NCBI GenBank assembly: GCA_030390025.1
Contig: CM059431.1
Location: forward strand, 117,554,001-117,618,000
DNA length: 64,000 nucleotides
From: Squalus acanthias
Taxonomy: Eukaryota
Direction: 5' to 3'
Part shown: one piece after another, positions 1-64,000 of the stretch
Layout: each line of letters starts with the position of its first letter
Position numbering within the stretch: position 1 is the stretch's first letter
Made by a program: the position numbers and the translations under genes
Notes under the pieces: generated by a model
The model's input: the letters and a program-made list of their open reading frames with translations, nothing else
Database searches by the model: none
Told to the model about the DNA's origin: nothing

Positions 1-95
1 TAAACCTGACAGCATTCTGCTGAAATAAAAGCTGTTTGAACGAAATTTTGTGTTTTCTCCTTATTAATCAAATCGCGATAATTGCGAATTCTACA
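1..95 (-). repeat. 3' LTR (first 95 nt only)
   Basis: Starts TGTAGAATT on the minus strand directly after a purine tract; 94/95 identical to 7674-7768. Confidence 0.95.
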
Positions 96-105
96 GTCCC
101 TCCTG
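96..105 (-). other. Polypurine tract
   Basis: Minus strand CAGGAGGGAC immediately precedes the TGTAG of the 3' LTR. Confidence 0.7.
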
Positions 106-339
106 TTGATGCGAATAACTCCGCTTATCGTATCAAAAAAATCTCAGTGGTGAGCAATCTTATCTCGATTTCACTCCGAATCCAGTAAATTAATCCCATA
201 AATTTTAACTTAACTAGGGTCTCTGTGTCATCCTCATTTCCCAAGAAAATCACATTTTATATCACCGTAGGCATCATTTGCCCTTAAACTTACACCACTT
301 GTTTTCCTTTCCGGCGTAACCAGGCCGATACCTCACGCA

Positions 340-513
340 TCACCTGTATATTTGTCTTTTATTCAAGGAAAGGAAAAACAAAACCCAAAACCAAACAATC
401 AACACCATCACCAAAAATAAACAAATCCCAACTCTTAAACATGTCGAGTTTCCAACGTATTTACAATGAGTACAAACTTCCGCGGCGCACGCGGCGAGCG
501 GGAGTGGCGCCAT
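340..513 (-). CDS. Candidate 57-aa single-pass membrane accessory protein
   Basis: AAAATGG start just after the env stop; Cys-rich N-terminus, hydrophobic VGICLFLVMVLIVWFWVLFFLSL, basic tail. T-rich composition could mimic this. Confidence 0.3.
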   Translation of the reverse strand: MAPLPLAACAAEVCTHCKYVGNSTCLRVGICLFLVMVLIVWFWVLFFLSLNKRQIYR

Positions 514-520
514 TTTCCGA

Positions 521-2317
521 TTACACGGTGCTCTCATCGTGCACGCGCACGTAACGTTCTCGCCACTCTCCCGTGTTTTCATGCTTGGTGAGGCGCTTGT
601 CTCTTTTACAATGTATGACCAATAGGTACACTACAATAAACACTTGACAGACGACTAAAATGTGGGAGGCTATTCTGATCCATGAAGGCACTTCAATATT
701 CGTGAACAGATTCCACCACGGTGGAACCACTATGTCCAAAATGTCTGTTCCTATCTCGACAGTTTTCTGCTCTAACGTATAAAAATGCTTCTGTGATACC
801 GCGACGGCTTTCAGAAGTTTGGTTAAATGCTCAGGGAGAGGGGGAATGAGGTATCCAAAATGCGCGACAAATTGCTGCAAGTCGGTGAAATTCTCTTTTA
901 CTGTGAGATGAACAGTGGATGGTTCAGGGATTGGGATAATTCGCTGTTGTGCTACTTGAACTTCAGCCCTGGGTTTAAAACAGAAACTGCTGTCACTCAC
1001 CGGACACCGGCTACGGTTTCCATGCTGGTAGTGTTGCGCTGCAGTGGTAACACAATATGTTCCACCCCCGATGTATGCTACCTGCGGAGGCACATGATCT
1101 TGTGCCATTGCCTCCATGGTGCAATTCATGGACTTGGCGCCAGCCGTTCTGAACCCGCACTGTGGTGTTAAAAAGGCATTCAAGTGCTGGGGGCACAGTA
1201 TTATGTGTGCTCCCCTGCCACGACAACCAGAGAGATCTGTACCTGTCATCGTTTGCTCCCAGCGGATGACGTAAGGTGGAACCGCTGCATAACGAATGTG
1301 GGCTCCCCCCTGAATGACACCAATGTTCTCTACCCGATATACCGGGGCGGGCTTTGCTGTGTTGCCCAAAACCGGCATGCGTAATACTATTCCCATAATA
1401 GTATGGTTTGAACGTCCGCAGTCCACGGGGACTGGGTAAGCTTCTGAAGCTAGCCTGAGCTGGCACGGACTTAATGCGTTCTGAAAAGGGTGAAGCGCCC
1501 GTAGGTGTTTGTTACTTATCCAGGACGGAACCAAACCTTGTTTTAAATCCTCCAAATTACTGCGGCCCTCGCCCAGTAACCACGCCCCGTAAAGCACGCA
1601 CACCTCGTTCTGCGCAGCTTGATCGGATGCATTCCGATCTTCCCTAATCAGGGCATTTACCGTACGCGCATGTTTCTCCAGCTCTGCTATGATTTCCTTT
1701 AAATGGAGAGTCATGGCTTGGTCCTCGTGTAGACCTGACCCTACCACTTTATTCTCATCTGTTAGAATGTCTTTTAACTGTGTTTTTAAACCATTAATCT
1801 GGGTCTGCAGCTCCACACTGTCTAGAGCGTTGACCACAGATGTCCCTGTGTTAAAAGCAGTGAACGCATCGTTCACCACACCCCTTCTTTGTCTCCCCAC
1901 CTGACCCAAAACTTCGTGTGGTGCGGTGTACAAGCTTGTCTTGTCAATTTCTGCAAAATCAAACTCGTAAAATTGTCTGAACATCTTGGTCAACAGGACC
2001 TGATACAACTGTTCCGTCTTTTTGGGGCACCACTCCGGTAACCGTACCTCAGTGAGATTTAAAATCACCGAGGCCACCGCGTAATGTACCCCCTGAAATA
2101 GTATCTGGTCTGTGGGGACCAGTACCAAACCGTTCCCGGGTCCCTTACTAGTTTTAGGGCACCCTTCTTCCTCAGTTAGAACCACCGGAATCGTGGGCGG
2201 GGCTTTGCGTGGGCGCGTAATGAGCTCAGTGGCATTTACTGGGATCGGGGAGAATGGGGCTCCGCACCCCCTGGTGCTCGCATCCCACCTCATCCCCTGT
2301 CCGTTAAATCCCCTCAT
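521..2317 (-). CDS. env: Envelope glycoprotein main part, class I fusion protein with F-like architecture
   Basis: Furin site RQRR (1883-1894), then a putative fusion peptide GVVNDAFTAFNTGTSVVNAL, heptad repeat, long Cys-rich domain, second helix, TM (IASHILVVCQVFIVVYLLVIHC) and short tail; several N-x-S/T sequons. Confidence 0.88.
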   Translation of the reverse strand: MRGFNGQGMRWDASTRGCGAPFSPIPVNATELITRPRKAPPTIPVVLTEEEGCPKTSKGPGNGLVLVPTDQILFQGVHYAVASVILNLTEVRLPEWCPKKTEQLYQVLLTKMFRQFYEFDFAEIDKTSLYTAPHEVLGQVGRQRRGVVNDAFTAFNTGTSVVNALDSVELQTQINGLKTQLKDILTDENKVVGSGLHEDQAMTLHLKEIIAELEKHARTVNALIREDRNASDQAAQNEVCVLYGAWLLGEGRSNLEDLKQGLVPSWISNKHLRALHPFQNALSPCQLRLASEAYPVPVDCGRSNHTIMGIVLRMPVLGNTAKPAPVYRVENIGVIQGGAHIRYAAVPPYVIRWEQTMTGTDLSGCRGRGAHIILCPQHLNAFLTPQCGFRTAGAKSMNCTMEAMAQDHVPPQVAYIGGGTYCVTTAAQHYQHGNRSRCPVSDSSFCFKPRAEVQVAQQRIIPIPEPSTVHLTVKENFTDLQQFVAHFGYLIPPLPEHLTKLLKAVAVSQKHFYTLEQKTVEIGTDILDIVVPPWWNLFTNIEVPSWIRIASHILVVCQVFIVVYLLVIHCKRDKRLTKHENTGEWRERYVRVHDESTV

Positions 2318-2798
2318 CCGGTTCCCACCATTTGTCCCAACAGACTTTCACTTGTCCGTCTGTCCCCGTAATTGTCCGATGGGTATTATTACCCAGTCGT
2401 TCCCACTCGACCGAAGAGTTTCTCATAGTTTTGCTCAGCTTTCGCAGCCACCACCATCGGCTCAATGGGACATCCCCACTACAGGTCAAACAAATCCGTT
2501 TGCCGACGGTGACGCTGATCCTGGGTGCGATGATCCGTACTTTGGGGCACATTAAAGAAGTCTCTTTGTAGGCGAACCCCGATGTGCTGGAATACTCCGT
2601 TGAGTTCGTTCCCAGCCATCCTGGCCACCTTCCCTTGTGGAAATAGGTGCTGGTCCCCTCTGCCTTCCGTCTTCCGGTCCCATCCACCGCGATGGGGGCC
2701 GTGTCCCCGGAACATCCAAACACCACGACATCCTTGGTGTGGCCTCGATAGGCCAATCCACATCCGATTGCCACGAGCAATACTAGAAGTCGTTCCAT
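2304..2798 (-). CDS. Env N-terminal part (signal peptide plus possible Ig-like domain), frameshifted from 521-2317
   Basis: Signal peptide MERLLVLLVAIGCGLA; ISVTVGKRICLTC...WWW...DEGI*. Removing one A from ATT TAA C gives DEGIY-GQGMRW, in frame with env. Putative acceptor TCACAG|G at 2812. Confidence 0.75.
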   Translation of the reverse strand: MERLLVLLVAIGCGLAYRGHTKDVVVFGCSGDTAPIAVDGTGRRKAEGTSTYFHKGRWPGWLGTNSTEYSSTSGFAYKETSLMCPKVRIIAPRISVTVGKRICLTCSGDVPLSRWWWLRKLSKTMRNSSVEWERLGNNTHRTITGTDGQVKVCWDKWWEPDEGI

Positions 2799-2983
2799 CC
2801 TTCCTTGGTTCCTGTGATCAGATAGAATGAGGTAGCCAGCCTCGCAAAAAGTCTCTGGCTGTTGTGAAGGGTGAGCGGGTCCCCTGACCTCGCCTCACGT
2901 AAACTTCAACGTTTGCTGAATAGACTTCCTCTAAACCTAGCCTTAAAACTCCCATCATTTTATCGTTATCTGTTAAAACACTA

Positions 2984-3058
2984 CAAACTTAACCTTGAAC
3001 TAATAAACTTAAAACTTAACCTTGAACTATAAACTTAAAACCTTAAACTAATAACTTT
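2984..3058. repeat. Imperfect AT-rich tandem repeat (AAACTTAACCTTGAACTA-like) between ORF2 and env
   Basis: Two near-identical units plus partial copies. Confidence 0.7.
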
Positions 3059-3088
3059 ACAGTGCCGCCCGTTCTCAGGGCGGCCCCT

Positions 3089-4270
3089 TTAAATTCTGAG
3101 AAGGCTGCTGCGAGCTCTTCCCGACGGTGGGAGGGCACTGACCCTTCCCTCTGATCTGCCGCAGCCTGTTGCTGCGCTGACCCTTTCCTCTGATCTGCCG
3201 CAGCCTGTTACTGCTGCGATGTGGCCTGTCTCTACCCGGGTTATCTTAACCTGAATTTTACGCCTTGGGGCAGTCTGGGGACATGACCACATCCTCCTGG
3301 GCTGGGGTTCTCTGCTTGACCTACGGGGAGTTGCTATGGGCGGGGGTTCCGTGACGGACGGACCGGGTTCCGAGACCTCCAACGGGATGACCTGGGGTTC
3401 CATCACAGTCGCCGGCTCCGCCTCCGCTGACTCCGCCTCCCTAACCTCGGGGCTGGCATTTCGTGGCTCCGCCCTGCTCGGCCCAGCAGGCGGCCCTTCA
3501 CTCGTGATCTCTGCCTCCTCTGAGGACTGGACGTTCAAAGCGGGCGGCCACACCTCTGGGAACCACATTGGTACTCTCTGTGCTCCTATAGCGGCTGGCC
3601 CTGCCTCCTCTAGCTCCTCCCTCCTGTTGTCGGGACCTGCAGCTTGTGTGTCCACCCCGTGTGGATCTCTACCTATCGGCCCCATTCCTCCCAGACCGTT
3701 CCTCAGGAACCACCCGTCATCATCACTATGCTCATCTGCACTATCCTCATCTGACCAGGGTACCCTGGGTTCTTCGTCATCTAACCCCCAACTCCAGAAA
3801 AACGCTGCATGATCGTCCGGGATGTCCCTTCCCCTGATGCAAGCTGCTACGCCTGCCTGTGTGCCTTGTGGTCCTACCTGGGGCTGTGTTTTCCCACTCG
3901 CAGGTCTGGCCCCTCCCTTAAGACAGGCCACCGCCCCTGCTTGTTTCTGTGAAATCTCACCTGCTGGAGGCTGCAGATTTCTATCCTGTTTTAAATACTC
4001 ATACTCCCTGCTCCTGGCTACCCTGTAGGCTGTTTTTATCTCTCTAAGCTGCTCTTCTAGCCTGAGCACGTCTAACTTTCCCATTGCTCGGGCGTTCTCC
4101 TCCCGCAGGGTCTGCTCTCTAAGCTGCCCTTCCAGCCCATCTATTTTCCCTATTAAGCGGGCGTTCTCCTCCCGCAAGGCCTGCTCTTTTAACCTGGCCT
4201 CCTCACCGCAGACCCCCTCCTGTGCGTGTCTTTTAAAAGGACACAGGTAGGCAGGCTGCGTGGGCTCTAG
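3089..4270 (-). CDS. ORF2: 393-codon in-frame readthrough extension of Gag; coiled coil, acidic/Trp-rich and Pro/Glu-rich; not Pol
   Basis: After the gag TGA (4273-4271) the frame continues CTA GAG CCC ACG... for 31 open codons into the listed 3089..4177 ORF, which starts at TTG, not ATG. Confidence 0.8.
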   Translation of the reverse strand, partial: LEPTQPAYLCPFKRHAQEGVCGEEARLKEQALREENARLIGKIDGLEGQLREQTLREENARAMGKLDVLRLEEQLREIKTAYRVARSREYEYLKQDRNLQPPAGEISQKQAGAVACLKGGARPASGKTQPQVGPQGTQAGVAACIRGRDIPDDHAAFFWSWGLDDEEPRVPWSDEDSADEHSDDDGWFLRNGLGGMGPIGRDPHGVDTQAAGPDNRREELEEAGPAAIGAQRVPMWFPEVWPPALNVQSSEEAEITSEGPPAGPSRAEPRNASPEVREAESAEAEPATVMEPQVIPLEVSEPGPSVTEPPPIATPRRSSREPQPRRMWSCPQTAPRRKIQVKITRVETGHIAAVTGCGRSEERVSAATGCGRSEGRVSALPPSGRARSSLLRI

Positions 4271-6082
4271 TCATTGGGTACTATTAGACGGTCCTGCGGC
4301 ACCTACGGGGCCGGTTGCGACCGCCACCTGTCCACGCGCATTCAAAACCATCTTGCGCATGGCTCCTAACACTGCTTCGAGGTCGTCGGGAGAGGTGGGT
4401 GCCTTTGCTTCCTTAGGCGGGACAGGCGCCTGGGCTCGGACCGCGGGATTTTTATCCTTGGAATCCTTCCAAGGGTTCCTGCAGTGCTTGCGCCAGTGCC
4501 CTGTCTTCCCACACCCGTAACAGGCATTACTTGCCTGTGGGGCGCGATTACCCTCCTGATGCCACTCTCTTTGAGCCGGGGCTGCGGGTCGTACCTCATG
4601 TACTCTTCCCTTAAAGGGACGTGTCGTCATACCCCTTATGTTACGGTAACCTAACGTGAGTCGATTCAAGACCGACTCTTCCGTAAGGTTGAGGTCATTG
4701 GGATCGAACCAGGCTTTTGCCTGCTCTCTAACGGCTGGTAAACTGTTGGCTATTATGCACCTAAGCCAATGAATTAAAGCGGCGCCTTCCACATCTTCGC
4801 GCTCGGGCGCACCTAGACAGCTGCGCTCATATACTGGCCACAGCCTGTCGGCAAAAACCTTCGGGGGTTCTCCCTCCATCTGCACTGTCTGTCCCACTCT
4901 AGCAAACGGACCTCCGTCGTTCGCTCCCACTACTTCTAGGACCTCATTTTTCAATTCCTCATAACTTTTGTTTCCCCTCTTGCTCTCGCCTGAGAGACAC
5001 TGAAGGACCGAGCTGTCTAATGAGAACAGCAGCATTTTTGCTGTCTCCCCATCATCGCAGCCGTTAATGGCTGCGGCTTGCTCAACTTCCCTGAAATGTA
5101 CGGAAGGGTCGTCTATCTCGGTCAGCTTCCTTACGTGGTTTATCATGGCTCTCAGCTGATGTGAACTGTGAGGCAACACCAGCTGTCCGAGGAGATCCCC
5201 CGGTTCTTCCCCACCGTTTCTGCTTGGGCCCCTTTTAATCCCCGTTACTGGATACAACGATCCCTTTTTTACTTCCTTTTCAACGGGCTCTTTTGTTTCT
5301 TCCGTTGCTTCCTCCCTAACCCAGGTTTCTGAATAGCTGGGTGGCGCGGAGGGCGCAGTGGCTACTACTTCTTCTGCTTTACTTGGTGGGGAATTTCTAA
5401 ATCTCTCATTTACTAGCGGCTGGCGCGCCGACGGATTGATAAGGCACACCATGCCGTTCGCATTATTCACGGCCTTTTTGAGGCTCTCTATCTCTTTTTG
5501 GCAGGCGCTATGGTCGGCTCCCTGAAACTTATCCTCAAGGGCCAACTTATACGCCGACCTAACCCCCATTAAGCTCTCTTCTTGAGTTCTTATCTGGGCA
5601 GCTTGGCGGTTACATCTTTCCTTCATCCTACTCTCGTTCAATTTTGCTTCAGTGATCTGGCACTCGAGATACTCTACCCTTGTTTTAAGGTAACTGGAGA
5701 CTTCCTGGCTTTCCTGGCGTAACTCATTTAAATTCTTAATGAGCACCTCCCCTCCAGAAACCTTCTCCTCCATTTCTCCCTCTAAATGGCTGATACGAGC
5801 TGTTAGCGCTGTAATGGTCTGGTTTGAAATCTGAACCTGCCTTTTGTAGCACATAAGCCAGACTGCTTTCTCAACTGCCTTTTTATGCTCCTTACTATCT
5901 GTCCACCTTTCAGCTGCCTCTAGTGGGCTCTTATCCGCTAACAATTCACTTATCCACTTTTTAGTTAGATTAACCTTTCCAAACACATAATCCGCTATCT
6001 TTTCCTGCATAACATTTCGTACCGTCATTCCAAAATCTAACACACTACCCTCTCGCTGCCAGTGTCCTGCCGCGGTCGCCAT
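4271..6082 (-). CDS. gag: Gag polyprotein, 603 aa
   Basis: Long N-terminal coiled coil; PSAPPSY (5333-5353); MHR-like QMEGEPPKVFADRL; CCHC knuckle CYGCGKTGHWRKHC (4481-4522); position directly after the PBS. Confidence 0.93.
   Translation of the reverse strand: MATAAGHWQREGSVLDFGMTVRNVMQEKIADYVFGKVNLTKKWISELLADKSPLEAAERWTDSKEHKKAVEKAVWLMCYKRQVQISNQTITALTARISHLEGEMEEKVSGGEVLIKNLNELRQESQEVSSYLKTRVEYLECQITEAKLNESRMKERCNRQAAQIRTQEESLMGVRSAYKLALEDKFQGADHSACQKEIESLKKAVNNANGMVCLINPSARQPLVNERFRNSPPSKAEEVVATAPSAPPSYSETWVREEATEETKEPVEKEVKKGSLYPVTGIKRGPSRNGGEEPGDLLGQLVLPHSSHQLRAMINHVRKLTEIDDPSVHFREVEQAAAINGCDDGETAKMLLFSLDSSVLQCLSGESKRGNKSYEELKNEVLEVVGANDGGPFARVGQTVQMEGEPPKVFADRLWPVYERSCLGAPEREDVEGAALIHWLRCIIANSLPAVREQAKAWFDPNDLNLTEESVLNRLTLGYRNIRGMTTRPFKGRVHEVRPAAPAQREWHQEGNRAPQASNACYGCGKTGHWRKHCRNPWKDSKDKNPAVRAQAPVPPKEAKAPTSPDDLEAVLGAMRKMVLNARGQVAVATGPVGAAGPSNSTQ
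6064..6081 (-). other. Primer-binding site for tRNA-Arg(UCG)
   Basis: Plus strand GTCCTGCCGCGGTCGCCA equals the 3' 18 nt (with CCA) of vertebrate tRNA-Arg-TCG as I recall it; lies 5 nt from the LTR end (...TTACA GAAAA TGGCG). Confidence 0.88.
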
Positions 6083-6086
6083 TTTC

Positions 6087-7768
6087 TGTAAGGGATTCTC
6101 CTGACCCTGCGTGTCTCGTAGCCTGTGAGATTCACGCGGCTCTGTGCAGCCTGTATGTCAGTGCGGGTCTAGGCCTGGTTGCCTGTTCTGGTCTCCAGCC
6201 GGTCTGGGAACACTAGACACACCTGTGAGTGGTTCGAATCACTCTCCCTTACGGTTCTAGACACTGGACTTAGATGCGAGAGCAGTAATGGAGATAAAAC
6301 TCATGTAGACTTGGTTTGAATGGTACGAAATGGAAAATCTTTATTGCATGATACTTAAAATTATGAAATACATGTCATACGCACAGATTAATGACAGTAC
6401 AATTCTGACAAACGGTTATAATCAATCTTAGGGAAACGAGGAACGAACGGCACAACGTAAATAGGGCACACATTACAAATATCCTTAATCTTTAAACCCT
6501 CCCCTATCAATATCTATCCTAAACTAGCTTCGTAGGATCTCGAGACTCATGCTCACCACTCGTAATAACTCGGAGAAATCCCGAATAGCTGATCGGATGT
6601 TTTTCACCGCAGCACCCACGTGTCGGTCAGGAGATCTCCCGGTCCCACTTGTTTACTGGCTTCTGCTGCTCGGGCTAGTAGGCTGGACCGTCTGCTGTAG
6701 TGAAGACCTCTGTTGGTTGACTTCACAGTTTAGTCGAGGAGCACCGTTGTCAATATCATTGATACGATGTGTTTGCACAGTCCAGTTATCATTGATGCAA
6801 TATGCTTTGTTAGAAGTTTAAAGAAGAAAACTTCCTGTCGAGAAGACTTGGCTGATCGACCTACAGGCGCGGTCGGGATTTACTGACCGTGGCGATGGAT
6901 ATGGTCTTCTTCTCTTCTCCTCTCATCTCATCTCATCTCATCTCATCTCGGGCCTTTGGTTCCGCTGCCAGTTACCAACATAGGTCTTCGTTACGCGACA
7001 CGAGGTAGATCCGAACGGATCAGAAAGTTCAACAGTCTTTTACACAGGAGCAGCCACGAGGTTACGAACCGACCGGATAAAACACAGGAGCAGCCACGAT
7101 GATAAGAGCAGCAAGCGAGCAAGAGCGGCAAGAGAGCGAATGGACGGTTTGGGGCCTGCAATTATAGTGCAAAAATCTTCCGTTTCCCGCCCAACTATAA
7201 TGTCCATTCTTTTGTTTAGGGTTTGGCGCCCAAATGTCTTGTATGGGTGATCTCCGTTCTTAATGGGTTTCGGGGCTACTCATGAATGTTTGAGTACCTG
7301 TTAATATTTCTCCCATTGTTAAATCGGTCGGTGTTCTCCCTGGAGGGGTTTGGGGCTTCCAAGTGTCCTGTATAACTACCTGCTAACGGCTCTCTCATCG
7401 TAGAGCCGTTGGGAGTTTACATATTAATGTCCTTTGGATGGGCCCTTAAGTACTTGGTACAATGGCTTTCCTTTGCACCTGGGAGACCGATTCCAGTATC
7501 TATGTTTATACTGCAAACCCATAATGTCCCGTGTATTATCTTCACTGTGCTGAATCGTTATCGATCTTGCAAAAAAATGTTTAATGGAACGCCATCTTGT
7601 CTGCCTGTTGAAAAGTCTAGAATGTTCTGTCACGAGGTGCGGCGGCCATTTTACAGGCTGCTTGTGTCCAATTTAAACCTGACAGCATTCTGCTGAAATA
7701 AAAGCTGTTTGAACGAAATTTTGTGTTTTCTCCTTATTAATCAAATCGCGATAATTGCAAATTCTACA
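6087..7768 (-). repeat. 5' LTR, 1682 bp (TGTAG...TTACA)
   Basis: Right boundary from the match to 1-95; left boundary inferred from the CA end next to the PBS; AATAAA at 6345-6340. Confidence 0.85.
7161..7229 (-). promoter_or_regulatory. Putative LTR core promoter: TATAAT, ETS (CGGAAG) and two E2F-type sites
   Basis: TATAAT on the minus strand at 7166-7161; CTTCCG 7177-7182; TTTCCCGC 7183-7190; TTTGGCGC 7222-7229. Confidence 0.45.
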
Positions 7769-8429
7769 GAACCAAAGCATTTTATTACAAATATTCCTAA
7801 TATTTACAGGCTATTATATCCACATCCACAAGTGAAGATAAGATGACTTCTGCTGCTTAGTTCATTGCTGGTCCATCTCAGTTACAGCATTCTTCAGATA
7901 GCCTTGAATCAGTGTTCGTTAAGGTGAGAGAAGTTAATGCTGAGGAATGAATTTCAGGGATCCAGCATCAAATAATCCCAAAACAGGGACAATATGATTA
8001 AAACAGTGGAAAGCTCCCTCGACTCCGCTCCAAAAATATACATCAGCCCCAGCCTCGGAAGAGCAACCCCTACTGTCCCATATGACATTTTCCCAGTTCT
8101 CACATCAATCAGCCTGTAACATTTTGGAGTGAGATTGCCAATCAGTACCATAAGGTCATTTGGGCTATGGGCTCATCCTCACCACCCTTACGTGGGAGAG
8201 CAAATTGAACAATTGGGCAGAAAATCCAGAGGGCTGCAAATCGGGTGTGCTGACCTGTCTGGCCGATTGGCTGATTTGCCCTGCTGTTGACTGAGTCTCC
8301 GTGCCGGGAGTGCTAAGTTACAAAGCTACCCCTAAATCACGAGTTGAGTTTGGCAGCAGCGTGTTATCAGCAAAAAGAAATTTGTAGTTTTATTTCTGTT
8401 GCAGGTATTTCTGATAGAATAACAGTGTA

Positions 8430-8785
8430 TTTTCTTTTCATTTGTTCTCGGGATGCGAGTGATGCTGGCAATGCCACATTGATTGTTCATCCCGAGTTGC
8501 TCTGAGAAGGTGGTGGTGGGCCTTCTCTTTGAACTGTAAAAATCCTGGTGGTGATGGTACCCCCACAACACTGTTAGGTAGGAAATTCCAGTATATTGAC
8601 CTAATGACGATGAATGAACGATGATATATATCTGAGTCAGGATGGTGTGCGCTTTAAAGGCGAACTTGGAGGCGATAATGTTCCCACGACCGCGCTGCTT
8701 TTGTCCTCCTGAGTGGTAGAGGTTGCAGGAGAAGGATTTGCTGTCGAAGTAACCTTGGTGAGTCATTACAGTTCATCCTGTAGAT
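8430..8785 (-). mobile_element. Degenerate LINE 3' fragment (same family as 9558-10567)
   Basis: Diverged similarity to 9560-9910 (GAGAAGGTGGTGGTG...GTACCCCCACA). Confidence 0.65.
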
Positions 8786-9557
8786 TCTTGATATCAGCAG
8801 AGATGAAACACTTAAAGGAGCATTTCCCGCAAGTAAATTTTAATATAATAAGTGTGCTTTGTAAGTATTAGATTTTTAAACAGCAGGAGTGCTTAAAACT
8901 AGGTCAAGATGTTGATGAATAGTGCTGAAGTTTTGAATGATAGGCACTTAGAGAATAACAACAGATGGGGATTGCCTGATAGCACCAATTTGTTTGGCAG
9001 AATGAGCTATTTGAACTAGATGACCATTTTTCTTGCTACAGGTTCTTATGTAGTTAGGTTAATTGTCTATTATTCCTTATTCTAGTGTTACTGTATCAAA
9101 AGGTATAAACTGTTCAAGCTCCCGAGAAGAAGTAAGAACATGATAATGTGGCCGGTGATAACTAAAGACAGCACCCTGTCATTATTTTTTTTTAAATGTC
9201 ATCTTCATCACTATAGTACAAAGAAAGTATATTGTACACGATCAAACAAAAGATGAAAGATGCCCTTCAAGAAAGCATGAGTAGAATAGCTGCTAAAAGT
9301 ACATATAACAATGGCTACAATACAATCAACAAGAATAGATAATAAAGATGAACTGAAGTGTAAAACATGCATTTTAGCAGAATCAACGCAACTTTGATAG
9401 AGACAAGGGAAAGATGCGGTAAGAAGAGTACAATGAAGGTAAAATTATACCTGACAGTGTTGGGCATTGACTATTGATTAATTGCTTGTTGAAAGTACTG
9501 GAACTGTATAACTATTTCTTGCTGTTAACAAAAGGCAAACTAATATATCAGTCATAT

Positions 9558-10567
9558 ATTTTTTTTATTCGTTTATGAGATGTGGGCATCGCTGGCAAAG
9601 CCAGCATTTATTGCCCATCCCTAATTGCCCTTGAGAAGGTGGTGGTGAGCCGCCTTCTTGAACCGCTGCAGTCCGTGTGGTGATGGTACTCCCACAGTGC
9701 TGTTAGGTAGGAAGTTCCAGGATTTTGACCCAGCGACGATGAAGGATCGGCGATATACTTCTAAGTCCGGATGGTGTGTGACTTGAATGGGAACTTGGAG
9801 GTGGTGGTGTTCACATGCGCCTGCTGCCTCCTTCTAAGTGGAAGAGGTCGCGGGTTTGGGAGGTGCTGCTGAAGAAGCCTTGACGAGTTGCTGCAGTGCA
9901 TCTTGTAGATGGTACACACTGCAGCCACAGTACGCCGGTGGTGGAGGGAGTGAATGTTTAAGGTGGTGGATGGGATGCCAATCAAGCGGGCTGCTTTGTC
10001 CTGGATGGTGTCGAGCTTCTTGAGTGTTGTTGGAGCTGCACTCATCTAGGCAAGTGGTGAGTATTCCATCACACTCCTTACTTGTGCCTTGTAGATGGTG
10101 GAAAGGCTTTGGGGAGTCAGGAGTTTAGACACTCGCTGCAGAATACCTAACCTCTGACCTGCTCTTGTTGCCACAGTATTTATGTGGCTGGTCCAGTTAA
10201 GTTTCTGGTCAATGGTGACCCCCAGGATGTTGATGGTGGGGGATTCGGCGATGGTAATGCCGTTGAATGTCAAGGGGAGGTGGTTCAATTCTCGCTTGTT
10301 GGAGATAGTCATTGCTTGGCACTTCTGTGGTGCGAATGTTACCTGCAACTTATCAGCCCGAGCCTGAGCGTCATCCAGGTCTTGTTGCATGCGGGCATGG
10401 ACTCCTTCATTATCTGAGGAGTTGTGAATGGTGCTGAACACTGTGCAGTCATCAGCGAACATCCCCATTTCTGACTTTATGTTGGAGGGAAGGTCATTGA
10501 TGAAGCAGTTGAAGATGGTTGGGCCTAGGACACTGCCCTGAGGAACTCTTGCAGCGATGTCCTGGGG
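9558..10567 (-). mobile_element. 5'-truncated CR1/L2-group LINE (RT C-terminus and 3' UTR)
   Basis: FADD motif, ILGVTIDQKLNW, YKAQVRSVMEY; in-frame stop at 10046; AATAAA and A-rich tail. Confidence 0.88.
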
Positions 10568-13118
10568 CTAAAGTTTCGTCTCACCAGTCCTGTGCCACCT
10601 ACAACATTTAAACTAATCAAAGCACAGCAGTCCATATCATAGCTTGGTATCTTAGCCAAGAGGAAACGAACCTCTGGATCCCTATCAGAAGCAAACATTT
10701 TAGCAATATAGATTTGCTGAAAGGAAACTTTAGAGACAGAATGCAAAAATGAACCAGAAAGGATTGTTTTACCAGTGCAGTGATGGAAGAGGTACTGGCC
10801 AGAAAAAACAATGATAATTAGCTCTGGTGCACCATCCAATCCACATGCAAAATTGAAAAACTGGGATGAGATCATCAGCTAGTCCCATGTTATGTACACC
10901 ATACATAACAGATGGCAGAAGGTCAGGACAAGATGCCTTGATATTGATGCCAAAACTAAGCAATATTTAGCTTTTAATTGATAGGCATCTAAGAGTAAAT
11001 GGATGATAGCACCGCAAGCTGTCCTGAGTAGGTCTTTTCACTATGCTGAAGTAAGATGTAAATGGCTTGCATGCACCAACAAGCATAAATTTCACTCATG
11101 AAAAGAAAGCAAAGAATTTGTTTAAATTGCCATTTCTATCTTTCTTCCCTCCATTGCATGTTTTCCTGATTAGGAAGAGGACAAGCTCATGTTTTTGCAA
11201 TAGTTAGTGAGGTTACAAAACGTAGGCTTAGCTATGGCCGAAGTTTTATTGTACCCATGATTGTAACATTGATGTAATACTTCCTATAGCCATCAGATTG
11301 TTGGCCCTTAGCAGGAAAATGCACTTAAAACTTAAATGGGCAGCAATCAAATTTTCCTGAAACTTCCATCAATTATGCTCCTCATATGAAAGAATGGTGG
11401 AAACTGCCATAGGATCGAGGATCAACACGAATATTGCCCAGCTGCTGCTGGGATTGGTGAATACTGCGAGGAAAGCAGAGCTCTGTCCTATGGTAAATGG
11501 GGGAATTCTATTTTTTATATGATTTTTAACTAGAGAGGGAGTGTTGTATTTTAAAAATTCAGCTAGCTGTATCTTGTCTATCTCGAGGAGTGTCCGATAT
11601 AAAAAAACTTAAAATGATTCACCTACATTTACTAAATAAAAGGCAATCTGAAAGTGCAGGCAGGTTGTTTGATATGTGAATTAGCCAAGTTGCAGAAGCT
11701 GAGTTCTATCTGTTAATCAAATTTTGAGACACTGGGCTCAGTTTTCCATCTATTTATTGTCAGTAGTTGGAAAGTGCGGCCCACTAGGTATTGTCCCACC
11801 AGACACAGGAATGGCTTCAAGTACTGGCAAGTGTCAACACATGAAAGTTTATAGGTAAGTGCTAAACTGCTGAGATAAATTCAAAAGTTACATTATTCAA
11901 ACAAGCCTTGGTAAGTAGTCCACTTGCTCATCTGAATGTAATGCAAACATCTCCTTCAATTGAGCCTTTTTGAACTTGGTTGATTGACAGTTCAGGGACC
12001 ATTTGCACTGGAATAATATTACATGTTTTTTTTATGATGCATTAGTTTAGTTCAGTGTTCAGTCGGTCATTTGGACTCTAGACTAAAATAGCAATCACAT
12101 TACTCATGTATGTTGCATTACAAAGTCCACAAAGGCTGTTTCCTCCAAAAAGCCTGCGGATTATTTGACTGTGTAATAAATACATTGTGAAGAAGATATG
12201 CTGATTCTATATTTATTACTTTTTAAGTATTTGTGCCATCAGTTACTTTCTAGCCTGCATTTTCTGATCGGTATTATTTTAATGCCATTAGCCCATTCAT
12301 TTTAAATGGGTTTGTGCTGACATTAAATGAATGCTGATTAGAAAACCAAGGTGCGCCTTATTGTATCTGCATCTTACTTGTAAATAAAACTGAGAAGTCG
12401 CACAACACCAGGTTATAGTCCAACAGATTTATTTAATTTTACAAGCTTTCGGAGCAGTTCGCTCCTTCGTAAATAAAACTATTAGTTCTAGACTGAATAT
12501 AATAGTCCTACTGTGTGGTATTTATTGTCATTTAGAATAGATAGATCATAGTGGCCCTCCCATAGTTTCCAGCATATTAAGTGGGAATTGATAGTTGCAT
12601 GTCACGCTCACCCACTTACAGCTTGTATAGAAAAAATGTAGGTTACAATTCAGAGGAGATAAGAGATTAAGGGAGGAATTTTAACATTGGAGAACAAGCA
12701 GGTTGAGGTGCGGCTGGGGGTTTAAAGTCGGCGAAAATGTGATCTCGTCCGGAAGCTGGCTCCAACGTGTCGACTTTCAGGTTTAACTCAGGCGCATTCG
12801 GTTGTGTGCACGTAATTCCCTCCGTAGAGGCAGGTTAGAGATTTGAAGATGTGAATCCATGAATTAGAGCGATATTTTAACCGGCGTTTCAATTTAACGA
12901 CGCATGTACGGGTTTCCTGGGCTTCCTGAAACTCGGCATTCAAACCAAGGTGAGAAGAGGACAGCAATTCATAAACTCATTCAGTCAGGCAAATACAGCA
13001 ATAAATACTCAGTGCTCATGGCTGCTTTCCTACCTTCCACTGGGAAAGGGTTTGTTCGGTGTACTTTTGGTGAGAGGGTAAATTCTGCACTTTGGAGGTG
13101 TTGAGACTCAAGATCAGG

Positions 13119-14720
13119 ATGGGTGGCACCATGGCTGCCTTAGGTTGGACCTCGGGCGAGGAGCAAGATGACCATCAGCAGCAGCAACAGCTTGCTGTGG
13201 AAAGACCTTTTTTTAAAAATTTGTTCATGGGATGTGGGCATCGCTGGCAAGGCCAGCATTTATTGCCCATCCCTAATTGCCCTTGAGAACGTGATGGTGA
13301 GCCGCCTTTATGAACCGCTGCAGTCCGTGTGGTGAAGGTACTCCCCACAGTTCTGTTAGGGAGGGAGTTCCAGGTGGTCAGCAGAGAGGGGAGCAGCAGC
13401 AGAGAGGGCAGCAGCAGAGAGGGCAGCGGCAGAGAGAGGTTGAGGTCGCAGGAAGTGCTACTCGCGTAACAGGGTGTATAGGCAGAGGCTCAGTTTCCTT
13501 GACCTCTTGGAAGAGCAGTGATTCGGGAGGCTGAGGTTGTCATTGCAGATGGCGGCAGACATCTGCAGCCTCCTGGAAGAAGACCTGCTCCCTGCTGGAC
13601 CTGGTGGCCACGTATTACCAGTGGCTGTGAAAGTGACCACCGCCCTGAAGATTTTTGCCACTGGATCCTTCCAGGGCGCTACCGGAAACATATCTAGGAG
13701 CTTCCAGTCAGCGGCCCACAAATGCATAAGGCAGGTCACTGATGGGTTGTTTGCTAGGGCCAGCAATTATGTTAACTTTGCCTGTTATGATGGCAGTCAG
13801 AAGGAGCAGGCGCTTGGGTTTGAGTCTCTGGCTGGCTTCCCACAGGTACAGGGTGTCATTGCCTGCACATACATGGCAATCCACCCACCACCAGATCAAC
13901 CAGGAGTATTCGTGAACCGCAAGGGCTTCCAGTCCATCATTGTGCAGCTGGTGTGCAACCACATGAAAAGGTTTATGCAGGTGTGCACCAGCTTCCCAGG
14001 GAGCTGCCATGATGTTTTCATCCTGTGGGAGTCCAAGCGCCCTGACGTCTTTGGACCTGAAAGCACACTTAAGGGGTGGCTGCTAGGAGACAAGGGATAC
14101 CCACTTCAAATTTGGCTGATGACACCTGTGAGGAACCGTACCAATGAAGCCCAAGAGCAGTACAACGAAAGCCATATGACAACCAGATGTGACATTGAGC
14201 AAGCGATTCGCATACTCAAGATACACTTCAGGTGCCTGGACAGATCAGGCCGTGCCCTTCAGTGCTCACTAGCCAGAATGATCGTGGTGTGCTGCGCTCT
14301 GCACAACATTGTGCAGCAGCTAGGATTGGAGCTGCAGGAGGTACAAGGGACTAAGCACACTTGGGGCACAATCTTGCCAGCCCTGGGGAGGCGGGTTTAG
14401 AGGCGGGACTGTTGGGAAAATGGCAGAATCTGGGGGCGCTGACGTTCTCTGTAACCGGCTTCCCCTTAATTGGCCTGCTAAGCCAGCTGGGCAGGCTTAA
14501 CAAGGTCAATCAAGGGAAAATAGCGTGGGTTGGCCAGAAGTCAATGGAGGTGGGACTAAAACCCGACAAGTCCCGCCTCCAAAAGCTCCCCATTGGCAAA
14601 ATCCAGCCCATTGTCTGCGGCTGAATCCGAGGAGGAGGATGAGGAAGAGGGCGACCCCAGTGCAGCACCAGCCGCTCACAGGATGCTAGGGATTCCCTTA
14701 TAGCTTTAAGGTTCAGTTAG
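13119..14720 (+). pseudogene. Harbinger DDE transposase pseudogene
   Basis: [32 protein letters not shown] motifs; interrupted by a LINE tail (about 13205-13372) and a MITE. Confidence 0.9.
14364..14609. mobile_element. Short Harbinger-type MITE (internally deleted relative of 35408-36208)
   Basis: Both halves match the two ends of 35408-36208; ends AAAATCCAGCCC. Confidence 0.8.
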
Positions 14721-14948
14721 TTACCACCACTGGACCGACGTAACAATCATATCCAAAGGCTACTCTCATCCCTACGCCCCCCCACCCCCCCATTCCAATG
14801 ACACAAAGCAGTACTGCAACCAACCACCCATTGCACATCCCCCGCATTGGTCCCATCAATTCATTTCTTCCCATTCATCAACATACAACTGAAAAGATGA
14901 GTTGCCTCTCAGCACCAAGAATGGGCAACACGGGAAAGTGGTGCAAAG

Positions 14949-15097
14949 CCACATACCCTCTAAACAGTCTGCCAGTCCTGCGCAGCCCAGGTCTGGCTTT
15001 TACAATGTGAAATTTTGCATTTGTGCAAAACTTTGAATGGGCCGTGCAGCCCGTTAAAGGGACCACGCACCCAAATTTAAAATTAGGGGGAACATTG
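14949..15097. mobile_element. hAT-like MITE, degenerate
   Basis: Ends GGGAACATTG; similar to 46498-46668; imperfect 8-bp TSD GTGCAAAG/ATGCAAAA. Confidence 0.55.
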
Positions 15098-16087
15098 ATG
15101 CAAAATAATAAATTTTATGGGATTATACTAAACAGCCGAAACTTAACAACTTAACATTTTCTCATACACCCATGTCCATAACCTTGTGCAACCACAAAGT
15201 TTTACTCTTACTTTTTCCTACCGCTCCTACGTGGTGCAACCCCTGTGACTTGGACAGAGGTAGAGGTACGCTGGTCAGATCCCTGCTCTGACTGTTGAGA
15301 TGCTCTTGGTTGAAGACCTTTGTGTGTGGGAGCCCGTGAGGGCCCCGCCAAAGACTGCTCCACCTGCACCTGTGCAGGGGCAGACTTGGCCATCGGGAGA
15401 GGAAACAGCATGTTGGGTATTGACTGAGGGGTGGGCAATGGGTAAGAGGTGGGAGCGCTTTGAGTGGAGTTCCTATTTCCATGTCCCCTTCTGCCAACGT
15501 CCCTCTCATTGGCTAGCCACACTTCACTCCTACCACTCTGGTACAATGATCCTGCTGCTGACCTCCTCGGCCACCTCCAGCCACGCCTTCTTTGTTGCAG
15601 CAGCAGGTTTCTTCCTCTCGTTGCTGGGGAAGAGTATCTCTCTCCCACTCCTCCCTGCAGTGAAGCACTTGCGCATCCTGACTTCACCCTCTCTTGGTTC
15701 AAACTCCTAACTCCTCCAAATTCCAGCTTTGGATTGGCCCTTTAAATACTCCAGTCGAGATTGCGTCATGAGGGTCCGCACCACGTTCGCTGCTGCGCAT
15801 TCAAAGACAAAGCTGAAAGTCGATTCTAATTAGAAGGCTGCGTTAAAATGCCACAGACCGACGCACTGAAAGTCCTTCCAGTTTTTCAACCCGATATCGC
15901 ACTCGCCCCCCGCCCCCCGGCTCCGAACGCTCCTCGGAGTTATTATCGGACCCTAAGGCTCTAAATTTGTATGGGATTCTTCTGATCTTCTGACTTCAGC
16001 ACGAGGATGGTGGAACCCCCAGAGACATGGTATAAATAAAGATTTTTAATTGTTTACACAATTTCCCCAGCGTTCTGCTGATCTCTT

Positions 16088-16896
16088 ACATAAGAACATA
16101 AGAACATAAGAAATAGGAGCAGGAGTAGGCCAATCGGCCCCTCGAGCCTGCTCCGCCATTCAATAAGATCATGGCTGATCTGATCCTAACCGCCAATCTA
16201 CTATCTATCACAGAACCATCTCCTGCATCTAACAGAATTGCACACACGAAATAGGAGCAGAATCAGGCTACACAGTCCCTGGGCCCGCTCCACTACCCAC
16301 AGGGCCATGACCGATCCGAACCTAGACTCATGTCCAAATTCCTGCCCGCTCCCCGTAACCCTTAATGCCCTTTACTTCTAGGAAACTGTCTATTTCTGTT
16401 TTAAATTTAATTAATGTTGTAGCTTCTACAGCTTTTTGTGGCAGCATATTCCATGGACCTACCACCCTCTGAGTGAAGTAGTTCCTCCTCATCTCAGTTT
16501 TGAAAGAGCAGCCCCTTATTCTAAGACTATGTCCCCTAGTTCTCGTCTCACCCGTCATCGGGAACATCCTCCCCGCATCCACCCGATCCAACCCCTTCAC
16601 AATCTTATATGTTTCAATAAGATCGCCTCTCATTCTTCTGAACTCCAATGAGTAGAGTCCCAATCTACCCAACCTCTCCTCATATGACCACCCCCTCATC
16701 CCCGGGATTAACCGAGTGAACCTTTTTTGCACTGCCTCGAGAGCAAGGATGTCTTTCCTTAAGTAAGGACACCAAAACTGTATGCAGTATTCCAGGTGCG
16801 GTCTCACCAATACCTTGTACAACTGAAGCAATACCTCCCTATTTTTATATTCTATCCCCCTAGCAATGAAAGCCAACATTCCATTTGCCTTCTTGA
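16088..16896 (-). mobile_element. 5'-truncated CR1 LINE
   Basis: LVRPHLEYC, RRMRGDLIETYKI, TRGHSL motifs; (ACATAAGA)n tail. Confidence 0.92.
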
Positions 16897-18689
16897 CAGA
16901 GAACTCCTGTGGAAATTCCAGACACAAAATTCTCTGAGTTTAGCACAGTTCAGATGGGAATGGCATTTGGTGGGTTTTAGATGGACTTATATGGGAGTAT
17001 GCCATTTGTACCCAATTTTCTGAGGTTCGGTGATTTGCATAGCTTCAGGAACAGATTTGGGTGGGCGCAGGGAGCACACTAGTGATGGGATTGGTAAAAT
17101 GAAATCCAAGTGAAATTTAAAGTGAAGAGGACAATTAAAATGGAGCATCAAAATAGGGGGGCAAAATTCTGAAGGCCTTTGAAAAGGCTCCGAAAGCATC
17201 TTAATCCATTAGTCGTTTTTGCCCAGGTTCAAGAGGGAGGGGACAACGAAACAATAGATAGGCATGAAGGGAAAGGAAACCCGAGCTGCTGGTGTTAGTC
17301 TGGAGACAAGTGACAGAGCGCCTCAGCCACCAAACCCTTGATTATTGGCCTATGAAGTGGATATGATGCTGCAGGAGTTGATGGTGAGCACGGGTGACCT
17401 CTGTAACACTCCACGGCACCATCCCCATAGGTTAGAATTTCAGCTTGCAAGGAGGTGGAACATTATTTCAGGTTGAAGCTGACTATTGCTGTCACTGGAT
17501 ATGGCAGTTTTCTGCTGCTTCTGGTGTCCATTCATGGCATTACATCTAGCTCTCTGTTGACCCAGATCCTGTAAGGACAGTTATCATGGTTATTTTCAGT
17601 TAATCAGGGCCTGAAGAAATAGTTAGTGGCTTCTTGGTGGGCGCAGCCAATCGTTGCAATGGAATCAGCTGTGGCAGTAGCTGATTTAAAGGACAGAGGT
17701 AAGTATGTTGAATTTACAATATTTCAATCATTGTTTGACCAATTTTTGCTGATTTTTTTCTCAACGGCTTGTGGTATCAATTGTTCAATTTGTTTCCTTT
17801 CTTTCCCAACACCATTACTCACACCAATGGACTTCTCACTTGGAATCCCTCAATCTGAGATGTTTGTAAGATGAAGAGGACTGATGTAGGAATACAAGGC
17901 AGATCAGGCTGTAGACATAGGCGGACACACCTTGCTTTGGCACACAATTAGTCCATGAATAGGTTCCTCCTCCCCAAGGAAAGTGCAGCAGCACACTCCC
18001 GATTGTATCACTAGGATGTATGAATGGCTGACCAAATGCCCAGGAATGCCCAACTTGAAGAAGTTCTGCTTTTCTCTCCGATGGGATTTTCATATCTTTC
18101 CTTTATCCTTTACACGTTCATTGCTATCGGTTTCCCTCTTGTTCTGTTCCTGCCGCCTGCCCCCCACCCCCACCCCCCTCCCACAATTTCCCTTTTCCCT
18201 GGCTATCGAATGTTAGAATGACTGAAGTTTACAGGAGAGAAAGAAGGCAAAGTAATATCAGACTCAGGAGACAACTTGCGATAGAGGTAAATTCATTGGA
18301 GCTGAATATTATTTGGATGCATCTGTGTCTTATTGAAATTTTTCCTACAAAGGTTCAGTCACAGTTTGCAAGCAGTCTGAAATCATTCTAGTTCTTATCA
18401 CAAGTTTCTTTATAACAGTACCAGGCAAAGAAGTTGCCTTCCAAAATGAAAAATACTTAGTAACAGTTATATAATAATTGAATAATATTAAAATTGAGTT
18501 TGCGTCGAATGATGTAATAATCCATTCATCTGCTGTATGCCTCTAGTGTTTCTGGATATTTCAACATATGCCATTCCGTTCTTTCTTGGATTCGAAATTG
18601 AAAAATAGTCAAGTGCTCTTCATGTCACATTCTCTGCTGGCAATGCCTTTAGCCCATCCATGAAAATCTCTAAACATATCCTAGCACTT

Positions 18690-18835
18690 CACTTTGGTCT
18701 TTGGTATGCTGATCGTGCAACCTGGTAGGACTGAGATTCTGCATCCAGAACATAAATTAATTGTTCAAGCTCTTTAGTACCATCTGCTGTCACTGCCATA
18801 TTATCTGAGTACATTAGTGTGTTTACTTGGTTGTC
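18690..18835 (-). mobile_element. Ancient RT fragment (RTE-like LINE)
   Basis: Hand translation VNTLMYSDNMAVTADGTKELEQLIYVLDAESQSY...ISIPKTKV resembles LxYADD...ELQ...KTKV. Confidence 0.55.
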
Positions 18836-19026
18836 TACAACATTTGCCCCACTTCTGGTTAGATAACCATTGATTCATCACATAATGTGGATTCCTAGGG
18901 AGACCTGTTCCTGTTCCAGTGCTCTTTCTGGTAATAAAGATTAGTACAGATTAATTTCCAAAACAGACAATGATGTTGAAGAGGACAGAATTGGATGGTG
19001 ACTACTGTCAGAGGACAGACACATGG

Positions 19027-19490
19027 AAAGAAAGAAAGACTTGCATTTATACAGCACCCTTCACGACCACCGGACGTCTCAAAACGCTTTACAGCCAATG
19101 AAGTACTTTTGAAGTATAGTCACTGTTGTAATGTGGGAAACGCGGCAATTTGCACACAGCAAGCTCCCATGAACAGCAATGTGATAATGACCAGCTAATC
19201 TTTTTTTGTTATGTTGGTTGAGGGATAAATATTGGCCAGGACACCGGGGAGAACTCCTCTGCTCTTCTTCGAAATAGTGCCATGGGACCTTTTATGTCCA
19301 CGTGAGAGAGCAGACGGGGCCTCGGTTTACCGTCTCATCCGAAAGGACAGCACCTCCAACAGTGCACTCCCTCAGCACTGCACTGGAGTGTCAGCCTAGC
19401 TTTATGTGCTCAAGTCCCTGGAGTGGGACTTGATCCCACAACCTTCTGACTCAGAGGCGAGTGTGCTACCCACTGAGCCACAGCTGACAC
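19027..19490 (-). mobile_element. tRNA-derived DeuSINE (SacSINE1-like)
   Basis: A box TGGCTCAGTGG and B-box-like GGATCAAGTCC; Deu-like core; L2-like tail ending (CTTT)n. Decayed copies near 29950-30190 and 53660-53975. Confidence 0.8.
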
Positions 19491-20639
19491 TCACACTGGA
19501 TGCAATAACATATTAAGCAAAATGCATAATTAGAATAAATATTTTTACTATTCATTACCAATGCATTCTGTGTTATGTAAATACTTGCGAGTTAAATGCA
19601 GAAATCTATTGCTGCACTGGAGATACACATTATCATATTTTAATGGGAATTAGGGCAAGCACAGACCTAACCAGTGTGTAGCATACCACACATGATAATA
19701 ATGCTATTTCCTAATTTAATATTCACTGAGCATGAAAATATTACATTAATTGAGGCACAGTTATTTTAAATAACACATGAAGTACTACAAGTGCATATTT
19801 TTGTAAAACAAGCAAATTACTGCAACCATAACTGACTTTCTATTTGACTTCCTTTTTCCTGCAGTGTTCTGAGCGTCCCGCTTCCTCTCCATTACTGCCT
19901 CCATGCTGGCACGCAGTTTGATGGTCATCAGTCACTCGCTAGTTCCGCACCTAAATCGCCATTCCAAATGTGTTAATCTTGACAATGAATGTTTCGCAGG
20001 CAATTCAACCACAGGGAGCATCACACCTGAAGCCAAATCTATCTTTACTCAATGTCTACACATGAGCACTTCCAAGGAAGGGGTCACTCAGTAGTGATTA
20101 GGAGGAATGCTGGCAGATTTTCCCTTTCATACCCCAGGGTTGCTGAGGCCAATAATAATGTCCCTCCTACTACTCTGCTTGTATTCAGCTAACTGAGCAC
20201 ACAATGAACATCAAACTTATGGCCTTTTACATCAGTGAAGCTTAGAAACTCACTTCCTTAACTAGTCTAGTGGAGCATTGGGGAGATAAACCAATTTTTT
20301 TCAAAGTTAATTTAGATTTATCTCAAAGGTGGCTGGAAAATAGTTTGACTTGGCTTCTGTGGGAAGGGGTGCAATTTATTCAATCAGAGCCTACAAGTTA
20401 ATTACTTTTTATAAAGGTGCACGGATGAAACTAATTATGTTACTGTCATCAAGCCCACTTAAATGAATAACTGTTAAATGAATAAAACGTTTAAATGAAT
20501 TGCAAACGTCTAGATGTATTGATTTAAGTGTTGTACTGCCTTACCAAAGGCAAGGTGTTAAGCCCTTTTTGTCAATCAATACATTCAATCCTTTTTACAA
20601 GCATTTTCTTTCCTTCTTTTCTCTTTACTGCTCCTAGAC

Positions 20640-23600
20640 CCCTCTCTCCTGTCGTTATGCCTCCTTTTAATTCCCCCCTCTAGAGTACTCTGCCCGCCCA
20701 AATCCCGACCCCAACACTTCAGCATTCCTCAAAGTTCTTACTCTCATACCACCGCCCCAGGCTTGGCCCCCTCTTAGATAAGCCTACGACTTCCCTCTGT
20801 GCCTCTCTTGGCATCCTCCGAAGGGCCCATCGAGGCACTCATCGCTGTCTCTTTATGAGCAGCAACCCCAACTGTGCCATCCTACTCTCTGGCCGACCTT
20901 CCCGCACAGTGTGCCCGCTGGGGGCTAATCTTTCTTATCTCCTTCCCTTCCCACTCACCCCTTCCAATGCTGACCCTGTGGACTCTGCCACTGGATTAGG
21001 TATCACCACCCCTCTCTGCATCTCCCTCCAGAATGTTAGTTTACTTGTGAACAAGGCCCTTGGCATCTATAAGCTTATTGTGGATGATTGCATCGACATC
21101 ATGGCCTTGACTGAAACTTCGCTGAAGGGTGATGACACCTTCCCCCTAAATGAAGCCTCCCCGCCTGGCTATGCCTTCGACAACTTGCCCCGCCCAGACT
21201 ATTGGCAGTGTGGCTCTTATCTCCAAATCACACCTTGGTCTGTCCCCCTACTCCTCTGGCACTTCTCCTCCTTTAAGCATCTCACCTTGTTCCACCCCTC
21301 TCGCCTCTCATTTAAAATCCTGCGTCTCTACCTCCCACCCAAGTACCATGACAATTTTCTCACCGAGATATCGTCACTGCTTTCCTCCCTCAGCCTCTGC
21401 ACCGAGCGACTTCTAATCCTCAGTTATTTCAACCTCCATCTCAACTCATCATAGTCTCTCTCCTCTGAGTTCACTGCCCTCCTATCATCCCTTAATCTCT
21501 CCCTCCATATAAACTCGCCTACCCATATTCACGGCCACCCTCTTGACCATGCCATCTAATGTGGCTTCGCTACTCCCATCGTGTCAATCACATATAAGGA
21601 CATCTCTGATCACTTCCTTGTATCGCTCTCCACCCACAACCCTACTTCCTTCTGTGTCCGCCCCTGAAAAAAAACACTCTCCCAATTTACTTACAGCTGC
21701 ACTTTCAAAATCCCATAATGCCTAGCCTTTGACCCTCCATTCATTTATGCAGCTATCGAGCTTCTCAACCACACCCTCACCTCCAACTTTGATGCCCTGG
21801 TCCCCATTAAAACCATTACTCTCTCTCACCCTGGTATTCCCCTGGTATGGCCCTCATCTCTGCTCCCTGAAGTCCAAGGGACACAGATTTGAACATATAT
21901 GGCAGACAACTAGTTTAGCCATTCACCGCCAGATCTAGCTGGACCACATAAAGCACTATCGGGTCCTGCTCTCGTCTGCCAAAACTGCTCACTATTCCAG
22001 GATGATCCAGAATTCAAAGATAACCCCCAGCTTCTTTTCTCTACTGCAAACCGTCTTCTTAAACTCCTCTATCCATCTCCTCCACCCTCACCTCCAACAA
22101 CAAGTATGAGGAGCTCATTGACTTCTTTGTCACTAAGATTGAGACCATCCGTTCTGCTGCCTCTGCCGCATCCCTCCCTTCCCCTAGCCCACTGGGCCTA
22201 ACTTTCTCTAAGGTTCCCCCCTGCCCTAGTCCTGAACTCACATCTTTCTCTAGTTTCTCTTCTATCTCCCCTCATGCCCTCTCCGAGCTCATCTTGTTCA
22301 TGAAACCCACCTCCTGTTCCCTCGACCCTATTACCGCTAAACTGCTGTCCTCCCCTCTCTCCTCAGGTACTGTCCCCCTATCCTTCAAATCTGCCGTCAT
22401 CATCCCTCTCCTCAAAAAAACAACCATTGATCCCTCCGTCCTTGCAAACTACCGCCCCATCTCCAACCTCTCTTTCCTCTCCAGAATCCTTGACCATGAT
22501 GTTGCCTCTCAAATCCGTGCCCATCTTTCCTGGGACTCCATGTTTGAATCCCTCCAAACAGGTTTCCGCCTCTGCCACAGTACTGAATTGGCTCATCATC
22601 AAAGTCACAAATGACACCCTTTGTAACTGTGACAAAGGTAAACTATCCCTCCTCATCCTCCTTGACTTGTCTGCAGCCTTTGACATGGTTTACCACTCCA
22701 TCCTCCTCCAACGCTTTCTCCACCGTCGTCCAGCTGGGTAGGACTGCACTCGCCTGGTTCCATTCTTATCTATCCAGTTGTAGCCAGAGAATCACCTGCA
22801 ATGGCTTCTCTTCCCACTCCCACACCATTACCTCAGATGTCCCCCAAGAATATCCTTGGCTCCCTCTATTTCTCATCTACATGCTGCCCCTAGGTGACAT
22901 CATTCGAAAACACTGCATCAGTTTGCACATGTACGCTGATGACACCCAGCTCTACCTCACCACCACCTCTCTCTCGACCCCTCCATGGTCTCTAAATTGT
23001 CAGACTGCTTGTCTGATTTCCAGTACTGGATGAGCAGGAATTTCCTCCAACTAAATATTGGAAAGACCGAAGCCATTGCCTTCAGTCCCGCCACAAACTC
23101 CATTCCCTAGCTATTGACTCCATCCCTCTCATGCACCTCATCTATGCCTTTGTTATCTCTAGACTTGACTATTCCAATGCAGTCCTGGCTGGCCTCTCAC
23201 GTTCTACCCTCCGTAAACTTGAGGTCATCCAAAATCTCGGCTGCCCGTGTCCTAACTCGCACCAAGTCCCGTTCATCCAACACCCCTGTGCTTGCTGACG
23301 TACATTGGCTCCCGGTTAAGCAACGCCTCGATTTCAAAATTCTCATCCTTATTTTCAAATCCCTCCATGGTCTCGCCGCTCCCTATCTCTGTAACCTCCT
23401 CCAGCCCTACAACCCTCTGAGAAATCTGCGCTCCTCTAATTCTGGCCTCTTGAGCATCCCTGATTTTAATCGCTCAACCTTTGGCGGCCGCACCTTCAGC
23501 TGCCAAGGCCCTCAGCTCTGGAATTCCCTCCCTTATCTCTCCACGTCTCTACTTTTCTTTCTTCCTTTAAGACGCTCCTTAAAACCTAGCTCTTTGACCA

Positions 23601-23737
23601 AGCTTTTGGTCATCTGCCCTAACATCTCCAGATATGGCTCGGTGTCAAATTTTTCTCTGATAACGCGCCTGTGATGTGCCTTGGGACGTTTTACTATAGT
23701 AAAGGCACTATATAAATACAAGTTGTTGTTGTTGTTG
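20640..23737 (+). mobile_element. L2 LINE, degenerate ORF2 (endonuclease and RT)
   Basis: ALTETSLK, NYRPISNL, LLDLSAAFD, HMYADDTQLY, HWLPVKQR; (TTG)n tail. 5' boundary approximate. Confidence 0.9.
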
Positions 23738-23821
23738 TATTTTTGTCTCGGTGTAAAATTCGCCTAGTAGCCAATTCAATTAAGTTTTGTCCTTTTTCCC
23801 CTCAGCAGGTGCAAGGACTCA

Positions 23822-26800
23822 GGTGCCGATAAATTTGGTCCCGTAGTGCCCAGTTTTTTGGTGCTGATTCAAGTCCAAAATGGCGTCTGAGGAGCACGCA
23901 CACACTTCTGGTGCAGGCCGCATCGGACGCCATTTTGGGTAAGTCGTTAGCGTGGGCGCTAGTTTCGTGCGGCGGAAGTATGCAGAGTAGGCAGATCGTG
24001 ATGTCAATCAGCGTGTAACGTTGATTTTATGCCAGCGCTGCCATTTTCGACCTCAACGCTGGAGCTAACGCCCTCTCTTAACCTCGCACAGCTGAGCATG
24101 CATTCAGCAGCAGGAAGGACTCCCTACCTCCGCTAGTTAAAGGGATTATCACCTGCTTTCAGGACAGTTACTGATTGATTTGTACTGGCTCTTGGTGAGT
24201 TTGTAGAGGTGTTTCTTGGTGTGTTAACTTATTTGAAGTTGCTGAAGCGTCCAGCGAGTGGTGCGGCAGGTTACTTCAAAGGGTCCGCTCAGACCAGTTG
24301 CTCCCAGACATGGGTGCAGTAGTTTGTATCCCCCTTGGCCTACAGCATGACAGGGAGAATGAGCACAGGTGACACCGAAGAGGACAAGTTGCTAGAAGAG
24401 GGAGGAGGAGGAGGGGGAGAAGGGCTCTTAGCAGGAGGCCATATCCACCCAGGGTCTTTAGGGAGCAATTCTCCTGCCTCAACCTCAGCGAGGAACAGTG
24501 TTTGTGACATCTCCATTTCACTAAGGAGGTGCTCACTGAAATCTGCCACCTGTTGCAGGAGAACTGCAGCCTCAGAGCCAGACGAGGACAGCATTGCCAG
24601 TGGCTGTCAAGGTGAGCGTGGCCATTAACTTATATCTGTCGGGCTCCTTCCAGGCTGGAGCAGGCGATATTTCCAACTTCTCCCAGTTCACTGTGCACTG
24701 TTGCTTAAGGGAGGTCACTGAGGTTCTGTATGTAAAGAGAGGTGAATACATTTTATTCTCTTAGACAGAGAGAAGCAGGCGGAGAGAGAACGCAGCTCAC
24801 CAGGATAGCAGGCTTCCCATGGTGCCGGGTGCCATTGTTTGGACACCCGTCACTTTGCGGACGCTACATGTGAACTTGGAGATGTACCACAACCGGAAGG
24901 GATTCCACTCCCTCAATATCCAGCTGGTGTGCGACCATACTCAGCACATCATGCAGGTCAGTGCTCAGTATCCTGGCATCAGTCATAATGCCTTCATTCT
25001 GCGGCAGTCCACTGTACTTTCCACATTTGAGCCACCACGACAAACCAGAGGGTGGCTATTGGGCCACAAGGGCTATCCGCTGACCATCTGGCTCATGACT
25101 CCGGAGTGCAACCCAAGCTCACGTGAGCAGCATGCATATAACGAAAGCCATGCTGGCACACGGAATCTGATAGAGCAGACGATCGGCTTGCTTAAACAGC
25201 GCTTCCGCTGCTTGGACTGCTCTGGAGGAGCCCTGCAGTACTCGCCAGAGCGCGCCTCAAGGTTCATTGTGGTCTGCTCCACAGCCTCGCCATCATGAGG
25301 GCACAGCCCCTTCCACCACGTATACGGCGAAGAACTGAGAAGGAAGAGGAAGGGAGGAGGCAACCGACACAGCCCTTTCTGGCCGGGCTGTCTGTGATCG
25401 ACTCATTCGACTGCAGTACCAGTGAATGCAACCCCAATTCCCCATTCACCAACAGTCCCACATCCCGCCTCCTTCAGTTACTGACCATCGCAGCGTCCTC
25501 TTGGCCACAATGCTAAAATAAAAGCCACCACTAAACAAACATTCCAAACCAAATTTTTTAATCAAACCATACAATATTACATTCCAAAGTCAACTCATCA
25601 CCCTTGTGCATTCCCTTAGTGCCTGCCTTCCATGTGCCTTTGCCTGTCCTAGTGCTCCTGCACAGTGCTGCCCCAATCCCTGCAGCATGGCTGGTGGAAG
25701 GCTGCTGACTTTCAGTGGAGGAGACTGCAGATGGCCTTGGAGGACGACCTCGAGCATCTCTGGACCTAGAAGGCCCGGCTTCAGGCTGCACCACCTCAGC
25801 ATGAGCGGCAGCAGTCTGGGCTGGCTGGTTGAAAGGCAAAAGCAAGGGCACTGGCGGAGAGGCAGAGGTGGGAGAACGAATGCAGTCATCCTGAGAGAGG
25901 ACAGAAGGTTCGCGCTCCACGGAGCCACTGCCACTCCACTGGGACGGTGCCTCAGCATTCCTAGTAATCTGATGGAGGACAGATTGCTGGACTGCTGTGA
26001 CGCCCTGCAAGCCCCTTTCAACACGAACCACAGGCATGATGGCAACAGTCTGTGCTTACACGGTGACAAGCTGAGCTTGCATAACTTCAGTCTGAGCTTT
26101 CACTGCAGCACTCAGACATTGGGTGGCTTCTGCTTGTGTTGCAATGGAAGCTGAGACATCGGCCATCAGATGCTGCATCATGGTTCGGTCCACAAGTGCG
26201 CTAATGGATTTGCCCATCACTTCAACACTTGAAAGGATAGGTTCCAAGCTCTGCACAAAGCCCTGTGAAAGGTTGGTGCTGGACTCCTCCATGCTCCTTG
26301 GCATTGCATTCAGGCTTTCTGGCAGGCCTGTCAATGCAGCAAGCATCTCATTGTGCATACCCATCAGCATTCTTCTTAGGCTGCCCCATCAAAATCCTCA
26401 TCTGAGTCCTGTGCAGCAGGTGAGCTGGCACCTGCGCCACCCTTTCCCCCTGCTTGGCTGCAGCCTACTTGTGCCCAGTGACTCACCACGTGCAGATCCC
26501 GCCTCTATGCTACCCTTTAAAGTAAGTGCAGTGTCGTATCTGAGCTGGTGGCTGCGAGTGTGAGATCGAGCGATGGTGCTGTGTCTTCAGCATCACTGCC
26601 TTCTTCCTCTTGCAGATCCTGCTCCTCCACCACTGCCTGGCTAGGTCGGAGTTCTTGGCTACCTGAAAGGAGACAGACACAATGGTAGGGTTGTGGTGAG
26701 GGAGTGCAGTGGGGTGGGGGGAAGCAAGAGGTGCATGCTTACACCATCTGCAGCTTCTAAATCAAAAGAGATTGTGGGATGTGGGGAAGTGGGATGTGAG

Positions 26801-27808
26801 AAGGAGGATTCGGAATGAAGATACCTTGCAGTGTTTTGGCCGCGCCACTCGCAACAGCCTCAGCGATGGTCGCTCCAATAATCTCCAGCACCGTCTCCTC
26901 CATTAGGGTAAGGTTATGCAGTCGTGCCTGTCTACCTGTGTGTAGCCCCTGCTGCCTGTGGTTATGAGCCACCTTGTCCTGCAAAAGAGAGGGATGTGTG
27001 TAAGTGAATGTGGTGCAATGTGCTTGGGTGATGTGCCTGTCATGGTTGAATAGTTGGCAGTGTGTGCAAGCTGTGAGATGTGGGTGTGAGACTTGTAGCA
27101 CTGCTAAGTGTGTGAGGAGAGGTGAAGCTATGCATGTGAGGTATGAATGTGAGGTATGAGTGAGGATTGATAGAGATTGTTGTTAGGTGAGTGAAGGCGG
27201 CGTGGTGAATTGAGCAGTGTCTGAAGCTAGTAGTTCAGTGTAAGGATATGGCATTTGAGGATGAATCCACTGACCTTGACCACTCCTGTGAGGTTATTGA
27301 ACTTCTTGTGGCATTGCATCCAGATCCTCGGGGCTACACTGCTGGCATTGACCACAACGGCTATCTGCTCCCATTGCCTTTTCTGCATTTGCCTGGAGGA
27401 CACCCTGTGGAAAAAGGAACTCTCTCCTCCTGTCCACCTCCTGCACAAAGGCCTCCAGTGCTGCATTTGAGAACCTTGGAGCTCGCTCTCTCCCCTGTTG
27501 TGCCATTGTACTTCTTCCTGCTCACACTCAGACAGTTGAATCACCTGCTGTAGCCAGAAAGCACTTCCCCTTTAATTAGTGCAGGCTAGCTTTAATTGGT
27601 GCAGGCTAGCTTTAATTGGTGCTAGCCTCGCACAAACTTGGCCCCCCTGCTGAGCATGCAGCCACTCAGCAGTGCGTTCATCTCTGGGCTGAACGCCACA
27701 ACCATTCTAATTAGCAGGCAGCACGAAGTTTGCGTGCTACCTGCATTACTTTGTGAGTTGATCCCGCGTCGCAGTGCCCGTTTTCGGAGACAAATGAATA
27801 TTTAGCCC
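23822..27808 (+). mobile_element. Harbinger transposon, degenerate, two convergent genes
   Basis: Transposase remnants about 24310-25420 (NRKGFHSLNIQLVCD, GHKGYPL, IEQTIG); Myb/SANT gene on minus. Ends approximate. Confidence 0.85.
25590..27506 (-). pseudogene. Harbinger Myb/SANT DNA-binding protein pseudogene, three exons (27506-27275, 26978-26825, 26662-about 25590)
   Basis: RAPRFSNAALEAFVQEV...WEQIA...WMQCHKKFNNL; GT-AG boundaries match the copy at 62099. Confidence 0.75.
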
Positions 27809-28252
27809 AGGCACTTTTGGCAATGAATGTGATGAGCACCTCTAGTTAGATGTGAAACCCACCTCATCAGGTGCTAAAGCTCAGGCTTTGTGATGCTTAT
27901 AACTTACACATATTCTAACAGCGGAACAAACCATTTGTCAACAAAGTGTGGCAGAAACTCTGGGGCAATTTTAATATAAGCTGCCCGTCATGCAACTGAC
28001 GGGATCGGGTGCAATGCTGGTTTTACACCCCACTGTTGAGTGGAGTGTAAAACTAGCATTCCACCCGATCCCATAGGTTTCACCCCCTCTGTCTCTGTAA
28101 GTAATGGAAAAGCCACCTCTAAATAAGAGGGTACTCTCTCTTGCTGATGAGGTAAAAATAATTGCGATGCTGAATAGTATTAATTTCCCAGATTCCCAGA
28201 GTGAAATCGCTAAACACCCTGGTGTATCACAGCCTTTTGTAATGTATATATT

Positions 28253-28997
28253 GGCCCAGAAATTAAACACCGAGTGTTCACGCGGGGGATAAGGCTTCCC
28301 CGCGATATCTCACTCCGCGCCTACCTTTTTCCTCCGGGCCCACACAAACTTTAGTTTCAAGGCTGCAGCTGTGCAGTGCTTTTGTGACCCAGAGACGCAA
28401 TTAGTTCGTGCGAGCTCTGAGATCACGTGATTCAGTTAGAGCCAATGGCAGCACACCATCTTTCATTCATAGTTTTGACAGCAAGGGTTGTCAAAGCTAT
28501 GAATACTATACCCCCCCAAAAGAACAGCTAAACCTCAATTAAATTTTTTTAAAAAGCCATCACATTAATAAAATAAGTATAGTTAAATAAATTAACCACT
28601 TTAAACAAAAAATTAAATTTTTGAAAAATTTTAAATCTTTTTAAAAGTTATAAAAATAAACTTACCTTTCTTTAAAGTCTCTAAAAAAGATAAACCTGTT
28701 GAAAAAAGTTTAAAATAATACTTAATTAACTACTTACCTTGTTAAAAGAGGGTCTTACGCCTCCTTTCTTTATGTGTAAAATCTTCCATGCTTACCTGCG
28801 CGTTCAAAGCACTAAGTGCACTGCGTGTGCGCAGCCTGTAGCGTGCACGCGGTTCACTTAGGAAACGCCCCCTTTTGAATTCACGAAGTGCCGGTTTCCC
28901 GCGCATGCGCAGTGCATGCTGGAAACCGGCAATTGGAGACCTAAAACGCGAGAGTACACAGTGCTTACTCTCGCGTATTAGGTCTAATTTTCGGGCC
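28253..28997. mobile_element. Harbinger-type MITE with AT-rich core
   Basis: GGCCCAGAAATT...AATTTTCGGGCC with ATT on both sides; related to 56961-57612. Confidence 0.7.
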
Positions 28998-31392
28998 ATT
29001 GTAATGAAGCAAATGACATAAATAAACTATTAGTTATATATGACAACATTGTGACCATTTTTATACTACTGTAATTCCAATCCAGTTTGCCTTCCACCGT
29101 TAGCTTCTTGCCAAACTTGGTGAAACCGTTAAAACAGATAAAAGAATAGAACATTTAAGTGGAAAAATCAATATTCATTTATCAGTTTTCGTCTGTTCTT
29201 CAAAACCAGTTGCATTTTAATTTAATATGTATTCAGAGACATTTTCTATGGTTTGCGCCCAGGGGTGCCTGGATACAGTAAATCGCAGAAAATTGGAGTG
29301 CACTCCCGCACAGGAAACCTATCCGATGAAGAAACATCAGATGGGTTCATTTCCAGATGTGTGATTTTCCAGCATTTTTTTCATCTGGGTGATTCAGGTG
29401 ACTCAGTTCCAGGAAAATCTCACCCTATTCTTTGTTAACTTTACACAAGTCTAGATGAGCATGGCAACCATGAAAAAGAAAAAGAAAACCAAGCACAGGG
29501 TTTTTCAGCTTCATCGTTAGCACAAACAAACCAAATAAAGTAACATATATTGCAGCTTAGGTCTTCTGCGTACACACCGATGGCCAGTGGATATCAGAAA
29601 ATCTAGGTCTATACGAGTACGTGTAGCACAAGTAAAAAAATATAAGTGTTAATCAGGCATGATTGAACAGCAAAAAAACTCACCCAATTTGGGAGTATCA
29701 CGTCATCATACAAGTGGAACTGGAAAGCATGCTCTAATCAAACCATTTTTTCTAATGCAAGAGGAAATGGTACATCTGTAGTTGCATATTTGGGGCAACT
29801 TTCTGAGCTTGCACTCCTGGCATCAATCCTTGCCCATTAGGACTGCATATATTTGCCTGTACAACCCCAGTATTTTTCCATCCATTGTTTTGCTTACCAG
29901 AAGCACATATTAGGAATTTAGGCATGCATCCCTGATTACTTCCTGCCTGCTAAAATGGAAAATCGTGAGGATGTGTGTCTGAGTTTGTAACAGGTGCTTC
30001 TGGCAGACAGGGCTCCATGCAGAGACTGCAAGCTCCCGAAGCTCAGCCCCTATCTCAACCAATACTATCAAAAAACAGATGTTCTTACATAACAGCGGTA
30101 ACTGCACTTCAAAGTAATTCATTGTATGTGAAGTTCTTGGAGACATTTCTGAAAGATGTAATAAGGCTCCTTGAAGTCTTTCTTTTGCATAAGAATAATT
30201 AATAGTTTGTTCCCCTGATATTCAGGCTGTTCTATTTTTATATATAAAATAATCATGATTTGCAAATATCACATTAAAGAAATTAATTCATGTCCATTTT
30301 ATACTTCCCTTCGCCTCTTGTTCCCTCTAGCTTGACGTCCTTATTTCCATTTTGCATTAAGACATCTTTTTCTCAAACTGGCTCGAGGACAGAAGTTTTT
30401 ATCCCAAGGTGAAATTTTTCAGCCTAACAGATGTGAAGTCAATCATTGTTAATGATGCTAAAAAGAGCAGCTTGCATTGTTTTGTTTTCTGCAATAATGA
30501 TCACACTGCCACCAATATATACAGTGCATTCGACCATTGTAATCAGTTTGAAGAATTGAAATAAACTAACCACAGTTCTAAAAACAAACAATAATTTCTC
30601 TCCAAATTCAAAATTCAGTCACAGATGCAGCATTTTCATTCTTTTCTTCACAAATTGGCTCCTTGACACTAAAACAATAATAATAGCAATTTTACAAACA
30701 TGGTCGAACAGTACCACTGTAACCTTTGTAACAAAATTTAAACAACAAATTGTGGAGCTCTTTACCTCACATCAGAAGGTTAACTATTTCTACCTTTCCT
30801 TCTCCCTCCCGCAAGTAATGGATAGCTTTCTTCCATTGCCTTTAGCTCCCAATGACATCTCATTCCCTCTCTGATTGTAAGGAAGCAACTCTGCCAATAT
30901 CTTTGTGTGATTTCATATAAGAATATAGTTTTAACAGTTTTATACATTAGCTTTATTGCAGATTTGAATTTTTTAAATTTTCATAGGTGTGAGGCTTAAT
31001 TTTAACCCTATTCACTCAGCGGAAACCTGACGCGTGGGCAGTTACCTGTCCGAAAGCTGCCATGATCGCAACATCTGCAATTTTAACCTGCTCTCCTGAG
31101 CGGGCAGCAAGGACACACGCCCGGAGCCAACAGGGTCCTTCTTTACATATGTATGTTGCAGACTGATGACATCATTGAGATCTGACTGTAATTTTAACTT
31201 TTAACTAAGGCCTGAGCGGGGAATCCGCCTGGAGTTAAAATCGGGACCATGAACAGTGTAAATAAAAATCAGGAGAGATGTAAAATGGGTTGCCGATTTG
31301 CTATCACTCATTTTACACAATTGCACAAAGTCAAAATTACCCCCGCTTTGACTTGATGACAATGCAAGGCGTACAGCATAATTCAGGAATTG

Positions 31393-31925
31393 GGGGGCGA
31401 TTTTCCCAGCCCCGAGGAGGCGGGTATGGAGGCGGGACTGCCGGGAAAATGGCAGAATTTGGGGGCAGGTGCCCAACCCGCCCCCCAACCCGCCCCCCAA
31501 CCCGCCTCCATGCCATCTTGCCAGGAGGCGGGTAGCCGTTGCACGCCGGGTCCTGTCTCCTTGGAGGCGGGAAGGGACTAAAGCCTATTAACTGCCTGTT
31601 AACAGCGAGGTGAGTACTGGGTCTGCGGGGGTCGGGGGGGGTGCAAAAGTGTGGTGGGAAGTGAAGGTAAGTGATGGGTGCAAGAGTGGAGAGGTGAGTA
31701 TCTGAGGTAAGTGCAAAGTGTTAGTAAAAGTGTACTTACCGTTGTTTCTCCCTGCAGGCTTCAGTCGATGTGTATGCGGAGAGTCTCGGACCTCTGTGCT
31801 GGAGATGACAGATGGCCGTTGCATTCTCAAATGCAACAACCATCTCATTTCTGTAAAAGAAAGAAGTTTGATGAGGTCTTGAATCCAAGACCTCATCAAA
31901 CTACAGAGCAATCTCCACACCGCAA
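31393..31925. mobile_element. Truncated Harbinger-type MITE (35408 family)
   Basis: Clear similarity to 35408-35960 and 55259-55800; right end missing. Confidence 0.7.
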
Positions 31926-33063
31926 TCTGACATTCTGAATTTGCTTAGCAACAGCAAAGTCTAAAATTCCCCTTTTCATTCCACACAGTAGATTAACTTG
32001 ATGTTGCGATTAATGCTGTATCAGTGTACTCTTTCTATTGTAAATACTCTCGAATTACAACTATAACTCTGAAAGGGTCTAGCAAGCTTGCTTGGCAAAT
32101 TTTACTTTTCACAAATAGGTTTGAAAAGAGCATGAGGTATGTGGAAATGTGTTTTTCTTTTACATTCAGGCTAATTTGCTCACTTCAGCAATCACAACTG
32201 AAATGAACAAGCTTCCATGGTAAAGTTACCAACATTAGCACTAGCATACTAAGTGCATCTGTCCCAATCGTTGCATATTTAAACTGTTAAAGCAGTGCTG
32301 CCTGTAATATAAATTATTTGCATGTGGAATCAGGAAGAGCGTCCAAACACTCCCTTTGATTTAGAATGTCTGCATAAAATGGCCATATTGAGTGAGCAAG
32401 AAGTCTTTATGTCTTTTGATACGTAGACCCAGTAATTACTGTTGGGAATATCAGTGGGCTCATATGGGACATTCCATTTTCTGCTATGAGCATCAATGCG
32501 AACTGGAGAGGGCGAAGAGTGCCTACATGATTCTGGATGGAGGGAGGGGAAGAGTGCCTCTGTATCACTATGACAACCATGTAGAAAATGTTGTAATAAT
32601 GTTACAATCAGATGGAGCAACAGAGCATATCAATACCAAATAGCCCACGTTTTCTCCACAAGAAATGAGGGAAAAACCCTGCGATTTTTGCTGCAGTCAT
32701 CCACAATACAAATGATGGCAATTGGGTATGCGAGTAACTTAAGTTAAGACATGCCCATACTTAGTGTGTTTTTAGTGTTATTATAGGATCAATTCAGTGA
32801 ATCTGACTAAAAAAAATAATGGCCCAATGCACGAGGCCTAAATTGCTGGATGCAGTAAGGCCAGCTCAGGAATAAAATGTAAATATATTACCTGTATCAC
32901 TTGGGGTTTATGTAGGGAGATTAACTAAAATATCACAAGTATGTAGACCTTAAAGAACTGCAGCTCTAATTTAAAGGGATGAAGTCACTTAAATAAGAGC
33001 TGTCCAAGCAACAGGTTTAGGGCCACTTGCTGACTCCAAGCCCTGGCAAGCTGGTTCCCATAA

Positions 33064-33690
33064 CCAAGCTAGCAACAAGAGCAGGTCACAGGCTGGGCAT
33101 TCTGTGGCAAGTGTCTCACCTCCTGACTCCCCAAAGCCTTTCCACCATCTACAAGGCACAAGTAAGGAGTGTAATGGAATACTCTCCACTTGCCTGGATG
33201 AGCGCAGCTCCAACAACACTCAAGAAACTTGACACCATCCAGGACAAAGCAGCCCGCTTGATTGGCACCCCATCCACCAACTTAAACATCCACACCCTCC
33301 ACCACCAGCGTACTGTGGCTGCAGTGTATATCATCTACAAGATACACTGCAGCAACTCGCCAAGGCTTCTTCGGCAGCACCTCCCAAACCCGCGACCTCT
33401 TCCACCTAGAAGGACAAGGGCAGCAGGCACATGGGAACACCACCACCTCCAAGATCCCCACCAAGTCACACACCATCCTGACTTGGAAATATATCACCGA
33501 TCCTTCATCGTCGCTGGGTCAAAATCCTGGAACTCCCTCCCTAACAGCACTGTGGGAGCACCTTCACCACACGGACTGCAGCGGTTCAAGAAGGTGGCTC
33601 ACCACCACCTTCTCAGGGGCAATTAGGGATGGTCAATAAATACTGGCCTTGCCAGCGACGCCCACATCCCATAAACAAATTTAAAAAGAA
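33064..33690 (+). mobile_element. LINE 3' fragment (same family as 9558-10567)
   Basis: YKAQVRSVMEYSPLAW...WNSLP; AATAAA and A-rich end. Confidence 0.88.
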
Positions 33691-34609
33691 CTTAGTTGTA
33701 CTTGCATTTGTTTTTTGTTTGCTGGTTTGATCTGTTGGAATTTTGTGGGCCTGGTGGTTTAGAAAGAACTGTCCATGGTGCTGATGTCTCATTGGTGCAT
33801 AAATCCCAAATCAGAAGACCGAGATTTGTTAGTATCAGCAAATTGAGATATATGCATATTAATGGGATAATGGATGACTACTTTATATGTGACCCCAAGG
33901 CTTCATGGTATGCAACATGTGAAGACAAAAGCTGAAACACTTCTGACTTAAAGTTAAGCGGCTGCATGTGGAAATAAAAATTGCTTGAGCTATTTTAAGT
34001 TTTCAGCTTTTGTAAATGCAATGTGGCTAATGGAGGGAGAGGAGTAACGGCTGAGAATGAAAGGATGGAAAACCCAACACAACATACAAAATGGAGTCAG
34101 AGGATAATTGGCAAAGCTGCACTGCACCTGACCCCCTGTTTATTGAGTGGTGAAGTGGGCATATTGTTACATGTTGTGAGTTCAAGGAGCATAGACCTTC
34201 TCATCACTCCATGGACACTCTCTCCAGAGGATGGCAGTGCACCTTAACTGGTAGGATGTGCTGGCCAAGCTGAATGTTGTCCATAATAATTGCAGGAGCT
34301 GGAAACAGAAGTAGAAAAAGATGGTACACTTTAAGGAACTGTGGCAAGTTAAAAGTATCCAACAATATTGTGCACCAAGATAGATAGCCCAAGACTGCAT
34401 GCTGCCAAGTGTTGCCTGTCAGCCCAATGCTCATTTATTGCTCACCCATGCCAAGCCCTCACACAACCTTACAGCTCATTCACTGCTTTTTTATTCATGC
34501 CCATAACTCCTTCGACCATATAATCAAAATGCAACATGCGCTAGAAAGCTCTGCCATACTCACGTCTTCCAAAGGGCTTCCCAAATCAAACAATTATAAC
34601 ACAGTCATG

Positions 34610-37152
34610 GGGCTGGATTTTACCAACCTTGGCGAGTCCGTGGCAGGCGACGTCGGTGGTGGGTCCCGACCCCACTGCTGGCTCTAGCCCACTGTCCAAA
34701 ACGATTTTCCCCTGATTGGCCTTGTTAGCCTGCCCAGCGCGTTTGCCGACAATTGAAGGAAGCGGGTCTGATGACGTCATTTGATGACGCGTCATCAGCT
34801 GGTTTCCTTAAAGGGACAATGTGCAAATTTACTTTGACAGTTGTGCTGTCAGTGTTTTACAGCATTGAGGTGCTGCAAACACTGACAAGCACTGCACAGA
34901 GGTGCATGGCTGCACTCAGGCTCTCCCATATGCTTATGGAGGGAGTCACAGCACACAGGGAGGTTCTCGTCCCTTCCAATGGGCAGAAGAGAGCTCCCCA
35001 GGATACCAACGCAGCCTGGTTGCACATTGCACAGGAGGTCACAAGCAGGGATGTCGTCAGGAGGACCAGGCTGCAGTGGTGCAAACCTTTCAATGATCTC
35101 AGTAGATCACGAAACATTACTGCAAAGCCACACTTAGCCTCATCCTGCTGTGCCACTCATCACATCCCCATCACTCTGCCTTCCCTACCCCACTCCTGCA
35201 CATCCATACTTACACCAACTTACCTTGCACCTACACCCATCCCACTCTATCTACATTATCACTTCCCATCTCACTAGCCACCCCTCACACTCACCCTCAT
35301 CCTAGTTCAATCATAACAAGGGCAGGCACTTGGGTGTTTTATGCAATGTTCATGTAAAGTTTCTGTTAATGTGCTGTCAAATATTGAAATCTTTATTTTC
35401 AACACATGGGCGCGATCTTGCCAGCCCTGGGGAAGCGGGTATGGAGGCGGGACTGCTGGGAAAATGGCAGAATCTGGGGGCGGGTGCCATCTTGCCTGAG
35501 GCGGGTAGCCGACCCGCGCCGGGAACATCTCCTTGGACGCGGGAATGGGATTAGTGACACTTATCTGCCTGTTAACAGGTAGTTAACAGGCAGATAAGAA
35601 GATTATCCTCATTTTACCCACACAAGTGCGCACTTCCCGAAAGCTGCGAACGCTGCCAGGGTCACCGAGGCGAGCAGTAGGTCTGCGGAGGTTGGAGGGG
35701 TGCAAAAGTGCGCTGTGAAGGTAAGTGATGGGTGCAAGTGTGGAGAGGTGAGTATGTGAGGTGAGTAGAAAGTGTTAGAAAAAGTTTACTTAACTTTGTT
35801 TCTTCCTGCAGGCTTCAATCGGTGGGTATGCGGAGAGTCTCGCACCTCCGCGGCAGAGATGACAGATGGCTGTTGCATTCTCCAATGCAGCAACCATCTA
35901 ATTTCTGCTAAAGAAAGAGGTTTGATGAGTCTTGAATTCAAGAACTCATTAAACTACGTAGAATGTCAGTGTTTGACAGCTTCACACAGCTGTCAAACGA
36001 TGACAATTCATCTGTCAAAAATTTTTGACAGATGAAACGTCATACGCTGACGTTCTCTGTAACTGGCTTTCCCTTAATTGGCCTGCTAAGCCTGCTGGGC
36101 AGGCTTAACAAGGCCAATCAAGGGAAAATAGCGTGGGTTGGCCAGAAGTCAATGGAGGCGGGACTAAAACCCTGCCTCCAAAGGCTCCCCATTGGCAAAA
36201 TCCAGCCCTTTGTGTTCTTGGACAGATTTGTGTGATCTTTGGAAATGGCTTAGTGAGTTGCAGTGAATAGTGAGACATAACGGTACCCCCCGCAATGGTC
36301 ATGAGTATGAAACAAATGGTTCGGGCATTGTAGGGATGCTTTATGGTGCCGGTGTGGGGTGGTGCCAACCTGGCGCATCATGTGGCAGCCAGGGTGTACA
36401 GCGTCAAGTGAAGTAAATGTGACCATGGTGAGGCCATCCCTGCCATCCTGTGGTTGGGTGCTGATGCCCTGTGCAGCATCAGTTGATTGTGGAGAAGGTT
36501 GGTGTTGTTGGTACTGCTGGTGTGCCTGGTGCTGCTGGTGTTGGGGCTGATCGTGGTCGGATTCTGAGGACCAAGCTGAGATAGTTTCAAGGGCACTAAT
36601 GTTGATGTACTAGATGGCAGGTGAACATGAGATGACAGAAGCAATCTTTCAATGATGAGAGAGGTTGTTCCAATGAGGTGACACTGGATAGAGAGTTTGC
36701 TCCAAACAGTTGCAACCTGCATAAAGCTCAATTTGTCTTCCAAATGCAGTAAGCAACAGCTTCTGACTTTGGAAAGTGAACACCTCTGAGATGGGAGCTT
36801 TTATATCACATTTGCAGCTGTCAAGTAAAGAGATCATTTCATGATGTCACAACTCCCAACCTCCTTACCTGATGTGATCCCCGAGCAACGTGGAACCTGT
36901 GGGCAACCCCTCGTAAAATGTAAAGGTGAGCTGAAAATACATCTTAATGGGCTGTTAACAAGGTCATAATGAGCTAAATTGCCTCCCCCACCTCTGCATG
37001 TCAGGTCTGTTGTGCGCTGACACACCCGACATCTGGGAAAGGCACGTGGCAGCAGGTTGACGGCGGGGTCCTGACCCGTTGCCAAAGAATTTTTTTCCCC
37101 ACCTGACCCCGCACCGAACACGCCACTGACCCCCTCGAAAAATTGCCCCCCC
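34610..37152 (+). mobile_element. Non-autonomous Harbinger carrying a Myb exon-1 remnant
   Basis: ATG TSD; GGGCTGGATTTT...AAAATTGCCCCC; AAWLHIAQEVTSR...FNDL at about 34900-35110. Confidence 0.75.
35408..36208. mobile_element. Nested Harbinger-type MITE
   Basis: GGGCGCGATCTTGCCA...TGGCAAAATCCAGCCC; related copies at 14364, 31393 and 55259. Confidence 0.8.
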
Positions 37153-38224
37153 ATGGTCACTTGCTGATAGTTTGGGTGGGTTTCAAGTTGGGCACATGCA
37201 ACCATCAGTTCCCCCTGTACCTTGCAAAAGGTAGCAGACATTGGACAGTCATATCATGACATCCATTGAGACTGATGATGTTGACTGATGATTCGCTCAC
37301 CTTTTTATTACGAGTGCATAGGTTATTACTTTGCATCAATAATAATACTAACTGCAAATGCTGGAAATCTGATTTAAAAAAAAAAGAAAATGCTGGAATT
37401 ACACAGCAGGTCTGTCCGCATCTGTAAAGAGAAAAAAAAACAAGTTAAACATTTAGGCACATTCGAAAGGGAAAACTTCCTTTAAAACCTCAAATTGTAA
37501 GAGATTCATCTCCAGTTTAGCCCTGGTACGAAGCTTAAGGATGTGATTCTTGTCGAGCGCTGCTTGCCATTGGAACCCAGAGCCATTATTGTAGCTTATA
37601 GAAGGCAATTTAAACCTGGATAAATTTGGAGCATAAAATCTGAAGACAAAGTTCAGCATATTTTGGGTCTGTTACAAACTCCAGTTGCCAGTATGAATTA
37701 ATTAGGCAGATGACCTAAATATCTTGAAAAAAAATGCAGTCTCACAAATTGTTCTACAGCAATTCATCTACTTATCATTGAATATTAGTTAATAGTTAAA
37801 ATTAACAGGTAATCCCCATAAGTAATGTAGGTCAAACAAATGCAGCACTACAGGATGGGTGGTAATTGCTGTAAAATTATATTTGTTTTCATGTCATGTT
37901 ATATGTGATTTCCCCTCTATTCATTCAGGCATGCATGGCCCTGATTTTAAATCAAGGCAGGTTCTGGGCTATCTATAACTCTGGGCCTCATTTAAATCCT
38001 GCCTGCCAGCACCCCAACCATTCCAGGTAGGAAGCATTGGAAAACTGCGCCGTCGGGAGGCTGCCTGCCTTCACCAGATAGGGGCCGTCTCACGGGGGTC
38101 ACATGATCAGAAACGGGGGGGGGGGCGAGTCTACGGCAGTTAAAATGAAAAAACTTACCTGTTTGGGCCTCTTCCGGCCCAGATCCTCTTCCCCGATGAC
38201 TTCACCTGGCAAGCGAGACACTGT

Positions 38225-40733
38225 GGGGGCGATTTTCTGACGTTGGAGGAGGCGGGTTTGGAGGCGGGAAAGGCGGGAAAATCAGATTCAAAGAGGTCGG
38301 GTTCAGAACCCACCTCCAACCCGCCTCTGCGGGATTTTGCCGGTGCCGGTTTTGGAGGTCGGGAAACGCTCCCGCCTCCAGCTGGCCATTGCGCTATTTA
38401 ACATCCTTAAATGCTCGTTAAGGGCCTCTCTAATCCTATTTTGAGAGTCCCTCGTGATTTTTCCAGCATTTCGGCATGCTCCACGCAACTCCTGAACCAC
38501 GCCAGGTAAACCTGGTGGGTTGACTCGTAGGTGGTCTCCTCACCGCTGCAGGTCTAACAAGACATCATTTATTGCAGCAAGGATTACTTGCAGGTGCCAG
38601 ACCTTGGCTTTAAAAGGTCTCTGAGCACTTTTAGAAGGCCTTCCGAAGTCGGAGGTGCTGCAGCTTGACTCCATCAACTGTGGAACCTCCTTGGAAGACC
38701 CTCTTCCCGCTTGCAATGTGCGCTTCACCAAAGGAGTCATCTACAAGCAACATGGGAACCATTCGTTTTCTTTCTGCATGGACCTCAGATGAGGATGAGC
38801 ACCATCCAGGGCAGCAGCAGAACCAGGTCGCTCAGCAGCAACATCGGCAGGAGCCCCAACCTCCTGCTTAGCCACCTGATGTTGCACAGGGCAGAAGGCA
38901 CCAGCGCATCGAGGCACCTCGCCGCAGGAGATACCCCCGACAGAGGATTTACAGACAAAGGATGAGCTACCTCAACATGAGTGAGCAGCAGTGCCAAAGG
39001 AGGCTGAGACTTTCGCGAGAGGTTGTCCGCGAAATCTGCGGACTGCTGCAGCAAGCCCTGGTGCCCAGAGGAACGGGTGGACATCCCTTACCAGTGGTTA
39101 TCAAAGTCACCACTGCACTCAACTTCTTTGCCTCAGGCTGCTTCCAGAGATCATCAGCAGACTTCTGCGGCATCTCCCATTTGGCCGCCCACAGTTGCAT
39201 CACGCAGGTTACTGATGCCCTTTTTGCTAAGGCCCGCAATTACATCCAGTTCACAAGGGATCAAGCAAGTATAACCGCCCGTTCGGTTGGCTTTTCAAAT
39301 ATGGCAGGCATACCAATGGTGCAGGGCGTCATAGACTGGACACATGTGGCCCTTAGGGCACCCCATCACAACCCAGCTATCTTTGTCAACTGAAAGGGCT
39401 TCCATTCCCTCAACGTACAGCTGGTGTGTAACCACAAGAAGGAGATTTTGCATGTTTGCACCAAGTTCTGTGGTAGTTGCCATGACTCTTTCATCCTGCG
39501 GAACTCTAGTGTTCCTCCGCTTTTCAATCCACCAAACCAACTTAACGGATGGCTCCTTGGTGACAAAGGCTACCCCCTGAAGAAGTGGCTAATGACGCCA
39601 ATCAGGAGGCCAGCTAATGAGGCTGAGGAGCGCTAGAATGCCAGCCACACATCGACCAGGTCCATCATAGAGCAAACCATTGGTTTGTTGAAGATGCGTT
39701 TCCATTGCCTTGACCGATCAGGTGCAGCCCTGCAGTATACACCATACAGGGTCTCCAGAATGGTTGTGGTCTGCTGTACACTGCACAACATCGCACAGCA
39801 TCGTGGCTTGCAGCTTCATGATGAGCAAGCGGCTCAGTTCCAACCCTCCTCAGATGAGGATGAGGAGGAGGAGGAGGAGGAGGAGGAGGAGGCGGCTGAG
39901 GAGGAGGAGGGGAATCTGGAGGAGGAGCAGGAGGAGGAGCAGGAGGAGGTCAGAGCGCCGGTGTATCGACCAGCGGCAGCGGCAGCACGCGAGCACATGG
40001 CTGCCCGGGATGCAAGGGATGAACTTATCATGGCCAGATTTGCATAGGTTGCCCAAGTTGGCACATGTCGTTGGCTCCATCCTAGGACATCATTGACAAT
40101 GGACATGACTCTCTGGCCTCCTTTTACTCAGGCCACCAACCTGACAACGCAAATGTGGCGGAGCCCGCAATGTGGAGCTGCCTAAGGCGAAAGAACAGAT
40201 GGCATAACGCCAACATTTTGGCTTCAAATCATTTTAATGCTTTCAACAGGGATGGCATTTCATCAATACACAGAAACAGTCTCCCAATCTGCACACAGAT
40301 CTGGAGGTTATATCCCTTGCCAGCTGTATCCACACAGCCTTGGTTTCTTTGGCACGCCTCTTCCTCCCAGATGAGTGGAAGAGCACCTCCATGCTAGCTG
40401 TCATCCCCTCAAACAACATTTGCAGCACCTCATCCGAGAGCCTCGGAGAGTCCCTTGCCTTGGAATTGGACATACTGGTTTCTCAAAAGATGTTGGAGGT
40501 GGTGCAGGAGACACAGAAATCCTGTGGAATGAGCCAAGGGAGCAAGAAGCCACAAAATCAGACTGGAAAAGTGCTGTCAACAGAGGCGAGTTTCAGTCCC
40601 AAAACACTAATTGACCAAGGGCACCCCACACCTCTGAAATCAAATGGACAATCATGGGAAAATCGCAAATTTTTGAAACCCAGCCAAACTGAAACCTGCC
40701 TCCATCTCGCTTCCAGTGGGAAAATCGCCCCCC
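38225..40733 (+). mobile_element. Harbinger transposon nested in an older MITE (about 37937-40952)
   Basis: TIR GGGGGCGATTTT / AAAATCGCCCCC, TGT TSD; transposase plus truncated Myb gene (40473-about 40270, minus). Confidence 0.88.
38752..40047 (+). pseudogene. Harbinger transposase, one frame with three nonsense codons (38871, 39393, 39636)
   Basis: Catalytic motifs IDWTH, GDKGY, IEQTIG retained; poly-Glu C-terminus from a (GAG)n repeat. Confidence 0.92.
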
Positions 40734-43700
40734 TGTGGTTTCCTGCTCAGGCCACCTAGTTAAAATTGCAGTCAGGTCTCTATGATGTCATCGGGTCCCA
40801 ACATGCATATGTTAAAAAGGACACATGGGTGGGAGTCCTTGGAACTTGCTCAGTAGAGCAGGTTAAAATTGGGAACTGTCAGCTCCTCACGGCTTCAGGG
40901 CGCAGATGTAACCTGGCTATTATCACCAGGCCGGTAGGGTTAAATCACCGCAGACACATGCATGAATGGAGCATCAATTAAGGGCTGGATATTAGCTCAG
41001 AGTTGGGGAGGGAGCGGCGGGGGAGGGGGGTGGGCTTGGGTGCTTTATCAATGTCGGGAAACCTGGAAATATGGGTTTCCTGAACATCTTGAAATGTTTT
41101 GCTGTAGGTTTCCTACCCACAGCCAGCCTGATTGACAGGCTCGAGGCCTGTTGGGCGGGACATCCTGCAGCACAAGGCTGCAGCCGAGCTCTGCTGAGAG
41201 CAGGGAGGTCTAGTGGGGGGTGAAAGAGACCGTGGTGAGAGGTGGTGGTCGGGGGCGGGGGTGGGTCCGATTTTCTGAGGTTGGGGAAAACCCGCCGCCT
41301 GTGATTAAAATTAGAATCACTGTTACAATGAAGGCACGCATCCTCATTAATATATTTAAGTGACCAACCCACCTCCTGCGAGCGGATTGGTCGCCCGCCC
41401 CTCGTCCCACCTCCGTTAAAACCGGAAGTGGGCAGGTTCAAGGCCTGTTGGGTTCCTGTTTCATATTTTTAGCTTTTAAACCTTCCACCTGAACCAAAAC
41501 CACCTGTTTTGAGGGGTTGAAAATTTCTGCCTATATTTCTCATATTATTTCAAGTCACAGAATAAATGGATTATTAGACTCACTTTCAGATAAACGTAGA
41601 ACCAACTTCAGCTTGACATTGCACCTTATCTTTGTATATGTTTTAAATGATCCAAATGTGGGGGTAATTGATAAAGCACCCAAGCCCACCCCCCTCCCCC
41701 ATGGGTTTGTGTGAGGGTGGGGGTGGGGTAAATCCTGGAAAAATGCAATCGCATCGGGAATCTGGCTCCAACCCGCCGACTTTCGCATTTCACTCCAGAG
41801 CGTTAGGCTGCGTGCGCACAACCCCTTCGGGACTGGAGGGCTGTCAGTTTAAATATGTTAATCGCTCAATTAGAGCGATATTGACGTGGGTTTTGCCGTT
41901 TAATTTTGGCTCCACGGGTTTCCTGGAACTCGCCAGTGAAAGCAAGGCGAGAAGACAGCAGCAATTGAGAGGGCTGGAGCCACGTCAAGGAAATATGCCA
42001 ATAAGTGCTCAGTACTCACAGCTGCTTTCTTACCTGCTTGTGCGAAGGGGTTTATTCACAATAGTTGTGCTGAAGGGTTACTTTACACACTTTGGAGGTC
42101 TCATCTGCACTTTGGAGGTTTGGTGGTCTGATCTGCACTTTGGAGCTCCGATCTATTAGATCAGCATGGGTGCCGCATACGCTGTGTTATATTGGAGCTC
42201 AGATGAGGACCCAGATGACCAGCAGTAGCACCAACAGCAGCACCAGCAGCAGGATCAGCACCAGCGCCACCAGTAGCAGGAGCAGCATGGGCAGCCTGAT
42301 GCTCACAGACCTGCAGCCCCACAGGAGAGAGGGCAGCAGGAGAGAGGTGCAGCTCGCAGAAGGTCTTACCCAGCACACAGGGTCTACAGGCAGAGGATAA
42401 GCTTCCTCGACATGTCAGAACATGTCTGAGGAGGCTCAGGTGTCACGTCAGGTGGTGACAGACATTTGCAGCCTGCTGGAACAAGACCTGCTGCCAACTG
42501 GAGCTGGTGGCCACGCTTTACCAATGGCTGTCAAAGTCACCACCGCCCTCAACGTTTTTGCCTTTGGATCCTTACAGGGCTCTGCCAGAGAAATTTCAGG
42601 ATCTCGCAGTCAGCGGGGCACAAATGCATAAGACAGGTGACTGATGGCTTCTTTGCCAGTGCCACCAATTATGTCAACTTTACCTGCAATTAAGCCAGTC
42701 AGAGTGAGTGGGTGCTCGGATTTGTGGCTCTGGCTGGCTTCCCTCAGATGCAAGGTGCCATCAACTGCATGCATGTGGCAATTAAGGTACCCATAGATCA
42801 CCGAGGAGTGTTTGTCAAATGTAAGGGCTTCCACTCCATCAATGTGCAGCTGGTGGGCAACCACAAGAAAATCTTTATGCAGGTGTGCGCAAGATTCCCA
42901 GGCAGCTGCCATAATGCTTTTGTCCTGAGCCAGTCCACCCTCCCTGATTTCTTTGCACCTCGAAGCAGCTCGGAGACAAGGGATACGCACCTAAAACATG
43001 GCTGATGACACCTCTCAGAAACCCGAGGAATGAGGTCCAGGAGCGATACAATGAATGCATAAGACCACCAGATGTGCCAATGAACAAGCCATCAGCATGC
43101 TGAAGATGCGCTTCAGCTGCCTGGACAGATCTGCAGCTGCCCTTCAGTACGCACCAGCCAAGGTCTCCAGAATGGTCGTAGTTTGCACTCTGCACAACAT
43201 TGAGCAGCAACGAGATTTGGACCTGCAGGAGGAACACGGTGCAGAGCACAGCGATTCTTCAGACAATTCCAAGGAGGAGGAGGAGGAGGTTGAAGGTGAT
43301 GAGGGCAATGCACCAGCAGCGGCGCACATTGCTGCCCGGGGTGCCCTCATTATTGTGAGGTTTACTTAGTTGCCACCTGTGCACCCATCTGACAACTACC
43401 TGCAAACACCACTTTTGCACTCCCCCCCCACCCCCAATGCAATACAATGCAGTCCTGCAAACAACCAAACCTCCCTTTTACAGCCCCCATTGCTTGGCAT
43501 CAATTCATGTCATCCTATTCATCATCACACAATCGAAAAGGCCACTTGTCAGCCAGCAACCAAGAATGGGCAAGATGGGAAAGTGGTGCAAAACAATAAT
43601 ATTTATGTGGCTCAAATAAAAAACAGAAACTTACCAATCTAACAATGTGTAACGCGCCCATGTGCATACCCTTGTGCAACTACAAATCTTTACTCTTCCT

Positions 43701-43865
43701 TTTCCCAGCAATTTTACATCGAGCAATCCCAGTGGTGTCAGCAGAGGTAGAGGCAGGCTGCTGACATCCCTACTCCGGCTGTTGAGATGCTCTTGGGTTC
43801 TGGAGCACGTGAGGGCCCTGCAAAAGACTGCTCCACCCGCACCTGTGCAGGAGCAGACTCAGCCA

Positions 43866-44975
43866 TAAGAACATAAGAAATAGGAGCAGGAATAGGCCAG
43901 TTGGCCCCTCGAGCCTGCTCCACCATTCAATGAGATCATGGCTAATCTTGGGCTCAAAGCCCCTCCCTGCCCGCTCCCCATAATCCTTCACTCCCGAATC
44001 GTCTCTGAACTGCCTCCAATGCAAGTATATCCTTCTGTAGCACTTTCTCTTACTATTGTTCAGACCTCGAGAATGACGAATTAGCTTAACAATGACAGAC
44101 AAGGATGTGATCAATAAAATTGGTCTTTTAATCAGACTATAGTTCAAAATTCAAGTGTACAAGAAGCACCTTTGTCAATAAATTCAAAGAACTCCTAGCA
44201 ATAAATATGCCTGCAACTTATCAATTCAAAGTATATAAAAGTGCCCCTTGAATGATTCAAATGTACATAAAAGTACCCCCTTTAACAATATCTAAGCCCA
44301 TGTCCAACTTTCATACATACTCCTTCATTTCTGGGTGATCGATCAAAGGAAACTGTAAGTCGAAACATAAACTGGCCAGCTTTCTCATTTCAATCTTCCT
44401 CATGCTCTGTCTTCTGTGTTCTCCTTCTTATCTCTGAAAACTCCCGCCACTGGGTTATAAGGCCTCATTGATCGTAAATTACTCTCTGCCTCCCTTGGAT
44501 AGGTCTGTTCCACTCCAAATCTTCCCTAATTGGAGTTCCATCCACATGACACATTCCTGTTCCTGTGAGATGTATGTTCTTCCCTTCTTGTCCAGGTGGC
44601 CTCTCAAATAAAGAACACACACTGACCACCATTTTGTGTCTTCACAAACAAAGAGCACCTGCTGATTTCTTACATTTTGAATCCGTCCGTTATCATCTTA
44701 CAATTCATTCGCAATTTCGATCTCCACACGGTAGCAGCAGTTTTATTACACTTTTCAGAATCTTACACTTCCTTAAATAATGAGACCAAAACTGTACGCA
44801 GTACTCAAGGTGTGGTCTCACCAATACCCTGTACAGTTGTAGCAGGACTTCCCTGCTTTTATACTCCAACCCCCTTGCAATAAAGGCCAACATTCCATTT
44901 GCCTTTTTGATTACTTGCTGTACCTACATGCTAACTTTTTGTGTTTCATACACAAGGACCCCCAGGTCCCTCTGA
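43866..44975 (-). mobile_element. CR1 3' fragment interrupted by a solo LTR
   Basis: CATAAGAACATAAG tail; LVRPHLEYCVQFW. Confidence 0.85.
44036..44767. mobile_element. Solo LTR, 732 bp
   Basis: TGTAG...CTTACA termini; 4-bp TSD CTTC; the CR1 sequence resumes exactly after it. Confidence 0.85.
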
Positions 44976-46497
44976 ACTCAGGACACGAGGCTGCATGTGG
45001 GAGACTGACTGAGGGGAGGGGCAATGGGGGAGAAGTGGGAGCGCTTTAAGTCGAGTCCCCACTTCCATGTCCCCTTTCACCATCATCTCTCTCATGGCCC
45101 ACCCGCACTTCCCTGCTCGCATGGAGCTGCAGAACACTTTGCTGCAGATCAGTGAGGCGATGAAAGGCCAAGGTCAGGTTATCATTCATCCTATTTAAGG
45201 TGGCATTGGTAGTGTGCAAGCCTTTGGTGAAGGCCTGTATGCACTTATGTGATACACTTGATGCTCCATGCAGTTGGCTACTCTTTCCATGGAAGAAGAC
45301 ATCATCACAAAGGCCTGCAGCATCATGCCTCTCATGCTTGAGACAGACTCCGCTAATCTCTCTGCAATGGTGCACAGTGCAGCTGTAACACCTCCCAGTG
45401 CATCACACATTCTCTGCTGCTGCTCAAGGAGTATCCTGTGCATTGACAGCCCCCGAGGTACAGCATCTGCCTCCAGCTGAGCAGAGCTTGGAGATTCCTG
45501 AAACTCTGACACAGACTCTCCACTGCTGTCCCTGACTCTACCATCCTGCTCACTTGTGGAGAACGAGTCACCATGTGGAAACGCAACTAACTTTCTAAGT
45601 TCTCCGACTGAAGTATGAGTATCTGAGCTGGTGCATGGTCTGCAAAAGTCCTGTGATGGTGCACCCTCAGAGAGAGTGAGTTTCTCTGAGGAGTCGGCGG
45701 AGGCAGCAGCGGCCTGGACCACCTCCTGTGGGAAGCGTGAAGACCCTGTCAAGGTAAGAATATTGGAAGTTATCATTATGCACATGATGATATTTCATTC
45801 GCTGTTGACGTCAAGTCAACATGACTGAGTGTTGTATGCCATGTGGCTATCTGATATTTAATTCTGTCACCAGGTTTCTGGTTGGCCCCCATCTCCCCAT
45901 CTCTGACAGCCAGACACGCCGAGACTCCGCTGATCCCTAGCGCCTCCTCCCCTGCAGCAGTTAGTTGTGAGATAGCTGGAGGGCCACCTCTTATACTCTT
46001 CCTCGTGTTCTGTTCTCTTTTCTCCTGCAAGGAGGGAAAGAAGAGACCTATGAGTGAGAGTAATGACATGTGTTGAATGGATGGATGAAGAGCATTTGTT
46101 GAGGGTGACTATTAGGAAGAGGCATGATATTGCATAAGGATGAGGGTGAGTGCCAGTGGTGGATGGACAGATGGGGGTGTGAGGAAGTGTAAGAACAGAG
46201 AGGGATTGGGTTACCTGGAAGGTAAGCTGGTGTGAGAAGTGATGTTCTGGTGTAGGCTTGAGAAAGCAGAGTGAGGGGTTGGGATGATACGCACATCAGA
46301 ATGTAGGTGAATGTGCCATTGCTCGCACCCTTCCTGACCTGCTTAGATCATTGAACTGCTTCCTGCATTGTATCCATGAGTGTGGCACCACGTTCCTGCT
46401 GCTGACCTCTTTGTGCCACCTCCAACCACGCCTTCTTGGTGTCCCCAGCCAGCTTCTTCTGGTTGCTAGGGAAATGTATCTCCCTCTGGGTCCTCAA

Positions 46498-46668
46498 CAA
46501 TCTTCCCTTTAATTTTTTTTTGGGTGCACAGCCCCTTTAACGGGTTGCGCGGCCCATTCAAATTTCCGCGCATGCGCGGTTTTTCCATTTAAAAGTCGAT
46601 CAGCTGGCTGCGCAGGATCTCCAGACCGCTGTGTGACTGCACGGCCGCGCTGCTTAACGGGAACATTG
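46498..46668. mobile_element. hAT-like MITE
   Basis: CAATCTTCCC...GGGAACATTG; TSD GTCCTCAA/GTCCTCAC. Confidence 0.75.
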
Positions 46669-47927
46669 GTCCTCACAGCTCCCACCAGCACATCCAGGGA
46701 GATCTACCTTCCATGGTTACACTTCTTTCTCTCTCCTTCCCACCTCCAACTGCTTCAACTTGCATATTTGGAGTGTCCCTTTAAATAGTGGAGTTGCAGT
46801 CGTGCAATGCGAGTCGTCGTCATGCCCGCTGACACTAATTGGTCAGGAAACCCAGAAATCATAAAACGCCACTGACAGACACGCTTCACATACTTCCAGA
46901 TTTCCCACGCATTATTGGGCCGCAACACTGCCAGCGCGTCTGCACATTAAAATTCAGCCCATAGAAACGACCTACCTCACACCAACATGGTCACAGCATT
47001 GCCAGCTGCTTACAGATCCATGTAGGAGAAGGTGCTGAGGATTTGGCTTCCAATCACATATCTTCTGGACTTCTCCCTTAATCCTGTCATATTGGGACAT
47101 AATACTGCAGACATGTAAGCAAAATTAAGTATTTCTATTACAACCAAGTAATTGCATTGTGTCTTGGGTCTTCCTAACAAGATTCTATTGGATTCTGGAT
47201 TGGAACGGTGACAAAAATGTACTTGTTTGCCTGATATTTCCAAAGGGAGCGTGGGCATTCCCAATCTCCCATCTAAATTATGGCAGAAGATCATCGGAAA
47301 CTTTGGAGAAACAGCAGAAATGGCCATTTATGTCATTTCTCTGAAGTGTCCACAAAAGTTTTGCCAATGTTATAATGGGAGATAAGGATTTCAGTCTGTG
47401 TTGAAGTTTGAACTTATTACTATAAAAAGTACAGACAATGTTAATTGTAGTTTTTTTTGTACGCTGCAATTTTCTCCCTATTTTAGAAGTGTAATGCTGG
47501 GAGGACTGCTCTAAGAATTGCTTCAGCTGTGCACAGCCCTTCATCGCCACATGCTATTTGTTGGCCATTTTTCCCTTGATTTTACACAGGTATAATTTCT
47601 CCTTGTCTGCCCGAAACACTTGGGCCGGAATTTTGCCTAACTGGGCGGGTCCGGTACGGCCGGTGTCCGTGGCAGGTCGCGACCCCGCTGCTGGCTCCAT
47701 CCCACTGCTGAAAATGAATTTACCTCACTGGGGCCTATTAGGTCCACCCAGCATGTTACCCGGCCCGATGAGATGTAGCGGGTCTGGTGACATCATTCAT
47801 GATGTGTTTTCAGCCGGGATCCTGAAAGGGACCATGGCTACATTACATACATAGAACATAGAACAGTACAGCACAGTACAGGCCCTTCGGCCCTCGATGT
47901 TGTGCCGAGCATTGTCCGAGACCAAGA

Positions 47928-50712
47928 TCAAGCTATCACACTCCCTATCACTCTGGTGTGCTCCATGTGCTTATCCAATAACCGCTTGAAAGTTCCTAAA
48001 GTGTCCGACTCCACTATCACAGCAGGCAGTCCATTCCACACCCCAACCACTCTCTGAGTAAAGAATCTACCTCGGACATCCCTTCTATATCTCCCCTCAT
48101 GCACCTTATAGTTATGCCCCCTTGTAACAGCTGCCTCTACCCGAGGAAATAGTCTCTGAACATCCACTCTATCTATCCCCCTCATCATCTTATAAACCTC
48201 TATTAAGTCGCCTCTCATCCTCCTCCGCTCTAAAGAGAAAAGCCCCAACTCCCTCAATCTTTCCTCAAAAGACCTCTCCCCCCAAACCAGGCAGCATCCT
48301 GGTAAATCTCCTTTGCACTCTTTCCAATGCTTCCACGTCCTTCCTATAGTGAGGTGACCAGAACTGCACACAATATTCCAAATGTGGTCTCACCAAGGTC
48401 CTGTACAGTTGCAGCATAACCTCACGGTTCTTAAACTCAAACCCTCTGTTAATAAACGCCAACACACCATAGGCCTTCTTTACTGCTCTATCCACTTGAG
48501 TGGCAACCTTCAGAGATCTGTGGATATGAACCCCCAGATCCCTCTGCTCCTCCACGTTCCTCAGAACCCTGCCGTTGACCCTGTAATCCTTATTCACATT
48601 TGCCCTACCAAAATGAATCACCTCGCACTTATCAGGGTTAAATTCCATCTGCCATTTTTCGGCCCAGCTCTGCATCCTATCAATGTCTCTTTGCAGCCTA
48701 CAACTGCCCTCCACCTCATCCACTACTCCACCAATCTTGGTGTCATCAGCAAATTTACTGATCCACCCTTCAGTCCCCTCCTCCAAGTCATTGATAAAAA
48801 TCACAAACAGCAGAGGACCCAGCACCGACCCCTGTGGCACACCGCTGGTAACTGGTCTCCAGTCCGAAAATGTTCCATCCACCACCACCCTCTGCCTTCT
48901 ATGAGATAGCCAGTTACTTATCCAATCGGCCAAATTTCCCTCTATCCCACAACTCCTTACTTTCTTCATGAGACGACCATGGGGAACCTTATCAAACGCC
49001 TTACTAAAATCCATGTATACGACATCAACTGCTCTACCTTCATCTACACACTTAGTTACCTCCTCAAAGAATTCAATCAAATTTGTTAGGCAAGACTTAC
49101 CCTTCACGAATCCGTGTTGACTATCCCTGATTAAGTTGCCCCTTTCCAAATGGTCATAAATCCTATCCCTCAGGACCTTTTCCATTATCTTACCAACCAC
49201 CGAAGTAAGACTAACCGGCCTATAATTACCAGGGTTATTCCTATTTCCTTTCTTGAAGAGAGGAACAACATTCGCCACTCTCCAGTCCTCTGGCACCATC
49301 CCCGTGGACAGTGAGGACCCAAAGATCAAAGCCAGAGGCTCTGCAATCTCCTCCCTTGCCTCCCAAAGAATCCTAGGATATATCCCATCTGGCCCAGGGG
49401 ACTTATCGACCCTCAGGTTCTTTAAAATTGCTAAAACATCTTCCCTCAGAACATCTACCACCTCCAGCCTATCCACCTTTATCACACTCTCATCCTCAAG
49501 AACATGGCCCCTCTCCTCGGTGAACACTGACGAAAAGTATTCATTCATCACCTCTCCTATCTCTTCTGACTCCATGCACAAGTTCCCACTACTGTCCTTG
49601 ACCGGCCCTACCCTCACCCTGGTCATTCTTTTATTTCTCACATAAGAGTAAAAAGCCTTGGGGTTTTTCTTGATCCGACCCGCCAAGGACTTCTCATGCC
49701 CCCTCCTAGCTCACCTAAGCTCTTTTTTTAGCTCATTCCTTGCTACCTTGTACCCCTCAATCGACCCAACTGAACCTTGTTTTCTCATCCTTACATACGC
49801 TTCCTTTTTCCTCTTGACTAGACATTCAACCTCTTTTGTGAACCATGGTTCTCTCACTCGGCCATTTCCTCCCTGCCTGACAGGGACATACCCATCAAGG
49901 ACACGCAGTAATTGCTCCATGAAAAAGCTCCACTTTTCGTTTGTGCCTTTCCCTGATAGTTTCTGTTCCCATCTTATACTCCCTAATTCTTGCCTAATCG
50001 CATCATAATTACCCCTCCCCCAATTATAAACCATGCCCTGCCGTATGGCCCTATCCCTCTCCATTGCAATAGTGAAAGTTACCGAATTGTGGTCACTATC
50101 TCCAAAGTGCTCTCCCACATACAAATCAAACACTTGGCCCGTTTCATTACCCAGTACCAAATCCAACATGGCCCCACCTCTTGTCGACCTATCCACATAT
50201 TGTGTCAGGAAACCCTCCTGCACACACTGTGCAAAAACTATCCCATCCGAACTGTTTGACCTATAAAGGTTCCAATCAATATTTGGAAAGTTGAAGTCAC
50301 CCATGACAACTACTCTGTGACCTCCACACCTATTCATAATCTGCTTTGCAATTTCTTCCTCCACATCTTTATTACTATTTGGGGGCCTGTAGAAAACTCC
50401 TAACAACGTGACCGCTCCTTTCCTATTTCTAACTTCAGCCCATATTACCTCAGACGGCAGATCCCCCTCGAACTGCCTTTCTGCCGCTGTTAAACTATCC
50501 TTGATTAACAATGCTACTCCTCCACCTTTCTTACCAACTTCCCTACTCTTACTGAAACATCTATACCCCAGAACTTCCAACAACCATTCCTGTCCCTGTT
50601 CTAACCATGTCTCCGTAATGGCCACCACATCGTAGTCCCAAGTACCAATCCACGCTCCAAGTTCTCCTACCTTATTCCGGATGCTCCTTGCATTGAAGTA
50701 GACACACTTCAA
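47928..50712 (-). pseudogene. CR1 ORF2 (APE endonuclease and RT) with one stop (49711) and one frameshift (about 48290)
   Basis: ITETW, GDFN, SDH; DFSKAFD, PQGSVLGP, KFADD. Confidence 0.93.
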
Positions 50713-50825
50713 GCCATCTTCCTGTCTGCCGGTACATTCCTGCGACCTTGATACCCTCCTCAGTACCTCCCTACACTCACCACTGGCTCGTGGACTACAG
50801 CCCTTTTTCCCATCCCCCTGACAAA

Positions 50826-51752
50826 TTAGTTTAAACCCCCCCGAAGAGCCGTAGCAAATTTCCCTCCCAGGTTATTGGTGCCCCTCTGGTTCAGGTGCAA
50901 ACCGTCCTGTTTGTACAGGTCCCACCTTCCCCAGAATGTGCTCCAATTATCCACATAACTGAAACCCTCCCCCCTACACCATCCCTGCAGCCACGTGTTT
51001 ATCTGCACTCTCTCCCTGTTCCTCAACTCGCTAGCACGTGGCACCGGCAACAAACCAGAAATTACAACATGGTTTGTACTGGCTCTCAGCTTCCAACCTA
51101 GCTCCCTGAATTCCTGTTTTAAATCCCCGTCCCTTCTCCTACCTATGTCGTTGGTACCGATGTGTACCACGACTTGTGATTGTTCCCCTTCCCCTTTGAG
51201 GATTCTGAAAACACGGTCCGAGACATCACGGACCCTGGCACCCGGGAGGCAACATACCATCCGTGAGTCTCTTTTGCTGCCACAGAACCTCCTATCTGTC
51301 CCTCTGACTAATGAGTCCCCAATAACTATTGCTCTCCTGCTCTCCCCCCTTCCCTTCTGAGCCACAGGGACCGACCCAGCGCCGGAGATCCGGTCACCGT
51401 GGCTTACCACTGGTAAGTCGTCCCCCTCAACAGTATTCAAAGCGGTATACCTGTTACTGAGGGGAACGGCCACAGAGGATCCCTGCACTGACTGCTTCCT
51501 CCTAGCCCCTCTCACCGTCACCCATCTATCTTCATGCTTTGGAGTAATTACATCCCTGAAGCTTCTATCTATGACCTCCTCTGCCTCCCGAATGATCCGA
51601 AGTTCATCCAGCTCCAGCTCCAGTTCCCTAACACGGTTTTCGAGGAGCTGGAGATGGGTGCACTTCCCACAGGTGTAATCAGCAGGGCCACCTACGGCGT
51701 CCCTCACCTCAAACATTCTGCAGGAGGAACATTTCACTGCCTCCCCTGCCAT
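50826..51752 (-). CDS. CR1 ORF1p (zinc finger, coiled coil, SGNH esterase), intact
   Basis: CSSC...CGKC, GDSLVRG, HIGTND, DGLHLN. Confidence 0.92.
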   Translation of the reverse strand: MAGEAVKCSSCRMFEVRDAVGGPADYTCGKCTHLQLLENRVRELELELDELRIIREAEEVIDRSFRDVITPKHEDRWVTVRGARRKQSVQGSSVAVPLSNRYTALNTVEGDDLPVVSHGDRISGAGSVPVAQKGRGESRRAIVIGDSLVRGTDRRFCGSKRDSRMVCCLPGARVRDVSDRVFRILKGEGEQSQVVVHIGTNDIGRRRDGDLKQEFRELGWKLRASTNHVVISGLLPVPRASELRNRERVQINTWLQGWCRGEGFSYVDNWSTFWGRWDLYKQDGLHLNQRGTNNLGGKFATALRGGLN

Positions 51753-53974
51753 CCCCTCCAGCTAACTTGCAGATTAAACTAGAACAAAAAAGAGCTTACC
51801 TGATAGTCACTCACCTCCTTTAGGTTAGAGGAGGAGGAAGGGTGGGGGATACTACAAGTGTAGTGTCTCGGGTTTAGGAACCGCCCATCTTATATACAGG
51901 TAAAAAAATTAATCACCTACCCAGCAACCACTGCATCCCGCACTTTAAAAGCCTCTGTGGGCCTACCTGGTCGCCGCCGCCTCTTAAGTCCTCCGCCTCG
52001 CCGCAGCCGCTCCACCCAGGTCCGCCGCCTCTGTGGGCCTACCTGGTCGCCGCCGCCTCTTAAGATGCTGCCTGTCAATGGTGAGAGAGTTCTTCCAATG
52101 AGGTGAGACTGGATGGAGACATTGCTGGAAAGACTTGCAGCCTGCAGAATCTGTGCTGGAAATGGACTGAGCAACAGCTTCTGCCTGAGGAAAGTGATCA
52201 TCTGTCAGGTGGGAGCTTTTACTGAACATTTCATGCTGTCAAGTAATCAGCTGGAGCAATGGCTATGGAACTCCTGCCTCTGGTTGGCAGGTGTGGTTCC
52301 CGAGCTGCGTGAATGCCGTAGCCATGCAGGGAAATTTAAAAAGTAAGTGATAAAAGGCTCTTACGTGCCTCTAATCTACCTGATAACCATCTCAATTGGG
52401 TCCCCCGCCGCTGCCAGTCGGTTCAGCTATGCGATGACAGACGCGCCTGGGGGAAAGGAGCATGGGAGCAAGATGACAGCCCGACCCGCAGTCAAAAATA
52501 ACAACTTTCCCAACCAACCCGCCACCGATCGCGCCCGCTACCACCCCGGAAAATTCCGGCCTTGTTTTCTCTCGTTGGACTGATCCTTTGGAGCTTTGAA
52601 AAATATACTTAAGAATTTTCCTAGTTTCAATTTGCTGCCCTGGTCCCAACCAGCAGTTTGAGTGAGTCAGCATAGTCAGGAGCAGCATACCACTTCTAGA
52701 CATTCTGGAAGAAGTACAACAGATGGCTGGAATTGAGTCTGCAGCAATAAAAATGCCGTACGTGTGCACTCCAGTGTGTTCAGCCAGGCACATGCAGACA
52801 GTCTTATTAGCTCATGATTGGATCATGAAACTGCCCCAGAATTCCACTCTCACAGCTCCTGGCATTTGGATTGCTCTGTTAACTTAAACTGAGATTCAGT
52901 TCTGTCGTGTAACCCATGGTGGAGCAGGTAAGGTCTTTGGCATAAAAACAGGAAATGCTGGAAATACTCAGCATTTTCACTTACCTCAGGCGGAAGCTGT
53001 TGCTCAATCCATTTCCAGCACAGATTCTGCAGGCTGCAAGTCTTTCCAGCAAAGTTTCCATCCAGTCTCACCTCATTGGAAGAACTCTCTCACCATTGAC
53101 AGGCAGCATCTGTGGAAAGGTTTTTGGCATCTGGTCTCAATAAACTTCTAACTTAATTCAAATAAGTCCAAGTAATTGTAAATCATTCTAATTTTAATTT
53201 CTAAAACCATATTGAAATTTTAACTAAAGACCATCAGCATACTATATTTTCCCAAACTATCTTTTGTTTTCCTGCTCCATCTCTTATATTTGTCTGATTA
53301 CACTTCTGGGAAGCACCTTATTCAATGGTAAAGGTGTTGTATAAATATTTTGTTGCTCTTGCTCTAACGCTTCTTTCCCCACACTATTTCATGTTTTCCT
53401 GTTGTATCTCATGGTTTCCTGCTCTATCGCATGTTTTCCCACCATATCTCTTGGTCTTTCCACGATCTCCCTTGTCTTTCACTGACCTGAACTATCCTTT
53501 AGTCTCTTTTGACAAATTTTCTGTTCTTAGAGTGAATCTATTCGCCAATCCCCCTTTCCAAGTTTTACAGTGTCCTTGAATCCTTTATAGTTTAACAACT
53601 CCCTCCTGAGATGATGGTTACACCCAGCACTAATTTGTACCTCAGTAGAGCAGAAATAAAAAAGAACTTGTGCCTTTCACATCTTCAGGATGTCTCAAAA
53701 GTGATACAACCAATGAAGTACTTTCAAAATATATACACTGTTGTAATGTGGGCAGATATAATAGCACAAAGCAAAGTCACTCACACAGCAATGAGATATG
53801 TAACCAAATAATCTGTTTAGTGGTGTTGGTTGAAGGATAAATGTTGGGTGAGACATTGGGAGAACTCCCATGTTCTTATTCAAATAGGACCATGTTTTAT
53901 TTTATATCCATCTGAGAAAAAAATGGGCTCAGTTTAACATCTCATGGATGAATGGCTCCTGTAACAGTGTCATA

Positions 53975-55248
53975 CTTACATCTATATCCCTTTGTAATAT
54001 TTTGCTCCCATCTACACAACTTACTCTGGCTCCTAACTTAGTGTCATCTGCAAACTTGGATATACAACTCTCTATTCCTTTATCCAAGTCATTAATAAAT
54101 ATGGTGAAAATCTGAGATTCCAGTACAGATGCCTGGGGAACACCACTTGTCACATCCTGCTAATCAGAGAACATTCTTTTACCTGTCTTCAAAACCAATT
54201 ACCAACCTATGTCACCTATTCCATGTGCTTTCATATTTGCTAATAATCGCTTGGTGGAACCTTGTCAAATGCCTTTTGGGAGTGACATCCTCAGGCATGA
54301 TCTACCCTTCACAAATCCATGCTGACTCTCTTTGATTAGCTGATCAAAGTACTTAGTCACTCTGACCCTGATGATAGATTTCAGTAAACTTCACACAATT
54401 GATGTTAAACTGATAGGTCTGTAGTTACCTGGTTTCTCTGTTAAATAATATAGTGACATATTTAATTTTCAAAACCCAAAGCCCCAATTCCCAGATCTAG
54501 AGAGATTTTGGAAAATTATGACTGACGCATCTGCAATTTCCTCAACTATTTATTTTGATACCTAAATGTGGAGAACATCGGGTCTTGGAGATTTGTCTAT
54601 CTTAAGTCCCATTATTTTCTCCATTATTATATTTAATTATATTAAATCCATTAAGTTCCTTTCTTTGACATATTTTTTCGGGTTTCTTGTACCACTGGTA
54701 TTCTTTCTTTGTATTCCACTGTGCAAATGGATAGTGTACACATTTAACAAGTCTTCCATTTTGTTATTGTTCATTATGTCTCACCTTCATCTGCCTTAAA
54801 TGGGCTGACCTTTCTTCTTTCTACTCACTTTCCATTAATATATTTATGAACACTTCTGATATTAGCTTTCAAGATTCATTTTCATATTGTCTCTTATCTC
54901 ATTTGTTAAACATGGTTGCTTAGCTACACAAGTGGAGCTTTGTCTTTTAGGAACATGTACTGGTTTTCTATCATACTGAATACTTCTTTGAATACTCCCC
55001 ACTGTTTGTCTGCAGGTTTACCAATTATCATTTCAACCTAATTTACTGTAGTCAATTTATTTCTCATTCCTTCAATTTTTGCCTTACTTAAATTCAAAAC
55101 CTTGATTTGTGACTCACCCTTTTCAAATCTGCTATCAAATTCAGTCATATGGTAACTATTTGCAAGCTTTTCCCTTATGCTCAAACTGTTAACTAATTCT
55201 AGTTTGTTACTCATCACCAAATGGATATGGCCTGATCCCATTTCTGTT
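53975..55248 (-). mobile_element. Old degenerate CR1 ORF2 fragment
   Basis: TSGVPQ...FINDLD...[10 protein letters not shown]. Confidence 0.75.
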
Positions 55249-55258
55249 CTAACACATA

Positions 55259-56116
55259 GGGCTGGATTTTACCAGCCCTGAGAAGGCAGGTTTGGAGGCG
55301 AGACTGCTGGGAAAATGGGATAAATTTGGAGCGGGTCCCAACCCCGCTCCCAACCCACCTCCGAACCATCTTCCCGGGAGGCGGGTCCCCGACTTGCGCA
55401 GGGACCCGTCTCCTAGCGGCGGCAAGGGGATTAGAGCCAATGAACTGCCTGTTAACAGGTAGTTAACAGGCAGTTAAGAGGCTTTTCACCTTTTTCCACC
55501 TGCTGATGCGGGCTTCCCGACGGCAGGAAACCCCGCCAGGGTCAGCGAGGCGAGCTGTGGGTCTGCTGCAGTGTAAGTGTGCAAATGACAGCTGCAGATG
55601 TAGTGTGATGGATGCAATGGTGCACAGGTAAGTATGACTGGTGAGAGAATATAGTGAGAAATATTTTTATTCTCTTTATCTGTATCTGCAGGCGACAAGA
55701 TTTGATGTTTCTGTGAAGCCTCATCTAATCGGGAGAATTGACAGATGGCTTCTGTAATCTCACATGCAGCTGCTATCTGTTTTCTCCTAAGGAGAAAGTC
55801 ATTGGTGAGCCTGGGTGCAAGGGCTCACCTTTGGACAGTGATTGTCAGTGTTTGACAGCACCTCAATGCTGTCAAACACTGACAATTCATCTGTCAAAAA
55901 ATTATGGGGCCTGTCCCTTTAAGAAAACTGGCAGATGAAGTGTCATGCACTGACGTCATCTGACACTGGCTTTCCCTTAATTGGCCCGCAGGGCGGGCTT
56001 ACCAAGTCCAATCAAGGGAAAATAGCATCTGTTCGTCAGATGTCGCTGGGGGCGGGACTAGAACCCGGAAACCAGCAGTCCCGCTCCCATGCGCCTCCTC
56101 AGGTAAGATCGTGGCC
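55259..56116. mobile_element. Harbinger-type MITE
   Basis: GGGCTGGATTTTACC...GGTAAGATCGTGGCC; ATA TSD. Confidence 0.78.
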
Positions 56117-56233
56117 ATATTGTTATAGAAAACTGTCCTGAATACATTGTATAAATTAATTGGCTTTACTACTTGAGCTTTTCTGCTTCTCCCATTCTTT
56201 GTGAAAATTACAATCTACCATTATGAACACACT

Positions 56234-56957
56234 GGGCTGGATTTTGAATGACCCGTGGAGTCGGGTTTGGAGGCGTGTGGGGGGTTAAATTTGCGGGGTC
56301 GGGGTTTCCGACCCCATCCCGACTCCATCCCGCCTCCACGCAATTTTGACATAATCAGTCGCGGGGTTCCCGACTCCGCCCCGCCTTCAAGAGGCAGGAG
56401 AGGCCATTAAAGCCCTTAACAAGCTCTAATTGGCTCTGTAATGCCATTTTGAAACGCTGTAGCTAGTTTAACCCTCTTCTGACGTGAAGCACGCCTGGTG
56501 TGAAACACTCCAGTGAAACCTGGCGGGAGCACAAGTGGATAGCTCACTATCGGCTGCAGGTCCACTATTACAATGCAGATGTGATGAAGGTAGTAGTAGT
56601 ATTAAGTCTGAACGTCGCCTCTGATGCTGCTGGATTGAATGTCTTCAGAGACTGCCTGGGAGGACTTGCTTGGCAAAAAAATTCTCTCTCTCTCTCTCTC
56701 TCTCTCCTCACATCAAAAGCCAGGCAGGTCCTCTCTCACCAACAGTCTCTAAGACTAGGCAGTCAGCAATGATGACATCATCAGAGACGACTTTCAGTCT
56801 GAAAACACTAATGAGTTCATGGGTTCCCACATGCTCCAACTCAATTGCCCAATTAAGTTAAAATTGCATCAGGCATCCACATTAATCTGGAGTCGGCGGG
56901 GAAACACGAAATGCGGATTACACGACCCCAACACGACCCCAAGACAAAATCCAGCCC
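56234..56957. mobile_element. Harbinger-type MITE
   Basis: Perfect TIR GGGCTGGATTTTG / CAAAATCCAGCCC. Confidence 0.8.
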
Positions 56958-56960
56958 ATT

Positions 56961-57612
56961 GGCCCTGAATTTCCGATCGGAGGCTTCTTGCGGGCGGATG
57001 CCTCTGATCGAAAAAAATCTACGCACTTACCTGCTGGCTCAGTAGGTCCCGAGACTCCCGATCCTGGCCCTCTCCACTACGAAATGCACAGAGGCCCAGG
57101 TATCCCAGGTGCGCAGATGTTCGCAAGCACCCCAGGATCACATGGGCCATGGGGAACCAATCAAAGAAGGGAATCCCCCTTCACACTTTTGACAGGTCTC
57201 TATGCACGAATCTGTCAAAAGTATTATTGGGGATCACTTAAAAAACATAGTTAAACATTAAATACATTTTTTTAAACATCACGTATTTAAAATTAGTTAA
57301 AATTACATTAAATTAAATATTTTAAACAATTTTTTAAATTTTTTTAAAACTCTTACGCTGGTAAAAGCAAGCCTTACGCATGCGGAAGATTTTTTAAAGT
57401 TTTCAGCGGGAGGAGGTTGTGCAGAAAGCGGAACTCTCTGCCCGCGGAGGCCCTTTTCCCAGGCAGGCGGAGGATCTGTCAAGAGGCTTCTTGACAGATC
57501 GCAAGTGTCGGGTTTTAGCGCATGTGCTTCGCATGCCTGAAACCGGCACTTGCAAGGCCCCTATGGGTGCATACACCGCATACACACCCGTGGGGGTTGG
57601 AATATCCGGCCC
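56961..57612. mobile_element. Harbinger-type MITE with AT-rich core
   Basis: GGCCCTGAATTTCC...GGAATATCCGGCCC; ATT TSD. Confidence 0.75.
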
Positions 57613-60004
57613 ATTATTTTTGAAAAATGCTTCCCTAATCTCCATATATATATATATATATATATCCCCCACTGTATTACTAATATCAGAAGCTGTATAG
57701 ACAACTCCCATTAGTGTCTTGCATCCTTTGCTGTTCCTTAACTATACCCACAGTTTTTCCACTGCCTGAGCACTCTTACTGAAATCCATTCTTTCGACTG
57801 CTGTAATTGTGTCTTTTATCAATATTGCTACTGAACCTCCTTTTTCAATTTTCCTATAGCCTGGAATACTTAGCACCCAATCATGCCCAGCTTGTAGCCA
57901 GGTCCCTGTAATGGCTACTACATCATACCCTTTAAGCTGAATTTGTGCTTCTAACTAACTTGTTTTATTTCTTATGCTACGTGCAGACATGTACATAACT
58001 GTCCCCGCCCTGCCCATATGTCGTGATGATCTTTTTTCACACTTTATGACTCACTTGGTGGATTTTCCGCACCCACCCCGCAAACTACTTTGAATCTTTT
58101 CCCTCTGCCCCATTTTTCCTTTCCACAAGGACATACTCAAATGAAAGCACTTCAATATTTCAGTTTTAACAGGCGCAAAACTCCATTTTTCTAATTTGGT
58201 TCTCTTCCTTGCTGTGAATTCTTCTCGCATAGAAATCAATAGATTCACGGTAGAAGCTTTCATGTACTTGGCAATCCTTGAAGCCAAGATCTGCACTGAC
58301 TCCCTCTCTTTGTAAAAACTTTTCCACTGCAAAGATTTTCCCAAATGACGTGAGTCCTGCGTGATTTGCATTTCAGGAGACAGTCTGATCATCTGATGGG
58401 GAACTATCCCACTTTTTGTCAAATCTCCCAGGCCTGCCTCAGGTTGATTCATCAATCTTCAATGGTTCTGCAGACTAAGTACTAAGCAGATTTCAAGAAG
58501 AAGTAAATCAGTGGAGACTAATCTCTCTGCTGGCATTTTTTTTGTCAACAACTATAACATAAACTAGGATTTTAGTCATTGATCACTTCATGTCAGGCTA
58601 AATATTGAAATAATACTGAGTAAGTGCCCTGATGAGTATTATGAATGAGAGTGGTGACTTTGATCTGTGAAATTTCAGATTACAATGAACAGATTGTTTT
58701 TGCAAATGACATTTATCTTCAGTCTGTTTTTTCAACAGTGATGAATAAAGTTAATTATAGTATTTTGCTTTTAGGCCAGTGCACCAGCCTTTTTGAATTT
58801 GAAGTAGATTTATAAGAGACAGCTGTTAGTTAATGGAGCTGCCAGTTATCTCAAGTTTCTTTATTAATTTTTTTTCCTGATATCTTTCCCTGGAGACATA
58901 CTATTATGGCTTTGGTTTGTAAATTATTTCTGTCTGGATCACTGCATGAAAATGCTGTAAGTTAAATGATTTATTCCAACTTTGAGTACCATTCTGACTT
59001 CCATTAATCAAAGAATTTAGCATAACTGACTCATGGCTCAAGCTCTTTACCACTTTTGAAGATAGGAGTACACACGGACGGCTGAAGTAAATGGCCATTC
59101 GAATGTAATTGGGGGCTTTTATTGGCAATGTTACAGTTTTGTGTAAGAAAGAAAATAAAGACAATTAATTAGATTAAATTACTGATTCACCAAAGGAAAC
59201 TTGTCAAAATGTTGCGATGAATTCCTTGCTTTAAATTCCTTATTCACTAATGTTAAGTAGGATTCTCACTTTATAATTTCAATCAATCGAAACCAAGCAC
59301 AAAGCAAAATTCATATAATCAGCTATTCTGATACTGCAGCATATAAATACTGCACATTTTATTTTCCATTTACGACGCACAAAGGTTTATTTAAACGCTG
59401 TTCAGTAGAGGCACCTGCCAAATGATTTGATGTCAGTGTATTGATAGCATCGCCATGATCTGACAGCATAGAGAAAATTACCTTTCTGATTTTATCAATT
59501 ATATTAATACCAGGCAGACCATCATTAAGTCTGTGTGCAATTAGTCTGCCAGAGAACTGCAATAACTTGATACCAAGGTCATATGGATGGTGAGTTTAAA
59601 AATAAACTAAGCAGTGTGAAAAATTACATATATCTGAGCTTCAGAAAGCCTTGGGGGGGGGGTTATACTGGGCAGGAGTAGTGCATAAAATGGCGGGCAG
59701 GAAGCGTACGCACACTTCCGACTGGAAATGCGCCACCCGCCATATTGGGTAAAGACAAACAAGAGGCATCCTATACCCACATCTGAAGTTGCCGTCCGAC
59801 CATTTGCATATGCAAATAAGGGGCCTTATGTCTGCTTCTGGTCCCTGCTGCAACTTTGGTTTTCCCTGAGGCATCCAGCGCCAGTGCTGGTTACCTCCAG
59901 GAAAAGTAGGTCTACACACCACGTAAGTAAAAAAAGGTAAGTACTTACCATAATCAGCGTCGTTTCCAGTCTCTAGATCTCCGACCTCCGACCACCCTCC
60001 CGAC

Positions 60005-60182
60005 CAATGTTCCTGCTAAGATACATGCGCACGCGCGGCTGTGCAGTAATCCGAAAGGGCTCGCGCAGGCCCGTTCACTGGCTTTTACATTGTAAATACC
60101 GGGCATGCGCAGAAATTTAAATGGACCGTGCATTAAAAGAAACAAGCTGCGCAGAACAAAGTGCAGCTTACGCAGAACATTG
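60005..60182. mobile_element. hAT-like MITE
   Basis: CAATGTTC...GAACATTG TIR; perfect 8-bp TSD CTCCCGAC. Confidence 0.85.
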
Positions 60183-60192
60183 CTCCCGACCC

Positions 60193-61620
60193 CATCCACC
60201 TTATTACGAATGCTACTCGCATTAAGACACAAAGCCTTCAGGCTTGTTTTTTCAACACTCTTAGTCCTTTTAGAATTATTGTTTACTGTGGCCATGTTTG
60301 ATTTACACCCTTGATTTCTCTGCCTTCCACTTTTGCTTTTCTCCTTCCTGTCTTTTGCTTCTATCCTTGCTTCCCTTCCCTCTGTCTCCCTGCACAGGTT
60401 CCCAACCCCCTGCCATTTTAGTTTAAACCCTCCCCAACAGCACAAGCAAACACTCCCCCTAGGACATCGGTCCCGCTCCTGCCCAGTTGCAAACCATCCA
60501 GTTTGTACTGGTCCCACCTCCCCCAGAACCGGTTCCAATGTCCCAGGAATTTGAATCCCTCCCCCTTGCATCATTCTTCTAGCCACGTATTCATCTGAAA
60601 TATCCTTCTATTTCTACTCTGACTAGTACGTGGCACTGGTAGCAATCCTGAGATTACTACCTTTGAGGTCCTATTTTTTAATTTAGCTCCTAACTCCCTA
60701 TATTCAGCTTTTAGGACCTCATCCCATTTTTTACCTATATCGTTGGTACCTATATGCACCACGACAACTGGCTGTTCACGATTCCCCTCCAGAATGCCCT
60801 GCAGCTGCTCCGAGACATCCTTGACCCTTGCACCAGGGAGGCAACATACCATCCTGGAGTCTCATTTGCGGCTGCAGAAACGCCTATCTATTCCCCTTAC
60901 AATAGGATCCCCTATCACTATAGCTCTCCCGCTCTTTGTCCTCCCGTCCTGTGCAGCAGAACCACCCATGGTGCCAGGAAGTTGGTTGCTGCTGCCTTCC
61001 CCCGATAAGCCATCCCCCTCAACAATATCCAAAGTGGTATATCTTTTTGAGAGGGGGATGGCCACAGGGGACCCCTGCACTACCTGCCTGCGCCTACTAC
61101 TCTGCCTGGCGGTCACTCATTCCCTTCCTGCCTGTGCAGCCTTTACCTGCGGTGTGACCAACTCATTAAACGTGATATCCATGATGTCCTCAGCATTGCG
61201 AATGCTCCAGTATGGATCCATTCGCAGCTCCAGCGCCGCAATGCGTTCTGCCAGTAGCTGCAGCTGGATACACTTCCCACACACATGGTCATCAGGGACA
61301 CAGGAAGTGTCCCTGATTTCCCACATAGTGCAGGAGGAGCATGCCACGGGGCTGAGATGTGCTGCCATGACTTACCCTTTAATTAATTTAAATTAAATTA
61401 AATCAAATGAATACCACAAATTACACTACAATTAAATGATATTTGTTTACTAGCACTCCCCGCTACACAACTGAGACCTTAGAAACTATAACCACAAAAT
61501 TAAGACCTTCTAAACTTTATAAACTACTAGCCTTAACTGTCAAACTATAGAGTAGTATAAATACTCACCTGGCCGTAATCACCCAATCAGCTGCTTCCTC
61601 TTGCCCGCATCACTTTTTGA
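60193..61620 (-). mobile_element. CR1 5' part (ORF1 pseudogene and start of ORF2)
   Basis: CSSCTMWE...CGKC, IVIGD, CCLPGARV, HIGTND with stops; LCLNASSIRNKV. Confidence 0.88.
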
Positions 61621-62098
61621 ATCGTGACGTGGCTCTGGAACGCCGCTGCCGGTCTGTGAGATTGGTAAGCCTCTGAAAAAAGCCCGCAAAAGTGAGTTTA
61701 AATACTCACTGTACTGTCGCTCTCTCCGCTTCCGACACCGGCCTTCAATCCTCCTAACCAATCCCTGACTGCATTCCTGACCTCCGCAACGGTACTCCCG
61801 ATCTCCCTACTCAATTCCCCACCGAACCCCAATCTTGGGACTTGATTTTAATTCCCGAGGCGGGTTGGAGTCGGGTTACGTGGTGGGCGGGTTCGGGAGC
61901 CGCTTCTGGCGGGAACAGCTGCAGAGTTGGGAGTTTTATTAAAGTACCTTGTTAATTTCATGGAGCGCGCTGGCCGGTCCAATGAGTGGGATCGGGTCAG
62001 CTGGCCGCCTCTGATGACGTCACAATAGCAGCTGCTTTTAAAGCTGCCTTCCAGCCTGAGCATTTCCATTGTGGTTCCCAGCACTTGTTTTCAAAGCT

Positions 62099-63926
62099 AT
62101 GACTTCTTCCAGAGGCAAGGCAGCTCCTTGGTTTAAGGATGAGTCCCTGCAAGTTCTTGTTGATGCTGTCAGATGGCGCAGGGAGATTCTCTTCCCTCCT
62201 GATGGCCGGAGGAAGCCTCCTCAGCAGACCAAGGCAGCCTGGCTGCGCATTGCTCAGGAGGTGAGCGCAAGGTCCATTTATGCACGGTCATGGACCCAGT
62301 GCCAAAAAAGGTTTAATGATCTTGTGAGAACATCAAAAGTGAGTATCCCATCTCACTTTGTCTTCACTCTGCTTCCCTTCTCTACTCATCACCTGCACTC
62401 TGCTTTGGAAGCCTCCTCCTTCACATCCCACCTTACTTTTACTTCATTTGCACCCTTTCCTATCCATCTCTGTCTCTGCACTGAATCATTTCAGCATCTT
62501 GCCTATGCACCCCTTAGACTCGCTCTCACTGTCATCCAGTGACAACAACTAACAACGCACAGGGAGCTACCTTCCTATTGTCACCTTACCCCATCTTTGT
62601 TTCACTCAAAGCTTCTAAGATCGGGATTAATCACACTCTCTCCATCACTGTGGCTGAAACACCGCCTGTGTCCTCCTTTCAGGAAAAGATAGCCCACCAT
62701 AAGAGGGAGAGAGCAATGACTGGAGGAGGAACAGCTTCCCTTGCAACATTGACCAGTGCTGAGGAGGCAGCAAACAAGATTGTTGGAGATGGCGAGGACC
62801 TGGAAGTGGGCGATGGAGAGATGGGCACACTAGAGGAAGATGGTGATATAATAGAGTTTCATCCCTCTCAAAAAGCAATGCAATATGATGTTCATAGAGA
62901 ATCGCTTTGTATCATCTGCTCAAAAGGATGTGTCTGCTACATCAATATCAGATGTCTAATTCAAGCCTTTACTCCCCCACAGGACCAGCGAGCACCCCCC
63001 TCCCCACGTTCCAGGATGAAGACCCGGACATCTCCTCAGAGGAACCTGAAGCCTCTGAGGGAGCAGTGTCACCAGGACTCAGTGCACCCAGCACCAGCAA
63101 AACAACGCACACCTCAGAGGGGCCATCGTGAGTTAGAGTAGTGTTGCCATCTAGTCTATCACAGCGCACAAGGGAGCATCAGCAGATGGTGGAGACACCG
63201 ACAGCAGTGGAGAGTCCTTGGTGGAGGTCGCAGGACTCTCCTAGCTCTGTTGAGCTGCATGCAGATGCTGTGCCTCTGGGGCCATCCAGAAAAAGAGCGG
63301 TTTGTGAAATACAGGAACAAGTGCAGGTGTCTCTGGAAGGGTTTGCCTTCAGGGTTAGTGCGAGTGTAGAGAGAATGGAGGAGTCCATCTCTAATATCAG
63401 CACTGTCATGGTGGAGGCAATGGCGCATGAACGCACCACAATGGATAGGATGGCAACCTCCGTGGAAAGGATGGCTACCTCAGTGGAAAGGATGGCTATG
63501 GCCATGGAGGAAATAAGTCACCAGAGTCAGGAAAACATGGTGACTGTTCAGAATAGACTGACATCTCTGGAGGAGCAATGGGCAGCTATTGAGCAGAGAG
63601 ACCAGAGCTTCATGAACGTCCTTTTGAGGAGGACTACCAGTGCAGATACGGGTCCTCATGGCCCCCCTGAAGTGCAGCAAGGTGCTCTCTTGCCACTTGC
63701 TAGCACTGATGTGCGGCTGACCCATGAGAGGAATGTTGTTGGCAGGACAGAAGGAAGTGCGGGCTCCTCTCAAAGCGCTCGCACGATCATTCCACTACAG
63801 AGCCCTCGGTCAGAGACCCACTTTGCAGAGACAACTGAGATGGCCGTTTCAGCCCCTGCACAGCCGCAGGAACAGCAGACTGTTGAAGGCTCCCAAACCC
63901 AGAGGATGTCTGCTAAAGGCATCTAA
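62099..63926 (+). pseudogene. Harbinger Myb/SANT gene (exons 62099-62338, 62683-62842, 62983 onward) in an element starting about 61837 and running off the window
   Basis: APWFKDESLQVLV...AAWLRIAQEV...RSWTQCQKRFNDL; GT-AG introns join in frame; nonsense codon at 63129-63131. Confidence 0.8.
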
Positions 63927-64000
63927 GGAGCAGCATCCTAGTCAGCAAGGTGCCTCTACATCTGCTGAAGTCACAGGGGAAGCACCATGTGGAAGCACAC

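What the first reader, a model, noticed from the sequence alone, without database searches (positions are those of the whole stretch)
521..1894. Env fusion subunit built like paramyxo/pneumovirus F1, not a retroviral TM
Seen: about 450 aa lie after the furin site, with HR1, a long Cys-rich region, HR2 and TM, and no CX6CC or immunosuppressive motif. Known: gamma-type retroviral TM subunits are much shorter, and this layout is typical of F proteins and reported for lokiretrovirus Env. Inference: an F-type fusogen on an LTR element.
Basis: partly seen in the sequence, partly recalled or inferred. Interest (0 to 1): 0.75.

Follow-up and report, generated by a model that had tools for sequence, protein, structure and literature searches.

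The report
F-type envelope on shark-type endogenous retrovirus
The envelope gene of a young retrovirus-like element, probably in a cartilaginous fish, is predicted to fold like the fusion protein of measles- and RSV-type viruses, a fold already known from foamy viruses and lokiretroviruses, here with an extra antibody-like head and broken in this copy.

Summary
Observation confirmed. After RQRR (1883-1894, minus strand) lie 453 aa: long helices, ten ectodomain cysteines, HR2, TM; no CX6CC or ISD motif. An AlphaFold2 model matches paramyxo/pneumovirus F over about 410 residues (Foldseek E 1.5e-10; Z up to 12.4). 'Not a retroviral TM' holds only against gamma/beta types: foamy Env ties with prefusion F (Z 8.2 vs 9.1) and is the best profile-HMM hit, and epsilonretrovirus Env, baculovirus F and lispivirus G also match. 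So this is the shared F-type (class Ib) fold, not a paramyxovirus-specific one. The env sits in a pol-less LTR element; this copy is broken near 2305. Homologues occur in sharks, a skate, frogs and coelacanth. Lokiretrovirus membership is unsupported: that study found none in 6 of 6 cartilaginous fish, and pol scraps beside a whale-shark homologue look snakehead-retrovirus-like (by eye). New here is a probable N-terminal Ig-like head (weak support). The scan noted what appears to be the same family earlier, on other copies in this genome. New variant of a known kind; interest 0.5.

The parts
1..95 (-). Start of the 3' LTR (runs off the window)
   Evidence: 95 of 96 nt identical to 7674-7769; begins TG
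96..107 (-). Short purine-rich tract before the 3' LTR (PPT candidate)
   Evidence: sequence; role inferred
521..610 (-). Env cytoplasmic tail (29 aa) and stop
611..682 (-). Transmembrane helix
   Evidence: hydropathy 2.55; helix in model
737..841 (-). HR2 / HRB helix
   Evidence: model helix 446-478; aligned range extends to 480-485 against postfusion F
920..1501 (-). Cys-rich beta core (domains I-III of the F fold)
   Evidence: pLDDT mostly 80-96; matches to F and foamy Env; conserved cysteines
1538..1816 (-). HR1 / HRA long helix
   Evidence: model helices, N-terminal half low confidence
1817..1882 (-). Fusion-peptide candidate (Gly/Ala/Phe/Thr-rich, mildly hydrophobic)
   Evidence: position after furin site; hydropathy up to 0.75; role inferred
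1883..1894 (-). Furin motif RQRR
   Evidence: an R-x-[RK]-R motif also in 7 of 10 homologues checked at or near this place (P0047 has it only elsewhere; P0034, P0036 lack it)
1895..2161 (-). F2-like segment (about 90 aa: long strand pair plus HRC-like helix), no inserted receptor-binding domain
   Evidence: pLDDT 80-93; aligned from residue 10-12 to F2 of paramyxo/pneumovirus F
2162..2304 (-). Pro/Thr-rich linker and flank
2304..2307 (-). Break in env: frameshifting deletion relative to relatives; upstream frame ends in a stop
   Evidence: tblastn of skate and unnamed homologues switches frame here; contigs of 3 of 4 runs have loose ends at 2305/2306
2307..2549 (-). Ig-like (V/I-set) module, cut short at its end in this copy
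   Evidence: Pfam Ig_3 E 0.088 here, 0.0027 in P0069; 8 of 8 PDB profile hits are CRTAM or CD8-alpha, E 0.15-0.31; low-confidence model, Z 5.2-6.2
2550..2750 (-). Conserved N-terminal segment of unknown fold
   Evidence: conserved in 4 of 4 close sequences; pLDDT about 25
2751..2798 (-). Env start codon and signal-peptide-like segment
   Evidence: inferred from hydrophobicity
2811..2830 (-). Splice-acceptor candidate 13 nt before the env ATG
   Evidence: sequence; inferred, not tested
3089..4270 (-). 393-codon ORF in frame after the gag stop, in the place of pol; tandem coiled coil then low-complexity; no PR/RT/RH/IN match
   Evidence: weak likeness to the Gag coiled coil (hhalign E 0.01, probability 4%)
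4271..6082 (-). gag, 603 aa, open: N-terminal coiled coil, Ty3/retrotransposon-like capsid, one CCHC knuckle; ends UGA-CUA-G before a stem-loop
   Evidence: (on the skate homologue)
6064..6081 (-). Primer-binding site candidate, overlapping the gag ATG
6087..7768 (-). 5' LTR, about 1.68 kb, TG...CA
   Evidence: start by repeat match; end inferred from CA before the PBS

Best explanation
521-1894 is the fusion subunit of a class I, F-type ('class Ib') envelope glycoprotein of a young, pol-less, multi-copy endogenous retrovirus, probably of a cartilaginous fish. Proposed working of the unbroken family member: spliced env mRNA and signal peptide (inferred); trimer; furin cleavage at RQRR giving an N-subunit (Ig-like head, linker, F2-like segment) and the 453-aa F1-like subunit, probably held by a disulfide between the conserved F2 and HR1 cysteines (inferred from conservation); the head binds a cell-surface partner (inferred); HR1 extends, the fusion peptide inserts, HR2 packs back into a six-helix bundle (inferred from the fold). 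Shown by computation: layout, fold class, LTR context, absence of pol, the break. This copy should give only a truncated N-terminal piece and no fusogen. The lineage is most likely snakehead-retrovirus-like (about 0.55), on by-eye evidence only.
For: Foldseek PDB: 38 of 38 rows shown are paramyxo/pneumovirus F, best E 1.5e-10. Exhaustive alignment to 48,161 chains: top 13 rows are all F proteins or foamy Env over residues about 10-420; first unrelated row Z 6.7 on one helix; the lentiviral TM EIAV gp45 scores Z 5.2 on 57 helical residues, like unrelated coiled coils. Postfusion Nipah F Z 11.9, rmsd 5.2 A, 292 aligned; hPIV3 F Z 12.4, rmsd 14.6 A, 355 aligned. Sequence-only support: a 35-sequence profile finds foamy Env first (E 0.0024, 0.0058); language-model features of homologue P0016 give Baculo_F and Fusion_gly clusters at 0.92. 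44 homologues at E<=0.001, named ones from sharks, a skate, two frogs and coelacanth. Lineage: whale-shark gene model P0026 joins an RT end, RNase H (Pfam E 3.9e-5) and a piece of this Env; two short motifs resemble the SnRV rows more than the Loki rows of the alignments in PMC7947760's supplement.
Against: No Pfam PF00523 match for the window protein or 28 homologues; one weak Baculo_F match. Global TM-scores are only 0.22-0.41 and identity 9-16%; model pTM 0.52, 123 of 550 residues under pLDDT 50. The smaller 8-sequence profile found no viral protein in the PDB. The fusion peptide is weakly hydrophobic. The Ig model is poor (mean pLDDT 35.6) and its top three matches are phage beta-sandwiches. 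P0026 is a degraded, predicted gene and may join pieces of different elements. No function was tested.
Confidence: 0.85

Rival explanations
1. The element is a lokiretrovirus (first record in cartilaginous fish) and the Env an ordinary Loki Env.
For: Same Env type per PMC7947760. By eye the F2 start and the four-cysteine core line up with Loki Env. Gag with N-terminal coiled coil and about 600 aa recalls zebrafish Bik-1.
Against: That study found Loki in 0 of 6 cartilaginous-fish genomes, two of which hold homologues of this Env. 17 of 18 Loki Envs I saw go from signal peptide straight into F2 (one is truncated; 23 are listed), whereas this family has about 190 extra residues. The two Loki Envs read in full lack the three later cysteines. 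P0026 RT/RH motifs look SnRV-like.
Confidence: 0.15
2. The element is foamy-like and the Env a spumaviral Env.
For: Foamy Env is the best sequence-profile hit in the PDB and ties with prefusion F in structure (Z 8.2, rmsd 6.0 A, 273 aligned).
Against: No receptor-binding domain inserted before the furin site (F2-like part about 90 aa); short signal peptide; Gag has a CCHC knuckle, absent in foamy Gag per PMC5210030; ORF after gag is in frame behind a readthrough-type stop.
Confidence: 0.07
3. An epsilon-like (class I) retrovirus carrying the F-like Env type of walleye retroviruses.
For: WEHV-1 and WDSV Env models match (E 3.5e-9, 6.6e-7); epsilon-related fish and frog viruses use UGA readthrough (PMC13517186); epsilon-like ERVs occur in elephant shark.
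Against: Walleye Envs are 1,159-1,317 aa against about 680-750 for the long homologues here; capsid features point to Ty3-like clusters; P0026 motifs differ from the WDSV and Xen-1 rows.
Confidence: 0.12
4. A recent capture of an F gene from a negative-strand RNA virus (paramyxovirus, lispivirus, fish filovirus) by an LTR element.
For: Best predicted-structure hits are a lispivirus and a fish filovirus glycoprotein (E 1.2e-14, 2.8e-12); best solved hits are paramyxovirus F.
Against: Identity to all of these is 9-16%, while homologues in sharks, frogs and coelacanth are 18-31% identical and deeply branched; the tree has no viral outgroup, so it cannot name a donor.
Confidence: 0.06

Closest known systems
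Paramyxovirus and pneumovirus fusion protein F (PDB 1ZTM, 3MAW, 8DMJ, 6APB, 7SEM)
   Same: Short F2, furin site, N-terminal fusion peptide, HR1, nested beta domains, HR2, TM; best solved-structure matches.
   Different: 9-16% identity, no PF00523 match; encoded as env of an LTR element; carries its own N-terminal module, whereas these viruses use a separate attachment protein (PMC11468914).
Lokiretrovirus Env (Wang and Han, PMC7947760)
   Same: F-like Env on a vertebrate LTR element; similar F2 start and four-cysteine core by eye.
   Different: No N-terminal module and fewer cysteines in Loki Env; Loki not found in six cartilaginous-fish genomes; pol kinship not shown.
Foamy-virus Env (PDB 8RM0, 8RM1; PMC11468914)
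   Same: A retroviral TM subunit with the same fold; best sequence-profile hit.
   Different: Foamy RBD is inserted before the furin site and there is an N-terminal membrane anchor; here the extra module is N-terminal and Ig-like.
Errantivirus and baculovirus F-type Env (bioRxiv 10.1101/2023.10.26.564294); walleye epsilonretrovirus Env; lispivirus G
   Same: Same predicted fold group.
   Different: Invertebrate hosts or much longer proteins; none appeared by name among the homologues I looked up.
Snakehead retrovirus (SnRV)-like ERVs
   Same: Reported in elephant shark and coelacanth; gag-pol readthrough; RT/RH motif likeness in P0026.
   Different: SnRV stop is UAG, here UGA; this copy has no pol; SnRV Env was not compared and is not named among the 50 rows (three rows are unnamed).

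Membership tests
F-type (class Ib) fusion protein | Furin site followed by fusion peptide, HR1, HR2, TM | tested here: met
   fusion peptide only mildly hydrophobic
F-type (class Ib) fusion protein | Nested domain I-III core shared between F2 and F1 | tested here: met
   predicted model aligned over residues 10-420 to F and foamy Env
F-type (class Ib) fusion protein | Trimer and six-helix bundle; membrane fusion activity | not testable with these tools
   the one complex job gave no verdict (see Tried and rejected); no experiment
Paramyxo/pneumovirus F (Pfam PF00523) | Sequence match to PF00523 | tested here: not met
   no match for the window protein or 28 homologues
Gamma-type retroviral TM | CX6CC motif after an immunosuppressive domain (PMC3758190) | tested here: not met
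   1 of 10 homologues has a CX6CC pattern somewhere (P0047), place not examined
Lokiretrovirus | RT in the Loki clade; tether plus RNase H | not testable with these tools
   this copy has no pol and no genome is held; only a by-eye look at P0026
Lokiretrovirus | F-like Env with R-x-K-R site | tested here: met
   F-like fold met; site here is RQRR
Lokiretrovirus | Signal peptide directly followed by F2 (pattern in the published consensus Envs, not an authors' criterion) | tested here: not met
   17 of 18 Loki Envs seen vs about 190 extra residues here
Spumaretrovirinae | RBD inserted before the SU/TM site | tested here: not met
Spumaretrovirinae | Gag without Cys-His box | tested here: not met
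   CCHC present (homologue E 3.4e-6)
SnRV-like ERV | RT in the SnRV clade | tested here: inconclusive
   two short motifs of P0026 resemble SnRV by eye; no tree
Immunoglobulin superfamily (N-terminal module) | Beta sandwich with B-strand Cys, C-strand Trp, F-strand D-x-G-x-Y-x-C | tested here: inconclusive
   motifs present in relatives, last one cut in this copy; all scores below curated or reliable thresholds

The most novel reading that the evidence does not exclude
This family is a further retroviral lineage (SnRV-like) with an F-type Env, joining foamy, Loki and epsilon viruses, so the F fold is the ancestral retroviral envelope and the short gamma/beta TM is derived; and the family equips the F core with exchangeable N-terminal receptor-binding heads: a host-derived Ig domain in sharks and frogs, a different Cys-rich head in Mustelus (P0015), none in coelacanth (P0046).
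Probability: 0.3. Interest if true: 0.75.

Novelty: new variant of a known kind. Interest (0 to 1): 0.5.

Why it matters
The origin of retroviral env is open (four scenarios in PMC7947760). An F-type Env family across cartilaginous fish, frogs and coelacanth, if tied to a non-Loki, non-foamy pol, would favour an F-type ancestor and make the question testable by paired RT and Env trees. The N-terminal module would be another way of giving an F core its own receptor binding, beside the foamy insertion and the coronavirus S1. The bare finding, an F-like Env on a vertebrate LTR element, is already in print for Loki and foamy viruses.

Tried and rejected
No genome is held, so no pol-bearing copy, copy count or target-site duplication could be read. 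Single-sequence PDB and Pfam searches gave nothing significant. Two metagenome scans found no relatives (456 and 527 pattern matches, none confirmed); the viral-contig scan did not run. HR1 x3 with HR2 x3 complex prediction: no verdict, score 0.00, no evidence either way. The N-terminal model against predicted viral structures gave no usable match. No gamma- or beta-type TM is named among the rows shown; absence from a list does not exclude it. No RNA holder is listed as such; two runs laid were RNA only by guess, so expression is untested. Sequence look-ups in earlier notes found nothing, so identity with the family in those notes rests on their descriptions. Motif strings searched in the Loki supplement gave no hit. 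The tree (17 of about 50 sequences, chosen for length, chimeric models left out) has no outgroup and three long branches. A hairpin at about 6225-6250 first looked like a PBS; rejected for the site at 6064-6081. Literature: no paper held all of 'endogenous retrovirus, envelope, immunoglobulin domain, shark, LTR' or 'snakehead retrovirus, envelope, fusion, structure prediction'; one search listed one paper, whose epsilonretrovirus SU modelling failed. The library lacks most subscription papers; Calcraft 2024 was seen only as a citation; bioRxiv supplements could not be seen, and 10.1101/2023.10.26.564294 says its vertebrate ERV analysis will be reported elsewhere.

Full report
Observation. The minus-strand frame 524-1894 is open and gives 457 residues that start with RQRR, so 453 follow the furin motif. 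It has ten ectodomain cysteines, no CX6CC or CX6C, no match to an ISD-like pattern written from recall, five N-glycosylation sequons and one transmembrane segment. Gamma-type TMs are defined by CX6CC after the ISD (passages of PMC3758190). The stretch after the furin site is only mildly hydrophobic (best window 0.75).

Context. The gene is the env of an LTR element on the minus strand. Window 1-96 matches 7674-7769 at 95 of 96 bases, which suggests a young insertion, though only 96 bases can be compared. Gag is open for 603 codons, about 51% and 43% identical to a skate and an unnamed homologue, with an N-terminal coiled coil, one CCHC knuckle and a capsid region whose features group with Ty3/retrotransposon Gag (run on the skate protein). 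Gag ends in UGA-CUA-G followed by a stem-loop (z -2.8, 1 of 200 shuffles as stable), the type II readthrough context of alphaviruses (passages of PMC13517186). The in-frame ORF behind it has no PR, RT, RH or IN match, so this copy is non-autonomous. All 30 bins of 100-6300 are covered in 4 of 4 runs laid, with thousands of variant contigs in one, consistent with many related copies; that is not a copy number. Closest named proteins are from a sawshark and a skate (60-77% identity), so the host is probably a cartilaginous fish.

The env is broken in this copy. It starts at 2798 with a signal-peptide-like segment; homologues align to one frame down to 2307 and to another from 2305. Contigs in 3 of 4 runs leave the window sequence at 2305/2306, so other copies differ here and the break is not family-wide. 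This copy should make no fusion subunit.

Fold. A model of 524-2173 from a 35-sequence alignment has mean pLDDT 72, with the beta core and the F2-like segment mostly at 80-96 and 123 of 550 residues under 50. Foldseek against the PDB returns paramyxo- and pneumovirus F in 38 of 38 rows shown, best E 1.5e-10, TM-scores 0.22-0.39. Alignment to 48,161 representative chains puts F proteins and foamy Env in the top 13 rows, spanning residues about 10-420; the first unrelated row is a single helix at Z 6.7, and the lentiviral TM gp45 scores 5.2 on 57 helical residues. Re-alignment of 996 Foldseek candidates gives Z 12.4 (hPIV3, rmsd 14.6 A, 355 aligned) and 11.9 (postfusion Nipah, rmsd 5.2 A, 292 aligned). 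The match therefore covers the beta domains and is not a coiled-coil artefact. Seven core cysteines are kept in 85-96% of the homologues covering each column, and one F2 and one HR1 cysteine in 10 of 12 and 21 of 23.

The fold is not paramyxovirus-specific. Among predicted viral structures the order is a lispivirus glycoprotein (1.2e-14), a fish filovirus glycoprotein (2.8e-12), further lispi/arli-type proteins, a baculovirus F (2.3e-11), respirovirus F (4.9e-11), and walleye epsilonretrovirus Envs (3.5e-9, 6.6e-7). Foamy prefusion Env (Z 8.2, rmsd 6.0 A, 273 aligned) is tied with metapneumovirus prefusion F (Z 9.1, rmsd 5.8 A, 281 aligned), and the sequence profile finds foamy Env first (E 0.0024 and 0.0058); a smaller profile found nothing. 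PMC11468914 (abstract, sections 6 and 9) shows that foamy Env has the F fold. PMC7947760 (parts 1-3 of 4) reports F-like Env in lokiretroviruses, and 10.1101/2023.10.26.564294 (abstract, first part of section 6, passages) in many invertebrate errantiviruses. 'Not a retroviral TM' thus holds only for gamma and beta types. Neither the window protein nor 28 homologues match Pfam PF00523.

Family. HMMER found 44 relatives at E<=0.001. Of ten proteins looked up, six were named: bamboo shark, smooth-hound, whale shark, two frogs (one in a 16-member cluster) and coelacanth. Long ones are 18-31% identical to the window protein. A 17-row tree separates a mostly shark group holding the window from a group with bamboo shark, frogs and coelacanth, without an outgroup.

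N-terminal head. Before the F2-like segment the close relatives have about 190 extra residues, including a stretch with Ig-type motifs. Support is consistent but weak: Pfam Ig_3 E 0.0027 in one relative and 0.088 in the window, V-set E 0.045 in a distant one, 8 of 8 PDB profile hits to CRTAM or CD8-alpha at E 0.15-0.31, and a poor model (mean pLDDT 35.6) whose residues 78-168 match mostly Ig domains at Z 5.2-5.7 behind three phage proteins at 5.8-6.2. UniRef names the bamboo-shark homologue 'Ig-like domain-containing'. I put it at about 0.7. By eye, the smooth-hound protein has a different Cys-rich head, and the coelacanth protein and P0036 go from signal peptide straight into F2, so the head appears modular. 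A receptor-binding role is inferred.

Lineage. RT cannot be tested on this copy. The Loki supplement (parts 1, 49, 66, 76 of 82 and searched passages) records Loki in 0 of 6 cartilaginous-fish genomes, including two that hold this Env family. Loki Envs share the F2 start and four-cysteine core by eye, but 17 of the 18 I saw have no N-terminal module. A whale-shark gene model joins an RT end, RNase H and a piece of this Env; its K-x-N-P-K-K and C-T-x-Y-L-A-x-W motifs resemble the SnRV rows more than the Loki, foamy or WDSV rows. SnRV-like ERVs are reported in elephant shark (part 1 of 2 of PMC4422223) and coelacanth (passages of PMC4977317). This is a lead only: two motifs, one degraded gene model. 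Foamy membership fails on the missing RBD insertion and the CCHC knuckle (passages of PMC5210030). Also seen, as passages or first parts, without changing the reading: 10.1101/2024.03.25.586437, 10.1101/2021.11.23.469661 (parts 1-2 of 6), PMC12583693, PMC12440569, PMC9040795, 10.1101/2021.11.05.467493 (91).

Earlier notes. The scan described what appears to be the same family on other copies in this genome: F-type Env, Ig-like head, pol-less layout. These are not independent support; I had reached the F and Ig readings before looking.

Verdict. A real F-type fusion subunit on an LTR retroelement. The kind is known; the family, its probable Ig-like head and its possible SnRV-like pol were not found in the papers searched. 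New variant of a known kind, interest 0.5.

Noticed in passing
window 4130-4273 (minus): Gag stop is UGA-CUA-G followed by a stem-loop (z -2.8): an alphavirus-type readthrough context on a retroelement; the retroviral UGA contexts listed in PMC13517186 differ.
   Followed up: partly
   Followed up: partly
window 3089-4270 (minus): Open 393-codon ORF in the pol position with an internal repeat (4040-4130 vs 4115-4200, 76%) and weak likeness to the Gag coiled coil.
   Followed up: partly
window about 6225-6250 (minus): Small hairpin with a palindromic TTCGAA loop, inside the inferred U5; seen by eye, could be a dimerisation-type element.
   Followed up: no
window 48265-51761 (minus): LINE with an esterase-type (GDSL) ORF1, endonuclease and RT, interrupted by a stop (Pfam).
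   Followed up: partly
window 13522-14400, 24765-25298, also about 39170 and 42600: Decayed DDE_Tnp_4 (Harbinger-type) transposase copies.
   Followed up: partly
window 52063-53111: 135-nt inverted arms, 96% complementary, 779 nt apart: MITE-like.
   Followed up: no
proteins P0008, P0014, P0039: Public gene models fuse pieces of this Env to Niban-like, cadherin-like and F-box host genes; probably annotation chimaeras, possibly exonisation.
   Followed up: no
protein P0047 (Mantella aurantiaca): 16-member cluster, 13 of the 15 listed members 677 aa long, on several chromosomes-scale contigs: a recently active frog branch of the family.
   Followed up: no
ranks 2, 19, 30: A fish filovirus glycoprotein and two walleye epsilonretrovirus Envs fall in the F-type fold group by predicted structure.
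   Followed up: no

Follow-up and report, generated by a model that had tools for sequence, protein, structure and literature searches.

The 64,000-nt window, which is the whole stretch of DNA analysed here, carries on its minus strand what is probably (at a rough probability of 0.6) one copy of a non-autonomous element, derived by deletion of pol from an endogenous retrovirus that is very young and high in copy number. The derivative has kept a putative leaky stop codon at the end of gag, and readthrough of this codon would yield a minority Gag-deltaPol fusion. The frame behind the stop (ORF2) has no enzyme domain detectable with Pfam. The element is a variation on known defective retroviruses and holds no new kind of gene.

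Architecture of the element

The features of the element, in its own direction of reading, are as follows.

7674..7769, minus strand: outer (first) 96 nt of the 5' LTR, a direct repeat with 1-96 (95/96 identical)
6221..6260, minus strand: leader stretch whose complement is tRNA-like, with a T arm and the 3' strand of the acceptor (read from the sequence)
4274..6082, minus strand: gag, 603 codons, with an N-terminal helical/coiled region and one CCHC knuckle (reading frame)
4267..4273, minus strand: leaky-stop candidate, TGA (4273-4271) plus CTAG, with CAA before the TGA (read from the sequence)
4238..4270, minus strand: Pol stub, Pol codons 1-11 (N-terminus of PR); homology to pol-bearing siblings stops 32 nt past the stop
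4201..4264, minus strand: predicted 21-pair hairpin, beginning 6 nt past the stop (folding; -29.1 kcal/mol for 72 nt)
3897..4238, minus strand: 342-nt segment absent from young pol-bearing siblings (no similarity to a pol-bearing copy)
3980..4213, minus strand: predicted coiled coil, ORF2 residues 20-97, a single long helix (AF2 model)
3092..3896, minus strand: Pol C-terminal tail, acidic, Pro/Ala/Gly-rich, predicted disordered (matches about 1240-1507 of the siblings' Pol)
3089..3091, minus strand: ORF2 stop, which is the siblings' Pol stop (reading frame and sibling comparison)
521..2798, minus strand: env-like gene, in the window copy two overlapping frames (2798..2304 and 2317..521)
97..104, minus strand: polypurine-tract candidate, the purine tract AGGAGGGA just upstream of the 3' LTR (read from the sequence)
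1..96, minus strand: first 96 nt of the 3' LTR, clipped by the window start (direct repeat with 7674..7769)

The 5' LTR starts, in the sense of the element, with TG at 7768, and the homology of other copies begins at the same point. The leader stretch may be an extended primer-binding site, though it lacks the usual TGG start; ARAGORN found no tRNA genes in the window. The protein collection contains three homologues of Gag (the best, from a skate, at 51% identity), and the zf-CCHC of Gag is a weak Pfam match (E 0.3). Pfam searches of gag, ORF2 and both env pieces gave nothing above the cut-offs. As the preliminary description of this DNA had claimed, gag ends in CAA-TGA-CTAG and the same frame stays open for 393 codons (4270..3092). 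The remaining two sense frames of ORF2 contain 23 and 22 stops, and the open frame is therefore no effect of composition. If the stop is read through, the product has 603 + 1 + 393 = 997 residues, the length that had been proposed for a Gag-ORF2 protein.

The helix modelled by AF2 at ORF2 residues 20-97 has a pLDDT of 83-96 and includes an internal 69-nt (23-codon) duplication (4065-4118 / 4134-4187). As a parallel dimer, the coiled coil scores 0.44 versus 0.01 for the best control, with a tool whose mark is reached by 21/30 solved homodimers and 0/23 monomers; the runs agree in at least 95% of contacts, and the partner pLDDT is at least 81. The tail that follows (about 265 codons, pLDDT below 50) holds a 39-nt tandem repeat (3135-3212) with a number of units that differs among copies, and no Pfam domain was found in the tail. 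(An antisense ORF of 158-226 codons overlies the tail; since it lies in the codon-complement phase, it was judged a by-product of codon composition.)

Descent from pol-bearing siblings

Where does ORF2 come from? In all 10 fetched gag-positive loci without the 342-nt segment, about 3.68 kb lie between the two points at which homology breaks, and identity is 97-99% on either side. The segment stands in frame in place of these 3.68 kb, which code for PR-RT-RNaseH-IN. One sibling reads gag, TGA and then 1507 codons with the same tail as ORF2 at the end; the domains of sibling Pol are RVP, RVT_1, RNase H, Integrase_H2C2, rve and SH3. The Pol frame is open for 1494 or 1507 codons directly past the gag TGA in 9 of the 10 siblings. 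A CCHC knuckle lies about 70 codons before the stop and DTGA about 36 codons after it. The matches of sibling Pol to Ty3 (1e-71), XMRV/MLV RT (4e-70) and foamy PR-RT (1e-63) are about equal, and that to HIV RT is at about 1e-15.

Two points of the preliminary description have to be revised. It took ORF2 for a non-Pol protein, but about two-thirds of the frame, at 3896..3092, comes from the siblings' 1507-codon Pol, of which it forms the C-terminal tail. It also regarded the Gag-Pol recoding switch as reused; because the siblings have the same TGA-CTAG followed by the in-frame Pol, the site was inherited unchanged. The suspicion that ORF2 opens with a remnant of the former start of pol was well founded, since homology to pol-bearing relatives runs to 32 nt beyond the stop before it ends, to resume at the tail.

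The insert has no similarity, at the DNA or protein level, to a pol-bearing copy, and BLASTP against gag gave E = 1.1. A phmmer search of 1.84 billion representatives returned one marginal match, to a long coiled-coil protein (E = 1e-3); ORF2 had no match of near or longer length in a word-indexed collection, and the insert scored under 0.9 against Atlas features. No cellular source for the coiled coil came to light in these searches; a segment as short as this, and of the coiled-coil type, is difficult to trace. The last 25-35 codons of the 342-nt segment probably descend from the end of integrase. Older deleted copies read ..NQCKLYKPGAQ.. here, as in Pol, and retain the last residues of integrase. 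Judged by such comparisons, the foreign part of ORF2 is only the coiled coil of some 50-80 codons.

The stop codon and the hairpin behind it

TGA-CTAG is kept in 30/30 close deleted copies and at 11/11 gag ends across the 10 pol-bearing loci. Older junctions (n = 31) have C at +4 without exception, CUAG in 25 cases and the hexanucleotide UGACUA in 26, the others having CUG (4) or CGA (1). According to a review, alphaviruses have UGACUA as their type II readthrough motif, downstream stem-loops boost readthrough several-fold, and fish and frog retroviruses related to the epsilonretroviruses have UGA at the gag-pol junction (PMC13517186). A retroviral UGA-CUAG site was not described in the literature searched, a limited library. 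The stop context argues for readthrough as the route to ORF2 translation, in agreement with the preliminary description; both the occurrence of readthrough and its level are predictions from this context. Contigs of four runs cover the element, and those of two runs span the junction of stop, stub and insert; they are uninformative on transcription, splicing and level, and no joint resembling a splice was found in them.

The predicted hairpin starts 6 nt past the stop in both the deleted and the pol-bearing forms. In the deleted form, its 5' arm is the pol stub and its 3' arm is the first 35 nt of the segment specific to this form. The stem noted earlier (CCTGTG...CACAGG, 4247-4219) exists and makes up the apical 7 of the 21 pairs. 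By energy alone, the hairpin is unremarkable, with z = -1.2 at 80 nt (25/200 shuffles as good) and z = -2.25 at 120 nt (3/200). With the 32-nt stub held fixed, an equally stable fold was obtained from other 40-mers in 22/500 shuffles, 8/500 element windows and 7/500 GC-matched windows, so that only 1.4-4.4% of control 40-mers equal the stub-to-insert pairing. Over 23 distinct variants, 91% of cells are paired and no two-sided covariation was found; in several older copies the lower stem is unformed (-20 to -25 versus -29 kcal/mol). Third-codon sites are variable at 1/17 positions in nt 22-72 (the hairpin) versus 17/38 in nt 73-186 (p = 0.005, for a partition chosen post hoc). The near-freezing of synonymous sites in the hairpin shows constraint at the RNA level. 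As part of the best explanation, the first bases of the foreign segment would probably pair with the kept stub and so re-form the predicted hairpin at the same place.

Maintenance of the frame

Copies of the deleted form make up an old and numerous family. Junction plus insert gave 1798 first-look candidates, and the 40 that were scored are all at least 99% identical and spread over many contigs; older subfamilies exist besides these young copies. (The host genome measures 3.7 Gb and is probably that of a cartilaginous fish.) Copy lists from genome searches score only the best candidates and thus lean towards intact copies. A less biased set is formed by 38 young copies chosen by junction DNA alone, of which 34 keep the frame open as far as the native end, 1 has lost the stop and 3 are broken. 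Among 117 older copies (85-96% amino acid identity), 99 are free of stops and the other 18 carry a single one each; the nonsense-to-missense ratio to be expected is 0.063. The window copy and an older subfamily member, which differ by a dS of 0.36 and are 72% identical in the tail, both have open frames, and in a simulation with 200 random substitutions the tail was still open in 0.16% of trials. The preliminary description had named disruption of ORF2 at neutral rates in sister copies as the outcome that would speak against it; the result favours a maintained frame.

Is the frame maintained for the sake of its product? It is conceivable, if unlikely, that the deletion fell in frame by chance, that readthrough is an inherited side effect, that the product has no role and that the frame is open through youth and recombination with siblings. 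One deletion in three would be in frame by chance. The tail gives dN/dS values of 0.82-0.95 between young subfamilies, similar to those in shifted frames (0.68-0.89), and 0.95 against an older copy; it retains its frame, not its residues (dN/dS about 0.9). ORF2 in the 30 closest copies has a dN/dS of 0.79 versus 0.65 and 1.51 in controls. Tails of pol-bearing and deleted copies intermix in the tree, and the open tail frame could therefore reflect selection on Pol, spread by recombination. Subfamilies whose tails are 5-9% different are about 99% alike in junction and insert, a contrast that points to mosaic histories. However, the segment found only in the deleted form is constrained. In 21 older copies, dN/dS is 0.43 in the coiled coil (codons 12-62) versus 0.95 and 1.25 in shifted frames, and 0.36 over codons 1-62 versus 1.16 and 1.18. 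Coiled-coil variants shared by at least two copies are enriched for synonymous changes (8/19, neutral expectation 0.214, p = 0.034); among singletons the figure is 7/25 (p = 0.27), and the dN/dS intervals of single pairs touch or exceed 1. Over 90 codons of the segment, 19 of 20 further older copies have no stop and all 20 are free of frameshifts, and the segment varies in length by whole 23-codon units. The frozen synonymous sites of the hairpin also speak against a frame without a role.

The same freezing in nt 22-72 past the stop could mean that the 3' end of pol and the junction are kept for roles of the RNA in cis (env splice acceptor, export or packaging), with ORF2 not usefully translated. 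The tail, with no residue-level constraint, agrees with this, and gammaretroviral pol 3' sequences are reported to act in cis on gag RNA expression (PMC4174252). But an RNA element needs neither an open frame of 344-393 codons across a dS of 0.36 nor a deficit of nonsense changes, and the dN/dS of the coiled coil depends on codon phase, which is the signature of a protein; a purely RNA-level role is quite improbable. Least probable of all is that ORF2 is translated from a spliced or internally initiated mRNA instead of by readthrough: protein-level constraint shows translation and not its route, and there are in-frame methionines at residue 63 of the window copy (the first, which is why the earlier remark that ORF2 has no nearby ATG was correct) and at residue 40 of older copies, but constraint begins upstream of these (dN/dS 0.20 in codons 1-11), ORF2 lies in the gag frame right behind a conserved textbook leaky context, and the same site must serve the siblings for Pol.

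A model for the fusion protein

In the preferred reading, that of a pol-deleted derivative with a leaky stop, the coding-competent siblings would make Pol by readthrough of the in-frame gag UGA, in its UGA-CUAG context and with a hairpin behind it. In the derivative, PR-RT-RNaseH-IN (about 3.68 kb) has been swapped in frame for a short segment coding for a coiled coil, and what it retains is the stop with its context, Pol codons 1-11 and the disordered Pol tail. Since stop and context are kept and the hairpin behind them appears re-formed, a few percent of ribosomes would be expected to read through. The resulting 997-residue fusion would run from Gag through 11 residues of PR and a dimerising coiled coil to the tail of Pol. 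The deleted form lacks RT and IN, and pol-bearing copies with open frames exist; the enzymes that copy the deleted elements would thus presumably come in trans from the pol-bearing siblings.

What would the defective element gain? By analogy, the fusion, which in the preliminary description would enter particles, may be of benefit to it and might act in cis on its own RNA, as reported for IAP I-delta-1. It is more doubtful whether the coiled coil is the adaptation of a retrovirus parasite, one that either aids the packaging or integration of its own RNA in helper particles or interferes with the helper. Such a defective genome would have kept the leaky stop of its helper and rebuilt the stimulatory hairpin from foreign sequence, and the low-level fusion would be a dimerising extension of Gag that bears the acidic motif of the integrase tail.

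Comparison with known systems

ETn and VL30 are, like IAP I-delta-1, non-autonomous, internally deleted derivatives of endogenous retroviruses. The family in the window has its LTR and flanking internal sequence in common with coding-competent elements, lacks RT and IN, and has many dispersed copies. IAP I-delta-1, a deleted form that is not autonomous, is reported to have a novel gag-pol fusion ORF acting in cis and to be mobilised by proteins supplied in trans (PMC6466679). Both families are internally deleted, high-copy derivatives of a coding-competent endogenous retrovirus, and in both the deletion creates a novel Gag-Pol fusion ORF. In the window, however, the fusion lies behind a stop codon, and would therefore be a minority product; the enzymes have been swapped for a foreign coiled coil, and env is kept. 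The host is a fish-like vertebrate, not a mouse.

The arrangement of the siblings is that of gammaretroviruses and epsilonretroviruses that use readthrough (MoMLV and WDSV, and SSSV, ZFERV and a toad ERV with UGA): gag and pol share one frame with a single stop, which lies between the NC knuckle and the DTGA motif of protease (PMC13517186). Unlike the UGA-CUAG found here, the contexts given in the review are UAG-GGA, UAG-GAU, UGA-AGA, UGA-CGA and UGA-AGU (PMC13517186). A hairpin is predicted here where gammaretroviruses have a pseudoknot, and the window copy has no Pol downstream.

UGA-CUAG is a readthrough signal of vertebrate genes such as OPRL1. With the type II signals (UGA-CUA / UGA-CGG) of alphaviruses, coltiviruses and some plant viruses, the window shares the UGACUA hexanucleotide and an extended, here predicted, stem-loop downstream. 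The site of o'nyong-nyong virus is UGA CUA GAC, that of the window UGA CUA GAG; the predicted hairpin starts at +10, whereas the viral structures described in the review start at +12 to +16, and others at +2 and +9 (PMC13517186). The predicted hairpin is also shorter (64 nt).

Replication-defective transducing retroviruses, in which Gag-X fusions arise as enzyme genes are replaced by foreign coding sequence, depend on helpers. The element resembles them in its helper dependence and in the in-frame union of viral with foreign coding sequence. It differs in that no cellular source was found for the coiled coil, that the foreign part is confined to about 50-80 codons, and that the family has long been multiplying in the germ line. 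No matching description of the replacement of pol by a coiled coil was found in the literature searched, again a limited library.

If the proposed explanation is correct, it places a type II signal, UGA-CUAG, at a retroviral gag-pol junction. The element would further be a natural experiment, in which a putative readthrough stimulator has had its 3' arm replaced and still pairs. Mouse IAP I-delta-1 would also be joined by a second, independent example of a defective endogenous retrovirus family whose own Gag-deltaPol fusion selection seems to keep. Should the coiled coil indeed belong to a parasite, the family would represent a "satellite" of an animal retrovirus, one that codes for protein, arose by natural evolution and relies on translational recoding. 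The family is abundant (thousands of first-look candidates) and young (many identical copies), which makes it well suited to the study of helper-dependent retroelements in a basal vertebrate.

The env gene

Lokiretroviruses have an Env similar to the F protein of paramyxoviruses and pneumoviruses (PF00523). The env of the window shows no such likeness, with no PF00523 match in the 598-residue part at E up to 1 or in the N-terminal 447 residues at E up to 0.01; comparison with the Atlas gave no usable match, and a single-sequence fold model (pLDDT 34) was unusable. The frame at 2798..2304 has a signal peptide, and that at 2317..521 has an RQRR site, a heptad region and a C-terminal membrane span. 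The two frames are split by a deletion near 2305 (about 72-73 nt) that only the window copy has: the extra 72 nt or so are present in 29/29 other deleted copies and in all 10 pol-bearing loci, and in a sibling env reads unbroken.

Layout of the element

The element lies on the minus strand of the window. Its direct repeat places the start of the 5' LTR at 7769 and that of the 3' LTR at 96, the latter extending past the window edge.

Features of the window element
1-96 and 7674-7769, minus strand: direct repeat of the LTRs, 95/96 bases identical
6082-4274, minus strand: gag, 603 codons, with a single CCHC knuckle
4273-4271, minus strand: gag stop codon TGA, followed by CTAG
4270-3092, minus strand: ORF2, in frame with gag, 393 codons
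downstream of ORF2, between the LTRs, minus strand: env-like gene with signal peptide, RQRR site and C-terminal membrane span

The open frame that the preliminary description saw behind CAA-TGA-CTAG is confirmed at its full 393 codons; the two alternative sense frames hold 23 and 22 stops, and the first in-frame methionine of ORF2 is residue 63. A domain search of the element's ORFs detected neither reverse transcriptase nor integrase. In env, about 72-73 nt are deleted near 2305, leaving two overlapping frames. This deletion is private to the window copy, being missing from 29 of 29 other pol-deleted copies and from 10 loci that retain pol.

In the leader, the plus strand at 6221-6260 resembles the T arm and acceptor 3' strand of a tRNA, so that the element is complementary there to about 27 nt of the 3' part of a tRNA; the stretch lacks the TGG (the CCA complement) with which a primer-binding site usually begins. 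The 5' LTR holds a short TCTCATC-type microsatellite at 6918-6950, a region in which contigs of public runs differ in length. Three copies of an unrelated repeat, each about 320 nt long (8464-8785, 9591-9910 and 33333-33656; 74-75% alike, one inverted), lie beside the provirus and farther out.

Origin of ORF2

Where did ORF2 come from? Ten gag loci outside the list of ORF2 matches were fetched for comparison with the window. They match its element at 97-99% until 32 nt beyond the gag stop; some 3.68 kb missing from the window follow, and homology restarts at window position 3896. In one such pol-bearing sibling, the gag frame ends in TGA-CTAG and is followed by 1507 open codons encoding a protease (DTGA), RVT_1, tether, RNase H, Integrase_H2C2, rve and SH3, and then a tail of some 270 residues that holds no domain and ends exactly as ORF2 does. 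The Pol frame is open for 1494 or 1507 codons in nine of the ten loci. By this comparison, ORF2 consists of Pol codons 1-11, a 342-nt insert that resembles nothing in the pol-bearing form, and the Pol tail. The preliminary description had been correct in suspecting a stub of the old pol start, and the alignment it proposed for locating the end of homology gives the two breakpoints named here. Its "non-Pol protein", on the other hand, is not borne out, ORF2 being this composite, and its idea of a reused switch gives way to an inherited readthrough site, TGA-CTAG already preceding Pol in the siblings.

Older, diverged deleted copies keep the last integrase residues (..NQCKLYKPGAQ..) between coiled coil and tail, as in Pol, and the foreign part is therefore only that coiled coil, some 50-80 codons long and built of one or two 23-codon units. 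Comparison with the pol-bearing copy, gag, protein collections and Atlas features found no source for it.

The Pol tail (window 3092-3896; Pol about 1240-1507; 7461-8268 in L040, one of the compared loci) is acidic and proline-rich, follows the integrase SH3, and retains the character of an acidic, Trp-containing patch; it may serve integrase in tethering or in interactions. Near its end, a 39-nt (13-codon) tandem repeat at 3135-3212 occurs in one to four units among copies, giving ORF2 lengths of 380, 393, 406 and 419 codons. An antisense ORF on the plus strand (3336-3812; 158 codons, 185 in a sibling and 226 in an older copy) sits in the codon-complement phase of the tail and is probably a by-product of composition.

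The putative readthrough signal

TGA-CTAG is found in 30/30 close deleted copies, preceded by CAA in 25 and CCA in 5, and at 11/11 gag ends of the 10 pol-bearing loci. At 31 older junctions the +4 base is always C, the stop being followed by CUAG in 25, CUGG in 4, CUAU in 1 and CGAG in 1. On other contigs, some of the older deleted copies (loci L074-L077) have TGA-CTGG instead; different sequence lies past the end of ORF2, and with the stop gone their frames stay open for 519-759 codons.

The stem-loop previously noticed at 4247-4219 is real and sits at the end of a larger predicted hairpin. For the deleted and the pol-bearing form alike, minimum-energy folding gives an extended hairpin that begins 6 nt downstream of the stop. 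The stub supplies its 5' arm. As 3' arm, pol-bearing copies use sequence coding for protease, and deleted copies use the initial 35 nt of the foreign segment. With the stub fixed, an equally stable fold arose in 22/500 shuffles of the insert, 8/500 other windows of the element and 7/500 GC-matched genome windows. Among 23 distinct natural variants, 91% of cells are paired and seven pairs are altered one-sidedly yet still paired; none shows two-sided covariation. The lower stem is confined to the young type, older copies folding at -20 to -25 kcal/mol versus -29.1 for the window type. In 20 older copies, third codon positions vary at only 1/17 sites within nt 22-72 downstream of the stop, against 17/38 in nt 73-186 (p = 0.005) and 6/7 in nt 1-21 (p = 0.0003), p-values that are indicative only, the nt 22-72 partition having been picked after the fold was known. 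This synonymous suppression is a constraint at the RNA level, located where a stimulator of readthrough would be expected.

Maintenance of the frame

Is ORF2 kept as a coding sequence? A search with its protein, which leans to intact copies, gave no stop in the 105 copies scored out of 12275 candidates. Because of this bias, 40 copies chosen by junction DNA alone were used instead. Eighteen were already in the ORF2 list, where no entry has a stop, and 20 of the other 22 were fetched. In 16 of them the frame runs to the native C-terminus, with lengths of 373-410 codons that reflect whole-codon indels and the number of 39-nt repeats; one has lost the stop and three are broken. The gag frame is open in 17 of these 20.

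Older deleted subfamilies extend the comparison. In one member, ORF2 spans 344 codons and reaches the homologous end uninterrupted; a second is interrupted by a single stop and a third by a single frameshift. The open copy stands at a dS of 0.36 from the window copy, and their tails share 72% of nucleotides and 55% of residues; in simulation, a tail given 200 random substitutions stayed open in 0.16% of trials. A search with the older ORF2 as query (117 scored of 9096 candidates, 85-96% residue identity) returned 99 that are stop-free, 18 with one stop and none with more. The expected nonsense-to-missense ratio is 0.063, from which unconstrained divergence of that size would, by arithmetic, leave each copy with about one to three stops. 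These counts and the simulation indicate a frame that stayed open during a long history in which the residues of the tail drifted, and on the earlier question of whether sister copies lose the frame at neutral rates they favour its retention.

In the tail itself, no residue-level constraint emerged from the young subfamilies (divergence 5-9%, dN/dS 0.82-0.95; shifted-frame controls 0.68-0.89) or from the 30 closest copies (ORF2 dN/dS 0.79; controls 0.65 and 1.51), and the open older copy versus the window copy gives 0.95. AF2 assigns pLDDT <50 from ORF2 residue 98 onward, and a kept frame with drifting residues fits such a disordered tail.

The frame might nevertheless be a passenger. Tails of the deleted and pol-bearing forms intermix in a tree, and the tail could owe its open frame to Pol, which makes the part specific to the deleted form the key test. 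The first 90 codons were fetched for 20 further older copies, of which one has a stop and none a frameshift. Over codons 12-62, the coiled coil, pairwise dN/dS among 21 older copies is 0.43, against 0.95 and 1.25 in shifted frames, and this constraint on the coiled coil itself speaks against the passenger explanation, which is the less likely reading. Over codons 1-62 the value is 0.36 (shifted frames 1.16 and 1.18). Single pairs give 0.26-0.63 for the coiled coil, with intervals that reach 1 or beyond. One copy with a two-codon indel was retained, which pushes the estimate towards 1. Variants present in at least two copies are synonymous in 8/19 cases (neutral expectation 0.214, p = 0.034); singletons, at 7/25, are near neutral (p = 0.27), as expected since decay follows insertion.

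AF2 predicts a single helix over ORF2 residues 20-97 (pLDDT 83-96). Modelled as two copies it forms a parallel, in-register pair scoring 0.44 versus 0.01 for the best control, with at least 95% of contacts agreeing between runs and partner pLDDT of at least 81; the calibration mark for this score is reached by 21/30 solved homodimers and 0/23 monomers, and the tool itself cautions that a pass may reflect memorisation.

The preferred reading, at a probability of about 0.6, is of a pol-deleted family that would rely on a helper and inherited its gag-pol readthrough site from the pol-bearing form. Leakage through the stop would yield a minority Gag-coiled-coil-Pol-tail fusion, and selection would maintain its frame and at least the coiled coil.

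Relatives and known systems

Searches covered the 3.7-Gb assembly, and the candidate totals are first-look figures, not copy numbers. For gag, 73 of 9689 candidates were scored, all 98-100% identical. The deleted-form junction with insert gave 1798 candidates, 40/40 scored being at least 99% identical, and the pol-bearing junction 2021, at least 31 of 40 scored being 100% identical over 404 nt. Both forms are abundant. Pol matches the enzymes of Ty3, MLV/XMRV and foamy viruses to a similar degree and those of HIV far more weakly, and its dual RNase H layout is retroviral. The best Gag match among collected proteins, 51% identical, comes from a skate, and a cartilaginous fish is the probable host. 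An F-like env, named as a lokiretrovirus hallmark in excerpts of PMC7947760, was not detected in a Pfam domain search of the env pieces.

According to portions of a 2026 review (PMC13517186), gamma- and epsilonretroviruses make pro-pol by UAG readthrough, and UGA stands at gag-pol in a salmon retrovirus (AGA next), a zebrafish ERV (CGA) and a toad ERV (AGU). The same portions define type II signals as UGACGG or UGACUA, for example in alphaviruses, the o'nyong-nyong virus site being UGA CUA GAC, and report that a stem-loop downstream lifts readthrough in VEEV from 0.8% to 7.6% and in Sindbis virus from 2.0% to 6.4%. The pol-bearing siblings, by their sequence, appear to follow the ordinary strategy with an alphavirus-like or OPRL1-like stop context; a limited literature search found no description of UGA-CUAG at a retroviral gag-pol boundary.

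Deleted, helper-dependent ERV families are already well known. The closest to the window family, as far as excerpts of PMC6466679 describe it, is IAP I-delta-1, in which a deletion yields a novel gag-pol fusion acting in cis. Unlike that element so described, the window family has its fusion behind a leaky-stop candidate, bears a coiled coil in place of the enzymes, and retains env.
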